Source: an uncultured Candidatus Rokubacteria bacterium
GTDB lineage: Bacteria; Methylomirabilota; Methylomirabilia; Rokubacteriales; DASRDR01
NCBI GenBank assembly: GCA_963826115.1
Contig: CAWGVS010000003.1
Coordinates: 1-64,000 of the forward strand
Reading direction: 5' to 3'
Length of the DNA stretch: 64,000 nucleotides
The position numbers and the translations under genes were made by a program. Positions 1-64,000 of this stretch are shown in pieces. The notes beneath the pieces are model-generated. The model was not told the DNA's origin. It searched no databases and saw only the letters and a list, made by a program, of their open reading frames with translations. Position 1 is the stretch's first letter; every line of letters starts with the position of its first letter.

Positions 1-63
1 CTCGTGCCCTTCATCGGGATCAAGTTGATCGACATGATCCTCGTCGCCCTCGGCCTTGCCTGA
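1..63 (+). CDS. kdpB: K+-transporting ATPase subunit B, 3' end (partial)
   Basis: Frame 1 reads [20 protein letters not shown], the typical KdpB C-terminus, directly upstream of kdpC. Confidence 0.9.
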
Positions 64-82
64 CGAGAGGAGATTGACGACA

Positions 83-655
83 ATGGACCAGCTCAGACCG
101 GCGGTCATGATCCTGCTGCTCCTGACCCTCGTCACCGGCGTGGCCTACCCACTCGTGGTGACCGGCATCGCCCAGGCCATCTTCCCGAGCCAGGCCAACG
201 GGAGCCTGATCCTCCGGGACGGCAAGGTCGTGGGGTCAAGCCTGATCGGCCAGCCGTTCGACGATCCCAAGTACTTCTGGGGGCGCCTGTCGGCCACGGC
301 GCCGTTCGCCTACAACGCCGGCGCGTCCAGCGGATCGAACTACGGACCGCTGAATCCCGCCCTGTCGGCGGCGGCCAAGGGACGGATCGACGCCTTGCGC
401 GAGGCCGATCCCGGGAATGCGGCGCCGGTGCCCGTCGACCTCGCCACGGCGTCGGGCAGCGGGCTGGACCCCCACATCAGCCCCGCGGCGGCTTTCTACC
501 AGGTACGGCGGGTCGCGAAGGCGCGCGGGCTCGAGGAAGCCCGGGTCCGGCGCCTCGTCGAGCAGCACGTCGAGGGGCGCCAGCTCGGCGTCCTGGGCGA
601 GCCCCGTGTCAACGTGCTGCGGCTGAACCTGGCGCTCGACGGCGCCGCGCGCTGA
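83..655 (+). CDS. kdpC: K+-transporting ATPase subunit C
   Basis: Motifs [59 protein letters not shown]; ATG at 83 after AGGAGA. Confidence 0.96.
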
Positions 656-673
656 GCTCGCGGGGAGGCAACC

Positions 674-868
674 ATGACGCTCGAACTGAAGGAAGAGGAG
701 CGGGCCGAGCTCGAGGAGCTCGTCACCGGCCGCATGTCCGACCTGCTGATGGAGATCGCGGGGACCAACAGCGTGGACCTACGCGACGCCCTGACGCGGC
801 GCGCGATCGTCCTCAGGAAGATGCTCGACAGCCTCGGCGAGCCGGAAGGCGGGCCCGGCGCGTCCTGA
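674..868 (+). CDS. small helical hypothetical protein (64 aa)
   Basis: GGAGG RBS, ATG, amphipathic helical sequence, host-like codon use. Confidence 0.65.
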   Translation: MTLELKEEERAELEELVTGRMSDLLMEIAGTNSVDLRDALTRRAIVLRKMLDSLGEPEGGPGAS

Positions 869-884
869 GCACTCGCGAGCCATG

Positions 885-1448
885 GACAGCAGATCGTCCT
901 CGGCGGCCTGGGCACCGGCCTCTACAGCATGGTCCTGGTGGCGCTGATCGCGCTCTTCGTCGCGGGGTTGATGGTCGGCCGGACGCCGGAGTACCTGGGA
1001 AAGCAGCTGACCGTGCCCGAGATGAAGCTCATCGCGCTTTATGCGATCATCGGCCCGTTCTTCGTGCTCGGCCTCACCGCCGTCGCGGTGGTCACCGACG
1101 CCGGCCGCGCCGGGCTGACGGCGAACACCGGTGCCCATGGCCTCAGCGAGATCCTTGCCGCCTACACAAGCTCGATGGCGAACAACGGCCAGAACTTGGC
1201 CGGCCTGAACGCCAACAGCGCCTTCTACAACACCTCGACGGCGCTGGCGATGGTCGCCGGGCGCTTCGAACTGGCAATTCCGGGGCCTGTTCGCGCAGCA
1301 GGGCCGGAAGCCGCTCCGCGGAGGAGTGATCCTGACCGACACGCCGCTGTCTGCCGTCCTGGTGATCGGCGCGGCGCTCGTCGTCGGCGCCCTGAGCGAC
1401 TTCCCGGCGCTCGCCCTGGGCCCCGTCGTCGAGCATCTGCTCCCGTGA
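885..1448 (+). pseudogene. kdpA: kdpA C-terminal relic, 5'-truncated and frameshifted near 1282
   Basis: GGLGTGLYSM..AGLMVGRTPEYLGK..AHGLSEILAAYTSSMANNG..GRF, then in another frame TDTPL..VGALSDFPALALGPVVEHLLP*. Confidence 0.85.
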
Positions 1449-1619
1449 TCGGCGCCAGCTCATGGATCGACCGAGCCGCCACCCTGATCAGGACGTTCCA
1501 GGAAATCCATCGCGCCCGCGGGTCAACGTGATCGCGTCCCGGGTCGCGGAAAGGAGCTCCAGCATGCTAGCCCTCTTCCAACCCGCTCCCCACCTCGCTG
1601 GTGTAGCGCGGGGGGGCCG

Positions 1620-2453
1620 ATGATCCGCCGCGCGCTCGTCGCCATGGACGGGTCCGCGCATGGCATGAGCGCCGCCACACTCGCCCTCGAGTGGGCCAGC
1701 CGCTTCGGCGCCGAGCTGGTCGGCCTCGGCATCCTCGACAAGCCCTCCATCACGAAACCCGAGCCCGTCTCGTTCGGCGGGACGGCCTTCAAGCGCCAGC
1801 GCGACGACATCCGGCTGGCCGACGCGCACCGGCGGGTCCTCGAGCTGCTCGGCGAGTTCCAGCGGCGGTGTGAAGCGGCCGGTGTGCGCTACACGGTGGT
1901 GGAGGACATCGGAGCTCCTCACGAGCAGATCGTCTCCGAGGCGTTCGGCTGCGATGTGGTCGTGCTCGGTCGGGAAACCCATTTCCAGTTCGAAACGCAG
2001 GACCGTCCCGATCCCACCGGCAGCAAGGTGCTCCGGGAGAGCCCGCGCCCGGTGGTGGTCGTCCCCCGCGAGCCGGCGGCCGGCCAGGGCGTGCTGGTCG
2101 CCTACGGGAGCGGCCGGGAGGTCGCCCGCACCCTCCAGACCTTCGCCCTCCTCGGGGTGGCAGCCGACGAACCCGTGCACCTCCTCGGCATCGATCATGA
2201 CCGGGCCCGGGCCGAGGCCCGGCTCGAGCTGGCGGGCCGGTTCCTGGTCGCCCACGGCGTGCCTGCCGTTCCCGAGCCGGTGGTCTCCAGGGAAGCGCCT
2301 GCCGAGATCATCCTCGACCACATCCGTCGCCAGCGACCCCGGCTCGTGGTGATGGGCGCCCATGGACACCACCCCGTCCGCGATCTCTTCCTCACCTCGG
2401 TGACGCGAGCGGTCCTCAAGGAGACCCTCGTGCCCGTGTTTGTCGGCGCATGA
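1620..2453 (+). CDS. universal stress protein (tandem USP domains)
   Basis: ALVAMDGS..., VLVAYGSG..., LVVMGAHGH..SVTRAVL..PVFV. Confidence 0.9.
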   Translation: MIRRALVAMDGSAHGMSAATLALEWASRFGAELVGLGILDKPSITKPEPVSFGGTAFKRQRDDIRLADAHRRVLELLGEFQRRCEAAGVRYTVVEDIGAPHEQIVSEAFGCDVVVLGRETHFQFETQDRPDPTGSKVLRESPRPVVVVPREPAAGQGVLVAYGSGREVARTLQTFALLGVAADEPVHLLGIDHDRARAEARLELAGRFLVAHGVPAVPEPVVSREAPAEIILDHIRRQRPRLVVMGAHGHHPVRDLFLTSVTRAVLKETLVPVFVGA

Positions 2454-2568
2454 GCCGAGGCGGCTCCCCTCGTCTCGCGAGATCTTGCTCCGGCGTCGAC
2501 GCGCTGGTCCGGATGTCCGGGCCCGTCGACTGTCCTCCGGACCCGCTCTCGAGCCGGAGGCGAGTGGC

Positions 2569-3540
2569 ATGCTAGCGATATTCACGAATCCCGCGTACGA
2601 CTTCATCGGAAAGCGGCGCTGGGCCTATGCGGTGTCGATCGTCGTCATGCTGCTCGGGCTCACCTCCATGTTCGTCAAGGGCGGATTGCGGTACGACATC
2701 GACTTCACGGGCGGAACGCTGGTGGAGCTGCGGCTGCCGCAGCCGGTTCCGCTCGGCGACATCCGCTCGCACCTGACTGCGGCCGGATTCCGCGACAGCA
2801 TCATCCAGATCTTCGACGATCCGCGGGACGTCCTGATCCGTACCCAGATCAGCTCGACGAACCCGACGGAGCTCAGTCGGCGGATCGTCAGCGCGCTGGA
2901 TCCGGGCGGAACGAGCGCGCCCGAGATTCGGCGCGTCGAGTTCGTCGGACCGCAGATCGGAGACGAGCTGCGCAAGCAAGCCGTGTACGCCGTACTCGCC
3001 GCTCTCGGCGGGATCCTCCTCTATGTCTGGATGCGCTTCGACTTCAGAGGCGGAGTCGTGACGATCGTCAGCCTGGCGCACGACGTGCTCATCTGCCTGG
3101 GAGCGCTCTCCCTGACGAATCGCGAGTTCTCCCTCACGGTCCTGGCCGCGCTCCTCACGGTGATCGGCTTCTCGGTCAACGACCGGATCGTGATGTACGA
3201 CCGGCTCCGGGAGATCCGATCCCACAATCCGGCCCGGATTCCCTTCGCGCAGCAGGTCAACCTCGCCGTGAACCAGACCCTGTCGCGGACCGTCCTGACC
3301 GTCGCGACGATCGCCATGTCGGCCGGGATGCTGTTCTTCTTCGGTGGCGAGTCTCTCGAAAGCTTCGGCTTCGTCGTTCTGGTGGGCGCGCTGACGGGCA
3401 CCACGTCGACCGTCTACGTGGCGGGGGCCTTGGACGTCGACTGGTCCCGCTGGGCTGACCGCGGCCGCGAGGGTCGGCGCGGAGCCGGAGGCTCCGGGCC
3501 CGGCCGGCGCGATGCGGCCCGCAAGGCCCGAGCTTCCTAG
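2569..3540 (+). CDS. secF: protein translocase subunit SecF (orphan, no secD nearby)
   Basis: YDFIGKRR, IDFTGGT, EFVGPQIGDELR, HDVLI, IGFSVNDRIVMYDRLRE, NQTLSRT; GGAGG RBS. Confidence 0.9.
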   Translation: MLAIFTNPAYDFIGKRRWAYAVSIVVMLLGLTSMFVKGGLRYDIDFTGGTLVELRLPQPVPLGDIRSHLTAAGFRDSIIQIFDDPRDVLIRTQISSTNPTELSRRIVSALDPGGTSAPEIRRVEFVGPQIGDELRKQAVYAVLAALGGILLYVWMRFDFRGGVVTIVSLAHDVLICLGALSLTNREFSLTVLAALLTVIGFSVNDRIVMYDRLREIRSHNPARIPFAQQVNLAVNQTLSRTVLTVATIAMSAGMLFFFGGESLESFGFVVLVGALTGTTSTVYVAGALDVDWSRWADRGREGRRGAGGSGPGRRDAARKARAS

Positions 3541-3563
3541 AGCCCATCGAGAAGCCTCATGGA

Positions 3564-3625
3564 TCTTTGACAGAGCTTGATCGAGTCTTTACGAGTCCGC
3601 CCTCCGGATTGACGCCATTTTGACG
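3564..3625 (+). promoter_or_regulatory. tandem direct repeats, candidate OmpR/PhoB-family (KdpE?) binding sites
   Basis: TTTGA/CTTGA/TTTAC at 10-12 bp spacing, plus TTGACG at 3609 and 3620 (11 bp apart) in an AT-richer intergenic patch. Confidence 0.35.
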
Positions 3626-3733
3626 TGGTTCGCGCTACAAGTTACAGAGCAATCGCGTGGCACCTGCAGCGCGGCCACCGACGAACCGCAAGGATTGGCA
3701 GGCGAACGGCGTCGATTGCAGCGGAGGTGTGTC

Positions 3734-3907
3734 ATGGGCAGGAAGCCGGCCGAGAGGGCAGTGAAGGCTGCACCGCCGAAGGCAGGGAATGGATTCGAGC
3801 CGACCGTGCCGTGCAGTTGCTGCGGGGCTCCGTCCAGGCGTGTCCGCCCGCAGTGGCGGGCATGCGCGAACGGGCACCGGTTCATCAGGAAGAGCGACCA
3901 GGGATGA
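3734..3907 (+). CDS. putative Cys/His zinc-ribbon microprotein (57 aa)
   Basis: GGAGGT RBS at 3723, ATG 3734; CSCCG...CANGH metal-binding pattern. Confidence 0.55.
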   Translation: MGRKPAERAVKAAPPKAGNGFEPTVPCSCCGAPSRRVRPQWRACANGHRFIRKSDQG

Positions 3908-4205
3908 TCGCGCCGGGCAGCCTTGTCCTGCGAGGAGGCCAAGGCTGCCCGGACCCCCGCGCTCGGGCGCGGCCTGGCGTCGGCCGTTTCTCGTCGGCGG
4001 CCGCCAAGAAGTGCGCACCGACGCTGGCCGCCGCTACCGCCTCACGATCTGGGCATTCATGCTCAGGGGCTACCTTGCCCAGCCGCCACCTCGCCAATGA
4101 CCGATTGGTGGTCTCGCATCCGCTGCCACCCTTCCCCGCTCGGAGCGTGATCCGTCCTCGACGGACGGCGGCCGCGATGCCGGGGCGCGGCTCCAATCTG
4201 CTCCG

Positions 4206-5603
4206 ATGAGCAGGTCATCACGGCCCGCGGGACTGGTCTACCACTCGACGCTCGCCGCCGCGGGCCTCGGGCTCGCGCTCCTACTGCCCCGGCTCAGCGA
4301 AGCAGCGGCGGGGCTCGAGCATCCGAAGTTCGGACCCCTCCTGTTCACCATCGCAGGCCTCGTGCTCGCCGCAAAGGTGGGCGGGCTGATCGCCGAGCGG
4401 TTCGGCCAGCCGGCCGTACTGGGGGAGCTCGTGGCGGGCATCTGCCTCGGGAATCTCACATTCGTCATCGCGGGCGCGGACCCCTTCGCGGAGGCGCGAT
4501 CGGATCAGACGCTCGCGTTCCTCGCTCAGGCCGGGGTCCTGATCCTCCTCTTCGACGTCGGCCTGGAAACGAATCTCAAGGCATTGCTCCGCGTGGGCCG
4601 GTCAGCGGTCCTGGTCGCCGTGATCGGCGTGGTGACGCCGATCGTCCTCGGAGGCTTGGCGTCCGCCTGGCTGCTCCCCCACAAGCCCGCGCTCGTCCAC
4701 ATCTTCGTCGGAGCGGCGCTGTCGGCGACGAGCGTGGGTATCACGGCGCGGGTCCTGCAAGACCTCCAAGCGACGCAACGTCCCGAGGGCCAGATCATTC
4801 TCGGCGCCGCCATCCTCGACGACATCCTGGGCCTCGTCGTGCTGGCGGTGGTCGGAGGTATGGCCACCGCCGCCGCCACGGGAGGCTCAGGCGTGTCCCT
4901 GGCGATGATCCTCGGCATCGTCGTACAGGCGACGGTGTTCCTCGTGGCGGCCGCGGCGTTCGGACACTTCCTGTCGGCGCCGCTGGTGAGGTGGGCCGCC
5001 CGAACCGGACGCCCGGACGAGACGCTGCTGGTGTTTGGCCTCGCTCTCTGCTTCTGCTTCGCCTTCCTGTCCGAGCGGATCGGGCTCGCCGACATCATCG
5101 GAGCGTTCGCCGCCGGCGTGTTCATCGATCCCTACGGACGAGGGATCCGCACTCACGACGAAGCGGACACCCTCCGGCGGCTCCTTCATCCGCTCTCGAG
5201 CGTGTTCGTGCCGCTCTTCTTCGTGCTCATGGGCATGCGGGTGAGCCTCGAGGGCCTGCCCTTGAGCTCCGTGCTGCTCCTGGCCGGAGCGCTCGCGCTC
5301 TGCGCCGTCCTGAGCAAGCTCGTGTGCGGGCTCGGCGTTCTCACCCCCGGAACCAGCCGGCTCGCGGTCGGCGTCGGCATGATTCCCCGGGGCGAGGTCG
5401 GCCTCATCTTTGCGGGCGTCGGGACCGGACTGATGCTCGGGGGGGAGCCCGTCCTCTCGCGGAGCGTCTTCACCGCCATCGTGCTCGTCGTCCTGGTCAC
5501 GACGCTCCTGGCGCCGGTGGGCCTGAGACTGGTGTTGGATCCGGCCGCGCCCTCGCACGGCCGCGAAGGGTCGGACGAGCCGGAACGGGCCGCCACGCCA
5601 TGA
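4206..5603 (+). CDS. cation:proton antiporter, CPA2 family
   Basis: GQPAVLGEL, LFDVGLET, ATSVGITARVL, GAAILDDILG, VPLFFVLMG, GMIPRGEVGL; many TM helices. Confidence 0.92.
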   Translation: MSRSSRPAGLVYHSTLAAAGLGLALLLPRLSEAAAGLEHPKFGPLLFTIAGLVLAAKVGGLIAERFGQPAVLGELVAGICLGNLTFVIAGADPFAEARSDQTLAFLAQAGVLILLFDVGLETNLKALLRVGRSAVLVAVIGVVTPIVLGGLASAWLLPHKPALVHIFVGAALSATSVGITARVLQDLQATQRPEGQIILGAAILDDILGLVVLAVVGGMATAAATGGSGVSLAMILGIVVQATVFLVAAAAFGHFLSAPLVRWAARTGRPDETLLVFGLALCFCFAFLSERIGLADIIGAFAAGVFIDPYGRGIRTHDEADTLRRLLHPLSSVFVPLFFVLMGMRVSLEGLPLSSVLLLAGALALCAVLSKLVCGLGVLTPGTSRLAVGVGMIPRGEVGLIFAGVGTGLMLGGEPVLSRSVFTAIVLVVLVTTLLAPVGLRLVLDPAAPSHGREGSDEPERAATP

Positions 5604-5717
5604 CGCCGGCCGCGGCGGACCCCGAACGTCTCCGGTCCGGCGATGCGCCTGCCGCTCCTTGCTGTTCGCAACACGGTCAGAGTAGGTTAGGACGCGGCTG
5701 ACCCGAGGGACCAAGCG

Positions 5718-8411
5718 ATGAGCGAGGACCGACCGGACCCCGACCAGCTGCTGGAGCGAGTGCGCGCCGACGAGGCGCGCCGGTCGCACGGCAAGCTCAA
5801 GATCTTCTTCGGCGCCGCCGCCGGCGTCGGCAAGACCTACGCGATGCTCGAGGCCGCGCGCGCCCAGCAGGCCGCCGGCGTCGACGTCGTGATCGGCTGG
5901 GTCGAGACCCACGGCCGCGTCGAGACGGAGGCGCTTCTCCCCGGACTGGAGCGGATGCCGCCGCGCGCGATGGAGTACCGCGGCACGACCCTCCGCGAGT
6001 TCGATCTCGACGCCGCCCTGGCCCGCCGCCCTGCTCTCATCCTCGTCGACGAGCTTGCGCATACCAATGCGCCCGGTTCGCGTCACGCCAAGCGCTGGCA
6101 GGACGTCACGGAGCTCCTCGCCGCCGGGATCGACGTCTACACGACGCTGAACGTCCAGCACATCGAGAGCTTGAACGACGTCGTCGCGCGCGTTACGGAG
6201 GTGCCGACACGGGAGACCGTCCCCGACTCGATCCTCGAGGAGGCGGCCGAGGTCGAGCTGGTCGACCTGCCTCCGGACGACCTGATCCGCCGCCTGAAGG
6301 ACGGGAAGGTGTACTTTCCCGAGCAGGCCGGCGAGGCTGTACGCCGCTTCTTCCGCAAGGGCAACCTCATTGCGCTCCGGGAGCTGGCGCTCCGGACGAC
6401 GGCGGCGCGCGTCGACGCCCAGATGGAGGTCTATCGGCGCGACCACGCCGTGCCGGGGATCTGGCCCGTCGCCGAGCGGATCCTAGTGTGCGTGAGCCCG
6501 AGCCCTTTCGCCGCGCGCGTCGTCCGGGCGGCCCGGCGGATGGCCACCGGGCTGAGGGCCGAGTGGCTGGTCGCCAACGTGGAGACGCCGGCCACCGTCC
6601 GCCTCTCGAACGCGGACCGCGACCGCGCCGTGCAGACCCTCCGCCTCGCCGAGCAGCTCGGCGCCGAGACCGTCACGCTGACGGGGCACGACGTCGCGGC
6701 GGAGGTTCTCGCGTACGCCCGGCGCCGCAACGTCACCCGTATCGTCCTGGGCAAGCCGACGCGGTCGCGCTGGCGGGAAGTCCTGTTCGGCTCGGTCGTC
6801 AACGAGCTGATCCGGCACAGCGGGGACATCGACGTATACATCATCACCGGCGAGCGCGAGGGGCTCCAGCTGGCCGCGGCCGAGCGCCCCGCGCCACCCG
6901 TCGACTGGGTCGGCTACGCCAGGGCCCTGGCCGTCGTGGCCGCCTGTACCGGGGTGGCGGCGCTCATGTTCCACCACTTCGCGCCCGCCAACCTCATCAT
7001 GGTCTACCTCCTGGGCACCGTGCTGGCGGCGTGGCGCCTCGGGCGAGGGCCCTCCATCCTCGTGTCCGTCCTCAGCGTCGCGGCCTTCGACTTCTTCTTC
7101 GTCACCCCCTACTTAACCTTCGCCGTCTCCGATACCCAGTACGTCGTCACGTTCGCGGTCATGCTCGCGGTGGCGATCGTCATCAGCACGCTCACCACGC
7201 GCATCCGCGCGCACGCCGAGGCCTCGCGCCAGCGCGAGCAGCGGACGGCGTTGCTCTACTCGATGACCCGCGACCTGGTCAGCCAGCAGGGCCTCGACGA
7301 GCTGCTCCGGGCAGCGGTGCGGCACATCGCCGAAGCCTCCGCGAGCCGCGTCGCGGTGTTCCTTCCGGACCCCGACGGCCGGTTGGTCGCCCGAACGGGC
7401 GGGCTGGGCCCGGGAACCGACGAGCCCAGCGAGCGCGCCGTCGCGCAATGGGTGCAGGAGCACGGCCAGATCGCGGGCCGAGGAAGCGCCACGCTGCCGG
7501 GCGCCCGAGCGCTGTATCTCCCACTGACCGCGGCGCGCGGCACGGTCGGGGTGCTCGGCATCGAGCCGCCGTCAGGCGGGACGGCCCCGGTGACGCCGGA
7601 GCAGCTCCACCTTCTCGAGACCTTCGCCGCTCAGACCGCCCTCGCCATCGAGCGCGTGGCGCTGGTGGACGAGGCTCAGCAGGCTCGTCTCCACTCCGAG
7701 ACGGAGCGCCTTCGAAACTCGCTCCTCAGCGCCGTGTCCCACGACCTTCGCACGCCCCTGGCCACCATCACCGGATCGGCCAGCGCCCTCGTGGAGCAGG
7801 GGGCGGAGCTCGATGCGGCCGCGCGGCGCGAGCTCGCGCAGGCGATCCAGGAGGAGGCCGATCGCCTGAACCGCCTCGTGCAGAATCTCCTCGAGATGAC
7901 GCGTCTCGAGTCCGGCGGCATCCGGGTCGGCAAGGACTGGGAACCGCTGGAAGAGGTCGTCGGTAGCGCGCTGGCTCGCGTGGAGAAGCGCCTCGGCGAT
8001 CGCCGCGTCGACATCCACCTGCCACCCGACCTGCCGCTGGTGCCCCTCGATCCCCTGCTCATCGAGCAGGTGCTCATCAACATTCTGGACAACGCCATCA
8101 AGTACACGCCCGAGGGGAGCCCGATCGAGATCTCGGCCACCGCCGGGGACCGCGAGGTGAACGTGGTCGTGGCCGATCGCGGGCCGGGGTTCGCGCCCGG
8201 CGAAGAGGCGCTCGTCTTCGAGAAGTTCTACCGGGGCCACGCGGCCGGGACGCGGAGCGGGGCGGGCCTCGGCCTCGCGATCGCGCGCGGCATCGTGGAG
8301 GCGCACGGGGGGCGGATCAGCGCGGCCAACCGCCCGGAGGGCGGCGCCGTGTTCCGGTTCAGCCTGCCCCTCGCCGCGGATCCTCCGGAGGTCCGGCCCG
8401 ACGATGGCTGA
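5718..8411 (+). CDS. kdpD: sensor histidine kinase KdpD
   Basis: GKLKIFFGAAAGVGKTYAML, LVDELAHTN, USP domain, 4 TM, GAF, SHDLRTPL H-box, GAGLGLAI. Confidence 0.97.
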   Translation: MSEDRPDPDQLLERVRADEARRSHGKLKIFFGAAAGVGKTYAMLEAARAQQAAGVDVVIGWVETHGRVETEALLPGLERMPPRAMEYRGTTLREFDLDAALARRPALILVDELAHTNAPGSRHAKRWQDVTELLAAGIDVYTTLNVQHIESLNDVVARVTEVPTRETVPDSILEEAAEVELVDLPPDDLIRRLKDGKVYFPEQAGEAVRRFFRKGNLIALRELALRTTAARVDAQMEVYRRDHAVPGIWPVAERILVCVSPSPFAARVVRAARRMATGLRAEWLVANVETPATVRLSNADRDRAVQTLRLAEQLGAETVTLTGHDVAAEVLAYARRRNVTRIVLGKPTRSRWREVLFGSVVNELIRHSGDIDVYIITGEREGLQLAAAERPAPPVDWVGYARALAVVAACTGVAALMFHHFAPANLIMVYLLGTVLAAWRLGRGPSILVSVLSVAAFDFFFVTPYLTFAVSDTQYVVTFAVMLAVAIVISTLTTRIRAHAEASRQREQRTALLYSMTRDLVSQQGLDELLRAAVRHIAEASASRVAVFLPDPDGRLVARTGGLGPGTDEPSERAVAQWVQEHGQIAGRGSATLPGARALYLPLTAARGTVGVLGIEPPSGGTAPVTPEQLHLLETFAAQTALAIERVALVDEAQQARLHSETERLRNSLLSAVSHDLRTPLATITGSASALVEQGAELDAAARRELAQAIQEEADRLNRLVQNLLEMTRLESGGIRVGKDWEPLEEVVGSALARVEKRLGDRRVDIHLPPDLPLVPLDPLLIEQVLINILDNAIKYTPEGSPIEISATAGDREVNVVVADRGPGFAPGEEALVFEKFYRGHAAGTRSGAGLGLAIARGIVEAHGGRISAANRPEGGAVFRFSLPLAADPPEVRPDDG

Positions 8412-9141
8412 GCGCGACCCAGCCGGCGAGCCCGCATCGGCGCGTCCGGCCGCGAATGGTCCGGTGGTGCTGGTCATCGAGGACGAGTCGCCCATCCGTC
8501 GCTTCCTCCGTCCCACGCTCGCGAGCCAGGGCTATCGCGTTGTGGAGGCCGAGACCGGCGAGGACGGCCTGCTCCAGGCCGCGACGCGCCAGCCCGATCT
8601 TGTCATCCTCGACCTGGGACTCCCTGATCTGGACGGGCTCCAGGTGATCCGCCGCCTGCGGGAGTGGACGACGGTCCCCATCATCGTGCTCTCGGCCCGC
8701 GGCGCGGAGTCGGACAAGGTGGCGGCCCTCGACGCGGGCGCCGACGACTACGTCGCCAAGCCCTTCGCGGTCGGCGAGCTCCTCGCGCGGGCCCGCGTGG
8801 CGCTCCGCCACGCGGCCCTCGGGCGGGAGCCCGGCGAGTCGACGTTCACGCTCGGGGACCTGCGCGTGGACCTCGGCCGACGGCGGGTCTGGCTTGGCGA
8901 GACGGAGATCCGGCTGACGCCGATCGAGTACAGGCTGCTCGCCGTGCTGGTCCGACACGCCGGGAAGGTGCTGACGCACCGTCAGCTACTGCAGGAGGTC
9001 TGGGGCCCGGGACAAGTGGAGCAGACGCACTACCTTCGTGTGTACATGGCCAACCTCCGCCGGAAGCTGGAGGCGGACCCCGCGCGCCCCCGGCTGCTCC
9101 GCACCGAGCCCGGAGTCGGCTACCGGCTGCTCGCGGAGTGA
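8404..9141 (+). CDS. kdpE: response regulator KdpE
   Basis: REC (LDLGLPDLDG, ALDAGADDYVAKPF) plus winged helix (HYLRVYMANLRRKLEADP, TEPGVGYR); overlaps kdpD end. Confidence 0.95.
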   Translation: MAERDPAGEPASARPAANGPVVLVIEDESPIRRFLRPTLASQGYRVVEAETGEDGLLQAATRQPDLVILDLGLPDLDGLQVIRRLREWTTVPIIVLSARGAESDKVAALDAGADDYVAKPFAVGELLARARVALRHAALGREPGESTFTLGDLRVDLGRRRVWLGETEIRLTPIEYRLLAVLVRHAGKVLTHRQLLQEVWGPGQVEQTHYLRVYMANLRRKLEADPARPRLLRTEPGVGYRLLAE

Positions 9142-9159
9142 CGGTCTCGGTCTCCGCGC

Positions 9160-10092
9160 TCAGCCCAGGCCCCCGAAGGCGGCGGCCCGGGTCTTCAGGA
9201 CCGCGTAGAGGACCTCGTAGGTCGGCGTCGGCACGCCGAGCCGTCGCCCGAACCGGACGACCGCGCCCGTGATGTCTTCCAGCTCGACCCGGCGGCGGCG
9301 CTCGTAGTCGAGCTGCATCGAGGTCCGCATGTCCCCGGGCAAGGTCCGGATCAGCGCGACCGCGGCTTCGACCGTGTCGGCGGGCAGGTCCGCGCCCGCC
9401 GCCCGCCCGACGGCGACGGTCTCGACGATGAGGGCGCGGTAGAGCGCCGCGCTCTCCGGCGTGTCGCGGAGCTGGCCCAGGGTGGCCCCGCTGGCGGTGG
9501 CCAGCGTCGCCCCAGGGGCCAGCCGGACGAACTTCTCCCAGACCGCGCGGCGCACGTCGGCCGTGACGCGGACGTCGACGCCGGCGTCGCGGAGCGCGTC
9601 GGCGATGGCCGCGAGGCGCGGCGTCATCTGGCCCGACGGCTCCCCCAGCTCGATGCGCCGGACCGGATTCGCCTGCACGATGACGCCGGGCTCGGCGATG
9701 GTCGTCACGACGAGCGTCGTCCCGACCAGGACGCGGTCCGCGCCGAGCACGGCAGCCACGCGGTCTCCGCTCTCCACGCCGTTCTGGAGGGTGAGGACCG
9801 ACGTCCCGGGGTCCACCACCGGCCGGAGCGCGCGCGCCGCCGGCTCGGTGTCGTACCCCTTGACCGCGAACAGGATCAGCTCGAACCCGGCGCCGGCCTC
9901 CGCCGGGTCGGCGACCGCGCGGACCGGGCGCAGGATCGTCACACGCTCCCCGCTCCGGATCGTGAGGCCGTGCTCCCGCAGGGCCGCGAGGTGGGCGCCG
10001 CGCGCCACGAACGTGACGGCGTGCCCGCGCTCGGCGAGCGCGGCGCCGTAGAGGCCGCCCACGGCGCCGGCGCCCATCACCAGGACCCGCAC
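9160..10092 (-). CDS. panE: ketopantoate reductase family protein
   Basis: GAGAVGG, AVKGYD, LQNGVE, WEKF, TSMQLD...ELEDITGAVVR. Confidence 0.88.
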   Translation of the reverse strand: MRVLVMGAGAVGGLYGAALAERGHAVTFVARGAHLAALREHGLTIRSGERVTILRPVRAVADPAEAGAGFELILFAVKGYDTEPAARALRPVVDPGTSVLTLQNGVESGDRVAAVLGADRVLVGTTLVVTTIAEPGVIVQANPVRRIELGEPSGQMTPRLAAIADALRDAGVDVRVTADVRRAVWEKFVRLAPGATLATASGATLGQLRDTPESAALYRALIVETVAVGRAAGADLPADTVEAAVALIRTLPGDMRTSMQLDYERRRRVELEDITGAVVRFGRRLGVPTPTYEVLYAVLKTRAAAFGGLG

Positions 10093-10120
10093 GGCTGGTC
10101 GCCCGCCCGCGCGCCGCCGC

Positions 10121-11107
10121 CTAGAGCTTGAACAGCCGCTGGGCGTTGCGGCCCCGCACGGCCTCCCGCTGCCCGGACGGGAGCGCGTCGACCCGCGCCA
10201 GGCAGCCCTTCATGTCTCCGATGTTGTGCGGGTAGTCGGACCCGTAGAGCACCCGGTCGGCGCCGCCGACGTCGATGCACATCGCGAGGGCGTCCGACCG
10301 GTATGTGACCGAGTCGTAGTAGAGCCGCCGCATGTAGTCGCCTGGCGGCGTGGACGTCTTGGTCCGGGCGGCGTTCATCTTGTCGAAGCACTGATCCAGC
10401 CGCCCGACCAGGTACGGCAGCGCGCCGCCGGCGTGCGAGACGATCAGCTTCACGTCCGGATAGCGGTCGAGGAAGCCGTCGAACATGAGGCGCGCGATCG
10501 CCAGGCTCGTGTCGAACATGAAGCCGATGCTGGCGATCAGGTTGAACTCGCGGAGCGCCATCTCGGGCGTCCCGGGGGGCGCCGTCGGGTGGACGAGGAC
10601 CGGGAGCGCGCGGCGGTCGATCTCCGCCCACACCGGAGCGAAGAGCGGATCGGTGAGCGTCCGGCCGGCGATGTTGGCCAGCACCATGACGCCGACCGCA
10701 CCGCGGTCGCACGAGCGGGCGAGCTCCGCGACCGCGGCGTCGGGGTACTCCCACGGCAAGGAGCAGAGCCAGCGGATCCTGGAGGGGTACGCCGCCTGCG
10801 CTCCGGCCATGTCGTCGTTGACGACCTGCGCCGCCTTCAGGCTCACGTCGCGCCCGCCCCAGTACACGTTCGGGCACGTGAGCGAGATGATCGCCAGGTC
10901 GACCTTCGCCTCGTCCATCTGGCGGATGCGGTACGGGTAGTCGAAGTGCCCCGGCTGGGGAGTCATGAACGGGGCGCCGTCGAGGAAGATCCCCTCGGGC
11001 GCGTCCAGGCTCGTCCGGAGCTCGTAGCGCGGCCGGCCGTGGGCGCGCAGGAGCTCGAGCCAGTCGCGGTTCAGCATGTGAGTGTGGACGTCGATCGCGG
11101 GAGTCAT
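10121..11107 (-). CDS. amidohydrolase family 2 (ACMSD-like decarboxylase/hydratase)
   Basis: IDVHTH, VLVHP, SHAGGALPYL, LYGSDYPH. Confidence 0.9.
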   Translation of the reverse strand: MTPAIDVHTHMLNRDWLELLRAHGRPRYELRTSLDAPEGIFLDGAPFMTPQPGHFDYPYRIRQMDEAKVDLAIISLTCPNVYWGGRDVSLKAAQVVNDDMAGAQAAYPSRIRWLCSLPWEYPDAAVAELARSCDRGAVGVMVLANIAGRTLTDPLFAPVWAEIDRRALPVLVHPTAPPGTPEMALREFNLIASIGFMFDTSLAIARLMFDGFLDRYPDVKLIVSHAGGALPYLVGRLDQCFDKMNAARTKTSTPPGDYMRRLYYDSVTYRSDALAMCIDVGGADRVLYGSDYPHNIGDMKGCLARVDALPSGQREAVRGRNAQRLFKL

Positions 11108-11180
11108 GGGCGCCTCCGTCCCGGGCCGTCCGGGCTGAGTTCCGATACCGAGACGAGGGGACCGCGCGTCCCGGGCCTTG

Positions 11181-11795
11181 TCAAGGGGCGGGCGCGCCCC
11201 GGGGGGCGCGCCCGGTGCCCGGCAGGCCTAGTAGCCAGCGAACGGCGGCGATCAGGAACAGCAGGACGACGAGCAGGAGCGGGACCGCGAGAGCGTTCAG
11301 TAGCCACGACGCCCACCAGAGCCCGAGCGACGGGGTCGGCGCGCCACCGATGAACGCGTTGATGCGGGCCGCGGCCTCCTTGGGCGGTGTGCCGATGACG
11401 TAGCGCACTGACGGCGAGCTCCAGGCCGGGCCGTCCCGTGGCCGAAGGATGAGGGACGAGCCACGCGCGCCGCGCGAGCCCCCCTCGGACCAGTCCGCAC
11501 GCTCGACGTCGACGAGCGCGACCCGACGGACGGTCAGGAGGCCGAGTACGCGGTAGTCGACGGCGACGTCGACGCGGTCGCGCCGGGCTTCGGTCGCCGC
11601 CGGGCGCACCCCGCCCGTGCCTGCCGGCACGCGGTCGCATCGCACGACCACCCCGATGCCGGCCCACAACAGGAGGCACGCCATGAGGAAGAAGCCGACC
11701 GGGACCACGATCCACGACGCCTGTCGGACCCGTCTCGACACTGGTGCCTCCCGCCGTCCGTCTCGAGGATGTCCCCGGTCACGCTCCTCGGCCAT
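11181..11795 (-). CDS. hypothetical membrane protein (2 TM)
   Basis: Two hydrophobic segments flanking a soluble loop; co-oriented with neighbours. Confidence 0.6.
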   Translation of the reverse strand: MAEERDRGHPRDGRREAPVSRRVRQASWIVVPVGFFLMACLLLWAGIGVVVRCDRVPAGTGGVRPAATEARRDRVDVAVDYRVLGLLTVRRVALVDVERADWSEGGSRGARGSSLILRPRDGPAWSSPSVRYVIGTPPKEAAARINAFIGGAPTPSLGLWWASWLLNALAVPLLLVVLLFLIAAVRWLLGLPGTGRAPRGAPAP

Positions 11796-11888
11796 GGGCC
11801 GTCACGCGCGACCGGACGGCCGACAGTGTGTGGGAGGCGGCCCGCGGCCCGCAAGGCCGGTCGGAGCGCCGGCGGGCGGGGCGGCGGC

Positions 11889-12287
11889 TCAGCTCGCCTC
11901 GACGTCGAGGTCAGTGCGCCGGATGTCGTCGATGGCGCCGCAGCTCACGGGCGGGAAGAAGGCAGTCGACGAGGGTTGGCCCTGGCTGTTCTGAATCGAG
12001 TTGCCGAAGTCGAAGTTCGAGAAGGGGGCGACCTCGAAGTCCGCCGTCGACGTCGCGATCGTGTTGCCCGAGTTCTTGGCATCGTAGGCGAGGTGGACGC
12101 GGGCGCGCCGATTCCCGGTGTTCGTGGCGTGACCCCGGACCGCACAACGGTTCCCGGAAAGGCTCTCGCGCTCCTCCCCGGTGATGGTCACGCTCGAGAC
12201 GCCCTTGGAGCTGGTGTCGCCCTCGCACCCCATGAGGACGAGTGTGGCCAGACCCGCCATCGCCGCGCCGCTCATCCAGTGCCGCAT
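11889..12287 (-). CDS. lipoprotein with Ig-like (FxLYD-like) beta domain
   Basis: GGAG RBS; signal peptide with lipobox LMGC; VRGHATNTG motif. Confidence 0.7.
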   Translation of the reverse strand: MRHWMSGAAMAGLATLVLMGCEGDTSSKGVSSVTITGEERESLSGNRCAVRGHATNTGNRRARVHLAYDAKNSGNTIATSTADFEVAPFSNFDFGNSIQNSQGQPSSTAFFPPVSCGAIDDIRRTDLDVEAS

Positions 12288-12692
12288 CGTCGTTCTCCTC
12301 CGACTCGGTCGCGCCGTCGCGCCCGTGACGTGGGTCGTGTGCGAGGAGCGAGAAGGCGACATCCGGTCGCCCTTTCGTCATGCTGTCGCGATTCTCCCCT
12401 CGAGGCTCGTGACAGCTCGATCACGCGGCAGCGCTCGATTGGCGCACCCCCGACCGCGCGGCTCACGAATGGATCGCCGAGCAAGTCGTGCGCCATCCGT
12501 CCAGGGCGCGGGACAGGAGCCAGGGTGCCTTGACTCGCGGCGTGGATCGGCCCGCCCGTGCGGGGCTCGCGTGGGTCGGGGATCCTGGCCCTGGCTTCAA
12601 CCTGACGCCACGGTGTCGCGTGGATGCCAGCGTGTCCGGGAACCGACGCGGCGGATTCGTCGGCAGGCACACCGCTTGCTCCTTCGGACGGC

Positions 12693-13253
12693 ATGACTGG
12701 CGAGGCCCCACGAGAGGCCGAGGGCCCGACGGCGGAGTACCACGACGAGTATTCCGAGACCCTCGGCACCGAGGTGAGGAAGCTGGAAGACGCCCTCCTC
12801 AGCGACACCGTGAGCGTCCTGCCGACCCGTGAGCCGATCCGTCTCGACGAGACTGCCGAGATCGAGGAAGCGCTCGCGACCATGCTCGCCCGGGACCAGC
12901 TCGCCGTCGTCGTCGTCGATGGCGACGGTCGTCTGACCGGCATCGCCACCGACCGCGACCTTCTGAAGCGGGTCCGTGACGCCGGCGCCGACGCGAGGCG
13001 AGGCCGGCTGGCCGCGGTCATGACGCGCGACCCCGAGGCCCTGCGTCCGGACGACCGCATCTGCTACGCGGTGAACCGGATGACGACGATGCGCTGCCGC
13101 ACGGTGCCGGTCGTCGACGAGGAGCGGCATCCGATCGGGATCGTGACCGTCGAGGACATCGCCCAGTGGCTGGCCGCGCTTTTCCCCGAAGCCACGCTGA
13201 ACCTTCGGCCGGGAGACCGGTTGAAGCAGCCGTCCGAGCGTGACGGCGGTTGA
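12693..13253 (+). CDS. CBS-domain protein
   Basis: VVVDGDGRLTGIATDRDLL, VMTRDP, VPVVDEERHPIGIVTVEDI. Confidence 0.88.
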   Translation: MTGEAPREAEGPTAEYHDEYSETLGTEVRKLEDALLSDTVSVLPTREPIRLDETAEIEEALATMLARDQLAVVVVDGDGRLTGIATDRDLLKRVRDAGADARRGRLAAVMTRDPEALRPDDRICYAVNRMTTMRCRTVPVVDEERHPIGIVTVEDIAQWLAALFPEATLNLRPGDRLKQPSERDGG

Positions 13254-13370
13254 CACGCTCACCGGCCCGGCCGGGGTCAGCCGTCGCGTGGTCCCTGCTG
13301 GCGAGACACGCCGCGTGGATCGCGGCCCGGACCGGCCCACTCCACACTCACGCCGAACAGGAGGTCACTC

Positions 13371-13781
13371 ATGACGCGTCACCTCGCACTCACGCTCGCG
13401 ACGATCGGGCTCTTGGGGCTCGCGGGGGCGGGCCTCGCGCAGGCCGCCGAGCCCGTCAGGATGCAGCTCACGCCGCAGAACAGCTCCGGTGAGAGCGGGA
13501 CCGCCCTGCTCACCGACGAGGGGAACAAGACGAAGGTGGTGGTCCAGATCAACGGCCAGCCCACCGGCACACCCCAGCCGCTCCACATTCACAAGGGGAC
13601 GTGCGCGAAGCTCGACCCAGCGCCGGCCTACGGGCTCACGACGCTGACCGACGGGAAGTCGGAGACGACGGTCGACGTGCCGCTGAACTCGCTGCGTACG
13701 GGCGCGTACGCGATCAACGGGCACAAGTCGGCCCAGGACGCCAAGACCTACGTCTTCTGCGGGAACATCCCCACCCCGTAG
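13371..13781 (+). CDS. secreted protein, CHRD/Cu-Zn SOD-like fold
   Basis: AGGAGG RBS, signal peptide, [34 protein letters not shown]. Confidence 0.75.
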
Positions 13782-13795
13782 CGCGGAGGATCGCG

Positions 13796-14005
13796 ATGCC
13801 ACCGAAGGATCGACCGAGACCGCGGCCGGTGGGGCCGCCACCGAGCGACGGCGCGGAACTGAAGCGGGCGCCGCGTCCGAACGAGCCCTCCGAGGACTTT
13901 GCCGAGCGGCGCGACATCGAGACCGCGGACGAGCCCGCGGGCGCGCACGACCGTCGCCACCACGACCGGGACGACACCGGCGTGGAGTCCTCCCGGCCCG
14001 TCTGA
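13796..14005 (+). CDS. small disordered hypothetical protein
   Basis: GGAGGA RBS and ATG just after the previous stop; low-complexity charged sequence. Confidence 0.4.
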
Positions 14006-14208
14006 CGGGCCCCGCGGCCGGGGTCCGCTCGCGCGCGCGGACCTCGGCATGCCACACCGAGCCGGCGCGCCCGGGCGCCTCGGCGACCTCGCCGGGCGCT
14101 CGACGCGCCGGCGCCTCCCCCCCCACGTCCCGGTCTGGGCTATCCTGGGCTCGCGACGGGCGCCGGACGCGCGCGCAGACAACCGCGACCGAGGGAGCCG
14201 GAGGCGAG

Positions 14209-15075
14209 ATGATCGAGCGACGATCGTTCGGACGGACCGGTCACCACAGCTCGGTGACCCTCTTCGGCGCAGCCGCCCTCGCCCGTGCCACCCAGGCCGA
14301 GGCGGACCGCACGCTCGAGCTCTTGCTCCGGCACGGCGTGAACCACATCGACACCGCCATGCGCTACGGCGACTCCGAGCTGCGCATCGGACCGTGGATG
14401 GCCCGCCATCGCAAGGACTTCTTCCTCGCCACGAAGACCGGCCAGCGCGCCGCCGGTGAGGCCCGCGAGGACATCCACCGCTCGCTCGAGCGCCTTCGCG
14501 TCGACCACGTCGACCTGATCCAGCTCCACGCGCTCTGGCACCCCGACGACTGGGAGCAAGCCATGGGACCCGGGGGCGCGCTCGAGGCCGTCGTCGAGGC
14601 GCGCGCCCAGGGGCTGGCGCGGTTCATCGGGGTCACCGGCCACGGCTGGACGATCGCCGCGATGCACCGGCGGAGCCTCCTCCGCTTCGACTTCGACTCG
14701 GTGCTGCTGCCGTACAACTACTTCATGGCCCAGGACGAGCGCTACCGGCGGACGTTCGAGGAGCTCCTCGCGACCTGCCGCGAGCGTAACGTCGCCGTGC
14801 AGGTCATCAAGTCGGTCGCCCGCGGGCCGTGGGCCACGACCGAGCGGACCCACACGACCTGGTATCAACCGCTCGAGGACCAGGCGGACATCGACCGCGC
14901 GGTCCACTGGGTGTTGGACATCCCCGGCGTGTTCCTCAACACGCCGGGCGACCTCGGGCTGCTCCCGCGGGTCCTCGACGCCGCGGACCGCTTCCGGCAC
15001 CGCCCCACGGACGACGACATGGGCGCCATGCTCGCCGGGCAGCGGATGACGTCGCTCTTCGGGCTCCCCACCTGA
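14209..15075 (+). CDS. aldo/keto reductase
   Basis: [49 protein letters not shown]. Confidence 0.92.
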
Positions 15076-15125
15076 GCCGCGCCGCGCGACGCAGAGCCTG
15101 ACCCGCCTCCGGGCGCCGGATCCCC

Positions 15126-16079
15126 ATGCGCATCGGCATCCTGCTCCCGACCCGCGCCATCGTCATGCAATCGGCCCGGCGACCGGCGGTCGACGAGTGC
15201 TGGGACATGGCGCGCCACTGCGACGAGGCCGGGTACGACGCCGTCTGGGTCGGCGACAGCGTCGTCGCCAAGCCGCGCCTCGAGCCGCTCACGACCCTGG
15301 CCTACGTCGCCGCGATGACGCACCGGGTCCGCCTCGGCACCGCCGTCCTGCTGCCGGCCCTCCGGCAGCCCGTGGTGCTGGCCCACCAGATCGCGAACCT
15401 CGATCAGATCTCCCGGGGCCGCGTGGTGCTCGGCCTCGGCGTCGGCTGGAGCCTCCCGTCGGCCGAGCGCGAGTGGGCCGCCTGCGGCATGGACCACAAG
15501 CGGCGCGCGCGGCGGCTGGAGGAGCACGTCGAGGCCTGGCGGATGCTCTGGCGCGGTGACCCGGTGACCTGGCAGGCCCACGGCGTCGTGCTGGCCGACC
15601 ACACCATCGGCCCGCTCCCCTGGACCCCCGCGGGGCCACCGGTCCTGATCACCGCCGGCAACCGGGGCGAGCTCCTGCCGGCGCAGCTCGACCGGTTCGC
15701 GACGCTCGGCGACGGCCTCATCACCACGTACGTCGACGCCGCGGAGTGCCGCGCGCTGCGCGAGCGGGCGGACGCGGCCCTGGCCCGGCACGGGCGCGCG
15801 CTGCCGGACTACCCCCTCTGCGTCTACACGACCGTGCGGCTCGACGACGATGTCGAGCGCGCGCGTCGCACGACGACGGAGTTCCTGGCCGCCTACTACG
15901 GCGGCGGTGTGCACCAGCGGGGTACGATGGGGCTCGGCCCCGCGGCGGTGGTCGTCGATGCGCTCCGGAGCTACGCCGCCGGCGGCGTCACGGACCTCTG
16001 TGTCCGCCTGGTCGGCGACGATCAGCGCGCGCAGCTCGCGCGCTTCACGGACGAGGTGCTGCCGGCGCTCCGCGGCTGA
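15126..16079 (+). CDS. LLM-class flavin-dependent oxidoreductase
   Basis: GYDAVWVGD, EPLTTLAYVAAMT, RLGTAV, LDQISRGRVVLGLGVG. Confidence 0.9.
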   Translation: MRIGILLPTRAIVMQSARRPAVDECWDMARHCDEAGYDAVWVGDSVVAKPRLEPLTTLAYVAAMTHRVRLGTAVLLPALRQPVVLAHQIANLDQISRGRVVLGLGVGWSLPSAEREWAACGMDHKRRARRLEEHVEAWRMLWRGDPVTWQAHGVVLADHTIGPLPWTPAGPPVLITAGNRGELLPAQLDRFATLGDGLITTYVDAAECRALRERADAALARHGRALPDYPLCVYTTVRLDDDVERARRTTTEFLAAYYGGGVHQRGTMGLGPAAVVVDALRSYAAGGVTDLCVRLVGDDQRAQLARFTDEVLPALRG

Positions 16080-16115
16080 CGGGAAGGGTCGGCGACGCGG
16101 GCGGGCGCCGCCGGC

Positions 16116-17231
16116 TCAGTGCGGGCCGACGATCTCCGTGACCCGGGGACCGGTCTGCGCGATGTCGCCCTTGACGACCGGCAGACCCGCGTCGTGCCAC
16201 CCCGCGGTGCCGCCGGCGAGGCTGTACACCATCGGGAAGTCGGCCTGCTTCAGGAACTGCGCCGCCCGGTGGGAGCGGACCCCGCTGTGGCACACCACCA
16301 GCGGCACGCTGCCGGCGGGGATCTCCGCGAGCCGCGTCGCCAGCTGGGACTGCGGGATGTGGTGCGCCCCCGGGATGTGCACGCGCTCCCACTCCTCGTC
16401 CTCGCGCACGTCCAGCACCCACCACTCGCGGCCGTCGATCTTCGGGCGCGCCTGCTCGATCGTCACGTCCTGCACGTGCGGCAGCGGGTGGCGGAGCATG
16501 GCCCAGCCGAGGGGCGCGGCGCCGCGGTTGGTGGCGATGATCGCGTCCATGTTCAGCGGCCGGGCGGGACGCGAGGAGATCAGCTCCCGCACGAAGGCCT
16601 CCTTCGTCGGCAGCTGCAGCATCGGGTTGAAGCGCCGCTCGAACCCGATCGTGGAGCTCGGCCGGCCGCACATCCCGCGCCCGCACGAGCCCTCGAAGTG
16701 GGCGGGAAACACCTCGACGTAGTCCTCGAGGCCGAGGAGGCGCTGGCTGCTCTCGTACTGCTGGCCGGCCGCGTCCGGCCCGCCGAAGTCCGGCCGGCCG
16801 ACGTCACCCACGAACAGGCAGTCCCCCGTCAGCACCATCGACGGCAGCGGGCTCCGCGGAGGGTTCGTGATGAGGAGCGAGATGGACTCCGGGCGGTGGC
16901 CGGGCGTGTGCAGCACCTCCAGCACCACGGGGCCGAGGCTCAGCTTCTGCCGGTCGCGCAGCTTCTCGAAGGGGAACAGGACGTCCGCCGACTCGTGCAT
17001 GGAGACGGGCACCCCGGTCTCCGCGGAGAGCCGCCGGCTCCCGGACACGTGGTCGGCGTGGAGGTGCGTGTCGACGATGTAGCGCACTTTCAGCCCGCGG
17101 TCCTGGATCACCTCGAGATAGGGCTGGATCTCCAGGGCGGCATCGACAATCGCGCAGTCGCGCGTCGCGCGGGACGCCACGACGTAGGAGGAGCAGCCAC
17201 AGTCCTCGTTCAAGATTTGCTTGAAATACAT
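16116..17231 (-). CDS. MBL-fold persulfide dioxygenase-rhodanese fusion
   Basis: DTHLHADHVSG, HTPGH, GDCLFVGDVGRPD, PAHFEGSCG; C-terminal LDVREDEEW..HIPGA..CHSGVRS. Confidence 0.9.
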   Translation of the reverse strand: MYFKQILNEDCGCSSYVVASRATRDCAIVDAALEIQPYLEVIQDRGLKVRYIVDTHLHADHVSGSRRLSAETGVPVSMHESADVLFPFEKLRDRQKLSLGPVVLEVLHTPGHRPESISLLITNPPRSPLPSMVLTGDCLFVGDVGRPDFGGPDAAGQQYESSQRLLGLEDYVEVFPAHFEGSCGRGMCGRPSSTIGFERRFNPMLQLPTKEAFVRELISSRPARPLNMDAIIATNRGAAPLGWAMLRHPLPHVQDVTIEQARPKIDGREWWVLDVREDEEWERVHIPGAHHIPQSQLATRLAEIPAGSVPLVVCHSGVRSHRAAQFLKQADFPMVYSLAGGTAGWHDAGLPVVKGDIAQTGPRVTEIVGPH

Positions 17232-17398
17232 GGCGCCAAGGTACGGCCCGGGGCCCGGCCCGTCAACGGTCATGTTCCCCGGCCCGCACGTCGAGGCTCT
17301 CGGCGAGGGCGTGGAGTAACGGAGCGGCGCGGTGGTCGGGGCTTGAGGCCGCGCCGAACGGCACCCGGCCGTCCCTCGTCAGCGCGGCCGGGCGGGTC

Positions 17399-17899
17399 TC
17401 AGGCCCGCGCCGCTCGCCCGGGGTGGAAGCGGGCCACGGCGCGGATTCCCAGCACGATGAAGGCGACGAGGACGAGGAGCTGCGTGGCGACGAACGGCGG
17501 CTCCGACTGGGTCGGGGCAAGCGGGGTCAGGAACGACAGCTTCTGGAACGCCTGCACCACCCCGACGAAGACGTTCAGGTAGAGCGACGCCACGGCCGTC
17601 ACGACGTAGATCCAGCGCCAGGATCCGGAAAGCCCGCTCACGTAGAGGCCCAGCACCGAGAGCGCGAGGAGCGCCAGCGAGATGGCGCCCACCACGTGGG
17701 GCGGCCCGATCGCCTTGAACGGGAACATGAATCCCGTCACGCTCGTCAGGATCGTGGTCACCAGGAAGACCGCGGTCCAGCCGCCGCGCATCCGCCCGCC
17801 GAGCATGTCGCAGAGCACGACGAGCCCCGACACGATGCCGACGAGGCTGATGATCACGTGGAGCTGGGTGAAGGCCGAGAGCGACAGGCCGAGCATCAT
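17399..17899 (-). CDS. conserved membrane protein
   Basis: LHVIISLVGIVSG, TSVTGFMFP, LYLNVFVGVVQAFQK, APTQSEPPF; about 5 TM; AAGGA RBS. Confidence 0.8.
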   Translation of the reverse strand: MMLGLSLSAFTQLHVIISLVGIVSGLVVLCDMLGGRMRGGWTAVFLVTTILTSVTGFMFPFKAIGPPHVVGAISLALLALSVLGLYVSGLSGSWRWIYVVTAVASLYLNVFVGVVQAFQKLSFLTPLAPTQSEPPFVATQLLVLVAFIVLGIRAVARFHPGRAARA

Positions 17900-18131
17900 G
17901 GCGCGTCCTTTCCGGGCGGCCACAACGCGGCATCGCCCGGGCGGATCATACCCCACTCCCCCGCGGGCGACGATCGCGGCACCACGCCGGATGGGCGCTG
18001 GTGCCGGCAGGCAGCTTCCCCGCGTTCTACGCTCGCACACGGGCCGAGACGGGAACGGCCCCGCATCCCCGCGCCGGACGGCTCAGTCCAGCGGCAGCGT
18101 CTGACCCCGCGAGGGGTGCGGCCAGCTCAGA

Positions 18132-18617
18132 TCAGTCCGGCCCAGCGCCCAGCGCGGCACGGGCGGCTTCGAGGCGGCGCTCCTCGACCCGCTCGTGTTG
18201 CGCCTCGGCACGCGTGGCGAGGCGGCCGAAGTCCGCGCCGGACAGGCGTGGATCGGTTGGAGCCACGAGCACGAGGGCTCGCCACAGGGCGAGCTTCCCG
18301 AGGATGCCGAGCGCCACGGTCTCGAGCGCCTCGAGGGTGCCGAGCCCCCCGGCACCGTCGCGGCCGAGCTTCAGTCGGCCGACCTTGGCGCTCAGCCAGG
18401 CCGTCGCCTCCTTCACGACGCCGGATCCGCCGCCCGCTCGTTCCGCCAGCTCCGCGAGGATCGCGCGGTCCGCCTCCACGTCGGCACGCAGCACGCGGGC
18501 GAACTCGCCCAGGGGTTCGTCCGCGTGGTTGTCGTGGAGGAGCCCGAGGATCTCGATTGCCGCCGCCGCGCCGGCGAGGTGGTCGCGCAGGTAGATCCCC
18601 AGACTCTCGCCACTCAT
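18132..18617 (-). CDS. conserved helical (ferritin-like) hypothetical protein
   Basis: LGIYLRDHLAGA, LEALE..GILGKLALWRAL; AAGGAG RBS. Confidence 0.75.
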   Translation of the reverse strand: MSGESLGIYLRDHLAGAAAAIEILGLLHDNHADEPLGEFARVLRADVEADRAILAELAERAGGGSGVVKEATAWLSAKVGRLKLGRDGAGGLGTLEALETVALGILGKLALWRALVLVAPTDPRLSGADFGRLATRAEAQHERVEERRLEAARAALGAGPD

Positions 18618-18883
18618 CCGGTCGAGCTCCTTTCGCCGAAACGGTCGCATGCCGTCGCCACGCCGCGGACGCCGACCTGTCGTGCCGGCGACAGTCTGAC
18701 GGGCGGGCGCGCGGCCGCGAGCCGCACGTGTCACCCGGGCCCAAGCACGCGTGGACGACGGTGCAACGGAGGTGCCATGGCCACGACTTCTGTTGCATCT
18801 AACGCCAGGTCGGCGAGCGGGGCCGGTCACATGCGGCCGGCCCGCCGCGCATCCTGACGCTTCGCTTGGCGCCACCCCGTCCG

Positions 18884-19972
18884 TCAGGCAGCGTCGAGAC
18901 CGTCAGATCGGGCGGATCGCGAGAGTGCCTCGGCGCCCAGGAACACGTACCGCATCTCGGGGTGAGCGGACCGGATGCGTCGCTCGAGTCGATCGACGGC
19001 GCCGGCCACCTCGGACATCGACCGATCGGCGTGGAAGAAGAGCTCCAGGTTGAGAACGACCTCGTCGGGGCCGAAGTGCACCGCCACCACGCGGCCCACG
19101 CGAGCGACCGACGGTTCGGCGGCGGCCAGGCGCCGGATGTCGGCAAGCGTCTCGGGGGACGCGCTCTCGCCGACCAGCAGGCTCAGTGTCTCCCGGGCGA
19201 GCAGCGCGCCCACCGCCATGAGGATCAGGCCGATGAGGACGGAGGCGACCCCGTCGAGGGACGGGTTGCCGAGCCGGGCGCCGAGATAGATCCCGAGCGC
19301 CGCTACGACGAGACCGAGGAGCGCCGCGGAGTCCTCGAAGAGCACCGCGAAGAGGCTGGGGTCCTTGGAGCTCCGGATCGTGGCCCAGATACCTCGTCCG
19401 TTCCGCGACCGCTGAAACTGCCGGGCGGCCACGACCCACGACGCGCCCTCGATCACCCCGGCCGCGGCGAGGACCAGGTAGTTCCAGCGCACGTTCTCCA
19501 CGCCTCGCGGATGCATGAGGTGCAGGATGCCCTCGTAGGCCGACATCCCGCCCCCGACCGCGAAGACGATCACGGCCACGACCACCGTCCAGAAGTACAG
19601 CTCCTTGCCGTGCCCGAACGGATGCGCGGCATCGGCGGGTCGGCCGCTCCGTCGAAGCCCGACGAGGAGGAGCGCCCCGTTGCCCGTGTCGACGAGCGAG
19701 TGGATCCCCTCGGAGACCATCGCCGAGCTGCCCGTCACGCTGGCGGCGACGAACTTGACGGAGGCGATAGCGAGGTTGCCCGCGATCGCTGCCAGGACCG
19801 CCGGCGTCGATGTCGGATGGCTGCGACGGCGAGCCGGGGAACCGCTGGGGGGCGACGGGAGAGGGCTACGGAGCGCGTCATCCGCCGGTCCCGAGGAGAG
19901 GGCGCTGTCGGCTCCGGCGCGTCCATCCGGCCCGGAGGACCCCCACTGCGCCCCGTAGCCCTGTGTCTGCAT
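18884..19972 (-). CDS. cation diffusion facilitator family transporter (start uncertain)
   Basis: AAIAGNLAIASVKF, SSAMVSEGIHSLVDTGN, HPFGHGKELYFW, EDSAALLG. Confidence 0.9.
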   Translation of the reverse strand: MQTQGYGAQWGSSGPDGRAGADSALSSGPADDALRSPLPSPPSGSPARRRSHPTSTPAVLAAIAGNLAIASVKFVAASVTGSSAMVSEGIHSLVDTGNGALLLVGLRRSGRPADAAHPFGHGKELYFWTVVVAVIVFAVGGGMSAYEGILHLMHPRGVENVRWNYLVLAAAGVIEGASWVVAARQFQRSRNGRGIWATIRSSKDPSLFAVLFEDSAALLGLVVAALGIYLGARLGNPSLDGVASVLIGLILMAVGALLARETLSLLVGESASPETLADIRRLAAAEPSVARVGRVVAVHFGPDEVVLNLELFFHADRSMSEVAGAVDRLERRIRSAHPEMRYVFLGAEALSRSARSDGLDAA

Positions 19973-20141
19973 CTCCCAGGCGAGTGCACGCCGGGTGCCA
20001 CCCGAAATGTCCGCGCCAACACCCGCACCCCGCTCGCCGCGGCACGGCCAGCTTGTCGCCCGAGCGTCACCTCGGCGCGAGAACGCGTGGCGCGCGACGT
20101 CGTGACGGCCGAGTGACGCCGGCGGCCCGGCGCGATCCCGG

Positions 20142-20738
20142 TCACGTCGGCCTGAAGACGGCGGTGCGATCGAGAGTGTAGGCGGGCCTGCCGAGGTACT
20201 CGTCACACGCCGCCCGGTCCGCCGCGCGGTCGTAGTCGTGGACGAAGATCCAGCTCCCGGGCGCGCCGAGCCGGGCCGCCGCCTGGATGGACTCCCGGCG
20301 GCCCGGATGCGACGGCCCCCATCCCATGGGCCCGTCGACGAAGATCACGCCCCACGCGACCGCGCCGAGTCCCGACGGAAGCTGGAAGCCCGGATAGGCC
20401 ACCCGGTGGCACTCGGCCCCCGCGATGGGCTCGAGCCACTCCGGCCGGTCCTCGAGGAAGACGGTGCGCCCGCCCCGGTTCGCCCAGCACCACAGCCGCG
20501 CGTCGTGGCCGAGGCCGAAGACGAGCATGTTGACGGGGGTCCGGGAGAGCACGACGCCCAGGACGAGCCCGTACTCGACGTCGGACAGCTGGTAGGTCGA
20601 CGACCGGACGGCGTCGACGCGGCGCTGGAGCTCGTCGTCGACCGCGGGCCGGTAGCGCGACCCCGAGTACTTCAGGAGGCGCAGGGCGACGCCGCGCAGC
20701 GCGCGCCGTCCTCCGGACGGGAGCCCGGGCACGCGCAC
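20142..20738 (-). CDS. DUF579/GXM-like polysaccharide O-methyltransferase homolog
   Basis: NMLVFGLGHD...NRGGRTVFLED...WGVIFVDGPMG...PGRRESI...IFVHDYDR resembles the plant DUF579 motif series. Confidence 0.75.
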   Translation of the reverse strand: MRVPGLPSGGRRALRGVALRLLKYSGSRYRPAVDDELQRRVDAVRSSTYQLSDVEYGLVLGVVLSRTPVNMLVFGLGHDARLWCWANRGGRTVFLEDRPEWLEPIAGAECHRVAYPGFQLPSGLGAVAWGVIFVDGPMGWGPSHPGRRESIQAAARLGAPGSWIFVHDYDRAADRAACDEYLGRPAYTLDRTAVFRPT

Positions 20739-20768
20739 GCTACCGCCCTCCGCCAGGGCCCTCGGCCC

Positions 20769-22712
20769 TCACCGACACGCTCGCGCCATCTGCCACGGCG
20801 CCGGACGGAGGTCGAGCCGCCACTCGCGCGCGAAGAACGGGCGGCCGTCGAGCGTCACCTCGCCCCGCAGGCTCGCCGTCTCGAACGTCTGCGACATCTC
20901 GAGCCGGACCTCGATGGCCGCCGGACCGCCAACAACCCGCCAGGTCTGGCGGCCGTCCATGCGCAGCGCCTCGGGCCGGTCGGTCGGGACGTCGATCCGA
21001 GACTCGAGCTCCCACGCGAGCTCGGCGTCGCCGTCCAGACGGACGCGGGAGACCCGGCGGAGCTCGTACCCGGCCGACCGGCCGTCGAGGGCGCGCCGCA
21101 CCGCGTGCTCGCTACGCGTCTCGAGGAGGGCCGTCGGACGGTCGAGCACGGGCGGCTCGAAGGCCGGCGGGGGATCGAACGGCGCGTCGACGGGCTCGAC
21201 GGACAGGCGGAGACGCGTGCCCCCGGTTGGAGACCGACCGATCCTGAACGTGGCGACCTCGGGCGCGGGAACGATCGCCGGGAAGTGCGAGCCGGCCACC
21301 GCCAGCCGGAGCCGGTGCCCGGGAGGCAAGCGGTAGGAGGTCGGAGCGAGCGGGACCCGGATCTCGTAGACGCGCGCGGGGTCGAGTCCCTCGCCTACCA
21401 CGTGGGCGGGGCGGACCCAGCCCTGGGAGATCAGCGTCGAGAACCCGCTCGGCGCGACGTCGGCGAGCCACGCGCGGAGCGGCACGTCCGGGCGATCGGC
21501 GCGGAGGGCGACGACGGCCTCGAGCGCGCCCGTGACGCGCAGCCCCCGGGGATAGGGCACGGTCGTCCAGCAGCACGCCCGATGATCGTCGGGCGAGATG
21601 TCGGGTGGCGTCGACGGCGTCGGCGTGGTCCAGTCCCAGGGAAGCGCCGCGAGACCGACCGTCGGGTCGACCCGGTAGACGTCCTCACCGGCCTCCAGCG
21701 GCGGCGCCGACGACAGCGCTCCGTCCGGGCCGGCGAAGAGCTCGCTCGGCACGGCCGTCCGGGGCGGCCAGCACTCGGCGGTCCGCCAGCCGGTCCCGAG
21801 CTGCTCGTAGAAGGTCACGGCCGGCCCGGCCCCTCGGCGGTCGCTCGTCCGTCCCTTCAGCCAGTGATCGAACCAGTCGGCCATCGCCGCGAAGAAGCCG
21901 ATCGGGTGATGGACCGCGAGGTCCGGCAGCTCGTGCTTCCACGGCCCGAGGAGCAGCCGACGGGGGCCCCGCAGGCGGTCGTGGTAGGCCACCGTCTCGC
22001 GCGGGTAGCAGTCGTGCCACGCGGAGATCGCGAAGGTCGGCGCCTCGATGGCCTCGACGTCCGCCGCCCAGCCGGCCCACGTCTCCGGCGGGATCGCGTG
22101 CCAGTGGAACGGGAACGGCCGATCGATCGCCTCGAGCCGCGCCCGCCAGCGCTCCCGCCAGCCCTCGCCGAAGCGGAGCGGGGGGAGCAGCTGGATGCCG
22201 GCCATCCGGAAGCCCCAGTCGAGCTCCCCCGTGAGCGCGCCGCGGCAGCCGTGGGGCCAGAGCACGCCCGTGAACTCGTCGTCGATCGCGTGGATCGCGA
22301 CGATCGCGCCGAGGGAGGGCGGGCGCGTGGACGCGATCGACAGCGCCGTGTCCCCGCCGTACGAGATGCCCCAGATCCCGGTCCGGCCCGTGCACCAGGG
22401 CTGAGCCGCGATCCAGGCCAGCGCGTCGTGGCCATCGTGCTTCTCGCTCGGCGCGAACGGCGGCGACGGCACGCCCTCCGACTCGCCGTAGCCGCGCATG
22501 TCGAGGCTCAGGCACGCGTAGCCGCGGCGCGCGAGCGCGATCTGACCGACCTCGACGCCGCCGCGCCCGCCGATGCCGTCCTTGAGGTAGGGCGTGTACT
22601 GGAGGAGCGCCGGATACCGGCCCGCCGCCGCGGGGCGATAGAGGTTCGCGGCCAGATGCGTGCCGTCCCGCACCGGGATCCTGATGTCGCGCTCGATCCG
22701 GATGTCGTCCAT
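20769..22712 (-). CDS. CocE/NonD family hydrolase
   Basis: IPVRDGTHLAANLYRP, YTPYLK, DMRGYGESEG, QPWCTGRTGIWGISYGG, GPWKH. Confidence 0.92.
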   Translation of the reverse strand: MDDIRIERDIRIPVRDGTHLAANLYRPAAAGRYPALLQYTPYLKDGIGGRGGVEVGQIALARRGYACLSLDMRGYGESEGVPSPPFAPSEKHDGHDALAWIAAQPWCTGRTGIWGISYGGDTALSIASTRPPSLGAIVAIHAIDDEFTGVLWPHGCRGALTGELDWGFRMAGIQLLPPLRFGEGWRERWRARLEAIDRPFPFHWHAIPPETWAGWAADVEAIEAPTFAISAWHDCYPRETVAYHDRLRGPRRLLLGPWKHELPDLAVHHPIGFFAAMADWFDHWLKGRTSDRRGAGPAVTFYEQLGTGWRTAECWPPRTAVPSELFAGPDGALSSAPPLEAGEDVYRVDPTVGLAALPWDWTTPTPSTPPDISPDDHRACCWTTVPYPRGLRVTGALEAVVALRADRPDVPLRAWLADVAPSGFSTLISQGWVRPAHVVGEGLDPARVYEIRVPLAPTSYRLPPGHRLRLAVAGSHFPAIVPAPEVATFRIGRSPTGGTRLRLSVEPVDAPFDPPPAFEPPVLDRPTALLETRSEHAVRRALDGRSAGYELRRVSRVRLDGDAELAWELESRIDVPTDRPEALRMDGRQTWRVVGGPAAIEVRLEMSQTFETASLRGEVTLDGRPFFAREWRLDLRPAPWQMARACR

Positions 22713-22781
22713 CAGCGGCTCGCGCCCCCCGATACCCTGCCCCGGAGCCGGGCCGCGGGGCAAGCCGGGGCGACGCCGCGC

Positions 22782-24425
22782 CTAGACAATCTCGCGATAC
22801 CAGAACGCCATGACCGCTCCCAGGGCCACGATCAGGCTCGGCCAGAGGAGCCCGGCCGCCCGCCGGGGGATGAACTCGCGAAGCTCGAGCCACCGGACGA
22901 CGCCCGCCAGGAGGCCGAGCGCGCCGAGAATCGTGTGCTGGACGCCGATCAGCGTCTCCAGCCGGTCGGTGCCGGCGAATCCCTGGTGCACGTGGCCGAG
23001 GAACAGGAGGCTGCCCGCGATCAGGACGATGGGGAGCGCGCGGCCGAGGGGCTGATCGGGCTCGCGGTGAGCCATGGCGCGCCAGCCCAGGCAGGCGAGC
23101 AGCACGACGATCCCCGCGCCCAGGCGGTGCCCGATGACCGACGGGTTGCCGAGCCCGACCGAAAGGGCCACCGGGCCGAGCGGCCAGAACTCCGGATCGC
23201 TGGCCACGATGATGAAGGCGGCGAACGGCAGGAGGATCGCGGGCCACAGCCAGCCCACCACCCGGCCGAGCCGGCCGCCTCGCTGCTGGATGAGCCACGC
23301 CAGCCCGAGGAAGCAGACCGTCACGCCGGACCACGCGTGGGTGAACTCCGCGTAGCGGAGGTCCCCGGGCAGGCGGGTCGGCGCGCCGATCCAGGTCATC
23401 GGATCGTCGATCGACGTCGCCGGGAGTCTCGGCGTCGCGAGCGTCCGCACCTCGGCGCCGGTCAGGCGCAGCGCGCCGTCCGCGCCGGGCGGGGCCACGG
23501 AGGCCAGGATGCCCGCGACCGCGATCACCAGCACGCCCGCCACGACCTCCAGCTCGAGCGCACGCGAGAGGCGCGCGAGCGCCGGCCGGGCGTCGGGCCC
23601 CGCCAGAAGCGCCGGGCGGACCAGCCGGGAGTTCACGAAGGCGCCCGCCAGGAGCGGCACCGTGAGGGCGAGCTTCGTGAGCAGCGTGAGCCCGTACGCC
23701 GACGTCAGGAAGGCGCCGGGAGCGCCGAGATAGCGCCACGCGGCGAACAGACCGGACGCGGCGAGCAGTCCCGCCGCGGTGGCCGCCAGCGGCGAGAAGC
23801 GTGCCACGATCGCCGCCACCAGCCGTCGGGCGCCAGGCGTCGTCGCGCGTCGGAGGACGGCGCGCGCGGCCAGAAGCTGTCCCACCACTCCCATCCAGGC
23901 CGCGCCGGCCAGGAGGTGCGCGAGCTGAACCGCGATGGCGAGGCCCCGCCCGGTGGGCTGCGCGGCGGCGTGACCGGCGAGGCTCCGGGCGAGCACCGCG
24001 GCGCCCGCGAGGATCGCCGTCGCCCGCCAGGCGCCTCCCGCGCCCAGGGGATCGCGCCGGGCCCGCGCGATCGTCACCGCCGCCAGCAGAAGAGCCGACC
24101 CCTCGACGAGCGCGAGCCGGCCGGTCACGGTCGCGAGCGCGAACCGCCCGATCAGGCCGGCATCGACGCCCGCCAGCACGGTCGTGTCCTCGATGTCGGC
24201 GACCCGGTTCGGCAGCTGGAGGAGAACGGCGAGCCCGGCGAGGGCGGCGGCACCCGCTCCCCACCGGGCAGCCGATAGTGCGAGCCCGCGCGCCGCGACC
24301 AGCGCCTCCGGGTCGTCGTACAGGGCGCGGAGCGCCGGCATCACGAGGGCGAGGACGATGATCGGCGCGGCGAGCGCGGCGTACATCCCGGCCAGCTCGA
24401 TCGTGCGGAGCAGCACGTCACCCAT
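22782..24425 (-). CDS. copD: CopD-family copper uptake membrane protein with extended C-terminal membrane domain
   Basis: SLAGHAAA, HLLAGAAWMG, RFS, SAYGLTLLTKL; adjacent to copC. Confidence 0.82.
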   Translation of the reverse strand: MGDVLLRTIELAGMYAALAAPIIVLALVMPALRALYDDPEALVAARGLALSAARWGAGAAALAGLAVLLQLPNRVADIEDTTVLAGVDAGLIGRFALATVTGRLALVEGSALLLAAVTIARARRDPLGAGGAWRATAILAGAAVLARSLAGHAAAQPTGRGLAIAVQLAHLLAGAAWMGVVGQLLAARAVLRRATTPGARRLVAAIVARFSPLAATAAGLLAASGLFAAWRYLGAPGAFLTSAYGLTLLTKLALTVPLLAGAFVNSRLVRPALLAGPDARPALARLSRALELEVVAGVLVIAVAGILASVAPPGADGALRLTGAEVRTLATPRLPATSIDDPMTWIGAPTRLPGDLRYAEFTHAWSGVTVCFLGLAWLIQQRGGRLGRVVGWLWPAILLPFAAFIIVASDPEFWPLGPVALSVGLGNPSVIGHRLGAGIVVLLACLGWRAMAHREPDQPLGRALPIVLIAGSLLFLGHVHQGFAGTDRLETLIGVQHTILGALGLLAGVVRWLELREFIPRRAAGLLWPSLIVALGAVMAFWYREIV

Positions 24426-24437
24426 CGGTCGGACCGC

Positions 24438-24833
24438 TCACTCGACGCGGAAGCGGATCAGGCCCCGCGTCGCGTGGCCGTCCCGCGAGACGACTCGCCA
24501 GCGGACGACGTGCGGGCCAGGCGCGAGGGACGGCAGCGCGGCGACGAGACAGGTCCCTTCCCGGGGATCGACGGCGGCGACCAGCGGCACGGGTGGGCGA
24601 GACGACCCTCCCGCCGGGCCGCCCGCGTCAACCAGCTCGATCGCGTGGAACTGTCGCTCGAGCAGCTCGTTGAAGCAGAGGGCCAGCTCGCGGGGCGCGA
24701 CGGCCAGGCTCGCGCCGTCGGGCGGTGACGAGCGAACGAGCCGGGCGTGCGCGGCCGCGGCCCCCGGCAGAACGAGGACGCTCAGCGCGGCGGCGGCCAG
24801 CCTCACGCAGAGCCCGCCGCCCCGCGCGCGCAC
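24438..24833 (-). CDS. copC: copper resistance protein CopC
   Basis: Signal peptide then HARLVRSSP; WRVVSRDGH. Confidence 0.88.
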   Translation of the reverse strand: MRARGGGLCVRLAAAALSVLVLPGAAAAHARLVRSSPPDGASLAVAPRELALCFNELLERQFHAIELVDAGGPAGGSSRPPVPLVAAVDPREGTCLVAALPSLAPGPHVVRWRVVSRDGHATRGLIRFRVE

Positions 24834-24995
24834 TCTCGCCCTCGTCGCCCCGCCCGGGAACGTCCCTGTCGCAGCCTCGGGGATCCCACGTCGCGGCGGC
24901 CGACTGAACGTTGCACGAGAGCGCCCAGGCCGTCTTCGTCGGGGAGGAGTCCCCGACTCGTCATTCGGCTTCCTGGGCGGCGTGGGGAGCCGTGC

Positions 24996-26276
24996 TCAGC
25001 TTCGCGCGCCCGGTGAAGGCGGCGGTACGATGGAGACCCCTTCCTCGATCGTCCACTTCCGCGCCGTCAGCTCCTGCCGCGTTCGCGGCGACAGCTTGCC
25101 GGCGATCCACAGGCGCGGCGGCTTGGCGCCGGTCAGATCGGACCGCGCCGCGAAGTTCGCAACCCGCTCGGTCCAGGAGACGTAGTTCACGGCGGCGGGT
25201 ACCACCACGGCACCGTCCGCGGTCTCCCCCAGCACCGTGCTGGCCACGCGCACCCGCGTGACGGGCACCGCCTGGTGATGGCGGGCCAGGATGGCGACGG
25301 AGCCGGCCATGAACCGCGCCTGGGTCTCGGAGCGGGCGGTGAGCGCCCAATCGACGACGTCGGACCGCCCGGGGCCCGGGCCCAGCGCGACCAGGCTGTC
25401 GACGAAGGCCAGCCGGATCGTGTGGGTGAAGGACGGCTGCCTGAGGAAGCGGTCGATCGGATCCTGGGCGACGCCCAGGCCCTTGAGATGCGTCTCCATC
25501 CGCACGCGGAGGTCGCCCGGAGTCATGTCCCACACGAGGTCGCTGACCCAGTCGCGGGTGAACTTGATGGCGAAGCCACCCGGCACGAACCCGATCACGG
25601 TGTCCGGGCCGAACTCGCCGCCCCACACCGCCCAGGCCGCGCTGTCGAGCTTGTCGGCCAGGACCTTGTTTCGCGTGTACGGGTCCACTCCGAGGTACTT
25701 GGACAGACGCCGGCGCGCGTCGTCGTAGCCGATCACGCTCTGCCCCGCCATGGTCGCGCCTTCCTTGACCTCGTCGCTGGTGCTCGACGTCGATTCTCCC
25801 TCCTGTGCGTCACCGACGTTCTGCGCCCCGGTCTTGACGTCGCGCGCGATGCGATCGAAGAAGCGCCCGACCCCCGCCGGAATGCCCTTGACCGTCTCCA
25901 CGGGGTTCGTCACTGCCGTCTTGAGCGACTGGCCGGTCCGCTTCATGGACGCGGCCATGGCCTTCTGGAAGATCTCCGAGCTCTCGGTCTTGGACAGCAC
26001 GTCGAGCGCCTGGATCTCCGCCGCCCGCACGGCCACCATCCCGGGGCCCTCGGCCACGAACTCGCCGAAGGAAGAATGGAACGTCGTCTTCGTCACGAGG
26101 CCGTCCGTTGTGACGCGCTCGTCGATCTTGTAGACCTGGCTCTGGAGGAGCTCCGGCGGCGCGACGTCCGCCGCCCGGAGGACGGCGGCGGTCTCGTACG
26201 GCGACTGCGCTCCCGCCACCGTCAGTCCGAAGACGACGCCGAGTGCGGTTGCGACGAGGACTCTGCGCTGCTTCAT
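24996..26276 (-). CDS. secreted hypothetical protein
   Basis: Sec signal peptide; strong coding bias; LGVDPYTRN motif. Confidence 0.8.
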   Translation of the reverse strand: MKQRRVLVATALGVVFGLTVAGAQSPYETAAVLRAADVAPPELLQSQVYKIDERVTTDGLVTKTTFHSSFGEFVAEGPGMVAVRAAEIQALDVLSKTESSEIFQKAMAASMKRTGQSLKTAVTNPVETVKGIPAGVGRFFDRIARDVKTGAQNVGDAQEGESTSSTSDEVKEGATMAGQSVIGYDDARRRLSKYLGVDPYTRNKVLADKLDSAAWAVWGGEFGPDTVIGFVPGGFAIKFTRDWVSDLVWDMTPGDLRVRMETHLKGLGVAQDPIDRFLRQPSFTHTIRLAFVDSLVALGPGPGRSDVVDWALTARSETQARFMAGSVAILARHHQAVPVTRVRVASTVLGETADGAVVVPAAVNYVSWTERVANFAARSDLTGAKPPRLWIAGKLSPRTRQELTARKWTIEEGVSIVPPPSPGARS

Positions 26277-26304
26277 CTAAAGCCCCTCTTGCTCTGGACG
26301 TGTT

Positions 26305-26420
26305 CCCGCCATGGCCCGATGGGCATGGCGGGAATGAATGATGTCGTTGGAAACATGACCGGTCTCGATCCTCCTCGGCCACCGTACCATGGCCGGCACG
26401 CCGTGGGCGCCCTCCCAGCA
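26305..26420 (-). pseudogene. arylsulfatase gene fragment
   Basis: Minus strand reads CWEGAHGVPAMVRWPRRIETGHVSNDIIH, matching WEGAYRVPAMVRWPGQIKPGSVSNEMVSH of the intact sulfatase at 28550. Confidence 0.75.
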
Positions 26421-26727
26421 GGATTGCCGTGCTCCATCTCCACGTTGCCACATCAGTTGCTCTCCTTTCCGAGCTCGCGCTCGACTTCCGCTTGTGTACC
26501 CAAGCGGTCGGGCCTCATGGTCGCGCCGAGACGCGGCAGCACGGCGCGCACGGCGTCACCACGCCACCCGTCCGCACGTGGCGATCACGACTTCTCCGCG
26601 CTCGGCGCGCCCGATCTTCGGTCCGGACATTCAGGCTCGCGCGATTCCGGATTGCGCTAGAGTGTTCGCGTACCTGACGATCCGGCTTCAGGTCGCTCGC
26701 CGAACCCTCGCGCTCGTGGAGGTTTCC

Positions 26728-28116
26728 GTGTCCGAGCCCCTCGACTCCTGGACCGCCGAGCAGTTGCTCCACGCCTACCGCACCCGGGCGCTGTCGCCGG
26801 TCGAGGCCACCCGCGCCGCGCTCGCACGCATCGAGAAGCTGAACGGAACGGTCAACGCCTATTGCCGGGTCGACGCCGACGGCGCCATGGAAGCGGCCCG
26901 GGCCAGCGAGGCGCGCTGGGCGCGAGGCGCGCCGCAGGGCCTCCTCGACGGGGTGCCGCTGTCGATCAAGGACCTCCTGCTCACTCGGGGCATGCCGACG
27001 CTCGGCGGCTCGCGCACGGTGAACCCCGACCAGCCGTGGCGAGACGACGCCCCGGCGGTCGCGCGCGTCCGCGAGCACGGGGCGGTGATCCTCGGCAAGA
27101 CCACCACACCCGAGCTCGGCCACAAGTTCGTGACCGACAGCCCCCTCACGGGCATCACCCGGAACCCGTGGAACCTCGAGCGGAGCCCCGGCGGCAGCAG
27201 CGGGGGCGCCGCGGCCGCGGTCGCCGCGGGACTCGGCCCGGTGGCGGTGGGAACCGACGGCGGCGGCTCCATCCGCATCCCCGCGACGTGGAGCGGCATC
27301 TTCGGCCACAAGCCGACGGCAGGCCGCGTCCCGATCTGGCCGCCATCTCGGTGGGGCATGCTCTCGAACGTGGGGCCGATGACCCGCACCGTGGCGGACG
27401 CGGCGCTCCTCCTCACCGTGCTGGCGGGCCCGGACCGTCGGGATCCGGTCGCGCTGGCCCCGGACGGCCGCGACTACCGGATCGGTCTCGAGGACGGCGT
27501 GGCGGGGCTGCGCGTCGCCTACAGCCCGGACCTCGGGCTGGCGGATGTGGAGCCGGAGATCGCCGCGAGCGTGGAGGAAGCGACGCGGACGCTCGAGCGC
27601 CTCGGCGCGCGGGTGAGCGCGATCGCTCCGCCCGGCATCGAGGACATCGTGCCGACGCACCGCACCTGTTACATGGCGATCTTCGCGCAGTTCCTCGAGG
27701 GACTGACGCCCGAGCAGCAGGACCTCCTCGATCCGTACCTCCGCGCCGGCGCCGAGGCCGGCCGGAAGATCACGGCCGCGGCGTACCATGCGGCCCTGAT
27801 GACCCGCCTGGCGGTGGCCGCCCGGATGGAGGCCCTGTTTGCCGACTACGACCTCCTCGTGCTACCCGGCTTCCACGTGCCGGCCCCGCCGGTCCCGGGC
27901 CTGCCCGACGGGCTCCGCGGGAAGGCCCCCGCGCTCACGTGCTGGGCGAACCATACCGGCCAGCCGGTCGCCAGCGTCCCCTGCGGGCTCACGCGGGAGC
28001 GGCTCCCGATCGGCATGCAGATCGCGGGGCCGCGCTTCGCCGACGCCCTGGTGCTCAGGGCAGCCCGGGCCTACGAAGCGGCCCGCGGCCCGTTCCCCCG
28101 TCCACCCCTGGCATGA
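26728..28116 (+). CDS. amidase (amidase signature family)
   Basis: LDGVPLSIKD, GKTTTPE, SPGGSSGGAAAAVA, GTDGGGSIRIPA; GTG start after GGAGG. Confidence 0.93.
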   Translation: MSEPLDSWTAEQLLHAYRTRALSPVEATRAALARIEKLNGTVNAYCRVDADGAMEAARASEARWARGAPQGLLDGVPLSIKDLLLTRGMPTLGGSRTVNPDQPWRDDAPAVARVREHGAVILGKTTTPELGHKFVTDSPLTGITRNPWNLERSPGGSSGGAAAAVAAGLGPVAVGTDGGGSIRIPATWSGIFGHKPTAGRVPIWPPSRWGMLSNVGPMTRTVADAALLLTVLAGPDRRDPVALAPDGRDYRIGLEDGVAGLRVAYSPDLGLADVEPEIAASVEEATRTLERLGARVSAIAPPGIEDIVPTHRTCYMAIFAQFLEGLTPEQQDLLDPYLRAGAEAGRKITAAAYHAALMTRLAVAARMEALFADYDLLVLPGFHVPAPPVPGLPDGLRGKAPALTCWANHTGQPVASVPCGLTRERLPIGMQIAGPRFADALVLRAARAYEAARGPFPRPPLA

Positions 28117-28174
28117 CTCCCACGCTCGGTCCCGACGGGGACCGACCTTCACGAAACGAACAGGAGGAGCGAGC

Positions 28175-28274
28175 ATGAGCGTCCCCGGCAGCGGCCATCC
28201 TCCTGGCAGCGATCGGCGCCAACCTCCTCGGCGAAGGGATGCGTGACCTCCTGGATCCCCGCCTCCGCGTGTAG
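28175..28274 (+). pseudogene. deletion scar: RBS+ATG joined out of frame to a DppC/OppC permease C-terminus
   Basis: AGGAGG-ATG at 28175; another frame reads PAAAILLAAIGANLLGEGMRDLLDPRLRV* (TAG 28272-28274). Confidence 0.75.
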
Positions 28275-28549
28275 CGCGGGAATCGCCCCGATCGCACCCC
28301 CGCGTTCTCCGGCTGGTCGTGCCGCGGCGGCGGCGAGGTCAATGCCCGACATCCACTGCCCGCTGAGGCGCCCCCTGTCATCTCTGACAGTTGTGAGCAA
28401 CCCGGCCAGTTGACAGAGTGCCAGCGTCACGGTTCGCCAAAGCTCTACCCGTCTCCGAGCGGAGGCGGCGAGCCAGCGAGATTCGGGGCGAGCATCCACG
28501 GCATCAACCGAAGTGCCGGGCCCGGAGGCTCGGCGAAGAGGAGCGAGCG

Positions 28550-30139
28550 ATGCAGAGACGAAGTATCTGGCCCCGCGCGGTCGCCATGCTCGTCGCGGGC
28601 GCGCTGTGTGCGTCGCTCGCGCCGGCCGAGGCGCAGGCGCCGGCCAAGAAGCCAAACATCCTCGTCATCTGGGGTGACGACATCGGCCAGTCGAACCTGA
28701 GCGTCTTCACCAAAGGGCTGATGGGCTACCAGACGCCCAACATCGACCGCATCGCCAGCGAGGGGATGCTTTTCACGGACTACTACGCGGAGCAGAGCTG
28801 CACCGCGGGGCGGGCGGCGTTCATCATGGGGCAGAGCGTGTTCCGGTCCGGCCTGTCGAAGGTCGGGCTCCCCGGAGCCGCCAGCGGCATGCGCCCCGAG
28901 GATCCGACGATCGCCGAGCTTCTCAAGCCCCTCGGCTACGCCACCGGACAGTTCGGGAAGAACCATCTCGGCGACCGCGATGAGCCCCTGCCGACGATGC
29001 ACGGCTTCGACGAGTTCTTCGGCAACCTCTATCACCTGAACGCCGAGGAGGAGCCGGAGCTGCGCGACTACCCGTCCGAGAAGGACTTCCCGGGGTTCCG
29101 CCAGAAGTTCGGCCCGCGGGGCGTGCTCCACACCTGGGCGAATCCGGACGGCACGCAGCGGATCGACAACACGGGGCCGCTCACGAAGAAGCGGATGGAG
29201 ACCATCGACGACGAGACCCTCGCCGGGACCGTCGACTTCATCAAGCGCCAGCACGCAGCCGGCAAGCCGTTCTTCGTCTGGTTCAACACCACCGGCATGC
29301 ATTTCCGCACGCACGCCAAGCCCGCGAGCCTGGGTCAGTCCGGCCGGTGGCAGTCCGAGTACCACGACGCGATGATCGACCACGACAAGCGGGTCGGCGA
29401 GCTCCTGAAGCTGCTCGACGACCTCGGCATCGCCAACGACACCTTCGTCATGTACTCGACCGACAACGGCCCCCACCGGAACAGCTGGCCCGACGCCGGC
29501 ATGACCCCGTTCCGCAACGAGAAGAACTCGAACTGGGAGGGGGCCTACCGGGTGCCAGCCATGGTGCGCTGGCCGGGCCAGATCAAGCCCGGCTCGGTCT
29601 CCAACGAGATGGTGAGCCATCTGGACTGGCTGCCGACGTTTCTCGCCATGGCCGGGGACGCCGACATCAAGGACAAGCTCCTGAAGGGCCACCAGGCGGG
29701 GGCGAAGACGTTCAAGGTGCACCTGGACGGCTACAACCAGGTCCCGTACCTGACCGGCCAGCGGCCGGACAGCGCCCGCAAGGAGTTCTTCTACTTCTCG
29801 GACGACGGCGATCTGGTCGCGCTCCGGTATGACAACTGGAAAGCCGTGTTCGCCCAGCAGCGGGCCGAGGGGACGATGCTCGTGTGGAGCGAGCCGTTCG
29901 TGCGGACGCGGCTGCCGTGGCTCTTCAACCTGCGCACGGACCCCTACGAGCACGCCACCATCACGTCCAACACGTACTGGGATTGGTACTTCGACCACGT
30001 GTACCTGCTGGTGCCGATGCAGACCTACGTGGGGCAGTTCCTCCAGACCTTCAAGGAGTACCCGCCCCGACAGAAGGCGGCCAGCTTCACCGTCGACCAG
30101 GTCATGGAGAAGCTCACGGAGAGCCTCGGCTCGAAGTAG
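28550..30139 (+). CDS. arylsulfatase (Cys-type, secreted)
   Basis: KPNILVIWGDDIG, SCTAGRAAF, GYATGQFGKNHLG, STDNG, KNSNWEG; signal peptide. Confidence 0.95.
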   Translation: MQRRSIWPRAVAMLVAGALCASLAPAEAQAPAKKPNILVIWGDDIGQSNLSVFTKGLMGYQTPNIDRIASEGMLFTDYYAEQSCTAGRAAFIMGQSVFRSGLSKVGLPGAASGMRPEDPTIAELLKPLGYATGQFGKNHLGDRDEPLPTMHGFDEFFGNLYHLNAEEEPELRDYPSEKDFPGFRQKFGPRGVLHTWANPDGTQRIDNTGPLTKKRMETIDDETLAGTVDFIKRQHAAGKPFFVWFNTTGMHFRTHAKPASLGQSGRWQSEYHDAMIDHDKRVGELLKLLDDLGIANDTFVMYSTDNGPHRNSWPDAGMTPFRNEKNSNWEGAYRVPAMVRWPGQIKPGSVSNEMVSHLDWLPTFLAMAGDADIKDKLLKGHQAGAKTFKVHLDGYNQVPYLTGQRPDSARKEFFYFSDDGDLVALRYDNWKAVFAQQRAEGTMLVWSEPFVRTRLPWLFNLRTDPYEHATITSNTYWDWYFDHVYLLVPMQTYVGQFLQTFKEYPPRQKAASFTVDQVMEKLTESLGSK

Positions 30140-30384
30140 GCGGGAGGGTCGGGCGACGCGGTCCCCGGTGTGGTACGTGGGAGGCCGCGTCGCTCGAACC
30201 TGACCAGCCAACAGGGCCGTCGGACATCGGGCCGCCGCAGGGACACGCGCCGTGCCCTCGCACGCGATACGGAGCACGCGCGCCGGCGCCTCGGCGTCCC
30301 CGGCGACAGACCTGAAGTGCTTGTGCGATGCTCAACGAGCCCCCCCTGACGGGTTGGAAGGAACAGGTCACACCGAAGGATCAG

Positions 30385-30786
30385 TTACTTCCCTGGCCGA
30401 TCAAAGTACTGTCGAACCTTCGCCGCGATCTGCCGATCCGTCATCTTGTCGACCGTGTCAACCCTCACGATGCGTTGGCCGAGCCCCTCACGCTCAAGAT
30501 GGTGTTTGAGTTCTATCTTGGCCTCACCCGGGCCCAACAGGAGAATGGATTCGGCTTCACGAATCAGCGCTGTGACCGCAGCATAGTATTGTTCGAGATG
30601 GTTCGCGAACCGTCGGTCTCGGATGTCTTCAGCCGAGGCCGCCTGGGCGCCCCCGGAAAAGCGTACATGCTTCTCCATCTTCGAGGGAACGCGTTGGATC
30701 GCCTCGCCCACCTTTCCGGCCGCCACGATGACGGCCTGGCGGTGGTCAATCCACACACCCACTTCCTTCAGTACGTCCTTCTTCAT
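30385..30786 (-). CDS. eRF1-domain/host-attachment-like protein of unknown function
   Basis: VGVWIDHRQAVIV, ILLLGPGEAKIEL, DKMTDRQIAAKVRQYF; GGAGGA RBS. Confidence 0.75.
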   Translation of the reverse strand: MKKDVLKEVGVWIDHRQAVIVAAGKVGEAIQRVPSKMEKHVRFSGGAQAASAEDIRDRRFANHLEQYYAAVTALIREAESILLLGPGEAKIELKHHLEREGLGQRIVRVDTVDKMTDRQIAAKVRQYFDRPGK

Positions 30787-30987
30787 TGAGTCCTCCGTCG
30801 TCGTGGTCCCCGAATGGTGTCTGCATCAGCGCCCGCCTCCGGCAACCCCCTTGGAGACGTATCTGTTGGACAACAGGAGTGGTGGACTGCGTCGCCCATG
30901 CTGAGCCACTGGAGCTGCGGCGGCTTGTCGATGACGATGAGGTTGACGTTAGTCCCGGCTACGGAAGCAGTGATCGGCCACCATCCG

Positions 30988-31658
30988 TTAGAGCGATTTC
31001 AGTGCGTCGATCCGCTCTTGCGTGCCCGGATGGGTAGCGAGGAACCCTCCCCCACTGGCGCCCTCGGTCCGCAGGAGCCAGGTCAGCGTGTTGATCATGA
31101 CTTTTCTTTCGAAGACCCGGCACGCCGGAGGATATCCACGCCGTGGCGGTCCGCCTCGTATTCCTCCTGACGGCTATAGCCCCGGGTAATCAGGGCGCCG
31201 GCGACGGGTGTGATGCGGCCACTGCCCGGAAACATCTGGTCGAGAATAATCATGCCGATACCAACTCCGGCGCCGAGCGCTTGCGCCTTGGCGACATGGC
31301 CAAGATCGTCGTGGGCGAGATCATGGGCCAGCACCCCCCTGAGCTGGTCATCGTTGGCCTTCTGAAGCAGCCCGGTGGTGACATAGAACTCACCTCCGCC
31401 GGCGCTGGCCGCGTTGACGTGCGGATCATCCATGATCCCCACCCGGACCTGATTCAAGGGACGCGGATGATCCATGGCTCGGACGAGCGGGACCACGCTG
31501 CGCCGAAGGCGCTCGGCCTGCTGCGCATCGAGCGGACGAGATGCGGGCTGGGTCCCGCCCGTGTGGGTCGGTTCACGCGACGGCGCGCTTCCGACCCCGG
31601 CGCAACCTCCGGTCAGCACGCAGAGGAAGAGGGCGGCCAGGAATGATGTTCGCATCAT
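30988..31658 (-). pseudogene. M48 family metallopeptidase lipoprotein, frameshifted near 31100
   Basis: Lipobox, NAASAGGG, degenerate HDLAH, YSRQEEYEAD; C-terminus FLATHPGTQERIDALKSL* lies in another frame. Confidence 0.8.
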
Positions 31659-31803
31659 CTCCTTCAGGATTCGAACACGAGCTTGCCGATCAGCAGCGCG
31701 ACACCACGGCAGGCACACATGGTAGGCGCCCAGTTACTCACGGCGGACGGCCCAGCCGGCAGCAACCTCTCTCGATCGAGGCCAGGCTCGGCATGCCTTC
31801 CCC

Positions 31804-31947
31804 TCATAGTCGGCCCGATAGCGCCAAGACAATAAGAATGAGAACGACGAGACCGACGCCACCTCCCAAATACGGGCCGCCGTACCGCCAACCGCCAGGG
31901 ACACCGACAACAAGCAGCACGATCAGGATGATGAGGAGCAGATTCAT
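31804..31947 (-). CDS. small Gly-rich membrane protein (DUF3309-like, 47 aa)
   Basis: AGGAGG RBS; MNLLLIILIVLLVVGVPGGWRYGGPYLGGGVGLVVLILIVLALSGRL*. Confidence 0.75.
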   Translation of the reverse strand: MNLLLIILIVLLVVGVPGGWRYGGPYLGGGVGLVVLILIVLALSGRL

Positions 31948-32043
31948 GGCCTGGCCTCCTTATCGACAACATTCGGAGTTCCCGAACTCGCACTACTGTA
32001 CTAGTACGGTAATACAGGCAGGTATTCGCGTCAATGCCCTTCT

Positions 32044-32559
32044 GTGAAACGCTCCACATGCTCTCGGCGGCTACCCCCGTGCATTTCGTGGGCGACGTCC
32101 TCGACAGTCACAAGACGACGATCTCGCACATTGTCCCTGGGGTTAGCGGCCGGCGCCCTTGTCTCCTGTGCAACCTCCCCCTCCTCGCAACAGCCGGTAC
32201 AGTCGAGCAACCCGAGCGTGACCTACAACTACCGGACTGACCAGGAACTGCTTCAGGCCAACCAGAACGCGACGACGTTCTGCAGTCCGTATCAAACGAC
32301 CCCGCGTACCTCCAGCATCACGAGCAATGCAGACGGGAGCAAGGCCGTGCACTTCGAATGCGTGCGGACAACGCTGCCCGCGCCCGCCCCGACCCCTCCC
32401 AGCCAGACCTACAGCTATCGAACGGATCAGGAGTTGGTGCAAGCGTCTCAGACCGCGAGCGCCTCCTGCCCGAAGTCCAGCTCGCAGCCGATGACGTCGA
32501 GCATGGCGACCAATTCGGATGGAACCAAGACCGTGACGTTCCAATGTGGCCCGCGGTGA
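32044..32559 (+). CDS. lipoprotein with two tandem Cys-containing repeats (start uncertain)
   Basis: Lipobox LVSC; TY.YRTDQEL.QA...C...TSS....DG.K.V.F.C occurs twice, 186 bp apart. Confidence 0.7.
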   Translation: MKRSTCSRRLPPCISWATSSTVTRRRSRTLSLGLAAGALVSCATSPSSQQPVQSSNPSVTYNYRTDQELLQANQNATTFCSPYQTTPRTSSITSNADGSKAVHFECVRTTLPAPAPTPPSQTYSYRTDQELVQASQTASASCPKSSSQPMTSSMATNSDGTKTVTFQCGPR

Positions 32560-33032
32560 ACAGGCTCTGCGTCGCATCGACGATGTAGGCGAGAACAGGG
32601 ACTCACGGTTCACGTGCTTAACGACCACTCTGAGAGCCGCCGTGCAGTCCCTCTCTTGCTCGCGATCCCCCAAGAGGGATCGCCAAGCCCGCCTCGCATA
32701 GTGTGACGTGTCGTTGAAGAGCGTCAGGCGCGCGTGGGCATCGTCCCTGAAGTCGGGCTCTGGTCGAGGTGCTCCTGATCGAATCGCTGATCGAAGCCCG
32801 GGCGCGAACTCAGCAGTAAACGGGGCGTAACCCTGGCAGGAACACCCTGGGAGCGGCGGCGGACGCTGCAAACGCCTCCACCACGCCCGTCCCGAACGGT
32901 ACCACACGCACGCGCCGAGGCGAGACCGCCAGACGGCTAGTACAATCGGGACCTTTTCCCCGATCTCGCACGTTCAACCTCGATTGGAGCTCGGAAGGTT
33001 CCGGCCAATCTGCGCCCACCCGGGGCGCCACC

Positions 33033-33509
33033 CTACGACTTGCGCCCGCTCTTCCTCCGGCCGTGCTTCAGCTCGTGCCGAGTGGTCGCCTCGTCAACCG
33101 AATGAGACTGCATCAGATCGATGTCCCGCTTGGCCATCGCCGCGAGCTTCGCGTAGTGACGGTGGAGCACATCGAGCTCCGCCTCGGAGAGATCTTCGAC
33201 GTTGACCATTCGGTTGCTCGCCCCGTCGACTGCGGCCACGATCTCGTTCAGTTTGAGCTGGATGGCAAGCGAATCCTTGTTCTGGGATCGCTGGATAAGG
33301 AACACCATCAAAAAGGTCACGACGGTCGTCCCTGTGTTGATCACGAGCTGCCACGTGTCGGAGAAGTGAAACACCGGGCCAGTCATGCCCCACACCACGA
33401 TGGTCGCCAGCGCGAGACTGAAGCCCCTCGCGCTTCCCGTGAATCGCGTGATGGTGCGCGCCATGGCTTCCAAACGTCGTCCGAGGCCGCTGACTCCCGT
33501 TCCCGTCAT
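33033..33509 (-). CDS. low-affinity iron permease family (Fet4-like) protein
   Basis: FSDTWQLVINTGTTVVTFLMVFLIQRSQNKDSLAIQLKLNE. Confidence 0.88.
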   Translation of the reverse strand: MTGTGVSGLGRRLEAMARTITRFTGSARGFSLALATIVVWGMTGPVFHFSDTWQLVINTGTTVVTFLMVFLIQRSQNKDSLAIQLKLNEIVAAVDGASNRMVNVEDLSEAELDVLHRHYAKLAAMAKRDIDLMQSHSVDEATTRHELKHGRRKSGRKS

Positions 33510-33991
33510 CGTCCGTGCCTCCACCCGGCGAGGCTAGCATGGCGGCTGGACCGTCGCTCAGTGCTAGGCATGAGCCGGAAGCTTGTCGTCGCCGGAAACG
33601 CTTGCTTGATCGGCCACCCACGACTCGCTCGAGCTCGGCGAGCACCTCGCCCTCCGGCCGGCAATGAAAACGCACGACCCGGATCCCCGAGTCCTGGTGA
33701 GCGTGATGCGCAACGTCGGTGCTCACTGCTCCGACTACGGCCCGGACCGCGGCGTGACACCATGCGCTAGGATGCCCCTGGGCAGGGAACGAGCATGCAG
33801 CGCATCCACACGCCCCGGTCGACGCCGGCGGGTCGCCAGAGAGATCCCCTGAGGACACCGATACCGGACGTGTTGGACGTGTGCTCTAGGCGGCCGGGGA
33901 TGAGTGGCCCTTCCAGCTTCGCTGAATGCCCGGCGAGGCATCCGGCAGTCGCATCGGGGGCTACGGCGTGGGCCGTAACCCCCGATGGCGT

Positions 33992-34066
33992 TGGAGCGGG
34001 CGACCGGAATCGAACCGGCGACGTCCAGCTTGGGAAGCTGGCATTCTGCCGCTGAATTACGCCCGC
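33992..34066 (-). tRNA. tRNA-Gly(CCC)
   Basis: GCGGGCG acceptor stem, anticodon arm CCAGC-TTCCCAA-GCTGG, GGTTCGATTCC T-arm, encoded CCA. Confidence 0.97.
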
Positions 34067-34078
34067 GTTCCCAGTCGG

Positions 34079-34108
34079 AGTCTAGTCAGCCGCCCGTCGC
34101 CCTGTCAA
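34079..34108 (-). promoter_or_regulatory. sigma70-type promoter of tRNA-Gly
   Basis: TTGACA-18 nt-TAGACT ending 12 nt upstream of the tRNA. Confidence 0.65.
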
Positions 34109-34177
34109 TGGTGGGGTACCCGGGTCGCGTCCCCGGGCGCACCCGCAGTTGGCCCCGTCCTGACGGACCTTCCGCGC

Positions 34178-35275
34178 TCAGTCGAAGAGGATCTTCCGCA
34201 GGCGGACGGCGGTCGCCTGGTCCAGCGCGAACTGCCCGGCGACCAGGCGCTCGACCTCTTCCCCGCCCACCGGGGTCACGTCGAGCCGAGCGCGGGCGGC
34301 CTCGGCCAGGAACTCGGAATCCCGGAGGGTCGCCTGGAGGGCCCGGCGGAGCGTCGCCACGCGCTCCGGCGGCGTCCCCGGCGGCAGGACGTACGGCCGA
34401 GCCAGCCCGCTCGCACGAAGGATCGTGGCGGCGACGAGCCGCCGCGCGTCGTCGGTCCGAACCAATGCCGTGACGAGGGGCACCGCCGGAAGGTCCGGCA
34501 GGGCCCGCGACGCCAGCTGCAGCACCGCGACGATCTCCCCCGTCTCGAGGGCGGACTGCCATGCCGTCCGCATCGACGTCCAGTTGAAGCAGGCGCCGTC
34601 CAGCTCACCCGCCTCGACCGCGAGGCGGATCGCCGCCGTGCCGCGGTAGCCGCTCACGAGCTGGATGGGAAGCCCGAGGACCACCTTCAGGACTCGCGTC
34701 GCGTTGTCGCCGTTCGAGCCCGGCGCCGTCCCGCCGAGCTTGACCGGCGCCGCGGCCGACATCCACCGGTCCAGGCTCCCGATCCCGCTCGCCCGCGAGA
34801 AGGCGCACACGACGTGCTCGCTGGAGCCGACGCCCAGGTACTCGAACCGCCGCGCGTCGAACTCGATCCCGGGCCGCCCGAGGACCTGCCCGAGGAGGAG
34901 GTCGCCGCTGAAGTGCCCGATCGTGAGGCCGTCTGGCTTCGACACCTTGTAGAGGTGGTTGGCCGCCACGAGACCCCCCGCCCCGGACAAGCTCTCCACC
35001 GCGACGGCGGGATCCCCGGGGATGTGCCGTCCGAGGTGTCGCGCCACGGCCCGCGCGTGCACGTCGAAGCCGCCGCCCGCGGCGTTGACGACGATCCGGA
35101 TCGTCTTGCCCCGGAAGAAGTCCGCGTCGTCGGCCGCGGCGCTCCGAGCCGCACCGGTCGCGAGACTCAGGAGGCACAGCCCCATCGCGACCGCGCGCGT
35201 CCTCCAGACGCCCGGCACCGGGTGGGTACCCGCCTCCGGACAGCTCGGAGCCGACGAAGCGTCGTGTGGAAACAT
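34178..35275 (-). CDS. tripartite tricarboxylate transporter substrate-binding protein (Bug/TctC; start uncertain)
   Basis: FFRGKTIRIVV..GGGFDVHAR..HIPGDP..GAGGLVAANHLY..PDGLTI, SGYRGT. Confidence 0.88.
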   Translation of the reverse strand: MFPHDASSAPSCPEAGTHPVPGVWRTRAVAMGLCLLSLATGAARSAAADDADFFRGKTIRIVVNAAGGGFDVHARAVARHLGRHIPGDPAVAVESLSGAGGLVAANHLYKVSKPDGLTIGHFSGDLLLGQVLGRPGIEFDARRFEYLGVGSSEHVVCAFSRASGIGSLDRWMSAAAPVKLGGTAPGSNGDNATRVLKVVLGLPIQLVSGYRGTAAIRLAVEAGELDGACFNWTSMRTAWQSALETGEIVAVLQLASRALPDLPAVPLVTALVRTDDARRLVAATILRASGLARPYVLPPGTPPERVATLRRALQATLRDSEFLAEAARARLDVTPVGGEEVERLVAGQFALDQATAVRLRKILFD

Positions 35276-35340
35276 GGCGCGCGACTCGAAGCCGATGATA
35301 GCGCAGGCTTCGAGCAGCAGTTTCGGGGCGAGACCGTGGT

Positions 35341-36858
35341 TCAGGGCGACGTCCCGTCTCCCGTGCCGTCGTCCATGCCCGAGGCGTCCGGCTCGGCAGC
35401 CTGTCGGCGCAGCCACGCCACGGCCTCGTCGTGGGTCCCCACGAGGCCGAGCGCCTGCGCCTCGCGAGCCCGGCGGAGCCAGCGTCCCACCGCCGGCCCG
35501 GGCGGGACGCCGAGGATCGCCATCACGTCGTCCCCGCGCACGAGCGGCGCCTCGGCCGCTTCGCGGGCGGCGGGGGCCTCGCCGGCGAGGAGCGACTCGA
35601 GCAGCCGGCGCGTCTTGCCCCGGTAGACGAGGCCGGGCGCGCGACCATCCGTGCCCGCCGCGTCGGCAATCGTCAGGCACACGAGAGCGGGCACGTCCTC
35701 GCCGACGTCGCGGTGAAACCGGTAGCGCGCGCGATGGGTGACGGCCTCGAGCATCCCGAGGTGCATCGGCCGGAGGTGGTGGCGGACCAGCCGAGTCAGA
35801 ACCTCGATGGCGCGGCCGGGCCACGCGAGCCGGCTCGCCACCGCGGCAACGCGCTCGGCGCCGATCCGGTCGTGGCCGATGAACCGCGTGCGGCCATCCG
35901 CCTCGACGCTCCGGGTCTCCGGCTTGGCCACGTCGTGGAGGAGCACGGCCAGCTTCCACACCTCTCGCCGCGTGAGGCCGCCGCGCAACGGCTCGGCAAA
36001 GGACTCGAGGGCCCGCGCGTCGTGGGGACCGAGGAGCCGGAGGTCCGCCAGGAGCGCGTCGGCGGCCTCGAGCGCGTGGAGCGAGTGCTCCCACACGGTG
36101 AAGTGGTGCGGGAGCGACTGGGTCGTCACGCGCATCGGCTCGATCTCGGGCAGCACGACCCGGAGGGCGCCCCAGGCGTCGGCCTGGCGGATGGCAGCCG
36201 CGGTCCGTGGCAGACGGAGGACGTGGGTGAGCTCGTCGCGAACGCGCTCGGCCGAGACCGAGGCGAGGCCGGGAACCGCCGCGCGCGCGAGGGCTTCCGT
36301 CTCCGGCTCGACGGCAAAGTCGAGCTCGTGGGCGAGCCGGACCACCCGGAGAACCCGGAGAGGATCGTCGGCGAGCGCGGTGGCCCGGCACGCGCGGAGC
36401 CGCCGCGCCTCGAGGTCGCCGAGGCCGCCCGTGGGATCGTGCACGGCGGCGGGGCCCCGCAGGAGCGCGCGGAGATCCGCGGCCAGGGCGTCGACGGTCA
36501 CGTCTCGCCCGAAGAGGTCCGCCTCGAGAGTCGGCCCGCGGAGGTTGGCCAGATCGACGTGGAGCGGGAGCGGGCTTGCCACCACCACGCGCGCCATGCC
36601 GTGGGCCTCGCCGAGGGGCACGAACGCGGCGCCCAGCCGGTCGGCCAGACGGCGGGCCGCCGCATCGCTGCCTGCCGGCACTGCGAGGTCGACGTCGCGA
36701 AGCCGCCGTCCGAGGAGGAGGTCCCGGACCGCGCCGCCGACCAGCCAGACCGGTCCCTCGATGGTCTCGACCACGGTCGCGAGCAACGGCCGAAGTGGCT
36801 CGGCCGGCCCGAGCGCCGCCGTGACCGCGGGCCGGGGATCAGCCGGGCGCGACGTCAT
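35341..36858 (-). CDS. tRNA nucleotidyltransferase/poly(A) polymerase with HD domain
   Basis: LVGGAVRDLLLG..DVDL, RDVTVDALA, DDPLRVLR, SAERVRDEL, LLHDVAKP. Confidence 0.9.
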   Translation of the reverse strand: MTSRPADPRPAVTAALGPAEPLRPLLATVVETIEGPVWLVGGAVRDLLLGRRLRDVDLAVPAGSDAAARRLADRLGAAFVPLGEAHGMARVVVASPLPLHVDLANLRGPTLEADLFGRDVTVDALAADLRALLRGPAAVHDPTGGLGDLEARRLRACRATALADDPLRVLRVVRLAHELDFAVEPETEALARAAVPGLASVSAERVRDELTHVLRLPRTAAAIRQADAWGALRVVLPEIEPMRVTTQSLPHHFTVWEHSLHALEAADALLADLRLLGPHDARALESFAEPLRGGLTRREVWKLAVLLHDVAKPETRSVEADGRTRFIGHDRIGAERVAAVASRLAWPGRAIEVLTRLVRHHLRPMHLGMLEAVTHRARYRFHRDVGEDVPALVCLTIADAAGTDGRAPGLVYRGKTRRLLESLLAGEAPAAREAAEAPLVRGDDVMAILGVPPGPAVGRWLRRAREAQALGLVGTHDEAVAWLRRQAAEPDASGMDDGTGDGTSP

Positions 36859-37834
36859 CGAGAGCGGGGCGCGACGTCTCGCGGGCACCGCGCCCGCCGG
36901 CGCGCGACGCTACCCAGCCCGACAGCCGGGCGAGGGCCGCGACGCCGCCCACGATCGTGTAGAGGATCCCGAGCGCCTGGAGCTCATCCCACCAGCTCGA
37001 GTCCAGGCCGGCTGCTCGGAGCCGGGCGCGGTCGAGGCGCCACGCGGGGCGCAGCGCGTCCCGCCGGGTGAGCGCGACGCCCAGCACCGGCACCAGGGTC
37101 AGGACGTGCCAGGGCCCGACGCGAAACCCGGCTCGGCGGCGGTGGACGGCCGCCCAGCGGTTCGTCCGCCAGACCTTGCGGAGAAAGACCCGCCCGGCGT
37201 CGAGCGTCGGATGCCGCACGACGGCCTCCGGCGCGTACGCGAGGCGCGCCCCCTGCCCCACGGCGCGCAGCACGAACTCGAAGTCCCCGCCGGAGGGGAG
37301 CGCGGGATCGAAGCCGCCCCACGCCTCGAAGTCGCGCCGGCGCACGAGGAGGTTCGCGGTCGCCGCCCGCGACCGGGCCACGTTCCGGCGCTGGTCGAGG
37401 AACATGTCCGCGCTGAGGAGCGACCACAGGGTCGGCCGGGTCGGCGGGGCCGGGATCACCTCCCCGGCGACGATGTCGGCGTCCCCGAGGGCCGCCAGCC
37501 CCGCCGTCAGCCACTCCGGGTCCGGCAGACAGTCGCTGTCGCAGAAGGCGAGGACGTCCCCGTTCGCCGCCACCGCGCCCCGGTTCCGCGCCGCATACGA
37601 GGTCCGGCGCGGCCCACCAAGCACCCGTATGCGCCCGTGGTCCACCTCGGTGACCCCGAGCCTCTCCGCCGAGCCGTCGTCCGCGATGACCACCTCCAAG
37701 CGGTCCGCGCTCAGGGTCTGCCCCTCGAGCCGGCGGAGGAGCGCGGCGACGCCCGCCGGATTGTCGCGGACCGGCACGACGACCGACACCAACAGCTCGC
37801 GGCCGGCCTGCCCGGCCGGGGCGACCGGGCTCAT
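36839..37834 (-). CDS. glycosyltransferase family 2
   Basis: VSVVVPVRD, ADDGS, AARNRG, FCDSDC, GGDFEF. Confidence 0.88.
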   Translation of the reverse strand: MSPVAPAGQAGRELLVSVVVPVRDNPAGVAALLRRLEGQTLSADRLEVVIADDGSAERLGVTEVDHGRIRVLGGPRRTSYAARNRGAVAANGDVLAFCDSDCLPDPEWLTAGLAALGDADIVAGEVIPAPPTRPTLWSLLSADMFLDQRRNVARSRAATANLLVRRRDFEAWGGFDPALPSGGDFEFVLRAVGQGARLAYAPEAVVRHPTLDAGRVFLRKVWRTNRWAAVHRRRAGFRVGPWHVLTLVPVLGVALTRRDALRPAWRLDRARLRAAGLDSSWWDELQALGILYTIVGGVAALARLSGWVASRAGGRGARETSRPALDDVAPG

Positions 37835-38988
37835 CGCGTGCTCGCGCTCGCCGGCCACGTGGCGCGCTCCCGGCCGCGAACGAAATCGGCGATCCCCGTG
37901 AGCGCCGCGGCGTTGACGACGCAGAAGTAGACCCACAGGCGCACGGCGGCGGGCACCGGCACGCCGCGCCCGATGGCCACCGCCCCGGCGGAGAAGGCGG
38001 CCAGGCCGACGAGCGCGACGGCCAGGGTCACGTGCCGGACCCAGCCCTCGAGCTCGATCACGCCGATCAGGAGGGCCCCGAGGGCGAACACGGGGGCGAG
38101 CCAGCGCAGGAGCTTGTGGCTCGCCAGCCGAAAGGCCAGCACCGGACGCAGCGGCACCAGGAAGAAGCGGACGTGGGCGTGCGCGCCCAGCTGCCGCGTC
38201 ACCATGCGCGCCTTCCGGTGGAACTCCTCCCGGAGACTCGTGGCCGCCTTCTCGAAGACGCGCGCCCTGGGCTCGACGACCACCTCGTAGCCGGCGGCGA
38301 GCGCCAGGAGCGGGTTGAGGGCGTCGTCGGAGATCCCCGGCGGAAGGGTCCGGCAGAGCTCCCGCCGGAGAGCGTAGATGGCTCCGGTCGCCACCAGGGT
38401 CCCGCCGAACCGGCCCTCCATCTCCTTGATCGCGGTCTCGAGCCGCCAGTAGAGCCCCTCGCCCGCGCGGACCTCCGGATCGTGCCCGTTGACGTACACC
38501 AGCTCGCCGACCACGCAGCCGACGGCCGGCGAGGCGAACGGCCCGACGAGGTGCTGGAGCGCGTCCTCGTCGAACCGCGCGTTGGCGTCCGTGAAGACGA
38601 CCGCGTCGCCCGACGAGGCGCCGACCATCTCGTTGAGGATCGCCGTCTTCCCGCGACGCGAGGGGGCGTCGACCACGCGCACGCCGTGCCCGCCGAACGA
38701 GCGGGCGATCTCGGCCGTGTCGTCGGTGGACCCGTCGGAGCCCACCACGATCTCCAGGCGGTCCCGCGGGTACCGGAGGGCCAGGAGGTTCTCCAGGCGG
38801 CGGCGGAGCCAGGCGGCCTCGTTGTGCGCCGGCAGCACGACCGTCACCCGCGGCAAGCGCGAGGGCTCGCCCGGGAGGAACGCGCGCGGGCGCCGGCCGG
38901 TCACGCGGACCGCGAGCCAGAGGAGCGCGGGGTACCCGACGTAGGCGTACGCGACGAGCCCGGCGAGGATCCAGAACAGGGCCGTCAC
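37831..38988 (-). CDS. glycosyltransferase family 2 (membrane-anchored)
   Basis: YVGYP, PAHNE, SDGSTDDT, FTDAN, GEGLYWRLE, SHKLLRW. Confidence 0.9.
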   Translation of the reverse strand: MTALFWILAGLVAYAYVGYPALLWLAVRVTGRRPRAFLPGEPSRLPRVTVVLPAHNEAAWLRRRLENLLALRYPRDRLEIVVGSDGSTDDTAEIARSFGGHGVRVVDAPSRRGKTAILNEMVGASSGDAVVFTDANARFDEDALQHLVGPFASPAVGCVVGELVYVNGHDPEVRAGEGLYWRLETAIKEMEGRFGGTLVATGAIYALRRELCRTLPPGISDDALNPLLALAAGYEVVVEPRARVFEKAATSLREEFHRKARMVTRQLGAHAHVRFFLVPLRPVLAFRLASHKLLRWLAPVFALGALLIGVIELEGWVRHVTLAVALVGLAAFSAGAVAIGRGVPVPAAVRLWVYFCVVNAAALTGIADFVRGRERATWPASASTR

Positions 38989-40967
38989 GCCGGGGGGCCG
39001 CTCGCGGGGAGGTCGTCCGGGAGCGGGCGCGCGAGGTCGAGGAGCTGCGCCTCGACGAGCGCGCGGTACGCCGCGCTCCGGCCGAGCAGCTCGGCGTGGC
39101 GCCCCCGGTCGACGATGCGGCCGCGCTCCAGGAGGACGATCAGGTCCGCGTGTGCCACCGTGCTCAGCCGGTGGGCAATCACGAACACGGTCCGCCCGCG
39201 CATCAGGGACGCGAGGCTCCGGTGGACGAGGCGCTCGCTCGCGGCGTCGAGCTCGCTCGTCGCCTCATCGAGGATGAGGATGCGGGGGTCCGGGAGGATC
39301 GCGCGCGCGATGGCGATCCGCTTCCGCTGTCCCCCGCTCAGGCGCACTCCGCGCTCTCCGACCAAGGTGTCGTAGCCCTGGTCGAGCTCCTCGATGAACT
39401 CCGCGGCCATCGCGGCCTCCGCCGCCCGCCTGACGGCCTCCGGCGAGGCGCCGCGCGCGCCGTACGCGATGTTCTCCGCGATCGTCCCCTCGAAGAGGAA
39501 CACGTCCTGCTCGACCACGCCGATCAGCCGCCGGTAGGATCGGAGGTCGATCTTCCGAATGTCGACCCCGTCGAGCTCGACCACGCCCTCGGTCGGGTCG
39601 TGGAAGCGCGCGATGACGTCGCAAAGCGTCGACTTGCCCGCCCCGCTCGGGCCGACCAGGGCGACGACGTGGCCGGCCGGCACCTCGAGCGTGACGTCCC
39701 GCACCGCGGGGAGGCGTCGGGTCGGATACTGGAAGCTCACGCGGCGCAGGCTGAACCGGCCGGCGACGTCCTCCGGACGCGGCGCCAGCGTGCCCGAGGC
39801 GCCGGGGAACTCGGGCTCCTCCTCCAGGACGTCCAGGACGCGGTCGAGCGCGGCCAGGCCGTTCTGGACGCCGGCCGCCGAACTGGCGAGCGCGCCGAGC
39901 GGCTCCAGCAGCATGGCGAGGTAGAACAGGAGGGTTACGAGGCTGCCGACCGTGAAGGCCTGGCCCGGATCGAGGGTCCCCGCCGAGACCCGCGCCGCAT
40001 CAGACAGGATCCGACCGCCTCCGTACCAGAGGAGGACCGCGACCACGGTCGGCGCCAGGAGCAGCCAGCAGACCTCGACCGCGGCGGTGATCCACCAGGC
40101 GAGCATCGCCTGCCGGAGGTTCGTGTGCTGGTCCCTCGCGTCCCGGACGGCCTCGGTGCGCTGGCGGCCGAAGCCCCGGATGACGCGGATCCCGGCGAAC
40201 GCCTCCGTGACGTGAGCGTCGATCCGCCGCCGGAGGATTCGGATGTCGCGCCACACGGGCCGCATCCGGCGGATCCACCGGCGGTGGACGGCGTACGCGA
40301 CGGGCAGCAGGGCCACGACGACGACCAGCGCGCGCCACTCGACGAAGCCCAGGGCCACCACCGTGCCGATGAGCTGGATCAGCGATCGCGACGGCTGGAA
40401 GACCATCGCAAGCAGGAGGTCGCCGGCGCTCCCCACGTCCTCGCGCAGGAGGCTCGTCATCCCTCCCGACTGGTAGGCGCGGATGCGATGGAGGGGCAGC
40501 GTGAACGCGTGCGCGAAGACGCGCCGGCGCAGGTTGGACTGGAGCCGCCGGGCCGCCACGGTCGACAGGTAGCGTCCCCACGTCCCCACCGCCGTCGAGA
40601 GCGCCACCGCGACGACCAGCGCGACCGCGACCGCGCCGAGCAGCGCGCGGGGATCGGCCAGGCCGGCGGCAGCGAGGGCGGCGGGCACCGGGCGGTGACC
40701 GAGGACGTGGTCGATGGCGAAGCCCGTGGCCGCCGGCGGGACCAGCCGGAGCGCGGCCGCGGCGGTGACCGCGACCAGCGACACGCCCACGGTCGTCCGC
40801 AGGCCGCCGATGAGGCGCCAGAACGCCGGGATCAGCTCCCGGGCGGCGCGGTGCCGGGGACGTCCGCGTCGCGAGCCGGCGCTCCGCGCGCCCTCGGTCG
40901 CGAGCGCGAAGAGCTCCCGGCGGTACTCGAGGTAACGGAGCCGGCTCCCCCGGCGCGCGGGCCTCAC
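38985..40967 (-). CDS. ABC exporter, fused permease/ATPase
   Basis: TMD plus GPSGAGKST, LSGGQRKRIAIARA, ILDEATS, IAHRLST. Confidence 0.92.
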   Translation of the reverse strand: MRPARRGSRLRYLEYRRELFALATEGARSAGSRRGRPRHRAARELIPAFWRLIGGLRTTVGVSLVAVTAAAALRLVPPAATGFAIDHVLGHRPVPAALAAAGLADPRALLGAVAVALVVAVALSTAVGTWGRYLSTVAARRLQSNLRRRVFAHAFTLPLHRIRAYQSGGMTSLLREDVGSAGDLLLAMVFQPSRSLIQLIGTVVALGFVEWRALVVVVALLPVAYAVHRRWIRRMRPVWRDIRILRRRIDAHVTEAFAGIRVIRGFGRQRTEAVRDARDQHTNLRQAMLAWWITAAVEVCWLLLAPTVVAVLLWYGGGRILSDAARVSAGTLDPGQAFTVGSLVTLLFYLAMLLEPLGALASSAAGVQNGLAALDRVLDVLEEEPEFPGASGTLAPRPEDVAGRFSLRRVSFQYPTRRLPAVRDVTLEVPAGHVVALVGPSGAGKSTLCDVIARFHDPTEGVVELDGVDIRKIDLRSYRRLIGVVEQDVFLFEGTIAENIAYGARGASPEAVRRAAEAAMAAEFIEELDQGYDTLVGERGVRLSGGQRKRIAIARAILPDPRILILDEATSELDAASERLVHRSLASLMRGRTVFVIAHRLSTVAHADLIVLLERGRIVDRGRHAELLGRSAAYRALVEAQLLDLARPLPDDLPASGPPA

Positions 40968-41201
40968 GGGCGGCGCCGGCTCACGCGAGCGCCCGGCCCC
41001 GCGCGCGAGCGTCGATCACGCACGAGGAGCAACGAGGGCCGTGTTCCGATCGCATGCCACGCGGTCACGATTGTACGACACGGGCCGCCGCCGCCGCCCG
41101 GCACGCGCCGGCCGATTCCCTCAGCGGAACGGGACCTTGCCGCGCGACCGGGGTCGCTCGATAATCGCGGCCATGACGCCATCGCGACCGGGGAACGTCT
41201 A

Positions 41202-41978
41202 GTGGCGCGCGGGTTCGCCCTCCACGCCGGCGCGCCGGCCGCCGTGATCCGCGCGGCGGCCCGGAGCGCCGAGGCGCTCGGCTATGGCTCGTTCTGGGTG
41301 AACTATCCGGGCGAGATCGACGGCCTGGCCGCCCTCGCGCTGGCCGCGCGGGAGACGGGGCGCATCGACCTCGGGGTCGGCGTCGTGCCGCTCCACACGT
41401 GCGGCCCGGACCGCATCGTCGCCGCCGTGCGCGCGAACGGGCTGCCGCTCGAGCGCCTGCGGCTCGGCGTCGGGAGCCCGAACCCCGAGTCCCTCCGTCG
41501 GGTGCGCGACGGCATCGCGGCGCTGCGGCGCACGCTGCCGGCCCAGCTGTACGTCGCGGCGCTCGGGCCGCGCATGTGTCACCTCGCGGGCGAGGTGGCC
41601 GACGGCGTCCTCCTCAACTGGCTGACGCCGGAGCACGCGGTCCGGTCGGCCGAATGGGTACGGGCCGGTGCGGCGGCGGCCGGGCGGCCCGTTCCCCGGC
41701 TGGCGACCTACGTGCGCGTCGCGCTGGGACCCGAGGCCGCCGCGCAGCTCGACGTGGAGTGCGGCCGGTACGCGGGGATCCCGGCCTACGCGGCCCACTT
41801 CGCGCGCATGGGCGTGCCCCCCCGCGCGACGGCGGTGGCGGCAGCGACCGCGGCCGCCGTGCCCGACGGGCTCCGTGGCTGGGAGCGCGCCCTCGACGAC
41901 GTGATCGTGCGGGCCATCACCGCGTCCGACAGCGTCGACGAGACGCTCGCCCTGGTCCACGCCGCGCGGCCCGCCTAG
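41202..41978 (+). CDS. LLM-class flavin-dependent oxidoreductase
   Basis: AEALGYGSFW, DLGVGVVP, YVAALGPRMCHLAGEVADGVLLNW. Confidence 0.85.
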   Translation: MARGFALHAGAPAAVIRAAARSAEALGYGSFWVNYPGEIDGLAALALAARETGRIDLGVGVVPLHTCGPDRIVAAVRANGLPLERLRLGVGSPNPESLRRVRDGIAALRRTLPAQLYVAALGPRMCHLAGEVADGVLLNWLTPEHAVRSAEWVRAGAAAAGRPVPRLATYVRVALGPEAAAQLDVECGRYAGIPAYAAHFARMGVPPRATAVAAATAAAVPDGLRGWERALDDVIVRAITASDSVDETLALVHAARPA

Positions 41979-42013
41979 CGCCGGCGCCCGGCGCACTCAC
42001 GACGCGGCGGCGC

Positions 42014-42859
42014 TCAGCCGCCGATCCCGAAGAACCGCCTCGCGTTCTCGTAGAAGATCCACCGGTAGACCTCCATCGGCAGGTCGCGGGCCCACAGTCC
42101 CGTCCGTTCCAGCTCGTAGGGGTACGGGAGGTTCGGGAAGTCGCTCCCGAAGAGGATGCGGTCCTGGTACCGCACCAGGTCGGCATCGCGGACCACGGCG
42201 GCGTCGATGCCGGTGAACGGCAGGGACGCCGCCGTCATCGCCATCGTCGTGTCGAGGTGGAGGCGCGGGTAGCGGTCGAGGAGCTGGAAGGCCAGGCGGG
42301 TCTCGAACGCGCCCATGTGGCAGATCGACGCTCTGAGGTCGGGAAAGCGCTCGAGCACCCGCTCGAAGCGCCCGAGGCCCGTGAACTCGTTCGTGTGGGG
42401 CCCCGTCCCCACGTGGATGACGAGGACGCGGTCGAGGGCGCGCAGGCGCTCGTAGACCGGCAGCATCCGCGGGTCGTCCGGGTGGAACCGCTGGACCTGC
42501 GTGTGGACCTTGAGCCCCGCGAACCCCCACTCGCCGCACGCCTCCTCGACGATCGCCGCCGGGTCGTCGTCGGCGGCGTGGACGGTGCCGAGCGGGATCG
42601 CGTCCGGGAAGCGGGCGGCGGTGTCCCGGATCCAGGCGTTCAGGTCGCGGGCCATTCCCGGCCGGTGCGCGTACGAGAAGAAGGCGAAACGCTCGACGCC
42701 AGCTCCGCGGAGGGCCGCCACCACGTCCTCCGGCTCGGTGGGCCCTCGGAGGTCCCAGCGGGAGTGCTCCTCGAACCACCGCCGGATGGCGGCGAAGAGC
42801 CGCGGCGGGTGGAGATGCGTGTGGGCGTCGATGTAGCGGAAGCCGGCGGGGGGCTCCAT
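42014..42859 (-). CDS. amidohydrolase family 2 metal-dependent hydrolase
   Basis: IDAHTH, GLKVH, VIHVG, CHMGA, ILFGSDFPN. Confidence 0.9.
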   Translation of the reverse strand: MEPPAGFRYIDAHTHLHPPRLFAAIRRWFEEHSRWDLRGPTEPEDVVAALRGAGVERFAFFSYAHRPGMARDLNAWIRDTAARFPDAIPLGTVHAADDDPAAIVEEACGEWGFAGLKVHTQVQRFHPDDPRMLPVYERLRALDRVLVIHVGTGPHTNEFTGLGRFERVLERFPDLRASICHMGAFETRLAFQLLDRYPRLHLDTTMAMTAASLPFTGIDAAVVRDADLVRYQDRILFGSDFPNLPYPYELERTGLWARDLPMEVYRWIFYENARRFFGIGG

Positions 42860-42863
42860 GCCG

Positions 42864-43751
42864 CTACGCGGACCGGACCGGCGCGGCCCGGTGGACCACC
42901 CAGTCAGCCGGCAACCCCGGGACGGCCACGCGCACCTCGCCCGTCCGGGCGAGCGCCGCGACCGCACGGCGCACGTCCTCGACGGGAACGCCGAACAGGC
43001 GAGCCATCCCGCGGGGCGTCCCCCACGTGGCGCCGCCCAGGTAGCGCTCGACCAGGCGGCGGACCGCCGCCGGGCGGCCGAGGCGGCGGCCCTCGCGAAC
43101 CCCGTCGGGCAGCCACGCCTCGACCAGGTCCCACCGGTACGAGAACGAGGGGTCGTAGCGCTCCTCGGTCTTGACCACGAAGAGCCCCTGCTGGAGCTCC
43201 GCCACCGCCCGCTCGAAGCCGCGCGTCGAGCCCGGGTCCAGCATGAGCGTCTCCGCGCGCCACTCCCGGGTGTAGAGCGGGTGCCGGCGGATCAGCACGT
43301 CCATGAGGCGCTTGGCTCCGTGCGACAGGCGCCCCGCCTCGTACTCCGCGCGGTAGTCGCGGGCTCGCTGCCGGCCCCGGACGAGCGCGTAGAACGCCGG
43401 GAAGAGGTCGAGCGCCACCAGCACCGGCCGGCCCTTCAGCAGCTTGCCGTAGTAGACCGCCCGACGGGCGGGCAGGCGGTCCTTCAGCTCCCAGGTGAGG
43501 CCCACGCCGGCGTCGTGGTGCGACCGCCGCGGCCACCGGGGATCGCGCCGCCCGACGACGGCCTCCCAGAGGCAAGCCAGGCCGTCGGGAAAGCGGTAGA
43601 AGGTCGAGCAGACGCCGACCTCCTGGACGAAGGCGAGGGCGTCCCGCTCGCTCCGGACGCGGCGCGCGGCGACGCGACGGAAGGCGCGGTCGCGCGCCTG
43701 CTCGAGGCGCTGGCGGTCGGGGGTCTCGGTCACCGCGGTCGGCGCGGCCAC
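42864..43751 (-). CDS. winged-helix protein, AlkZ/YcaQ-like crosslink DNA glycosylase relative
   Basis: CLWEAV, WELKDRL, YYGKLLKGRPVLV, YLGGATWGT..MARLFG helical/wHTH pattern. Confidence 0.6.
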   Translation of the reverse strand: MAAPTAVTETPDRQRLEQARDRAFRRVAARRVRSERDALAFVQEVGVCSTFYRFPDGLACLWEAVVGRRDPRWPRRSHHDAGVGLTWELKDRLPARRAVYYGKLLKGRPVLVALDLFPAFYALVRGRQRARDYRAEYEAGRLSHGAKRLMDVLIRRHPLYTREWRAETLMLDPGSTRGFERAVAELQQGLFVVKTEERYDPSFSYRWDLVEAWLPDGVREGRRLGRPAAVRRLVERYLGGATWGTPRGMARLFGVPVEDVRRAVAALARTGEVRVAVPGLPADWVVHRAAPVRSA

Positions 43752-43764
43752 GCGCCCGCGGGGC

Positions 43765-44652
43765 TCAGTCGAAGACGAGCCCGTGCTCGCCGACCCGGTA
43801 CTCGACGATCTCGTCGCTCATGGCGCTGCCGCGGTGCTTGGCCACGGAGACGAAGCGGCCGACGCGAAGCCCGATCTTCTCGCGCCCGAGCAGGAGCACG
43901 GTGTTGGCCACGGCCCCGATGTCGCCCGCCGTCACCTTGCGCGAGATGAGGTCCTCGAGCCGGGTCTCCTCGGTCGTGACCAGCAGCAGCGTCGTGATCG
44001 ACGCGTGGTCGTAGCGATGGCCCTCGATGAAGGCCCGGTGCTGCCAGACGGGCAGGCAGATCTCCATGCCCAGCGTCTCGGCGTCGCGGTGGATGATCTT
44101 CCGGTAGAGATCGTCCACGATGTGCGCCTGGATCGAGTCGTCGCTGTCGCGCGGCTCGATGCCGTCCACGACGACGCGCCGCGAGCCGTTCGCGAAGTGG
44201 AAGTAGAAGAAGGGACGCGCGGTGTAGAGGGCGCGCGCGTACGTCGCCTTCCAGTTCCAGTCGAACTCCCGGCCGTCGGGCGTGGCGACCTGGTAGTCGG
44301 TCCGCCGACCGACCCAGGGGAAGACGTCGAGGTAGTGGGCGTCCAGCTCGCCGGTCGGGGGATACGGGTCGGCCATCGGCATGACGGTGTGGCTCCAGCG
44401 CCGGAGCGGCCAGTCGTAGAGGCGCTCGGCGTAAGGCCCGTGCTGCTGTGAGTCGCCGCGGGCGTTCATGTCGACGATGAGCCCCGGCGCCCTGTCCGCC
44501 ACGCGGCCGTGGTGAGCGAAGGTGAGCCCGAGATGCGTCTTCCCGATGCCGGTGGCGCCGTAGACGACGGTCATAGTGCCCGGCAGGAGGCCGCCGCCGA
44601 GCATCGCGTCGAGACGCGGCAGACCCGTGGAGACGCGCGCCGGCGAGGTCAC
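43765..44652 (-). CDS. single-domain KaiC/RAD55-like RecA-superfamily ATPase
   Basis: STGLPRLDAMLGGGL, Walker A GATGIGKT, Walker B VVVDG, KHRGS. Confidence 0.85.
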   Translation of the reverse strand: MTSPARVSTGLPRLDAMLGGGLLPGTMTVVYGATGIGKTHLGLTFAHHGRVADRAPGLIVDMNARGDSQQHGPYAERLYDWPLRRWSHTVMPMADPYPPTGELDAHYLDVFPWVGRRTDYQVATPDGREFDWNWKATYARALYTARPFFYFHFANGSRRVVVDGIEPRDSDDSIQAHIVDDLYRKIIHRDAETLGMEICLPVWQHRAFIEGHRYDHASITTLLLVTTEETRLEDLISRKVTAGDIGAVANTVLLLGREKIGLRVGRFVSVAKHRGSAMSDEIVEYRVGEHGLVFD

Positions 44653-44747
44653 GAGGTCGAAGGATACGGACCCGCTCCGGGCGCGTCAACCGCGGCCGCC
44701 GCACGGGCACCGCGCGCACCCCGGCGGCGCGCGCTGCGCCCGACGCG

Positions 44748-44837
44748 CTACACCGCGAGGAGCGACAGCGCGAGCGCCCACAGCGCGAAGGCGCCGGCGC
44801 CCGCCACCGCCGCGCTCACGTCGCGAAGCGGGAGCAC
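44748..44837 (-). CDS. putative 29-aa single-TM peptide
   Basis: AAGGA 8 nt before GTG; MLPLRDVSAAVAGAGAFALWALALSLLAV*. Confidence 0.5.
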   Translation of the reverse strand: MLPLRDVSAAVAGAGAFALWALALSLLAV

Positions 44838-45141
44838 GGTCGCAATCCTTGTCACGTGTTGAGTCACGGTGGACCAAAAAAAAGCGGCCGGCGCCAGGCT
44901 CGTAGTCGACGCCCGCGCGCTCTCGACGCGGCCTCGTCCGACCGCCGCGCGGCCTCGCGGCGCCCGCGGCCCGGCCGCCGCCACACCCGAGCGCAGCCGG
45001 GCGGCGTGACCGGACGGCCACGTCTTCGTCACGATCGCGCGAGCTCCCCCGCCCGCTCGAACTCGTCGGCTCGCCGTGCCCGGACCGCGGCGGCAGACCG
45101 CGTCGGCGCGCGCGGCGGGAGCGCTGGTGCTGCGGACCCGC

Positions 45142-45762
45142 TCAGAAGCCACGGACGAGCCCCACGACCTTGCCGAGGATCCGCAGGTCCTTCTCGCCTT
45201 CCCGGACGACGATCGGCGCCATGGTCGGATGCTCCGGCCGGAGGAAGACGGCGTGGGCGTCGCGCGCGAAGCGCTTGACCGTCGCCTCCCCGTCGACCAG
45301 CGCGACGACGATGTCGCCGGGCTGGGCATGGTCCTGCCGGCGCACGAGGACGAGGTCGCCCTCGACGATGTGCGCGTTGATCATGCTCTCCCCGTGCACG
45401 CGGAGGCTGAACACGTCCTCGCTGCGCCCGCCGAGCCAGGTCGGATCGAGCGGGAGGGCGCCGTCGCGGTTCTCCTCAGCCAGGAGAGGCGCGCCCGCGG
45501 CGATGCGGCCGAGGATCGGGATCTCACGGGTCGTCCGGGGCGGCACGGCCAGGGTGAGCGCCCGCGACGTCCGCCCCTCGCTCGTCCGCCGGCGGAGGAA
45601 CCCCTTCCGCTCGAGCGCCCGGAGGTGGTCGAAGGCCGCGCGCGGCGTCACGTGGAAGCGGCCGCCGATCTCGCGCACGGTCGGCGGGACGCCGTGCTCC
45701 TCGGTGAAGGCCTGGATGAAGTCGAGCACCTGTCGCTGGCGGTCGGTCAGTCGCGGGTCCAT
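45142..45762 (-). CDS. lexA: SOS repressor LexA
   Basis: LTDRQ..PPTVREIG, Ala-Gly cleavage site IAAGAP, VHGESM (Ser), EATVKR (Lys); GGAGGA RBS. Confidence 0.96.
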   Translation of the reverse strand: MDPRLTDRQRQVLDFIQAFTEEHGVPPTVREIGGRFHVTPRAAFDHLRALERKGFLRRRTSEGRTSRALTLAVPPRTTREIPILGRIAAGAPLLAEENRDGALPLDPTWLGGRSEDVFSLRVHGESMINAHIVEGDLVLVRRQDHAQPGDIVVALVDGEATVKRFARDAHAVFLRPEHPTMAPIVVREGEKDLRILGKVVGLVRGF

Positions 45763-45781
45763 GGGTGTTCCTCCCGCCAGG

Positions 45782-45811
45782 AGTCTAGTCAACACCCGTT
45801 GAGGCAGTCAA
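45782..45811 (-). promoter_or_regulatory. lexA promoter with palindromic operator candidate TCAAC-N4-GTTGA (45789-45802)
   Basis: TTGACT-18 nt-TAGACT; palindrome lies between the -35 and -10 elements. Confidence 0.65.
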
Positions 45812-45828
45812 CCAAAAAAAGAGGGGGG

Positions 45829-46350
45829 TCAGGAGGCGACGGCGACCTCCTTGGGGTCGCAGGCCGGGCACGGCTGGAGCCCATGGTCCCACCCTTCCCC
45901 GACGGTCTTGACGGGGATCCGCTCGCTGGCGGGCACCCGGGCCCGCCAGGCGCACTCGCGCCGATGGAGGAGTCGCCCGCCCCGGCTGGTCCAGTAGGGC
46001 TCCAGGAGGTCGTCGGCGGCCGGCCCCTCGGTCGCGGTGCTCCCCGCCACGGCCGACTCCGTTGCGGCGGGCTGCCCGTCGGCCGTCGCGACATGGCCGT
46101 CCGCGGTGTCCGTGGCCGCGACGCTCGCCGACGCAGGCTCGAGGGGCGAGGTCGACGTGGGCGAGATGTCGTGGTCCGTGTTGAGCTGGAGGTTCTGCTC
46201 GACGGTCGAGCGGAACTCGTCGCTCGCCCGGCGGAACTCCCGCATGGCGCGGCCGAGCCGCCGCCCGAGGTCGGGCAGCTTGTCCGGCCCGAAGATGAGG
46301 AGGGCCAGGACCATGATGACGAGGAGCTCCTGGATGCCGATGTCCAGCAT
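45829..46350 (-). CDS. tatB: TatA/TatB-family translocase subunit with C-terminal Ada-like Zn-binding domain
   Basis: [42 protein letters not shown]; C-terminal HRREC...QPCPACDP. Confidence 0.8.
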
Positions 46351-46364
46351 GGACTGGGCGAATC

Positions 46365-47264
46365 CTACACGATGGGGCGGACCCGCGCATCCGCCTTTCG
46401 CCCCTCGGACTCCATCGCGCGGTGGAGGAGAATGAGCACCGCGAGCAAGAACATGTGACTTCCCGACCACATCACGCCGCCCCCGAACGACTGATCCTCG
46501 ACGGCGCTCAGGTCCGCGAGGAGCCGGGGCGCGGCGGCGTAGGACGGGTAGAACACCCGCTCCGCGAGCCCGAGGACCGCGCCCAGGAGGGTGTTCTGGG
46601 CGGTGGCGAGGATGAGGTACCCGATGCGGGCGCCGTACATCACCCCGGTCGTCAGGCGGTGGAACCGAGGCGCGGGGTTGATGATCGGCCACCAGAAGAG
46701 GACCGCGGTGCCGAAGAAGGTCAGGTGCTCGATGTCGTGTAGCCACGGGTGGCGGAGGGCGGCCTCGTAGGCCCGCGGGTAGTGCCATCCCCAGAGCGTC
46801 ACCGTGTAGAGCGCGCCCGCCACGGGCATCCAGGTGAGCGTGCCGAGGACGCGTCGGACCCGACCGGGACGGGAGACGAGCGCGCCCAGCCGTCGGCGGG
46901 CCCCGGGCGAGAGGCCCCAGAGCACGAAGGGGAACGGCGCGGCCAGGAGGATGAGGGGCGGCGCCACCATCATCAGCAGCTGGTGCTGGACCATGTGCGC
47001 GGTGAAGGACAGCTCGGCGAGGACCTCGACCGGTGAGCAGAGCGCGATCACCACGCTCAGGAGGCCGAGCAAGTAGGCCGCGAGCTTCCATCCCGGCGCC
47101 GCCCCGCGCGCCCGCGGCGCCTGGCGGAGGCGCCACCAGCCGCGCACGTAGAGCGTCGCGAGACCGCCCACCACCAGGAGGACGAGCGGGCGCCAGCTCC
47201 AGGCGCCGCCGACGCGCAGGAGGAGCTCGCCCAGCCCTCCGGTCGCCGCGACCGCCGGTGTCAT
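46365..47264 (-). CDS. ctaG: cytochrome c oxidase assembly factor (caa3-type CtaG)
   Basis: [42 protein letters not shown]. Confidence 0.9.
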
Positions 47265-47271
47265 GAGGATT

Positions 47272-47835
47272 TCAGGCGCCTGGCGCCGACAGGAGCTCGC
47301 CCAGGTAGGCCCGGGCGTCCGGCCCTACCCAGTCGCGGATCCCGAGGATGGTCCCGACGACCATGCCGCGCCGGTCCACCAGGAACGTCACGGGCAGGCC
47401 GCGCACCTGGAGCTGTTCCGCCGCCTTGCCCCGGGCGTCCAGGAGCATCGGAAATCCGAGGCCGTGCTCCCGCACGAACTCCTGGATCTCGCCCTTCGAC
47501 TCCTTGAAGTTCACGCCCACGACGGCGAGCCCCTTGGGGCCAAGCTCGCGGGCGAGCGTCTCGAGCGCCGGCATCTCGTCGCGACACGGCACGCACCACG
47601 TCGCCCAGAAGTTGAGCAGCACCACGCGTCCCCGGAAGTCCTGGAGGCGGACCGGCCGGCCGGTCACGTCCGGCAGCTCGAGGTCCGACGCCGCGATCGG
47701 CGCGGCCGGGCGGCTCACCGGAAACTGGGTCGCGCGGCCGGCGGGCGCGGCGCGGCTCCAGTAGGCCGCGGCGCCGACCGCGGCGCCCAGGAGCGCGACG
47801 GCGGCCGACAGCTCGAGCCACTGAGCGCGCGTCAT
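47272..47835 (-). CDS. TlpA/ResA-family thiol-disulfide oxidoreductase
   Basis: VVLLNFWATWCVPCRDEMP, GLPVTFLVD; N-terminal TM. Confidence 0.92.
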   Translation of the reverse strand: MTRAQWLELSAAVALLGAAVGAAAYWSRAAPAGRATQFPVSRPAAPIAASDLELPDVTGRPVRLQDFRGRVVLLNFWATWCVPCRDEMPALETLARELGPKGLAVVGVNFKESKGEIQEFVREHGLGFPMLLDARGKAAEQLQVRGLPVTFLVDRRGMVVGTILGIRDWVGPDARAYLGELLSAPGA

Positions 47836-47939
47836 CCGAGGGCCGTCCGTCGCATGCTCGGATGATAGACCCGGCCCGGGAGCGGGACAACGACGCGGCC
47901 ATTCACGGGCCGGCGCGCGCTTCTGATACCCTTCGTCGG

Positions 47940-49547
47940 GTGGCGGACCTGCTCGACCGCCGGCCGGCCTGGATCGTCCCGGCCGCTCTCTGCGGTCTCG
48001 GCGCACTCCTCCGGCTCTGGCAGTACGCGGCGGGCGCGTCCCTGTGGGCCGACGAGGCCAACCTCGCCCTGAACATCGTCGAGCGGTCCGCCGGCCGGCT
48101 CCTCGGTCCCCTCGACTACCGCCAGATCGCGCCGCCGGGGTGGCTCCTCGTCCAGAAGGCGGTCGTCACGCTCTTGGGCGACGGCGAGCACGCGCTCCGG
48201 CTCGTGCCCTTCGTCGGGAGCCTGGTGGCGCTGCCGCTCAGCTGGCATGTCGCGCGGCGGGCGCTGCCGCCGGGCCTCGCGCCGCCCCTCGCGCTCGGGC
48301 TCGTCGCGACCGGGCTCCCCTTCATCGTCTACGCAGCCCAGGTGAAGCCCTACTCGACCGACGTGGCGGTGGCGCTCGGCCTCCTCGCGCTCGCGCTGGC
48401 GGTCAGCCTCCGCGGGGCCAGCCCGGGCCGCGTTCTCGCGCTGGGCGCCGCCGGCGCCCTCGCCCCGTGGGTGTCGTATCCCGCCGTGCTGGTGAACGGC
48501 GGCCTCCTGATCGCGCTGTCGGCCCCAGTGCTCCTCCGGCGCGATCGCGCGAGCCTCCGACGGCTCGGCCTCGTGGCGCTCGCGTGGGCGGCGAGCGGCG
48601 CGGCCGCCCTCGCCTGGGCGCGCGGCACCGTGACGCCGGAGGACACGCTCTACCTCCAGCGGTTCTGGGCCCGCGACTTCATGCCGCTGCCACCGCGGGA
48701 GCTCTGGGATCTGGGCTGGCCGATCGCCCGGCTGACCACGGTGTATGGGGGCGGTGGCCTCCGGTATCCGGCGCCGGGATTCTTCCTGGTCCTGGGCGCG
48801 CTCGGCGCGTGGGGACTCTGGCGGGGCGCGCCCGCTCGCGCGTGGCTCTTGCTCGGCCCCATCCTCGCGACGCTCGGCGCCGCGACGCTCGGCGCCTACC
48901 CGTTCGAGCCTCGCGTCGTGCTGTTCCTCTTCCCGTCCTTCCTCATGCTCACGGCGGCCGGCCCCGATGGCCTGGCCCGCCTCGTCGGACGCTCGCCGGG
49001 TCGCGTCGCCGCCCTGACGGCGACCGCGTGCGCCGCGCTCGCCCTCGTCGGCCTCGGGCGGAGCCACCTGCCCTACGCGCCGGAGCCGCTCGCGCCGGTG
49101 CTCCAGGCGATGCGCCGCGCGTGGCAGCCCGGCGACCGCGCGTACGTCTACTACGGGGGCGAGAAGGCCTTCGTCTACTACGCGCGGCGGCTCGGGATCG
49201 CGCCCGGGGACTACGTGCTCGGTCGCTGCGCGCGCGAGGATCCGCGCGCGTATCTCAGGGAGCTGGACCTGTTTCGCGGGGGGCGGCGGGTCTGGGTCGT
49301 GGTGACCCACGCGGTGCCGGAGGAGACGGCGGCCATCGGCGACTACCTGGACCGCATCGGAACGCGACGCGAGTCGTTCGAGGCGGGCCGCGTCCCCGGA
49401 GGGCGCCGGGCCGACCGCGCCCGCGCCGAGCTCTACGACCTATCCGACCCGACGCGGCTGGCGGCGGCCACGGCGGAGACGTTCCCGATGCCACCTCCCG
49501 CCGACGGCGGCCAGGGAGCGGCCTGGTCCTGCCACCCCGGCGCGTGA
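47940..49547 (+). CDS. GT-C fold (PMT/GT39-like) membrane glycosyltransferase
   Basis: SLWADEA, APPGWL, EHALRL, VKPYSTD; multiple TM. Confidence 0.75.
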   Translation: MADLLDRRPAWIVPAALCGLGALLRLWQYAAGASLWADEANLALNIVERSAGRLLGPLDYRQIAPPGWLLVQKAVVTLLGDGEHALRLVPFVGSLVALPLSWHVARRALPPGLAPPLALGLVATGLPFIVYAAQVKPYSTDVAVALGLLALALAVSLRGASPGRVLALGAAGALAPWVSYPAVLVNGGLLIALSAPVLLRRDRASLRRLGLVALAWAASGAAALAWARGTVTPEDTLYLQRFWARDFMPLPPRELWDLGWPIARLTTVYGGGGLRYPAPGFFLVLGALGAWGLWRGAPARAWLLLGPILATLGAATLGAYPFEPRVVLFLFPSFLMLTAAGPDGLARLVGRSPGRVAALTATACAALALVGLGRSHLPYAPEPLAPVLQAMRRAWQPGDRAYVYYGGEKAFVYYARRLGIAPGDYVLGRCAREDPRAYLRELDLFRGGRRVWVVVTHAVPEETAAIGDYLDRIGTRRESFEAGRVPGGRRADRARAELYDLSDPTRLAAATAETFPMPPPADGGQGAAWSCHPGA

Positions 49548-49554
49548 GCGCCGC

Positions 49555-50844
49555 TCACCAGACCCGCATCGAGCTCCGGACGATGGCGTCGAGGTCCCGG
49601 GGGCCCACGTCGCGCGGCGTGTTGGCGAGGAGCCGGGGCTGCTGGAGCGTCCCGTCGACCAGGGCCCCCGCGTCGCCCTCCGTGTAGCCCACTGCCGCCA
49701 GCCCGTTCGGGATGCCGATGTCGCGCATGAGCGCGACGAGCGCCCGGGGCAAGGCCTCTGGCCGCGCCGCCTCGTCGAGGTCTCGCACGGGCACGCCGAG
49801 GAGCTCCGCGGCCCGGAGGTGACGCTCCGGCGCCGTCGGATAGGTGAACCGGAACGCCGCGGGTGCCGTGAGGATCACCGACATGCCGTGCGGGACGAGC
49901 GGGTGCCCGCTCGGATACCCGGCCGGCCGGAAGTCCCGAACGAGCCCCGCGACCGGGTACGCGACCGCGTGCGGAATGTGGACTCCGGCGTTCCCGAACC
50001 CGATCCCCGCGTAGTTCGCCGCGAGCGCCAGATTGGTCCGGGCCTCGACGTCCATCCCGTTGAGGACGGCCCGCCGGAGATACCGGCCCACGAGCTCGAT
50101 CGCCTTCTCGCACCACACGTCGCTCGCCGGGTTGGCGCCGATGTAGGCGGGCCGGTCCGGCGGATGGTGCTTGGGGCGGGCGTCGTAGGGTCGCGTCGTG
50201 TAGGACTCGATCGCGTGGGTCAGGATGTCGGCCCCCGCCGCCGCCGTGACCCCGGGCGGCACCGTCAGCGTGTTGAGCGGATCCACCACGCCGAGCGTCG
50301 GACGGAGGAGCCGGTTCGACACGCCCGCCTTCACGTGCTGCGCGACGACGTGCGTCACCAAGACGGCCGTGGTCTCGCTCCCGGTCCCGGCGGTCGTCGG
50401 CATCGCGATGAGCGGCTTCAGCGGGCCCGGGATCGGCGCGCCCCGCCCTACCGGCTTGTTCACGTAGTCGAGGAGCGGCGCCGGGTAGCACGTGAGGAGG
50501 TTCACGGCCTTGCCCGTGTCGATGGCGCTGCCCCCGCCGACCGCGATGTAGCCGTCGACCTCCTTCGTGCGCGCGTATTCCGCGGCCTCCTCCATCGACC
50601 GGTCCGTCGGCTCGACGGCGACGCCGTCGAACACGTCGGCCTTGATGCCCTGCTCGTCCAGGAGCGCGCGCACGCGCTCGGGGAGCCCAAGGGCGGCGAG
50701 ACCCGGGTCGGTCACGATCAGGACCTTCCGGAGCCCGAGGCGCCGCGCGTCGAACCCGATCTCCTCGGTGGCGCCGAGACCGAACTTGATCGGCGACATC
50801 TCCATCACGAACACGGTCTCGGTCGGCAGCGTGACGCCCTTCAT
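49555..50844 (-). CDS. hydroxyacid-oxoacid transhydrogenase (Fe-ADH family)
   Basis: VGGGSAIDTGKA, YVNKPVGRG, PTTAGTGSETT, GFGNAGVHIPH, VPHGMSV. Confidence 0.9.
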   Translation of the reverse strand: MKGVTLPTETVFVMEMSPIKFGLGATEEIGFDARRLGLRKVLIVTDPGLAALGLPERVRALLDEQGIKADVFDGVAVEPTDRSMEEAAEYARTKEVDGYIAVGGGSAIDTGKAVNLLTCYPAPLLDYVNKPVGRGAPIPGPLKPLIAMPTTAGTGSETTAVLVTHVVAQHVKAGVSNRLLRPTLGVVDPLNTLTVPPGVTAAAGADILTHAIESYTTRPYDARPKHHPPDRPAYIGANPASDVWCEKAIELVGRYLRRAVLNGMDVEARTNLALAANYAGIGFGNAGVHIPHAVAYPVAGLVRDFRPAGYPSGHPLVPHGMSVILTAPAAFRFTYPTAPERHLRAAELLGVPVRDLDEAARPEALPRALVALMRDIGIPNGLAAVGYTEGDAGALVDGTLQQPRLLANTPRDVGPRDLDAIVRSSMRVW

Positions 50845-50944
50845 GGCGATCCCCCCGGCGCGGTATGCTTCCGCACGCGGATTATAGCGCCGCCCTGACG
50901 CGCGGCGCGGGAGGAACGGATGGGCGTCCGGCCCGGTTCGCAGG

Positions 50945-52360
50945 ATGCTGCTGCTCGGGATCGCGCGCGGAGGGCTGCCGCAGCGGGACGGTCGCCGGAA
51001 GCGCGTGGTCGTCGTCGGCGCGGGGATGGCAGGGCTCGTCGCCGCGTGGGAGCTCGCGCGCGCCGGCCACGATCCGGTCGTGCTCGAGGCGCGGGCGCGG
51101 GTTGGGGGGCGCGTCCACACGCTCCGCGAGCCCTTCACCGACGGGCTCTACGCCGAGGTGGGCGCGATGCGCATCCCTCGCACCCACGACCTCACCCTCG
51201 CCTACTGCGAGCGGTTCAAGCTCCGCCTGACGCCCTTCACGGCGAGCAATCCGCAGGCCTACGTGTTCCTCGGCGGCCACCGCTGGCGCCTCGGGGAGGT
51301 GCAGACGAACCCGTCGTGCCTGCCGTTCGCGCTCGAAGACCGGGAGTGCGGCCGCACGGTGGACGCCCTGTGGACCGACGCGATCGCGGGCTTCACGGAC
51401 CGGATCGCCCGCGAGGGCGACGCCGCCTGGGACGCCATCGTCCGGCAATGGGACCACTGCTCCACCCGCGAGTTCCTCGAGGAATGCCGCTGGTCCGAGG
51501 GCGCCATCGAGGCCTTCGGCCTCCTCCAGTTCCAGGAAGCCCTCATGAACTCGTCCTTCCTGGAGCTCCTCCGCGAGGAGGTCACCCGGTGCTACGTCGA
51601 CCTGGTCGAGATCGAAGGCGGGATGGACCGGCTGCCCGGCGCCTTCGTTCCCGAGCTCCGGACCCGGATCCGGTTCGGCGCCAAGATGATCGCCCTCGAT
51701 CAGGACGAGCGCTCGGCGACGGTGCACTACCAGACGGCGGCCGGCCGGTTCCGCGAGACGGCCGACCACGTCCTCGTGACCGTGCCGTTCGCGGTGCTCC
51801 GCCACGTCGAGACTCTCAAGCCGTTCTCCCCGGCCAAGCAGCGGGCCATCCGGCAGCTCCACTACGACGCGGCGGCGAAGATCCTCTTGCAGTGTCGCCG
51901 GCGCTTCTGGGAGGAGGACGACGGCATCCACGGCGGGGGAACGGTGACGGACCTGCCCATCCGCGCCCTCTACTACCCGGACCACGGCCGCGAGACCGGC
52001 CGCGGGGTGCTGCTCGCGAGCTACACCTGGTCGGAGGACGCCCAGCGGTGGGGCTCGCTCTCGCCCGTCGACCGGGTCGCCCAGGCGCTCGAGAACGTCG
52101 CGCTCATCCACCCCCAGGTGACGCAGGAGTTCGAGGTGGGCGCGTCCCACATGTGGCACCAGGACGAGTTCGCCGGCGGGGCGTTCGCCCTCTTCGACCC
52201 CGGCCAGCAGACGCGCCTCTACGGCGCGATCGTCGCGCCCGAGGGGCGCATCCACTTCGCGGGCGAGCACGCCTCCCACGCCCACGCCTGGATCCAGGGC
52301 GCCGTCGAGTCAGGCCTCCGCGCCGCCCTCGCGATCCACCTGGACGGAGCGGGGTCCTGA
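50945..52360 (+). CDS. flavin monoamine/L-amino-acid oxidase
   Basis: VGAGMAGL, EARARVGGRVHT, EVGAMRIP, FAGEH..WIQGAVESG. Confidence 0.92.
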   Translation: MLLLGIARGGLPQRDGRRKRVVVVGAGMAGLVAAWELARAGHDPVVLEARARVGGRVHTLREPFTDGLYAEVGAMRIPRTHDLTLAYCERFKLRLTPFTASNPQAYVFLGGHRWRLGEVQTNPSCLPFALEDRECGRTVDALWTDAIAGFTDRIAREGDAAWDAIVRQWDHCSTREFLEECRWSEGAIEAFGLLQFQEALMNSSFLELLREEVTRCYVDLVEIEGGMDRLPGAFVPELRTRIRFGAKMIALDQDERSATVHYQTAAGRFRETADHVLVTVPFAVLRHVETLKPFSPAKQRAIRQLHYDAAAKILLQCRRRFWEEDDGIHGGGTVTDLPIRALYYPDHGRETGRGVLLASYTWSEDAQRWGSLSPVDRVAQALENVALIHPQVTQEFEVGASHMWHQDEFAGGAFALFDPGQQTRLYGAIVAPEGRIHFAGEHASHAHAWIQGAVESGLRAALAIHLDGAGS

Positions 52361-53272
52361 CGGCCTGAGCGCGCGGCCCCCCGTCCCGGGCGTCGCCCGG
52401 CCAAGCCGGCGGCGGGCCCCGTGCGACACGAGCTCCCGCAGGGCCTCGACCGCGCGCGACCGATCCCCGCGCCGCCAGATCAGCGACGTCGTCAGCCGCC
52501 AGGGCCGCTTCTCCAGTCGGTGGGTCCTCACCGAGTCCCGCGCGCTCGACGTCGCGAGGACGGACCTCGGCGCCAGCGCGTAGCCGACGCCGGCCGCGAC
52601 GCAGGCGAGCATGGCGTGGTACGAGGCGACCTCGAAGGTTCGCGGGGGCCGGACGCTCTGCGCGCCGAGCCACGCCTCGATGCAGGCGCGATACGTGCAC
52701 CCGCCTCCGAAGGCGACCAGGGTCCTCCCCCGGAGGTCGCCCGCGCCCCGGCACCGGCGCATCGATGGATGCGTGACGAGCACGAGCTCCTCCACGAAGG
52801 CGGGATCGCCGGCGAGGGCCGGATCCGTCATGTCGCCGCTCACGAAGGCCGCGCTCAGGTCGCCCGCGCGCACCTGCCGGACGAGGGCGCCCGAGGTCCC
52901 GATCGTCAGGTGGACCTCGAGCGCGGGGTGCTCCGCGTGGAGCGCCGAGAGCAGGCGCGGCAGGTGCACCGCCGCGGTGCTCTCCATGGCCCCGACCCGG
53001 AGGCGGCCGCGGGGCGACGCCGCGGAGAGGTCCGCCTGCGCTTCCTCCGCGAGGGCGAGCAGCCGGTCCGCATAGTCCATGAGCCGTCGGCCTTCCGCCG
53101 TCAGGGACATGCCGCGCCGGCCGCGGACGAAGAGGGACACGCCGAGCTGGGCCTCGAGCCGCTTCACCCGGGCAGTCACGTTCGACTGGACCCGGTGGAG
53201 GCGCTCCCCGGCCCGCGTGACGCTGCCGGCCTCGGCCACGGTCTTGAAGAGGGCGAGGTCGGAAAGCTCCAT
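52310..53272 (-). CDS. LysR-family regulator (YneJ/PtrR-like)
   Basis: GSVTRAGERLHRVQSNVTARVKRLE, LRVGAMESTAA, GCTYR, SYHAMLACVAAG. Confidence 0.9.
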   Translation of the reverse strand: MELSDLALFKTVAEAGSVTRAGERLHRVQSNVTARVKRLEAQLGVSLFVRGRRGMSLTAEGRRLMDYADRLLALAEEAQADLSAASPRGRLRVGAMESTAAVHLPRLLSALHAEHPALEVHLTIGTSGALVRQVRAGDLSAAFVSGDMTDPALAGDPAFVEELVLVTHPSMRRCRGAGDLRGRTLVAFGGGCTYRACIEAWLGAQSVRPPRTFEVASYHAMLACVAAGVGYALAPRSVLATSSARDSVRTHRLEKRPWRLTTSLIWRRGDRSRAVEALRELVSHGARRRLGRATPGTGGRALRPSGPRSVQVDREGGAEA

Positions 53273-53278
53273 TCTGCG

Positions 53279-53325
53279 TTCTCCTGACGAGATGGCTAGC
53301 TTCACAAAGATTCATTTTACGAGAA
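53279..53325. promoter_or_regulatory. LysR operator pair
   Basis: TTCTC-N5-GAGAT (53279-53293) and TTCAT-N5-GAGAA (53311-53325) in the divergent intergenic region. Confidence 0.6.
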
Positions 53326-53397
53326 CGCTTTCCGGGGGCAAGGTGGAGCTCGGGGCGGCGCCACGGCGGCGTGGACGGCGCCCCGGAGGAGGAACGG

Positions 53398-54483
53398 ATG
53401 GCAGTCCGGACAGCGCTGACGGACCGGCTCGGCATGCGCCACCCCGTCATCCAGGCGCCCCTCGCCGGCGGCGGCGACACGCCCGACCTCGTGGCGGCGG
53501 TCGCGGAGGCGGGCGCCCTTGGCTTTATCGGCGGCGCGTACCTCACGCCCGCGCAGATCGTCGAGTCGTTCCGCGCGGTCAAGGCCCGGACTCACCGCCC
53601 GTTCGGGATCAACCTCTTCGCGCCGCTCCCGGCGCCGGCGCTGCCGAGGGGCAGCGCGAGGGCCCTCGAGCGCCTCCGGCCCTACTACGCCGAGCTCGAG
53701 CTGCCGGAGCCCGAGACCCCGGCGCCGGCACCCGGCGCCTTCGAGGCGCAGCTCGCCGCGGCTCTCGCGTCGGGCGCCGCGGCGTTCAGCTTCACGTTCG
53801 GCCTCCTGCCCGACGACGCGATCGGCGCCATCAAGGCCCGCGGCATGCTCCTCGTCGGCACCGCGACGACGGTCGAGGAGGCGATCACCCTCGAGCGCGC
53901 CGGCGTGGACGCCGTGGTCGCGCAGGGCGCCGAGGCGGGCGGACATCGTGGCACGTTCCAGGGCTCGTTCGAGTCGGCCATGGTCGGCACGATCGCGCTG
54001 GTCCCGCAGGTCGTCGACGCGGTGGGGGTCCCAGTCATCGCCTCCGGCGGGATCATGGACGGGCGCGGGATCGCCGCCGCGCTCGCCCTCGGGGCCTCCG
54101 CCGTCCAGATGGGGACGGCCTTCCTGGCCTCGGACGAGGCCGGCGTCCCGGAGGCCTACAAGCGGGCGATCGCGGAGGCGCGCGAGGATGCCACCCGGCT
54201 CACGCGGGCGTTCTCGGGCCGGCCCGCGCGCGGCATCGCGAACCGCTTCATGACCGAGATGGAGACGGCGGCGGGGGACGACATCCTTCCGTTCCCATAC
54301 CAGAACGCCCTGACGCGCCCGCTTCGGACCGCGGCCGCTCAGAAGGGTCGCGCCGAGTACCTGTCGCTCTGGGCCGGCCAGGGGCTACGGCTCGCCCGTC
54401 GTGGCCCGGCAGCGGCGCTCGTGGCGCGGCTGGCGGCGGAGACCGACGAGGCGCTGGAAGGGCTCGGCCGGCGGCGGGGCTGA
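53398..54483 (+). CDS. nitronate monooxygenase family flavoprotein
   Basis: PVIQAPLAGG, FGINLF, QGAEAGGHRG, SGGIMDG, MGTAFL, TRAFSGRPARG, LWAGQ. Confidence 0.92.
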   Translation: MAVRTALTDRLGMRHPVIQAPLAGGGDTPDLVAAVAEAGALGFIGGAYLTPAQIVESFRAVKARTHRPFGINLFAPLPAPALPRGSARALERLRPYYAELELPEPETPAPAPGAFEAQLAAALASGAAAFSFTFGLLPDDAIGAIKARGMLLVGTATTVEEAITLERAGVDAVVAQGAEAGGHRGTFQGSFESAMVGTIALVPQVVDAVGVPVIASGGIMDGRGIAAALALGASAVQMGTAFLASDEAGVPEAYKRAIAEAREDATRLTRAFSGRPARGIANRFMTEMETAAGDDILPFPYQNALTRPLRTAAAQKGRAEYLSLWAGQGLRLARRGPAAALVARLAAETDEALEGLGRRRG

Positions 54484-54532
54484 GGCCGGGACGGACGGTC
54501 GGCGGCGGCCCGCGCGCCGCCGCTGGCCGCGC

Positions 54533-55555
54533 TCAGAACCAGCGACGCTTGTCGACGACCGTGGCGAGAGACTCGCCCCGCGCGAAGCGGCGAACGTTGT
54601 CCAGGAGGACCGCCAGGTGGCGCTCGGCGATCCTCGGTGAGTTGCCGGCGACGTGCGGCGTCAGGATCACGTTCGGCATCCGCCAGAGCGGGTGGTCCGA
54701 CGGCAGGGGCTCAGTCTCGTACACGTCGAGCCCGGCGCCGCCGAGCTCGGCGGCCCGGAGGGCGGCGACCAGGTCGCCCAGGTCCACGATCGCCCCGCGC
54801 CCGATGTTGATCAGGTAGGCGCTCGGCTTCATCTGGCGGAACTGCGCCCGCCGGAACATCTTCGCCGTCTCGGGGGTGTGGGGCGCGGCGATCACGACGA
54901 AGTCGCTCTCCCCGAGGAGGTCCGGCAGCCGGTCCAGGCGCCAGAGCGCCGCGATCCCGGTCGGCGCCGTCGCCTGCACCGGGTCCACCGCGAGGACCCG
55001 CATCCCGAACGCCAGACCGCGCCGCGCGATCTCGGAGCCGATCTGACCCAGGCCCACCACGCCGAGGGTGGAGTCCGCGAGGTGGAGGTGCGAGCGGTCG
55101 ACGGCGCTGACATGCGCGGGGCCCGTGACGAACCCTGACCGCTCCAGCGTGTCGCCCGCGCTCTCCGGCTTGCCGCCGACCGGCGCCCACCGGGCGTCCA
55201 GCTGGTTGCGGATGTAGTGGTGGAAGTTGCGCGCGAAGCAGAGGACGTAACCGAACACGTGGTCCGCGATGACGTCCGAGTAGAGCCCCCGCATGTTGGT
55301 GAGGGCGCACGGGTGCTCCACGAGCGCGGGGAACATGTAGTGCTCGAGGCTGGCCGTCGGCGCCTGCACCCAGCGGAGCCGCCGGGCCGCGCCGAGGAGA
55401 TCGGGAGTGATCTTGCCGTAGAAGGCGTCGGCGTCGCCGAGCGCGGCGCGGGCCTCCGCCTCGTTCGCGGCGTTGACGACGGTCATGGGACGGGCGGCCT
55501 CGACGATCTTCGCGAGGCGCTCGGGCTCGACGGGCGGATAGAGGACGAGCTTCAC
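54533..55555 (-). CDS. D-2-hydroxyacid dehydrogenase
   Basis: VVGLGQIG, APHTPET, INIGRG, LDVYETEPL, LTPHVAG; GTG start overlaps the ATP-grasp stop. Confidence 0.92.
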   Translation of the reverse strand: MKLVLYPPVEPERLAKIVEAARPMTVVNAANEAEARAALGDADAFYGKITPDLLGAARRLRWVQAPTASLEHYMFPALVEHPCALTNMRGLYSDVIADHVFGYVLCFARNFHHYIRNQLDARWAPVGGKPESAGDTLERSGFVTGPAHVSAVDRSHLHLADSTLGVVGLGQIGSEIARRGLAFGMRVLAVDPVQATAPTGIAALWRLDRLPDLLGESDFVVIAAPHTPETAKMFRRAQFRQMKPSAYLINIGRGAIVDLGDLVAALRAAELGGAGLDVYETEPLPSDHPLWRMPNVILTPHVAGNSPRIAERHLAVLLDNVRRFARGESLATVVDKRRWF

Positions 55556-56844
55556 GCGCAGGGCTCCTTGGTGTCGGCGGTGTCCGGGGTCGTGGTCGTG
55601 CCCGCCGCGCCGGCCGGGCCGATGTCGAAGTCGAGGCGCTCGTGGGCGGCCCGCAGGGCGCCCTCCACCGCCTCGGGGGAGTCCGCCCGGGCGAGGATGA
55701 AGCCGAGGTAGCGCGAGCCTTCGGGGAGCGGGACCAGCTCCTGGCCGACGTGCGCGCTGATCGTGACGTCCTCGATCCCCGGCACGGCGAGGGCCGCGTC
55801 CCGGCCGCCAGCGGCCCGCAGCACGCCGCCGCGGGGGATCGGGATCATCATCACCCCGGCCGGCTGACGCTCGCGCTCGAGCGAGTCCAGCTCGATGCCG
55901 AGCGCGTGGCGGATGACCAGCTCCTCCAGCGACACGCCCGCGCCGAACCGGAGCGTGCGCGAGCAAAGCCCGCCGATCGTGCGAGCGGCGACCTCGACCA
56001 CCCACGGCCCGCGCTCGTTGACGCGGAGCTCCGCATGCACCGGCCCCTCGGTGAGTCCGAGCGCCCGGGCGGCCCAGCGCGTCTCGGCGGTGATCGCCAC
56101 CTGGACGTCGGCCGGGAGGCGCGAGGGCGTCACGTAGATCGTCTCCTCGAAGTACGGACCGTCGAGCGGATCCGGCTTGTCGAAGAGCGCGAGGACGTGG
56201 AGCTCCTCGCCGATCAGGAGGCCCTCGAGCGCGACTTCCTTCCCCGGCACGAACTCCTCGACCAGGATCTCCGTGGCGCCCTCGCCGAGACCCGGCGTGT
56301 CGAGCGAGGCGAGGATGGCCGCGATCCGTCGGAACGCGACCACGAAGGCCGCCGGATCGTCCGCCCGGATCACCCCGCGGCTCCCGGCGAGAATCGTGGG
56401 CTTCAGGACGACCGGGTAGGCCGCGCGGCCGGCGGCGTCCTCCGGGTCGTCCGACACCTCGAGAAGCGTGAAGCGGGGCGACCGCACACCGGACCTCGCG
56501 AAGGCCTCGCGCATCCGGTGCTTGTTCCGCGTGGTCGAGACGGCGCCCAGCGGGCTCGAGCGGAGGCCGAGGCGCTCGGCGATCGCGGCGCCGACGACGG
56601 TCGTCCGGTCGTCCACGGGCACCACCGCGTCGATGCGATGCCGCCGGCTGAACTCCGCCACCGTCCGCGCCGCCTTCTGGGGATCATCGAAGTCGAGCGT
56701 GACGAGGTTGTCCGGCAGCGCCGCCTCGAGGACGTTCGGGCGCTCGGACGCCACCACCATCTCGACGTCGAGCTTCGCGGCCGCGGCGACGAAGTCCTCG
56801 GTCCGGTAGGTCGTGGTCGGGATCAGGAGGAGGAGGCGGAGCAC
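55552..56844 (-). CDS. ATP-grasp ligase
   Basis: NKHRMR, PVVLKP..GSRGVIRAD, EEFVPG.E, HAELR, EVAAR.IGG. Confidence 0.9.
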   Translation of the reverse strand: MLRLLLLIPTTTYRTEDFVAAAAKLDVEMVVASERPNVLEAALPDNLVTLDFDDPQKAARTVAEFSRRHRIDAVVPVDDRTTVVGAAIAERLGLRSSPLGAVSTTRNKHRMREAFARSGVRSPRFTLLEVSDDPEDAAGRAAYPVVLKPTILAGSRGVIRADDPAAFVVAFRRIAAILASLDTPGLGEGATEILVEEFVPGKEVALEGLLIGEELHVLALFDKPDPLDGPYFEETIYVTPSRLPADVQVAITAETRWAARALGLTEGPVHAELRVNERGPWVVEVAARTIGGLCSRTLRFGAGVSLEELVIRHALGIELDSLERERQPAGVMMIPIPRGGVLRAAGGRDAALAVPGIEDVTISAHVGQELVPLPEGSRYLGFILARADSPEAVEGALRAAHERLDFDIGPAGAAGTTTTPDTADTKEPCA

Positions 56845-56914
56845 GGGGTCAGGCCCTTACGTCGACGACAGGACGACCGCCCGCGGGTGCGACGGCGTCG
56901 AGGCCCGACCGGAG

Positions 56915-57205
56915 TCAGGCCTTCGACGGGGCGTAGTAGGGGTTCGAGCCGGAGGCGTGGTCCGTGGTGTCCAGGACCTCGGTGACCTCCGGGATCTCCT
57001 CGAAGATCATCCGCTCGATGCCGGCCTTCAGCGTCACGTCCGCCGCCCCGCAGCCCTGACAGCCGCCCGACATCCGGATGTAGACGGTCGACTCCTTGAC
57101 GTCGATCAGCTCGATGTAGCCACCGTGGCCGGAGACCGCGGGGTTGATCGCGGTGTCGAGCAGCTCCTGCACCTTGTCCTTGAGCCCCACACCTTCGTCC
57201 GCCAT
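56915..57205 (-). CDS. nfuA: NfuA/NifU C-terminal Fe-S carrier domain protein
   Basis: INPAVSGHGG, SGGCQGCG, TLKAGIE, DTTDHASGSNPYY. Confidence 0.88.
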   Translation of the reverse strand: MADEGVGLKDKVQELLDTAINPAVSGHGGYIELIDVKESTVYIRMSGGCQGCGAADVTLKAGIERMIFEEIPEVTEVLDTTDHASGSNPYYAPSKA

Positions 57206-57293
57206 CGCTTCCCTCCCTCGTGAGCGCGCCCCCTTCGGTGACGGGCGGGCCGCCTGACGTCATTCTACCCCAGGCCTCCGGCGCCCGTCTCCG

Positions 57294-58742
57294 TCAGAGC
57301 GCGCTTCCGACCGGCCGTCCGCGGAGGGCCAACTGGCCCTCGGTGGGCTCCGCTCAGCAGAACCAGGGCTCCGTGAGGTGCGGCGGGCGCGCCCGGTCCG
57401 GCCGGCGGAGCGCGTCGGCCAGCGGGCGGTGCGGCCGACCGGCGGTCGCGGCGGCAAGCGCCCGCACCCGGTCGAACGTCTCCGCCTCGTCGGCGTGCGT
57501 CTCGGCCGCCGCCTCCACCACCCGGGCCACGTCGGCCTGCAGGGCGTCCATCCGCGGGTCGGGATGGCGCCAGGCGTGGGAGAACGCGTCCTCCACGAGC
57601 GGCCCGAGGTGCGCTCGCATGCCCGGGTGGCGGGCGAGGAGGGATCCCGGAGGCACCAGGAGGCGCAGCGAGTACTGCACGGGATCCACCGCGTCCAGCA
57701 GGCTCTCCGCCTCCACGAAGTCGAGCATCGCCAGGTAGTCGTCGAGCGTCGTCCAGGGGGTGAACGCTACCCAGGTCGGGCGGAGCGGGAGCCCGGCCGT
57801 GCGCATGAGCCCGACCAGCTCGACCACGTCGGCGCCCGTGTGGCCCTTGTCGAGGTGGCCGAGCACGATATCGCTGAGCGACTCCACCGCCGAGACGACG
57901 AAGGCGCAGCCGAGGTCGCGGAGCTCCGGCAGCATGGCGCGGTGTCGCAGGAGGTGCTCGACCTTCGCGGTGACGTCGAAGGACAGGTGGGGGTGCGCCG
58001 CGTGGATCGCCCGGGCCACGGCCAGCGCGTGCCGGGGGCCGTTTAGGAAGTCGGGGTCCCCGATCGTCACGTGGGTGGCGCCCGCCTCGACGCACTGGCC
58101 GACGTCCGCCAGGACGACGTCCGGCGGCACGACGAAGAAGCGCCCGCCGTACACGGGCGGGATCGGGCAGTGGCGGCACAGGTGCTTGCACCCGCGGCTC
58201 GCCTCGACGTAGCCGACCAGCTCGTGGCGTCCGGCGCGCTCGAGCCGCGCGTACTGCTTGAGCGAGGGCAGCGCCGCGCGGCTCGGCCGCGGGAAGCGGA
58301 GGCGCGCGAGATTCGGGGCCGCCGGACGCGCGACCGTCCCGACGCCCTCCGGCGGGCTCCCGTCCGACTCGAGGGACTCGGCGAGCGCGACGAGCGGCGC
58401 CTCCGCCTCGCCCCCGATCACCGAATCGACGCCGTGGGCGTGGAGGTATTCGGCGTTCAGGTGGGCGTAGAGACCGTAGGCCGCCACGTGACACGTCGGA
58501 TTCACGGCCCGGACGCGGGCGATCAGCGCGCCGCCGACCCGCAGCGCGGTGTGCATCGGCACGGACACCGCCACCAGACGCGCGCGCGCCGCCTTGTCCG
58601 GATCGAACGGCTCGACGGACACGTCCATGACCGCCGGCGCGAAGCCGCGCGCCTCCAGGAACGCCGCGGCCCACGCGACGCCGAGGGGCTGGTGGCCGAG
58701 CTCGTAGCACGAGACCAGGAGGATCGCGCCGGGCTCCCGCAT
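57294..58742 (-). CDS. B12-binding radical SAM protein with predicted selenocysteine C-U-A-E-P tail (UGA at 57354-57356 read as Sec)
   Basis: SRGCKHLCRHCP motif; N-terminal cobalamin-type domain; TEPWFC-UGA-AEPTEGQLALRGRPVGSAL* in frame; hairpin directly after the UGA. Confidence 0.85.
57321..57353 (-). other. bacterial SECIS-like hairpin
   Basis: After UGA: GCGGAGCCCACC, then GAGGGCC-AGUU-GGCCCUC stem-loop; flanks GCG..CGC can extend the pairing. Confidence 0.75.
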
Positions 58743-58860
58743 CGCCTCCTACTCTACCCCCTCGCGGAGCCGGGCCCCGGCGCGTTGCCGGCCCGGGAGC
58801 CCTGGGCTACGCTGGCCCCCGGCGACCCCGACCCCGCGCGCGACCCCGAAGGAGGCCCTC

Positions 58861-59487
58861 ATGTCGAGCCCCGGCGATCCCGGCCCGATCCTGCGCGACG
58901 AGATGCTCCCCGCCCGTGGGCGGACGGCCTTCGCCGTCGAGCGCGGCCAGACGGTCCGCGTGATCGACGTGGACGGGCAGCAGGTCGCCGACTTCGTGTG
59001 CTTCCGGCGCCCGGACACGGCCGAGAAGCTCTCCGTCCACAACACGGCTCTCATCCAGGGGACGATCCACATCACGACCGGGCATCTCCTCCTGTCCGAC
59101 CGGTGCGGCACGCTCATGACGATCACCGCCGACACGTGCGGGCTGCACGACCTCCTGGCGGGCTCCTGCAGCGAGGGCACGAACCGCTGGCGCTACGGGG
59201 TGGCGAATACTCCCAACTGCCGGTCCAACTTCGAGGCGGCCCTCCGGCCCTTCGGGATCCCGCTCACGGAGGTGCCCTACAGCTTCAACATCTTCATGAA
59301 CGTGCCGATCGCCGATGGGAAGATCGGGATCCAGGCGCCCGTCTCCAAGGCGGGAGACTACGTGGACCTCCGGGCGGAGACGGACCTCCTCGTCGCGATC
59401 TCGAACTGCCCCCAGGAGCGCAACCCGTGCAACGCCTACACGCCGACGCGTCTCCGCGCAGTCGTATTTGGAGCGTCTCCGACGTGA
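58861..59487 (+). CDS. DUF1989/urea carboxylase-associated family protein
   Basis: GQQVADF, HDLLAGSC, NCRSNF, FNIFMNVP, ISNCPQ..NPCN; GGAGG RBS. Confidence 0.9.
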   Translation: MSSPGDPGPILRDEMLPARGRTAFAVERGQTVRVIDVDGQQVADFVCFRRPDTAEKLSVHNTALIQGTIHITTGHLLLSDRCGTLMTITADTCGLHDLLAGSCSEGTNRWRYGVANTPNCRSNFEAALRPFGIPLTEVPYSFNIFMNVPIADGKIGIQAPVSKAGDYVDLRAETDLLVAISNCPQERNPCNAYTPTRLRAVVFGASPT

Positions 59488-59515
59488 GAGGCGAGCGGGC
59501 GGAGCGGACGGCACC

Positions 59516-60265
59516 GTGAGCGCCCCCGCGTCCCCGGTGCGCTTCGTCGACCGCGGCGCCGCGCGGCTCGCGTACGTCGCCCAGCCCGGCGCGGGTCCCA
59601 CCGTCGTGTTCCTGGGCGGGTACGCGTCGGACATGACGGGGACGAAGGCGACCTACCTCGAGGACTGGTGCCGCGCGCGCGGGCACGCCTTCGTGCGGTT
59701 CGACTACCAGGGACACGGGCGCTCTTCGGGCCGACTCGCCGACGGCACGATCGGCGAGTGGCGGGACGACGCGCTCGCGATCATTGAGAAGTGCACGCGG
59801 GGCCCGCTGCTCCTCGTCGGATCGAGCATGGGCGCCTGGGTCATGCTGCTCGCCGCGCTCGCGATGCCGGATCGCGTCCACGCGCTGGTGGGCGTCGCGG
59901 CGGCGCCCGACTTCACCGAGGACCTCCTCTGGGCGCGGCTCGGCGAGGACCAGCGCGCCCGCCTCCGGCTTGACGGCGTCGTCCATGTCCCGTCCGCCTA
60001 CGGCGAGCCCATGCCCTTCACCTGGCGCCTCGTCGAGGACGGCCGGCGGCACCTCCTGCTCCGCGCGCCTCTCAGCCTGCCCGGCCCCGTCCGGCTCCTT
60101 CACGGAACCCGGGACGCCGACGTGCCCTGGGAGACGTCGATGCGCCTCGCCGAGACGATCCGGGAGCGCGACGTCACGCTGACGCTGGTGAAGGACGGCG
60201 AGCATCGTCTGTCGGAGCCGCACGAGCTCGCGCTCCTCGGCGCCACCGTCGGGAGCCTCCTCTGA
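59516..60265 (+). CDS. alpha/beta hydrolase
   Basis: GYASDMTGTKA, FDYQGHG, GSSMG, HGTRDADVP, GEHRLS. Confidence 0.9.
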   Translation: MSAPASPVRFVDRGAARLAYVAQPGAGPTVVFLGGYASDMTGTKATYLEDWCRARGHAFVRFDYQGHGRSSGRLADGTIGEWRDDALAIIEKCTRGPLLLVGSSMGAWVMLLAALAMPDRVHALVGVAAAPDFTEDLLWARLGEDQRARLRLDGVVHVPSAYGEPMPFTWRLVEDGRRHLLLRAPLSLPGPVRLLHGTRDADVPWETSMRLAETIRERDVTLTLVKDGEHRLSEPHELALLGATVGSLL

Positions 60266-60936
60266 GCGACGACGCCGGGCGGACGACGCGCCCGGAGGGC
60301 CCGCTCCGGAACCGGGCCACGCCGCGCGGCGAGCTCGTCGCCACGGCCGCGCGCGGCACGCTCATGGGGAACCGCGGCCGTCTCCACGCGCCCGACCGCC
60401 GGATCGTGCGGCGGGTGGCCCCGGGCTACCGGGCGTGGGTGACGTGCGTCCTCGAGTTCCGGGGCCGGCGCCGCCCGGTGATGGAGCCCGGTCGCTACAC
60501 CGAGCTGTTCTTTCTCGACGAGGCCACGGCACTGGCGGCCGGGCACCGTCCCTGCGGCGAGTGCCGGCGGACGGACTTCCGCCGCTTCAAGGCGCTCTGG
60601 CTCGCGGCCAACCGGGACCGACGGCTTGGGGCGGACGTGCTCATCGGCGCGATCGACCGGGAGCTTCACCGGGACCGGATCGGGGACGACGGAGGGGCCC
60701 GGACGTATGCCGCGGAGGTCGGCTCGCTGCCGGACGGCGTCTTCGTCGCGCTCCCGGGCGTCCCGACGCCGCTCCTGGTCTGGAAGGGCGGCTTGGCACC
60801 GTGGTCGCCCATCGGCTACGACGCGCCCCGGAAGCCGACCCCACGGCAGCGGGCGGAGGTCCTGACCCCGCGCTCCACGGTGCTGACGATCGCCGCGGGG
60901 TACGCGCCCGGCGTGCACCCGAGCGCGCGCGGCTGA
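60262..60936 (+). CDS. Ada-like metal-binding domain protein (possible CTG start)
   Basis: PLRNRATPRGELVATAARGTLMGNRG, YTELFFLDEATALAAGHRPCGECR, LPDG, VLTP. Confidence 0.75.
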   Translation: MSDDAGRTTRPEGPLRNRATPRGELVATAARGTLMGNRGRLHAPDRRIVRRVAPGYRAWVTCVLEFRGRRRPVMEPGRYTELFFLDEATALAAGHRPCGECRRTDFRRFKALWLAANRDRRLGADVLIGAIDRELHRDRIGDDGGARTYAAEVGSLPDGVFVALPGVPTPLLVWKGGLAPWSPIGYDAPRKPTPRQRAEVLTPRSTVLTIAAGYAPGVHPSARG

Positions 60937-60955
60937 CGGCGCGTCCGGCGCCGGC

Positions 60956-63900
60956 CTAGGGCGAGCGCGTCTCCAGCCCGCGGGGGGAGGCCGGCCCGCC
61001 CAGGCCGTCGCCCGCGGCCGCGCCGTTCGGTCCGACGGCCGTCGTGTGCGCGGCGGTCCCGTGGCCGACGATGGTCGCCGGGGACAGAGCCCCGTCGCCG
61101 CCGGCCGGCTCGGCCGCCGCGCCGGCAACGCGGGGCCGGCGCCGCCACCTGAGGAACCGCACCAGGTCGTGGAGCAGGAGGTACGCGACCGGGGTCACCA
61201 GGAGCGTCAGCAGGAGCGAGAGTGTCTGCCCCCCGATCACGACGACCGCGATCGCGCGGCGCTCCTCCGATCCGGGTCCCGTGCCGACCCAGAGCGGCAG
61301 CATGCCGCCCACCAGCGCGAGGGTCGTCATCAGGATCGGCCGCAAGCGGTCCCGGTTCCCCTGCAGGATGGCGGTGCGGAGGTCGTGCCCCTCCTGACGG
61401 AGGGCATTCATGTGGTCGATCTGCAGGATCGCGTTCTTCTTGACCACGCCGAACAGCACGAGGATGCCGAGCGCGGAGTAGAGGTTCAGCGTGTTCCCCG
61501 TGTACCAGAGCGAGAACAGGGCGAACGGCACCGCGAGGGGCAGGGACAGGAGGATGTTCAGCGGGTGGACCAGGCTCTCGAACTGTGACGCCAGGATCAT
61601 GTACATGAAGATCACGGCCAGGAGGAACACCCACAGGAACTCGACGACGGTCTTCTCGAACTCGCGGGCCCGCCCCGACACCGACGTCGTGTAGCCGGCA
61701 GGCAGGTTCATCGCGAGCGTCGCCTGCTTGAGCGCGTCCATCCGGTCGGCCTGGCCGTAGCCGGGCGCGATGACGCCGCGGAGCCGGTTCTCCCGCTGGC
61801 GCTCCGACCGGTCGATGCGCGAAGCTGTCTCGGTCCGCGTGATCTTGACCAGGTTGTCCAGCCGGACGAGCCCGCCGCCGGGCGCCATGCCGACCTGGGG
61901 CGCCGCGCCGAGCGCGGTCGCAGAGCCCGCGGAGCTGCGCGAGACGTAGAGCCGCGAGATCGTGGCCGGGTCGCCCCGGTCCTTCGCGCTCAGGCGGAGC
62001 TGGACGTCGTAGTCCTGGTCCAGCAAGGGGTCGTGAAAGCGCGAGACCTCCTGGTCCCCGCCGACCATCAGACGGAGGGCGGAGGCGATCTGCTCGACGT
62101 CGACCCGAAGGTCGGCCGCCCGCTCCCGATCCACCTGCACCCGGAGCTCGGGGCGGTCAAGGCGTAGCGTCGTCGTGAGATCGAGCATGCCGCCTATCTG
62201 GACCGCGCGCTGCCGGAGCTGCTCGCCGAGGGTGCTCAGCGTCGCGAGCTCCGGCCCGCGGAGAACGTAGTCGATATCGAAGTTGCCGCCGCCGATGTTG
62301 AAACCCGGGATGTTCCGGATGGTGATCCGGACGTCGCGGAACTTGCGGACGCGCTGCCGGACCTCCTGCATCACCTCGCGCTGCGTGTAGTTGTCGCGGA
62401 AGGCCGCCCCGGGATCGCCGCGCTTGAGCCCCTCCCAGAGCCGGCTCAGCGTGACGGTGCGCTCGGCATGCGGCGCGATCCGCACGTACCCGCCGCCCTG
62501 GTTGACCCGGCCGAGGAAGTTGCTCCCGGCGGTCAGCAGGACCAGCCGGATACCCCGGACGGCCCGGATCTCGCGGTCCATCGCCTGCACCACCTCGTCC
62601 ATGGCGGCGAGGCTCATGCCCTCGGGACCCTCGTAGAAGACCTCGAACTCGGCCTCGTCCACGTCCGTCGGCACGTACTCGCGCTTCACCCAGCCGAAGA
62701 GCGGGACGGACGAGGCGATCACCGCGAGCGCGAGGAGCACCACCACCACGCGCCCGGCCGGGTGGATCGCGAGGCGAAGGAGCCACCCGTAGGTCGCCTC
62801 GATGTGACGGTAGAAGCCGCGCCGCGACCGCGCCGCGTCGTGCTCGCCGCCGGCGTCCTCGGCGCGGAGCATCCGCGCGCTCATCATCGGCGTCAGGGTG
62901 AACGAGACCAGGAGGCTCACGAGCACCGAGACCGCCGCGGTGAGACCGAACTGGTAGAGGAAGCGGCCCGAGACCGACGACATGAAGGACACCGGGACGA
63001 AGATGACCACGAGCGAGAGCGTCGTGGCCATGACCGCGAGGCCGATGTCGGCGGTGGCCGCGCGGGCCGCCTCGAACGGCCCCATCCGCTTCTCCTCGAC
63101 GAAGCGGAAGATGTTCTCCAGCACCACGATCGCGTCGTCGATCACGATGCCGACCATCAGCACCAGCGCCAGCATGGTGACGCTGTTCAGCGTGAAGCCG
63201 AGCGCCGCCATCATGCCGAACGCCGAGATGACCGAGGCGGGGATCGCCACCGCGGCGATGATGGTGGAGCGCCAACTGCGCATGAACGCGAACACCACCA
63301 GCGAGGCCAGGATGCTCCCGAGCACCAGGTGGAGGTTGATCTCGTGGAGCCCGGCGTAGATGTACCGGGACTGGTCGCGGATGATGTCCAGCTTGATGTC
63401 GCTGGGGAGCGTCGGCGCGAGGCGCTGCAGGTTCCCCTTGACGGCCTCGATCACGGCCACGGTGTTGGTGCCCGACTGCCGCCGGACGTCGAGGATGACC
63501 GTCGGGACGCCGTTCACGCGCACGGCCGAGCGCTGCTCCTTCGTGCCGTCCTCGGCGCGGCCGATGTCCCGCACCCGCACCGGCGCCCCGTTGATCGTGG
63601 CCACCACGAGATCGTTGAACGACCGGGGATCGACGACCCGGCCCATGGTCCGGAGCGACTGCTCCCGGGACCCGGACGTCACGTTGCCGCCGGGAAGGTC
63701 GGCGTTCTGGCGGGTGATGGCGTCGCGGACGGCGGTGATCGGGATCTGGTAGGCGGCCAGCCGGTCCGCCTCGACCCAGATGTTCACCGCGCGCAGGAGG
63801 CCGCCGACCAGCCGCACCTCGCCGACGCCCAGCGCGCGCTCCAGGTCGACCTTCACCGTCTTGTCGGCGATCTCGGTCAGCTCCCGGAGGCTCCGGTTCC

Positions 63901-64000
63901 CCGAAACGGCCAGCGTCATGACCGGCGCCTGGTCGTTGTCGAGCTTGGAGACCGTGGGCGGCAGGATGTCGTCGGGGAGGTTCCGGACCGCGTTCGCCAC
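60956..64000 (-). CDS. RND efflux permease (AcrB/AcrD/AcrF family), 5' end outside window
   Basis: GIVIDDAIVVLENI, LTPMM, GVVKKNAILQID, RLRPILMTT. Confidence 0.95.
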   Translation of the reverse strand: MANAVRNLPDDILPPTVSKLDNDQAPVMTLAVSGNRSLRELTEIADKTVKVDLERALGVGEVRLVGGLLRAVNIWVEADRLAAYQIPITAVRDAITRQNADLPGGNVTSGSREQSLRTMGRVVDPRSFNDLVVATINGAPVRVRDIGRAEDGTKEQRSAVRVNGVPTVILDVRRQSGTNTVAVIEAVKGNLQRLAPTLPSDIKLDIIRDQSRYIYAGLHEINLHLVLGSILASLVVFAFMRSWRSTIIAAVAIPASVISAFGMMAALGFTLNSVTMLALVLMVGIVIDDAIVVLENIFRFVEEKRMGPFEAARAATADIGLAVMATTLSLVVIFVPVSFMSSVSGRFLYQFGLTAAVSVLVSLLVSFTLTPMMSARMLRAEDAGGEHDAARSRRGFYRHIEATYGWLLRLAIHPAGRVVVVLLALAVIASSVPLFGWVKREYVPTDVDEAEFEVFYEGPEGMSLAAMDEVVQAMDREIRAVRGIRLVLLTAGSNFLGRVNQGGGYVRIAPHAERTVTLSRLWEGLKRGDPGAAFRDNYTQREVMQEVRQRVRKFRDVRITIRNIPGFNIGGGNFDIDYVLRGPELATLSTLGEQLRQRAVQIGGMLDLTTTLRLDRPELRVQVDRERAADLRVDVEQIASALRLMVGGDQEVSRFHDPLLDQDYDVQLRLSAKDRGDPATISRLYVSRSSAGSATALGAAPQVGMAPGGGLVRLDNLVKITRTETASRIDRSERQRENRLRGVIAPGYGQADRMDALKQATLAMNLPAGYTTSVSGRAREFEKTVVEFLWVFLLAVIFMYMILASQFESLVHPLNILLSLPLAVPFALFSLWYTGNTLNLYSALGILVLFGVVKKNAILQIDHMNALRQEGHDLRTAILQGNRDRLRPILMTTLALVGGMLPLWVGTGPGSEERRAIAVVVIGGQTLSLLLTLLVTPVAYLLLHDLVRFLRWRRRPRVAGAAAEPAGGDGALSPATIVGHGTAAHTTAVGPNGAAAGDGLGGPASPRGLETRSP

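Follow-up and report, generated by a model that had tools for sequence, protein, structure and literature searches.

A radical SAM selenoprotein with a Cys-Sec tail in an uncultured Rokubacteria bacterium: recoding of its UGA codon and a tentative view of its function

Based on the profile, genomic and comparative evidence presented here, the minus-strand gene at positions 57294..58742 of the window (the whole stretch of 64,000 nucleotides analysed) almost certainly encodes a 482-residue selenoprotein of family NF040546, with a Rossmann (B12-binding-like) domain at its N-terminus, a canonical radical SAM core (CX3CX2C) and a conserved motif towards its C-terminus; with the same near-certainty, its UGA codon at 57356..57354 is recoded to selenocysteine (Sec) by the organism's own SelA, SelB, tRNA-Sec and SelD, by way of a hairpin 12 nt downstream. 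Given the NF040546 match and the evidence for Sec, this protein is one more member of an already named, uncharacterised family, and as such leaves existing knowledge unchanged. As to what the protein does, our best guess, held tentatively and by analogy with ArsL, is that a SAM-derived carbon radical is transferred to an atom sitting on the Cys-Sec pair and that the product is then ligated.

Recoding of the in-frame UGA

The open reading frame as called runs on the minus strand from an ATG at 58742, with AGGAGG 4 nt 5' of it, to 57354, and gives 462 amino acids plus a stop, with the C-terminus ...HLTEPWFC. The original prediction held that this stop is a UGA with 19 further codons behind it, and the frame bears this out: the UGA (57354..57356, minus strand; residue 463), directly 3' of the invariant Cys462, is followed by the 19-codon tail AEPTEGQLALRGRPVGSAL (57297..57353, minus strand) and by a second TGA at 57296..57294, the true stop of the selenoprotein coding sequence. 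The span 57294-58742 is thus exactly the extended coding sequence with its stop, and the 482 residues are 462 + Sec463 + 19. The encoded protein ends in the conserved C-terminal motif L-T-E-P-W-F-C-U-A-E-P-T; within the tail, AEPT..Q is kept as protein and the remainder overlies the hairpin.

Conservation past the UGA is more than chance. The string WFC-TGA-AEPTxGQ is found in 31/31 loci from related genomes, and 89 distinct TGA contexts from many phyla keep Glu+2 and Pro+3 throughout (89/89 each), Ala+1 and Gln+7 in 86/89 and Thr+4 in 79/89; the Pro+3 codons are CCC (40), CCG (28), CCT (15) and CCA (6), that is, all four synonymous forms. With read-through, the profile of NF040546 (NCBIfam "CUAEP/CCAEP-tail radical SAM (seleno)protein", curated cut-off 500 bits) scores 671.5 bits over residues 7-472, against 651.4 bits for the frame ended at the UGA, a gain of 20 bits, and a search of the genome with the same profile gave 665.2 bits with one TGA inside the match. 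An order-level survey found the family above cut-off in 55/61 genomes, with exactly one TGA in every match reaching the end of the profile among those listed; the same holds for 142/201 genomes (~70%) of the phylum sample. Some members carry Cys instead of Sec, as the original prediction had it: CCxEP occurs in 42/150 cluster representatives, and the codon at the Sec position of 80 cross-phylum loci is TGA in 57 and TGC or TGT in 19. These Cys forms also have the AEPT..Q motif, after the Cys codon, and MAFFT aligns CUAEPT with their CCAEP.

The selA, selB, tRNA-Sec (selC) and selD genes, which the original prediction proposed to look for, are all present in the genome and score over their cut-offs (576.5, 347.8, 76.9 and 393.2 bits, respectively). 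selA and selB lie at C8:81424-84706, and ARAGORN reports a tRNA-SeC with anticodon tca. The selD gene of the same genome is itself Sec-containing, with its own in-frame TGA and a hairpin at the same spacing as in the radical SAM gene.

The SECIS-type hairpin, GAGGGCC-AGUU-GGCCCUC (57324..57341, minus strand), has 7 bp and a 4-nt loop and begins 12 nt past the UGA. Sequences from the class have a hairpin of 6-8 bp at 11-14 nt past the UGA in 37/37 cases, with compensatory changes; across phyla it occurs in 55/57 UGA forms versus 1/20 non-UGA contexts, and shuffled sequences succeed 18.6% of the time. Base pairs were counted by script from the loop outwards across 48-nt SECIS windows, because an ungapped MAFFT alignment of such windows cannot register 4-nt against 5-nt loops. 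Folded as a single sequence, the 76 nt surrounding the UGA have an ordinary energy (z -0.52), a measure that is uninformative since at 72% G+C any part of this genome folds well; with a permissive threshold, an Rfam scan over 57000-57600 matched no SECIS family and returned one chance-level match to an unrelated lncRNA model. The SECIS evidence is thus wholly comparative. Like bacterial SECIS elements bound by SelB, e.g. that of E. coli fdhF, the hairpin lies within the coding sequence, 11-14 nt past the UGA, and has a G-U-containing apical loop, and it behaves as a SECIS would, being kept in members with UGA and lost from those with Cys; the fdhF element differs from the A-G-U-U(C) loop consensus and the short perfect stem seen here.

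That the UGA is instead a true stop, with the protein ending at Cys462 and with chance or an RNA element behind the downstream conservation, can hardly be right: the gene-caller proteins in the databases do stop at about residue 462-463 (the UGA, give or take a few residues) in 120/120 of those listed, and the hairpin could conceivably act as a terminator or attenuator, but amino acids are kept past the UGA through synonymous codons, homologues with a Cys codon run on through AEPT..Q, the family profile spans the tail and gains from it, the Sec machinery is complete, and no U run follows the hairpin. The hidden selenoprotein that had been predicted is therefore supported by family score, Sec genes, tail conservation, Cys forms and hairpin alike; as for the findings named beforehand as speaking against it, the genome has its Sec machinery, homologues do not end at WFC with UAA or UAG, and AEP is conserved.

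Family membership and kinship with ArsL

The family name given in the original prediction, 'CUAEP/CCAEP-tail radical SAM', exists in exactly that form in NCBIfam, and a preprint (bioRxiv 10.1101/2022.07.06.499078) also names the family and calls it uncharacterised; in the open literature searched, this was the one relevant paper found on the family. The protein matches the family over its full length, with the same order of domains and the W-F-C-U-A-E-P-T motif; where members have Sec or Cys, it has Sec. It shows no structural difference from a family that has a name and no known function. Pfam recognises the Radical_SAM domain (PF04055, 44.1 bits) and, weakly, a B12-binding domain in the N-terminal part (PF02310, 36.7 bits versus a cut-off of 32.1). 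The CX3CX2C motif corresponds to C185, C189 and C192, invariant in alignments of 33 and 83 sequences. The AlphaFold2 model has a mean pLDDT of 96, and residues 451-470 are ordered in it (block mean pLDDT 94 and 83), which gives no support to the idea of a flexible C-terminal arm. Among solved structures there is none for ArsL or for the NF040546 family; AprD4 is both the best sequence match (E 4e-7) and the best structural match in a fold search, which returned general class B-like neighbours, the others including OxsB, TsrM, TokK, CysS, MCR glutamine methylase, MiaB and RimO.

The second-best family is ArsL (NF040542), the closest characterised relative, with 297.6 bits over residues 7-407 and profile positions 1-409, below the ArsL cut-off of 450. 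Identity to three proteins with an RCCxKC tail is 32-35% along the whole body of the protein, and MAFFT places their Cys-Cys on the C-U of our protein. The two families thus have in common the N-terminal domain and the CX3CX2C core, and close to its C-terminus ArsL has two vicinal Cys that align with C-U. They differ in the tail, which is C-U-A-E-P-T here, with two ligands including Sec, and R-C-C-L-K-C with three Cys in ArsL, and in some 60 additional residues that precede the tail in the NF040546 protein. A third invariant Cys is absent from the alignments of 33 and 83 sequences, and only C462 and U463 are on hand. The contexts differ as well: ArsL forms an arsenic-carbon bond in arsinothricin biosynthesis and sits in an arsQML context, whereas the gene described here neighbours an Nfu gene and an L-amino-acid ligase gene, with no arsM- or arsQ-type genes among the neighbours scanned. 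To our knowledge, ArsL is the sole canonical radical SAM enzyme that forms a 3-amino-3-carboxypropyl (ACP) radical. According to the accessible parts of two preprints, ArsL makes the ACP radical, and its tail binds As(III) and is required for activity (10.1101/2024.02.01.577332, 10.64898/2026.04.29.721666); the later text attributes the binding to three Cys, and the earlier one describes turnover in vitro with no more than SAM and dithionite. Among the open texts listed, nothing relevant was found that links ArsL with selenocysteine, or a radical SAM selenoprotein with 3-amino-3-carboxypropyl.

The genomic neighbourhood

The next gene downstream (56915..57205, minus strand) encodes a 96-residue NifU-like Fe-S carrier with an Nfu C-terminal domain (PF01106, 88.6 bits) and a CQGC motif, the CxxC of which is invariant in its alignment; the radical SAM gene has a NifU-domain gene next to it in 22/30 related loci and in 41/96 larger loci. 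It is followed by a 430-residue ATP-grasp protein of the L-amino-acid-ligase type (55552..56844, minus strand; Pfam ATP-grasp_4, LAL_C2 and ATPgrasp_N), which resembles characterised L-amino acid ligases in its LAL_C2 domain and in its scores to 3VOT (the ligase BL00235, its best solved relative, E 1.8e-41) and to BacD (2e-20). This gene adjoins the radical SAM gene in 45 of the 96 larger loci. Among 201 genomes, which are related and include many incomplete MAGs, 141 have both genes, 7 only the radical SAM gene, 16 only the ligase gene and 37 neither. We know of no characterised L-amino-acid-type ligase that pairs with a radical SAM selenoprotein. The trio of radical SAM, Nfu and LAL-type ATP-grasp genes recurs, in permuted order, across families of the class and in other phyla.

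A D-isomer-specific 2-hydroxyacid dehydrogenase gene (54533..55525, minus strand; PF02826, 179 bits) begins 27 nt past the ATP-grasp stop and is probably in the same transcript here. It was rejected as a member of the conserved module, since the radical SAM gene has it as a neighbour in 0/96 other loci. DUF1989 and hydrolase genes are also among the neighbours at this locus. The literature on DUF169 offers just two passing mentions, one in a gene table of a comparative-genomics study on selenium metabolism and one beside Nitrospina hgcA-like genes, which are weak hints that we left unused.

Apart from the ligase, the recurring neighbours are all concerned with Fe-S clusters or iron handling: Nfu, NfuA, IscU with IscA (locus L114) and YggX (L130 and L137). 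They fit a cluster-consuming enzyme at least as well as an ArsL-like transfer. At one locus only, L067, TusA- and DsrE-type sulfur-relay genes follow the radical SAM gene. Neither ars genes nor a methyltransferase gene was seen among the neighbours scanned here and in 36 other loci.

Candidate functions

In the ArsL-like transfer that we tentatively favour, the [4Fe-4S] cluster would cleave SAM reductively, and a carbon radical, probably 3-amino-3-carboxypropyl, would join a soft atom presented by the vicinal Cys462-Sec463, the pair that sits where the RCCLKC tail of ArsL has its Cys-Cys. Candidates for this atom are Se, S or a two-coordinate metal(loid), e.g. an organoarsenical, Hg or Sb. The co-inherited ligase may then take the resulting 2-amino-4-X-butanoate into a dipeptide-type compound, and the neighbouring Nfu protein may load or repair the Fe-S cluster. 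That a substrate or metal(loid) may sit on the C-U arm, as proposed earlier, is a reasonable idea, as the Cys-rich tail of ArsL binds As(III). Against such a transfer stand the score below the ArsL cut-off, the presence of two rather than three ligands, and the lack of ars and methyltransferase genes among the scanned neighbours. A family that occurs in ~70% of the phylum sample would also seem to suit core metabolism better than an antibiotic pathway.

Rather unlikely, though the strongest of the alternatives, is a radical SAM enzyme of the LipA/BioB/MiaB type that inserts sulfur or selenium. Its Cys-Sec tail, alone or with the CxxC of Nfu, would hold an auxiliary Fe-S(e) cluster or a persulfide/perselenide that is consumed as chalcogen donor and rebuilt after each turnover by the dedicated Nfu. 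NfuA restores the sacrificial cluster of LipA, and Fe-S carriers and iron-handling proteins are the most constant neighbours of our gene; the sulfur-relay genes of L067 and the presence of MiaB and RimO among the structural neighbours point the same way. However, radical SAM genes are often found near Fe-S carriers anyway, since radical SAM enzymes need a cluster, and the sulfur-relay genes are confined to a single locus. Moreover, C462 and U463 offer two additional conserved ligands, against the usual three or four for an auxiliary cluster, and the kinship in sequence is to ArsL and not to methylthiotransferases (MiaB-like model, 21 bits).

We consider it improbable that the protein is a cobalamin-dependent radical SAM methyltransferase of class B whose Cys-Sec arm bears the substrate atom or passes on a methyl group. 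The Pfam B12-binding match exceeds its cut-off, and the cobalamin enzymes OxsB, TsrM, TokK, CysS and MCR glutamine methylase are structural neighbours, but the best structural match is AprD4, which has the same domain and is not known to use cobalamin. Against specific class B models the protein reaches 27-43 bits, well short of their cut-offs. ArsL has the whole N-terminal domain in common with our protein and worked with SAM and dithionite only, according to its preprint. The cobalamin or methyl role put forward in the original prediction is thus unsupported, the B12-binding match being weak and ArsL being active without added cobalamin.

Still less probable is that the Cys-Sec pair serves as a redox arm in the manner of thioredoxin reductase, supplying the active site with electrons or a hydrogen atom by selenenylsulfide/selenolthiol cycling and holding no substrate. 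Mammalian thioredoxin reductase ends in Gly-Cys-Sec-Gly, which contains the same vicinal pair, and the interchange of Sec and Cys seen in the cluster representatives and the cross-phylum loci is typical of redox sites. Nevertheless, the distance from the motif to the C-terminus is 19 residues in this protein and ranges from 11 to more than 30 in relatives, W-F and A-E-P-T on either side of the pair are conserved as strongly as the pair itself, the region is ordered in the AlphaFold2 model, and the aligned Cys-Cys of ArsL binds substrate, as stated in the accessible part of 10.64898/2026.04.29.721666.

Returning to the ArsL-like transfer, its most specific form is possible but on balance doubtful: the Cys-Sec tail would offer Se, S or a soft metal(loid) to an ArsL-type ACP radical, a bond from carbon to chalcogen or metalloid would form by a route known from no characterised enzyme, and the ligase would couple the new amino acid into a small dipeptide-like metabolite. 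The family is in any case a large one, with at least 597 loci in one scan of species-representative genomes, kin to ArsL and linked to an amino-acid ligase and to Fe-S carriers. For annotation, its value lies in the fact that gene calls lose the residues by which NF040546 is defined, because the database proteins listed end at or near the UGA. Thermogemmatispora carboxidivorans PM5 (locus L130) is a cultured carrier of the Cys form, which makes the question of the product open to experiment. If the novel bond were indeed formed, the protein would belong to an unrecognised selenium-dependent pathway that spans at least ten bacterial phyla and is near-universal in Methylomirabilota/Rokubacteria.

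The UGA codon and the selenocysteine machinery

Translated with TGA as selenocysteine (U), the radical SAM gene runs on the reverse strand from an ATG at 58742, with AGGAGG 4 nt before it, to a TGA at 57356..57354, where the ORF ends in ...RPPHLTEPWFC; the frame continues for 19 codons (57353..57297), encoding the tail AEPTEGQLALRGRPVGSAL, up to a second TGA at 57296..57294. The original prediction had described this read-through from the sequence alone, and its description and coordinates are exact. The read-through protein is an equivalog match to NCBIfam NF040546 (671.5 bits, cut-off 500 bits; residues 7-472, profile positions 1-467 of 468), and thus the family that the prediction had named is real: NCBIfam lists it, with this same name, as CUAEP/CCAEP-tail radical SAM (seleno)protein. 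Without the residues past the UGA, the score is 651.4 bits. Pfam places a B12-binding domain at residues 9-120 (36.7 bits) and a Radical_SAM domain at residues 180-319 (44.1 bits); the CX3CX2C motif (C185/C189/C192) and Cys462, the neighbor of Sec463, are invariant in the family alignments (n=33 and n=83).

The Sec genes looked for are all present in the genome of the window (12 contigs, 6.24 Mb). On its contig C8, selA and selB adjoin each other (81424-84706; profile scores 576.5 and 347.8 bits), close to a tRNA-Sec (85946-86039; 76.9 bits; tRNA-SeC with anticodon tca according to ARAGORN). The selD gene (locus L011) is localized on contig C5 (561687-562604; 393.2 bits) and is itself a selenoprotein gene, whose in-frame TGA occupies the classic position, ...SHGAG-U-ACK (context ...SHGAG-UGA-ACKLG) and an 8-bp hairpin, GGGCCAGA-gga-UCUGGCCC, 12 nt past this UGA, the same spacing as in the radical SAM gene.

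Within the same order, 55 of 61 genomes have the family over the cut-off and, among the matches listed, every one reaching the profile end contains exactly one TGA; the same pattern holds across the phylum sample (142 of 201 genomes over the cut-off), in which no Cys form was seen. Both tallies take in four unpublished genomes (G038, G055, G119 and G163), and the picture is unchanged without them. WFC-TGA-AEPTxGQ is found in 31/31 loci fetched. When all loci fetched are pooled into 89 distinct TGA contexts, the positions following the UGA are Ala at +1 (86/89; GCG 70, GCA 12, GCC 4), Glu at +2 (89/89; GAG 72, GAA 17), Pro at +3 (89/89; CCC 40, CCG 28, CCT 15, CCA 6), Thr at +4 (79/89, by four codons) and Gln at +7 (86/89). 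Such constancy of the amino acids despite synonymous change shows that the stretch after the UGA is translated; that the UGA is a true stop is highly improbable.

Cys homologs of the CCAEP type, as predicted, are also found. Among the best 150 representatives of 50%-identity clusters, 42 have a CCxEP tail, 40 stop at W-F/Y-C, cut by gene callers at the presumed UGA, three carry an ArsL-type RCCxxC tail, and the other 65 comprise fragments and further variants. In 80 loci from other phyla, the Sec position is TGA in 57 and TGC or TGT in 19, and is lost at contig ends in four.

A conserved hairpin downstream of the UGA

Twelve nt past the UGA lies a SECIS-type hairpin, GAGGGCC-AGUU-GGCCCUC (57341..57324, reverse strand). 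The 76-nt stretch around the UGA folds no better than shuffled sequences (z -0.52) and no matching family for the hairpin was found in Rfam; the evidence for a SECIS is therefore comparative. Within the class, 37 of 47 loci were analyzed, L032, L034, L036, L052, L054 and L059-L063 being left out as repeats of kept rows, and a hairpin of 6-8 bp starting 11-14 nt past the UGA is kept in all 37. Its outer pair varies (G:C 14, C:G 11, A:U 1, G:U 3), and in one family of the class GGAGC/GCUCC replaces GGGCC/GGCCC in the stem. In hairpins with a 5-nt loop, the encoded peptide is altered (GQLAL to GQFGPL, or EEQVAPF) and the pairing is retained. Across phyla, a stem of at least 5 bp occupies this place in 55 of 57 distinct UGA contexts versus one of the 20 contexts without UGA (19 with a Cys codon, plus a stray pattern match with TAA); mononucleotide shuffles attain a 5-bp stem in 18.6% of trials. 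The loop is A-G-U-U, A-G-U-U-C/G/A or G-U-U in 46 of these 55 hairpins. The sole non-UGA context with a hairpin is a Cys form (TGT) in the cultured Thermogemmatispora carboxidivorans PM5 (L130:6001-7503), which retains a SECIS-like hairpin (8 bp, agttc loop), probably reflecting a recent Sec-to-Cys replacement. The hidden selenoprotein proposed at the outset is thus borne out by the Sec machinery, the tail conserved through synonymous codons, the Cys homologs and the UGA-specific hairpin: the observation is real and was correctly interpreted.

Distribution and gene neighborhood

The nearest database proteins are labeled Candidatus Rokubacteria or Methylomirabilota, and a single scan of species-representative genomes gave at least 597 loci of the family. 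According to record titles, in which a few bin labels seem unreliable, the best 80 of these come from Rokubacteria, Acidobacteriota (Blastocatellia, Vicinamibacterales), Planctomycetota, Nitrospirota (Nitrospira, Manganitrophus), Nitrospinae, Gemmatimonadales, Chloroflexota (Thermogemmatispora, Ktedonobacterales, Thermomicrobiales), Poribacteria, Tectomicrobia, Myxococcota, SAR324 and Bacteroidetes.

In the window, the gene is followed on the same strand by genes for a 96-aa NifU-like protein with a CQGC motif (57205..56915), an ATP-grasp protein with an L-amino-acid-ligase C-terminal domain (56844..55552) and a D-2-hydroxyacid dehydrogenase (55525..54533). Among solved structures, the ATP-grasp protein is closest to the L-amino acid ligase BL00235 (3VOT, E 1.8e-41), with BacD next. 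The order radical SAM, NifU, ATP-grasp recurs in 19 of 30 related loci (1.5-kb flanks), with NifU only in three more; in another family of the class (L067, L068, L073) the genes run PntB, ATP-grasp, NfuA, radical SAM. With larger flanks (96 loci, 16 from the phylum and 80 from other phyla, many cut by contig ends), 41 have a NifU-domain gene and 45 an ATP-grasp gene, with 34 having both and 52 at least one of the two; the dehydrogenase is beside the radical SAM gene in none of the 96. Other neighbors include YggX (Fe2+ trafficking; L130 and L137), IscU and IscA (L114) and an MFS transporter (L059, L060, L071). In the 201-genome sample, radical SAM (E <= 1e-60) and ATP-grasp (E <= 1e-50) genes occur together in 141 genomes; seven have only the radical SAM gene, 16 only the ligase gene, and 37, several of them 99-100% complete, have neither. 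Because these genomes are related to one another and often incomplete, the co-occurrence should be taken as indicative rather than as a statistic.

Upstream, on the other strand, are a divergent DUF1989 gene (58861-59487), conserved at this place in the same genus only, and an alpha/beta hydrolase gene. The best NCBIfam match of the DUF1989 protein, a urea amidolyase-associated family, is below cut-off (182.6 bits versus 284.7). A DUF169 (PF02596) gene recurs between the radical SAM and ATP-grasp genes in Nitrospirota, Planctomycetota, Vicinamibacterales and one Methylomirabilota family (L066, L088, L094, L099, where it is two split ORFs, L121 and L124); the cluster in the window lacks it. In one locus only (L067:4351-7340), transglutaminase-like, TusA-domain, DsrE-like and OsmC-like genes, sulfur-relay-looking, follow the radical SAM gene. 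Elsewhere in the window, a stretch of ~5.5 kb (28500-34066) has a G+C content of 0.60-0.68, versus 0.72-0.78 on either side, and terminates at a tRNA-Gly(CCC) gene (33992-34066, reverse strand); it may be an island inserted at this tRNA gene. A second tRNA-Gly(GCC), called by ARAGORN at 61072-61158 within a long RND-type transporter ORF (60956..64000), is not reported by Rfam at the gathering threshold and is therefore probably a false call.

Possible chemistry of the Cys-Sec tail

The AlphaFold2 model (83-sequence alignment) has a mean pLDDT of 96 and a pTM of 0.93. Block means are 94 (residues 451-460), 83 (461-470) and 60 (471-480), with residues 478-482 below 50; the surroundings of the C-U motif are thus predicted to be ordered, and it is just the final dozen residues that seem loose. 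A purely redox arm is an improbable role for the Cys-Sec pair. Foldseek ranks AprD4 first in the PDB (E 7e-19, TM 0.66-0.70), followed by MCR glutamine methylase, OxsB, TsrM, MiaB, CysS, TokK and RimO; PDB sequence and fold searches returned no solved structure of ArsL or of the NF040546 family.

The second-best family of the protein is that of ArsL (NF040542), whose cut-off of 450 bits it does not reach (297.6 bits, residues 7-407). According to two reports, ArsL is a canonical-motif radical SAM enzyme that converts SAM into methylthioadenosine and a 3-amino-3-carboxypropyl radical, which is joined to As(III), and its C-terminal cysteines bind arsenic and are needed for activity (10.1101/2024.02.01.577332; 10.64898/2026.04.29.721666). 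The protein shares 32-35% identity with three RCCxKC-tail proteins, and MAFFT aligns their Cys-Cys onto C462-U463; the window's family has ~60 additional residues ahead of the tail. By homology with ArsL, the Cys-Sec pair would hold the acceptor atom, the enzyme would yield an amino acid, and this would then be used by the co-inherited ligase. We hold this analogy as tentative, somewhat short of an even chance, because the tail offers two ligands whereas ArsL has three, because the neighborhoods scanned show no ars genes, and because the neighbors point strongly to Fe-S handling. These neighbors would fit equally well a cluster- or chalcogen-consuming enzyme with a dedicated Nfu, which we consider unlikely. 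Cobalamin-dependent methyl transfer, to which a single weak match to the B12-binding domain points, is more doubtful.

The finding itself is not new, the name of the family being already in the NCBI annotation pipeline, and the family is termed uncharacterised in the sole open paper that we found naming it (bioRxiv 10.1101/2022.07.06.499078). The interest that remains in the NF040546 family is its chemistry.
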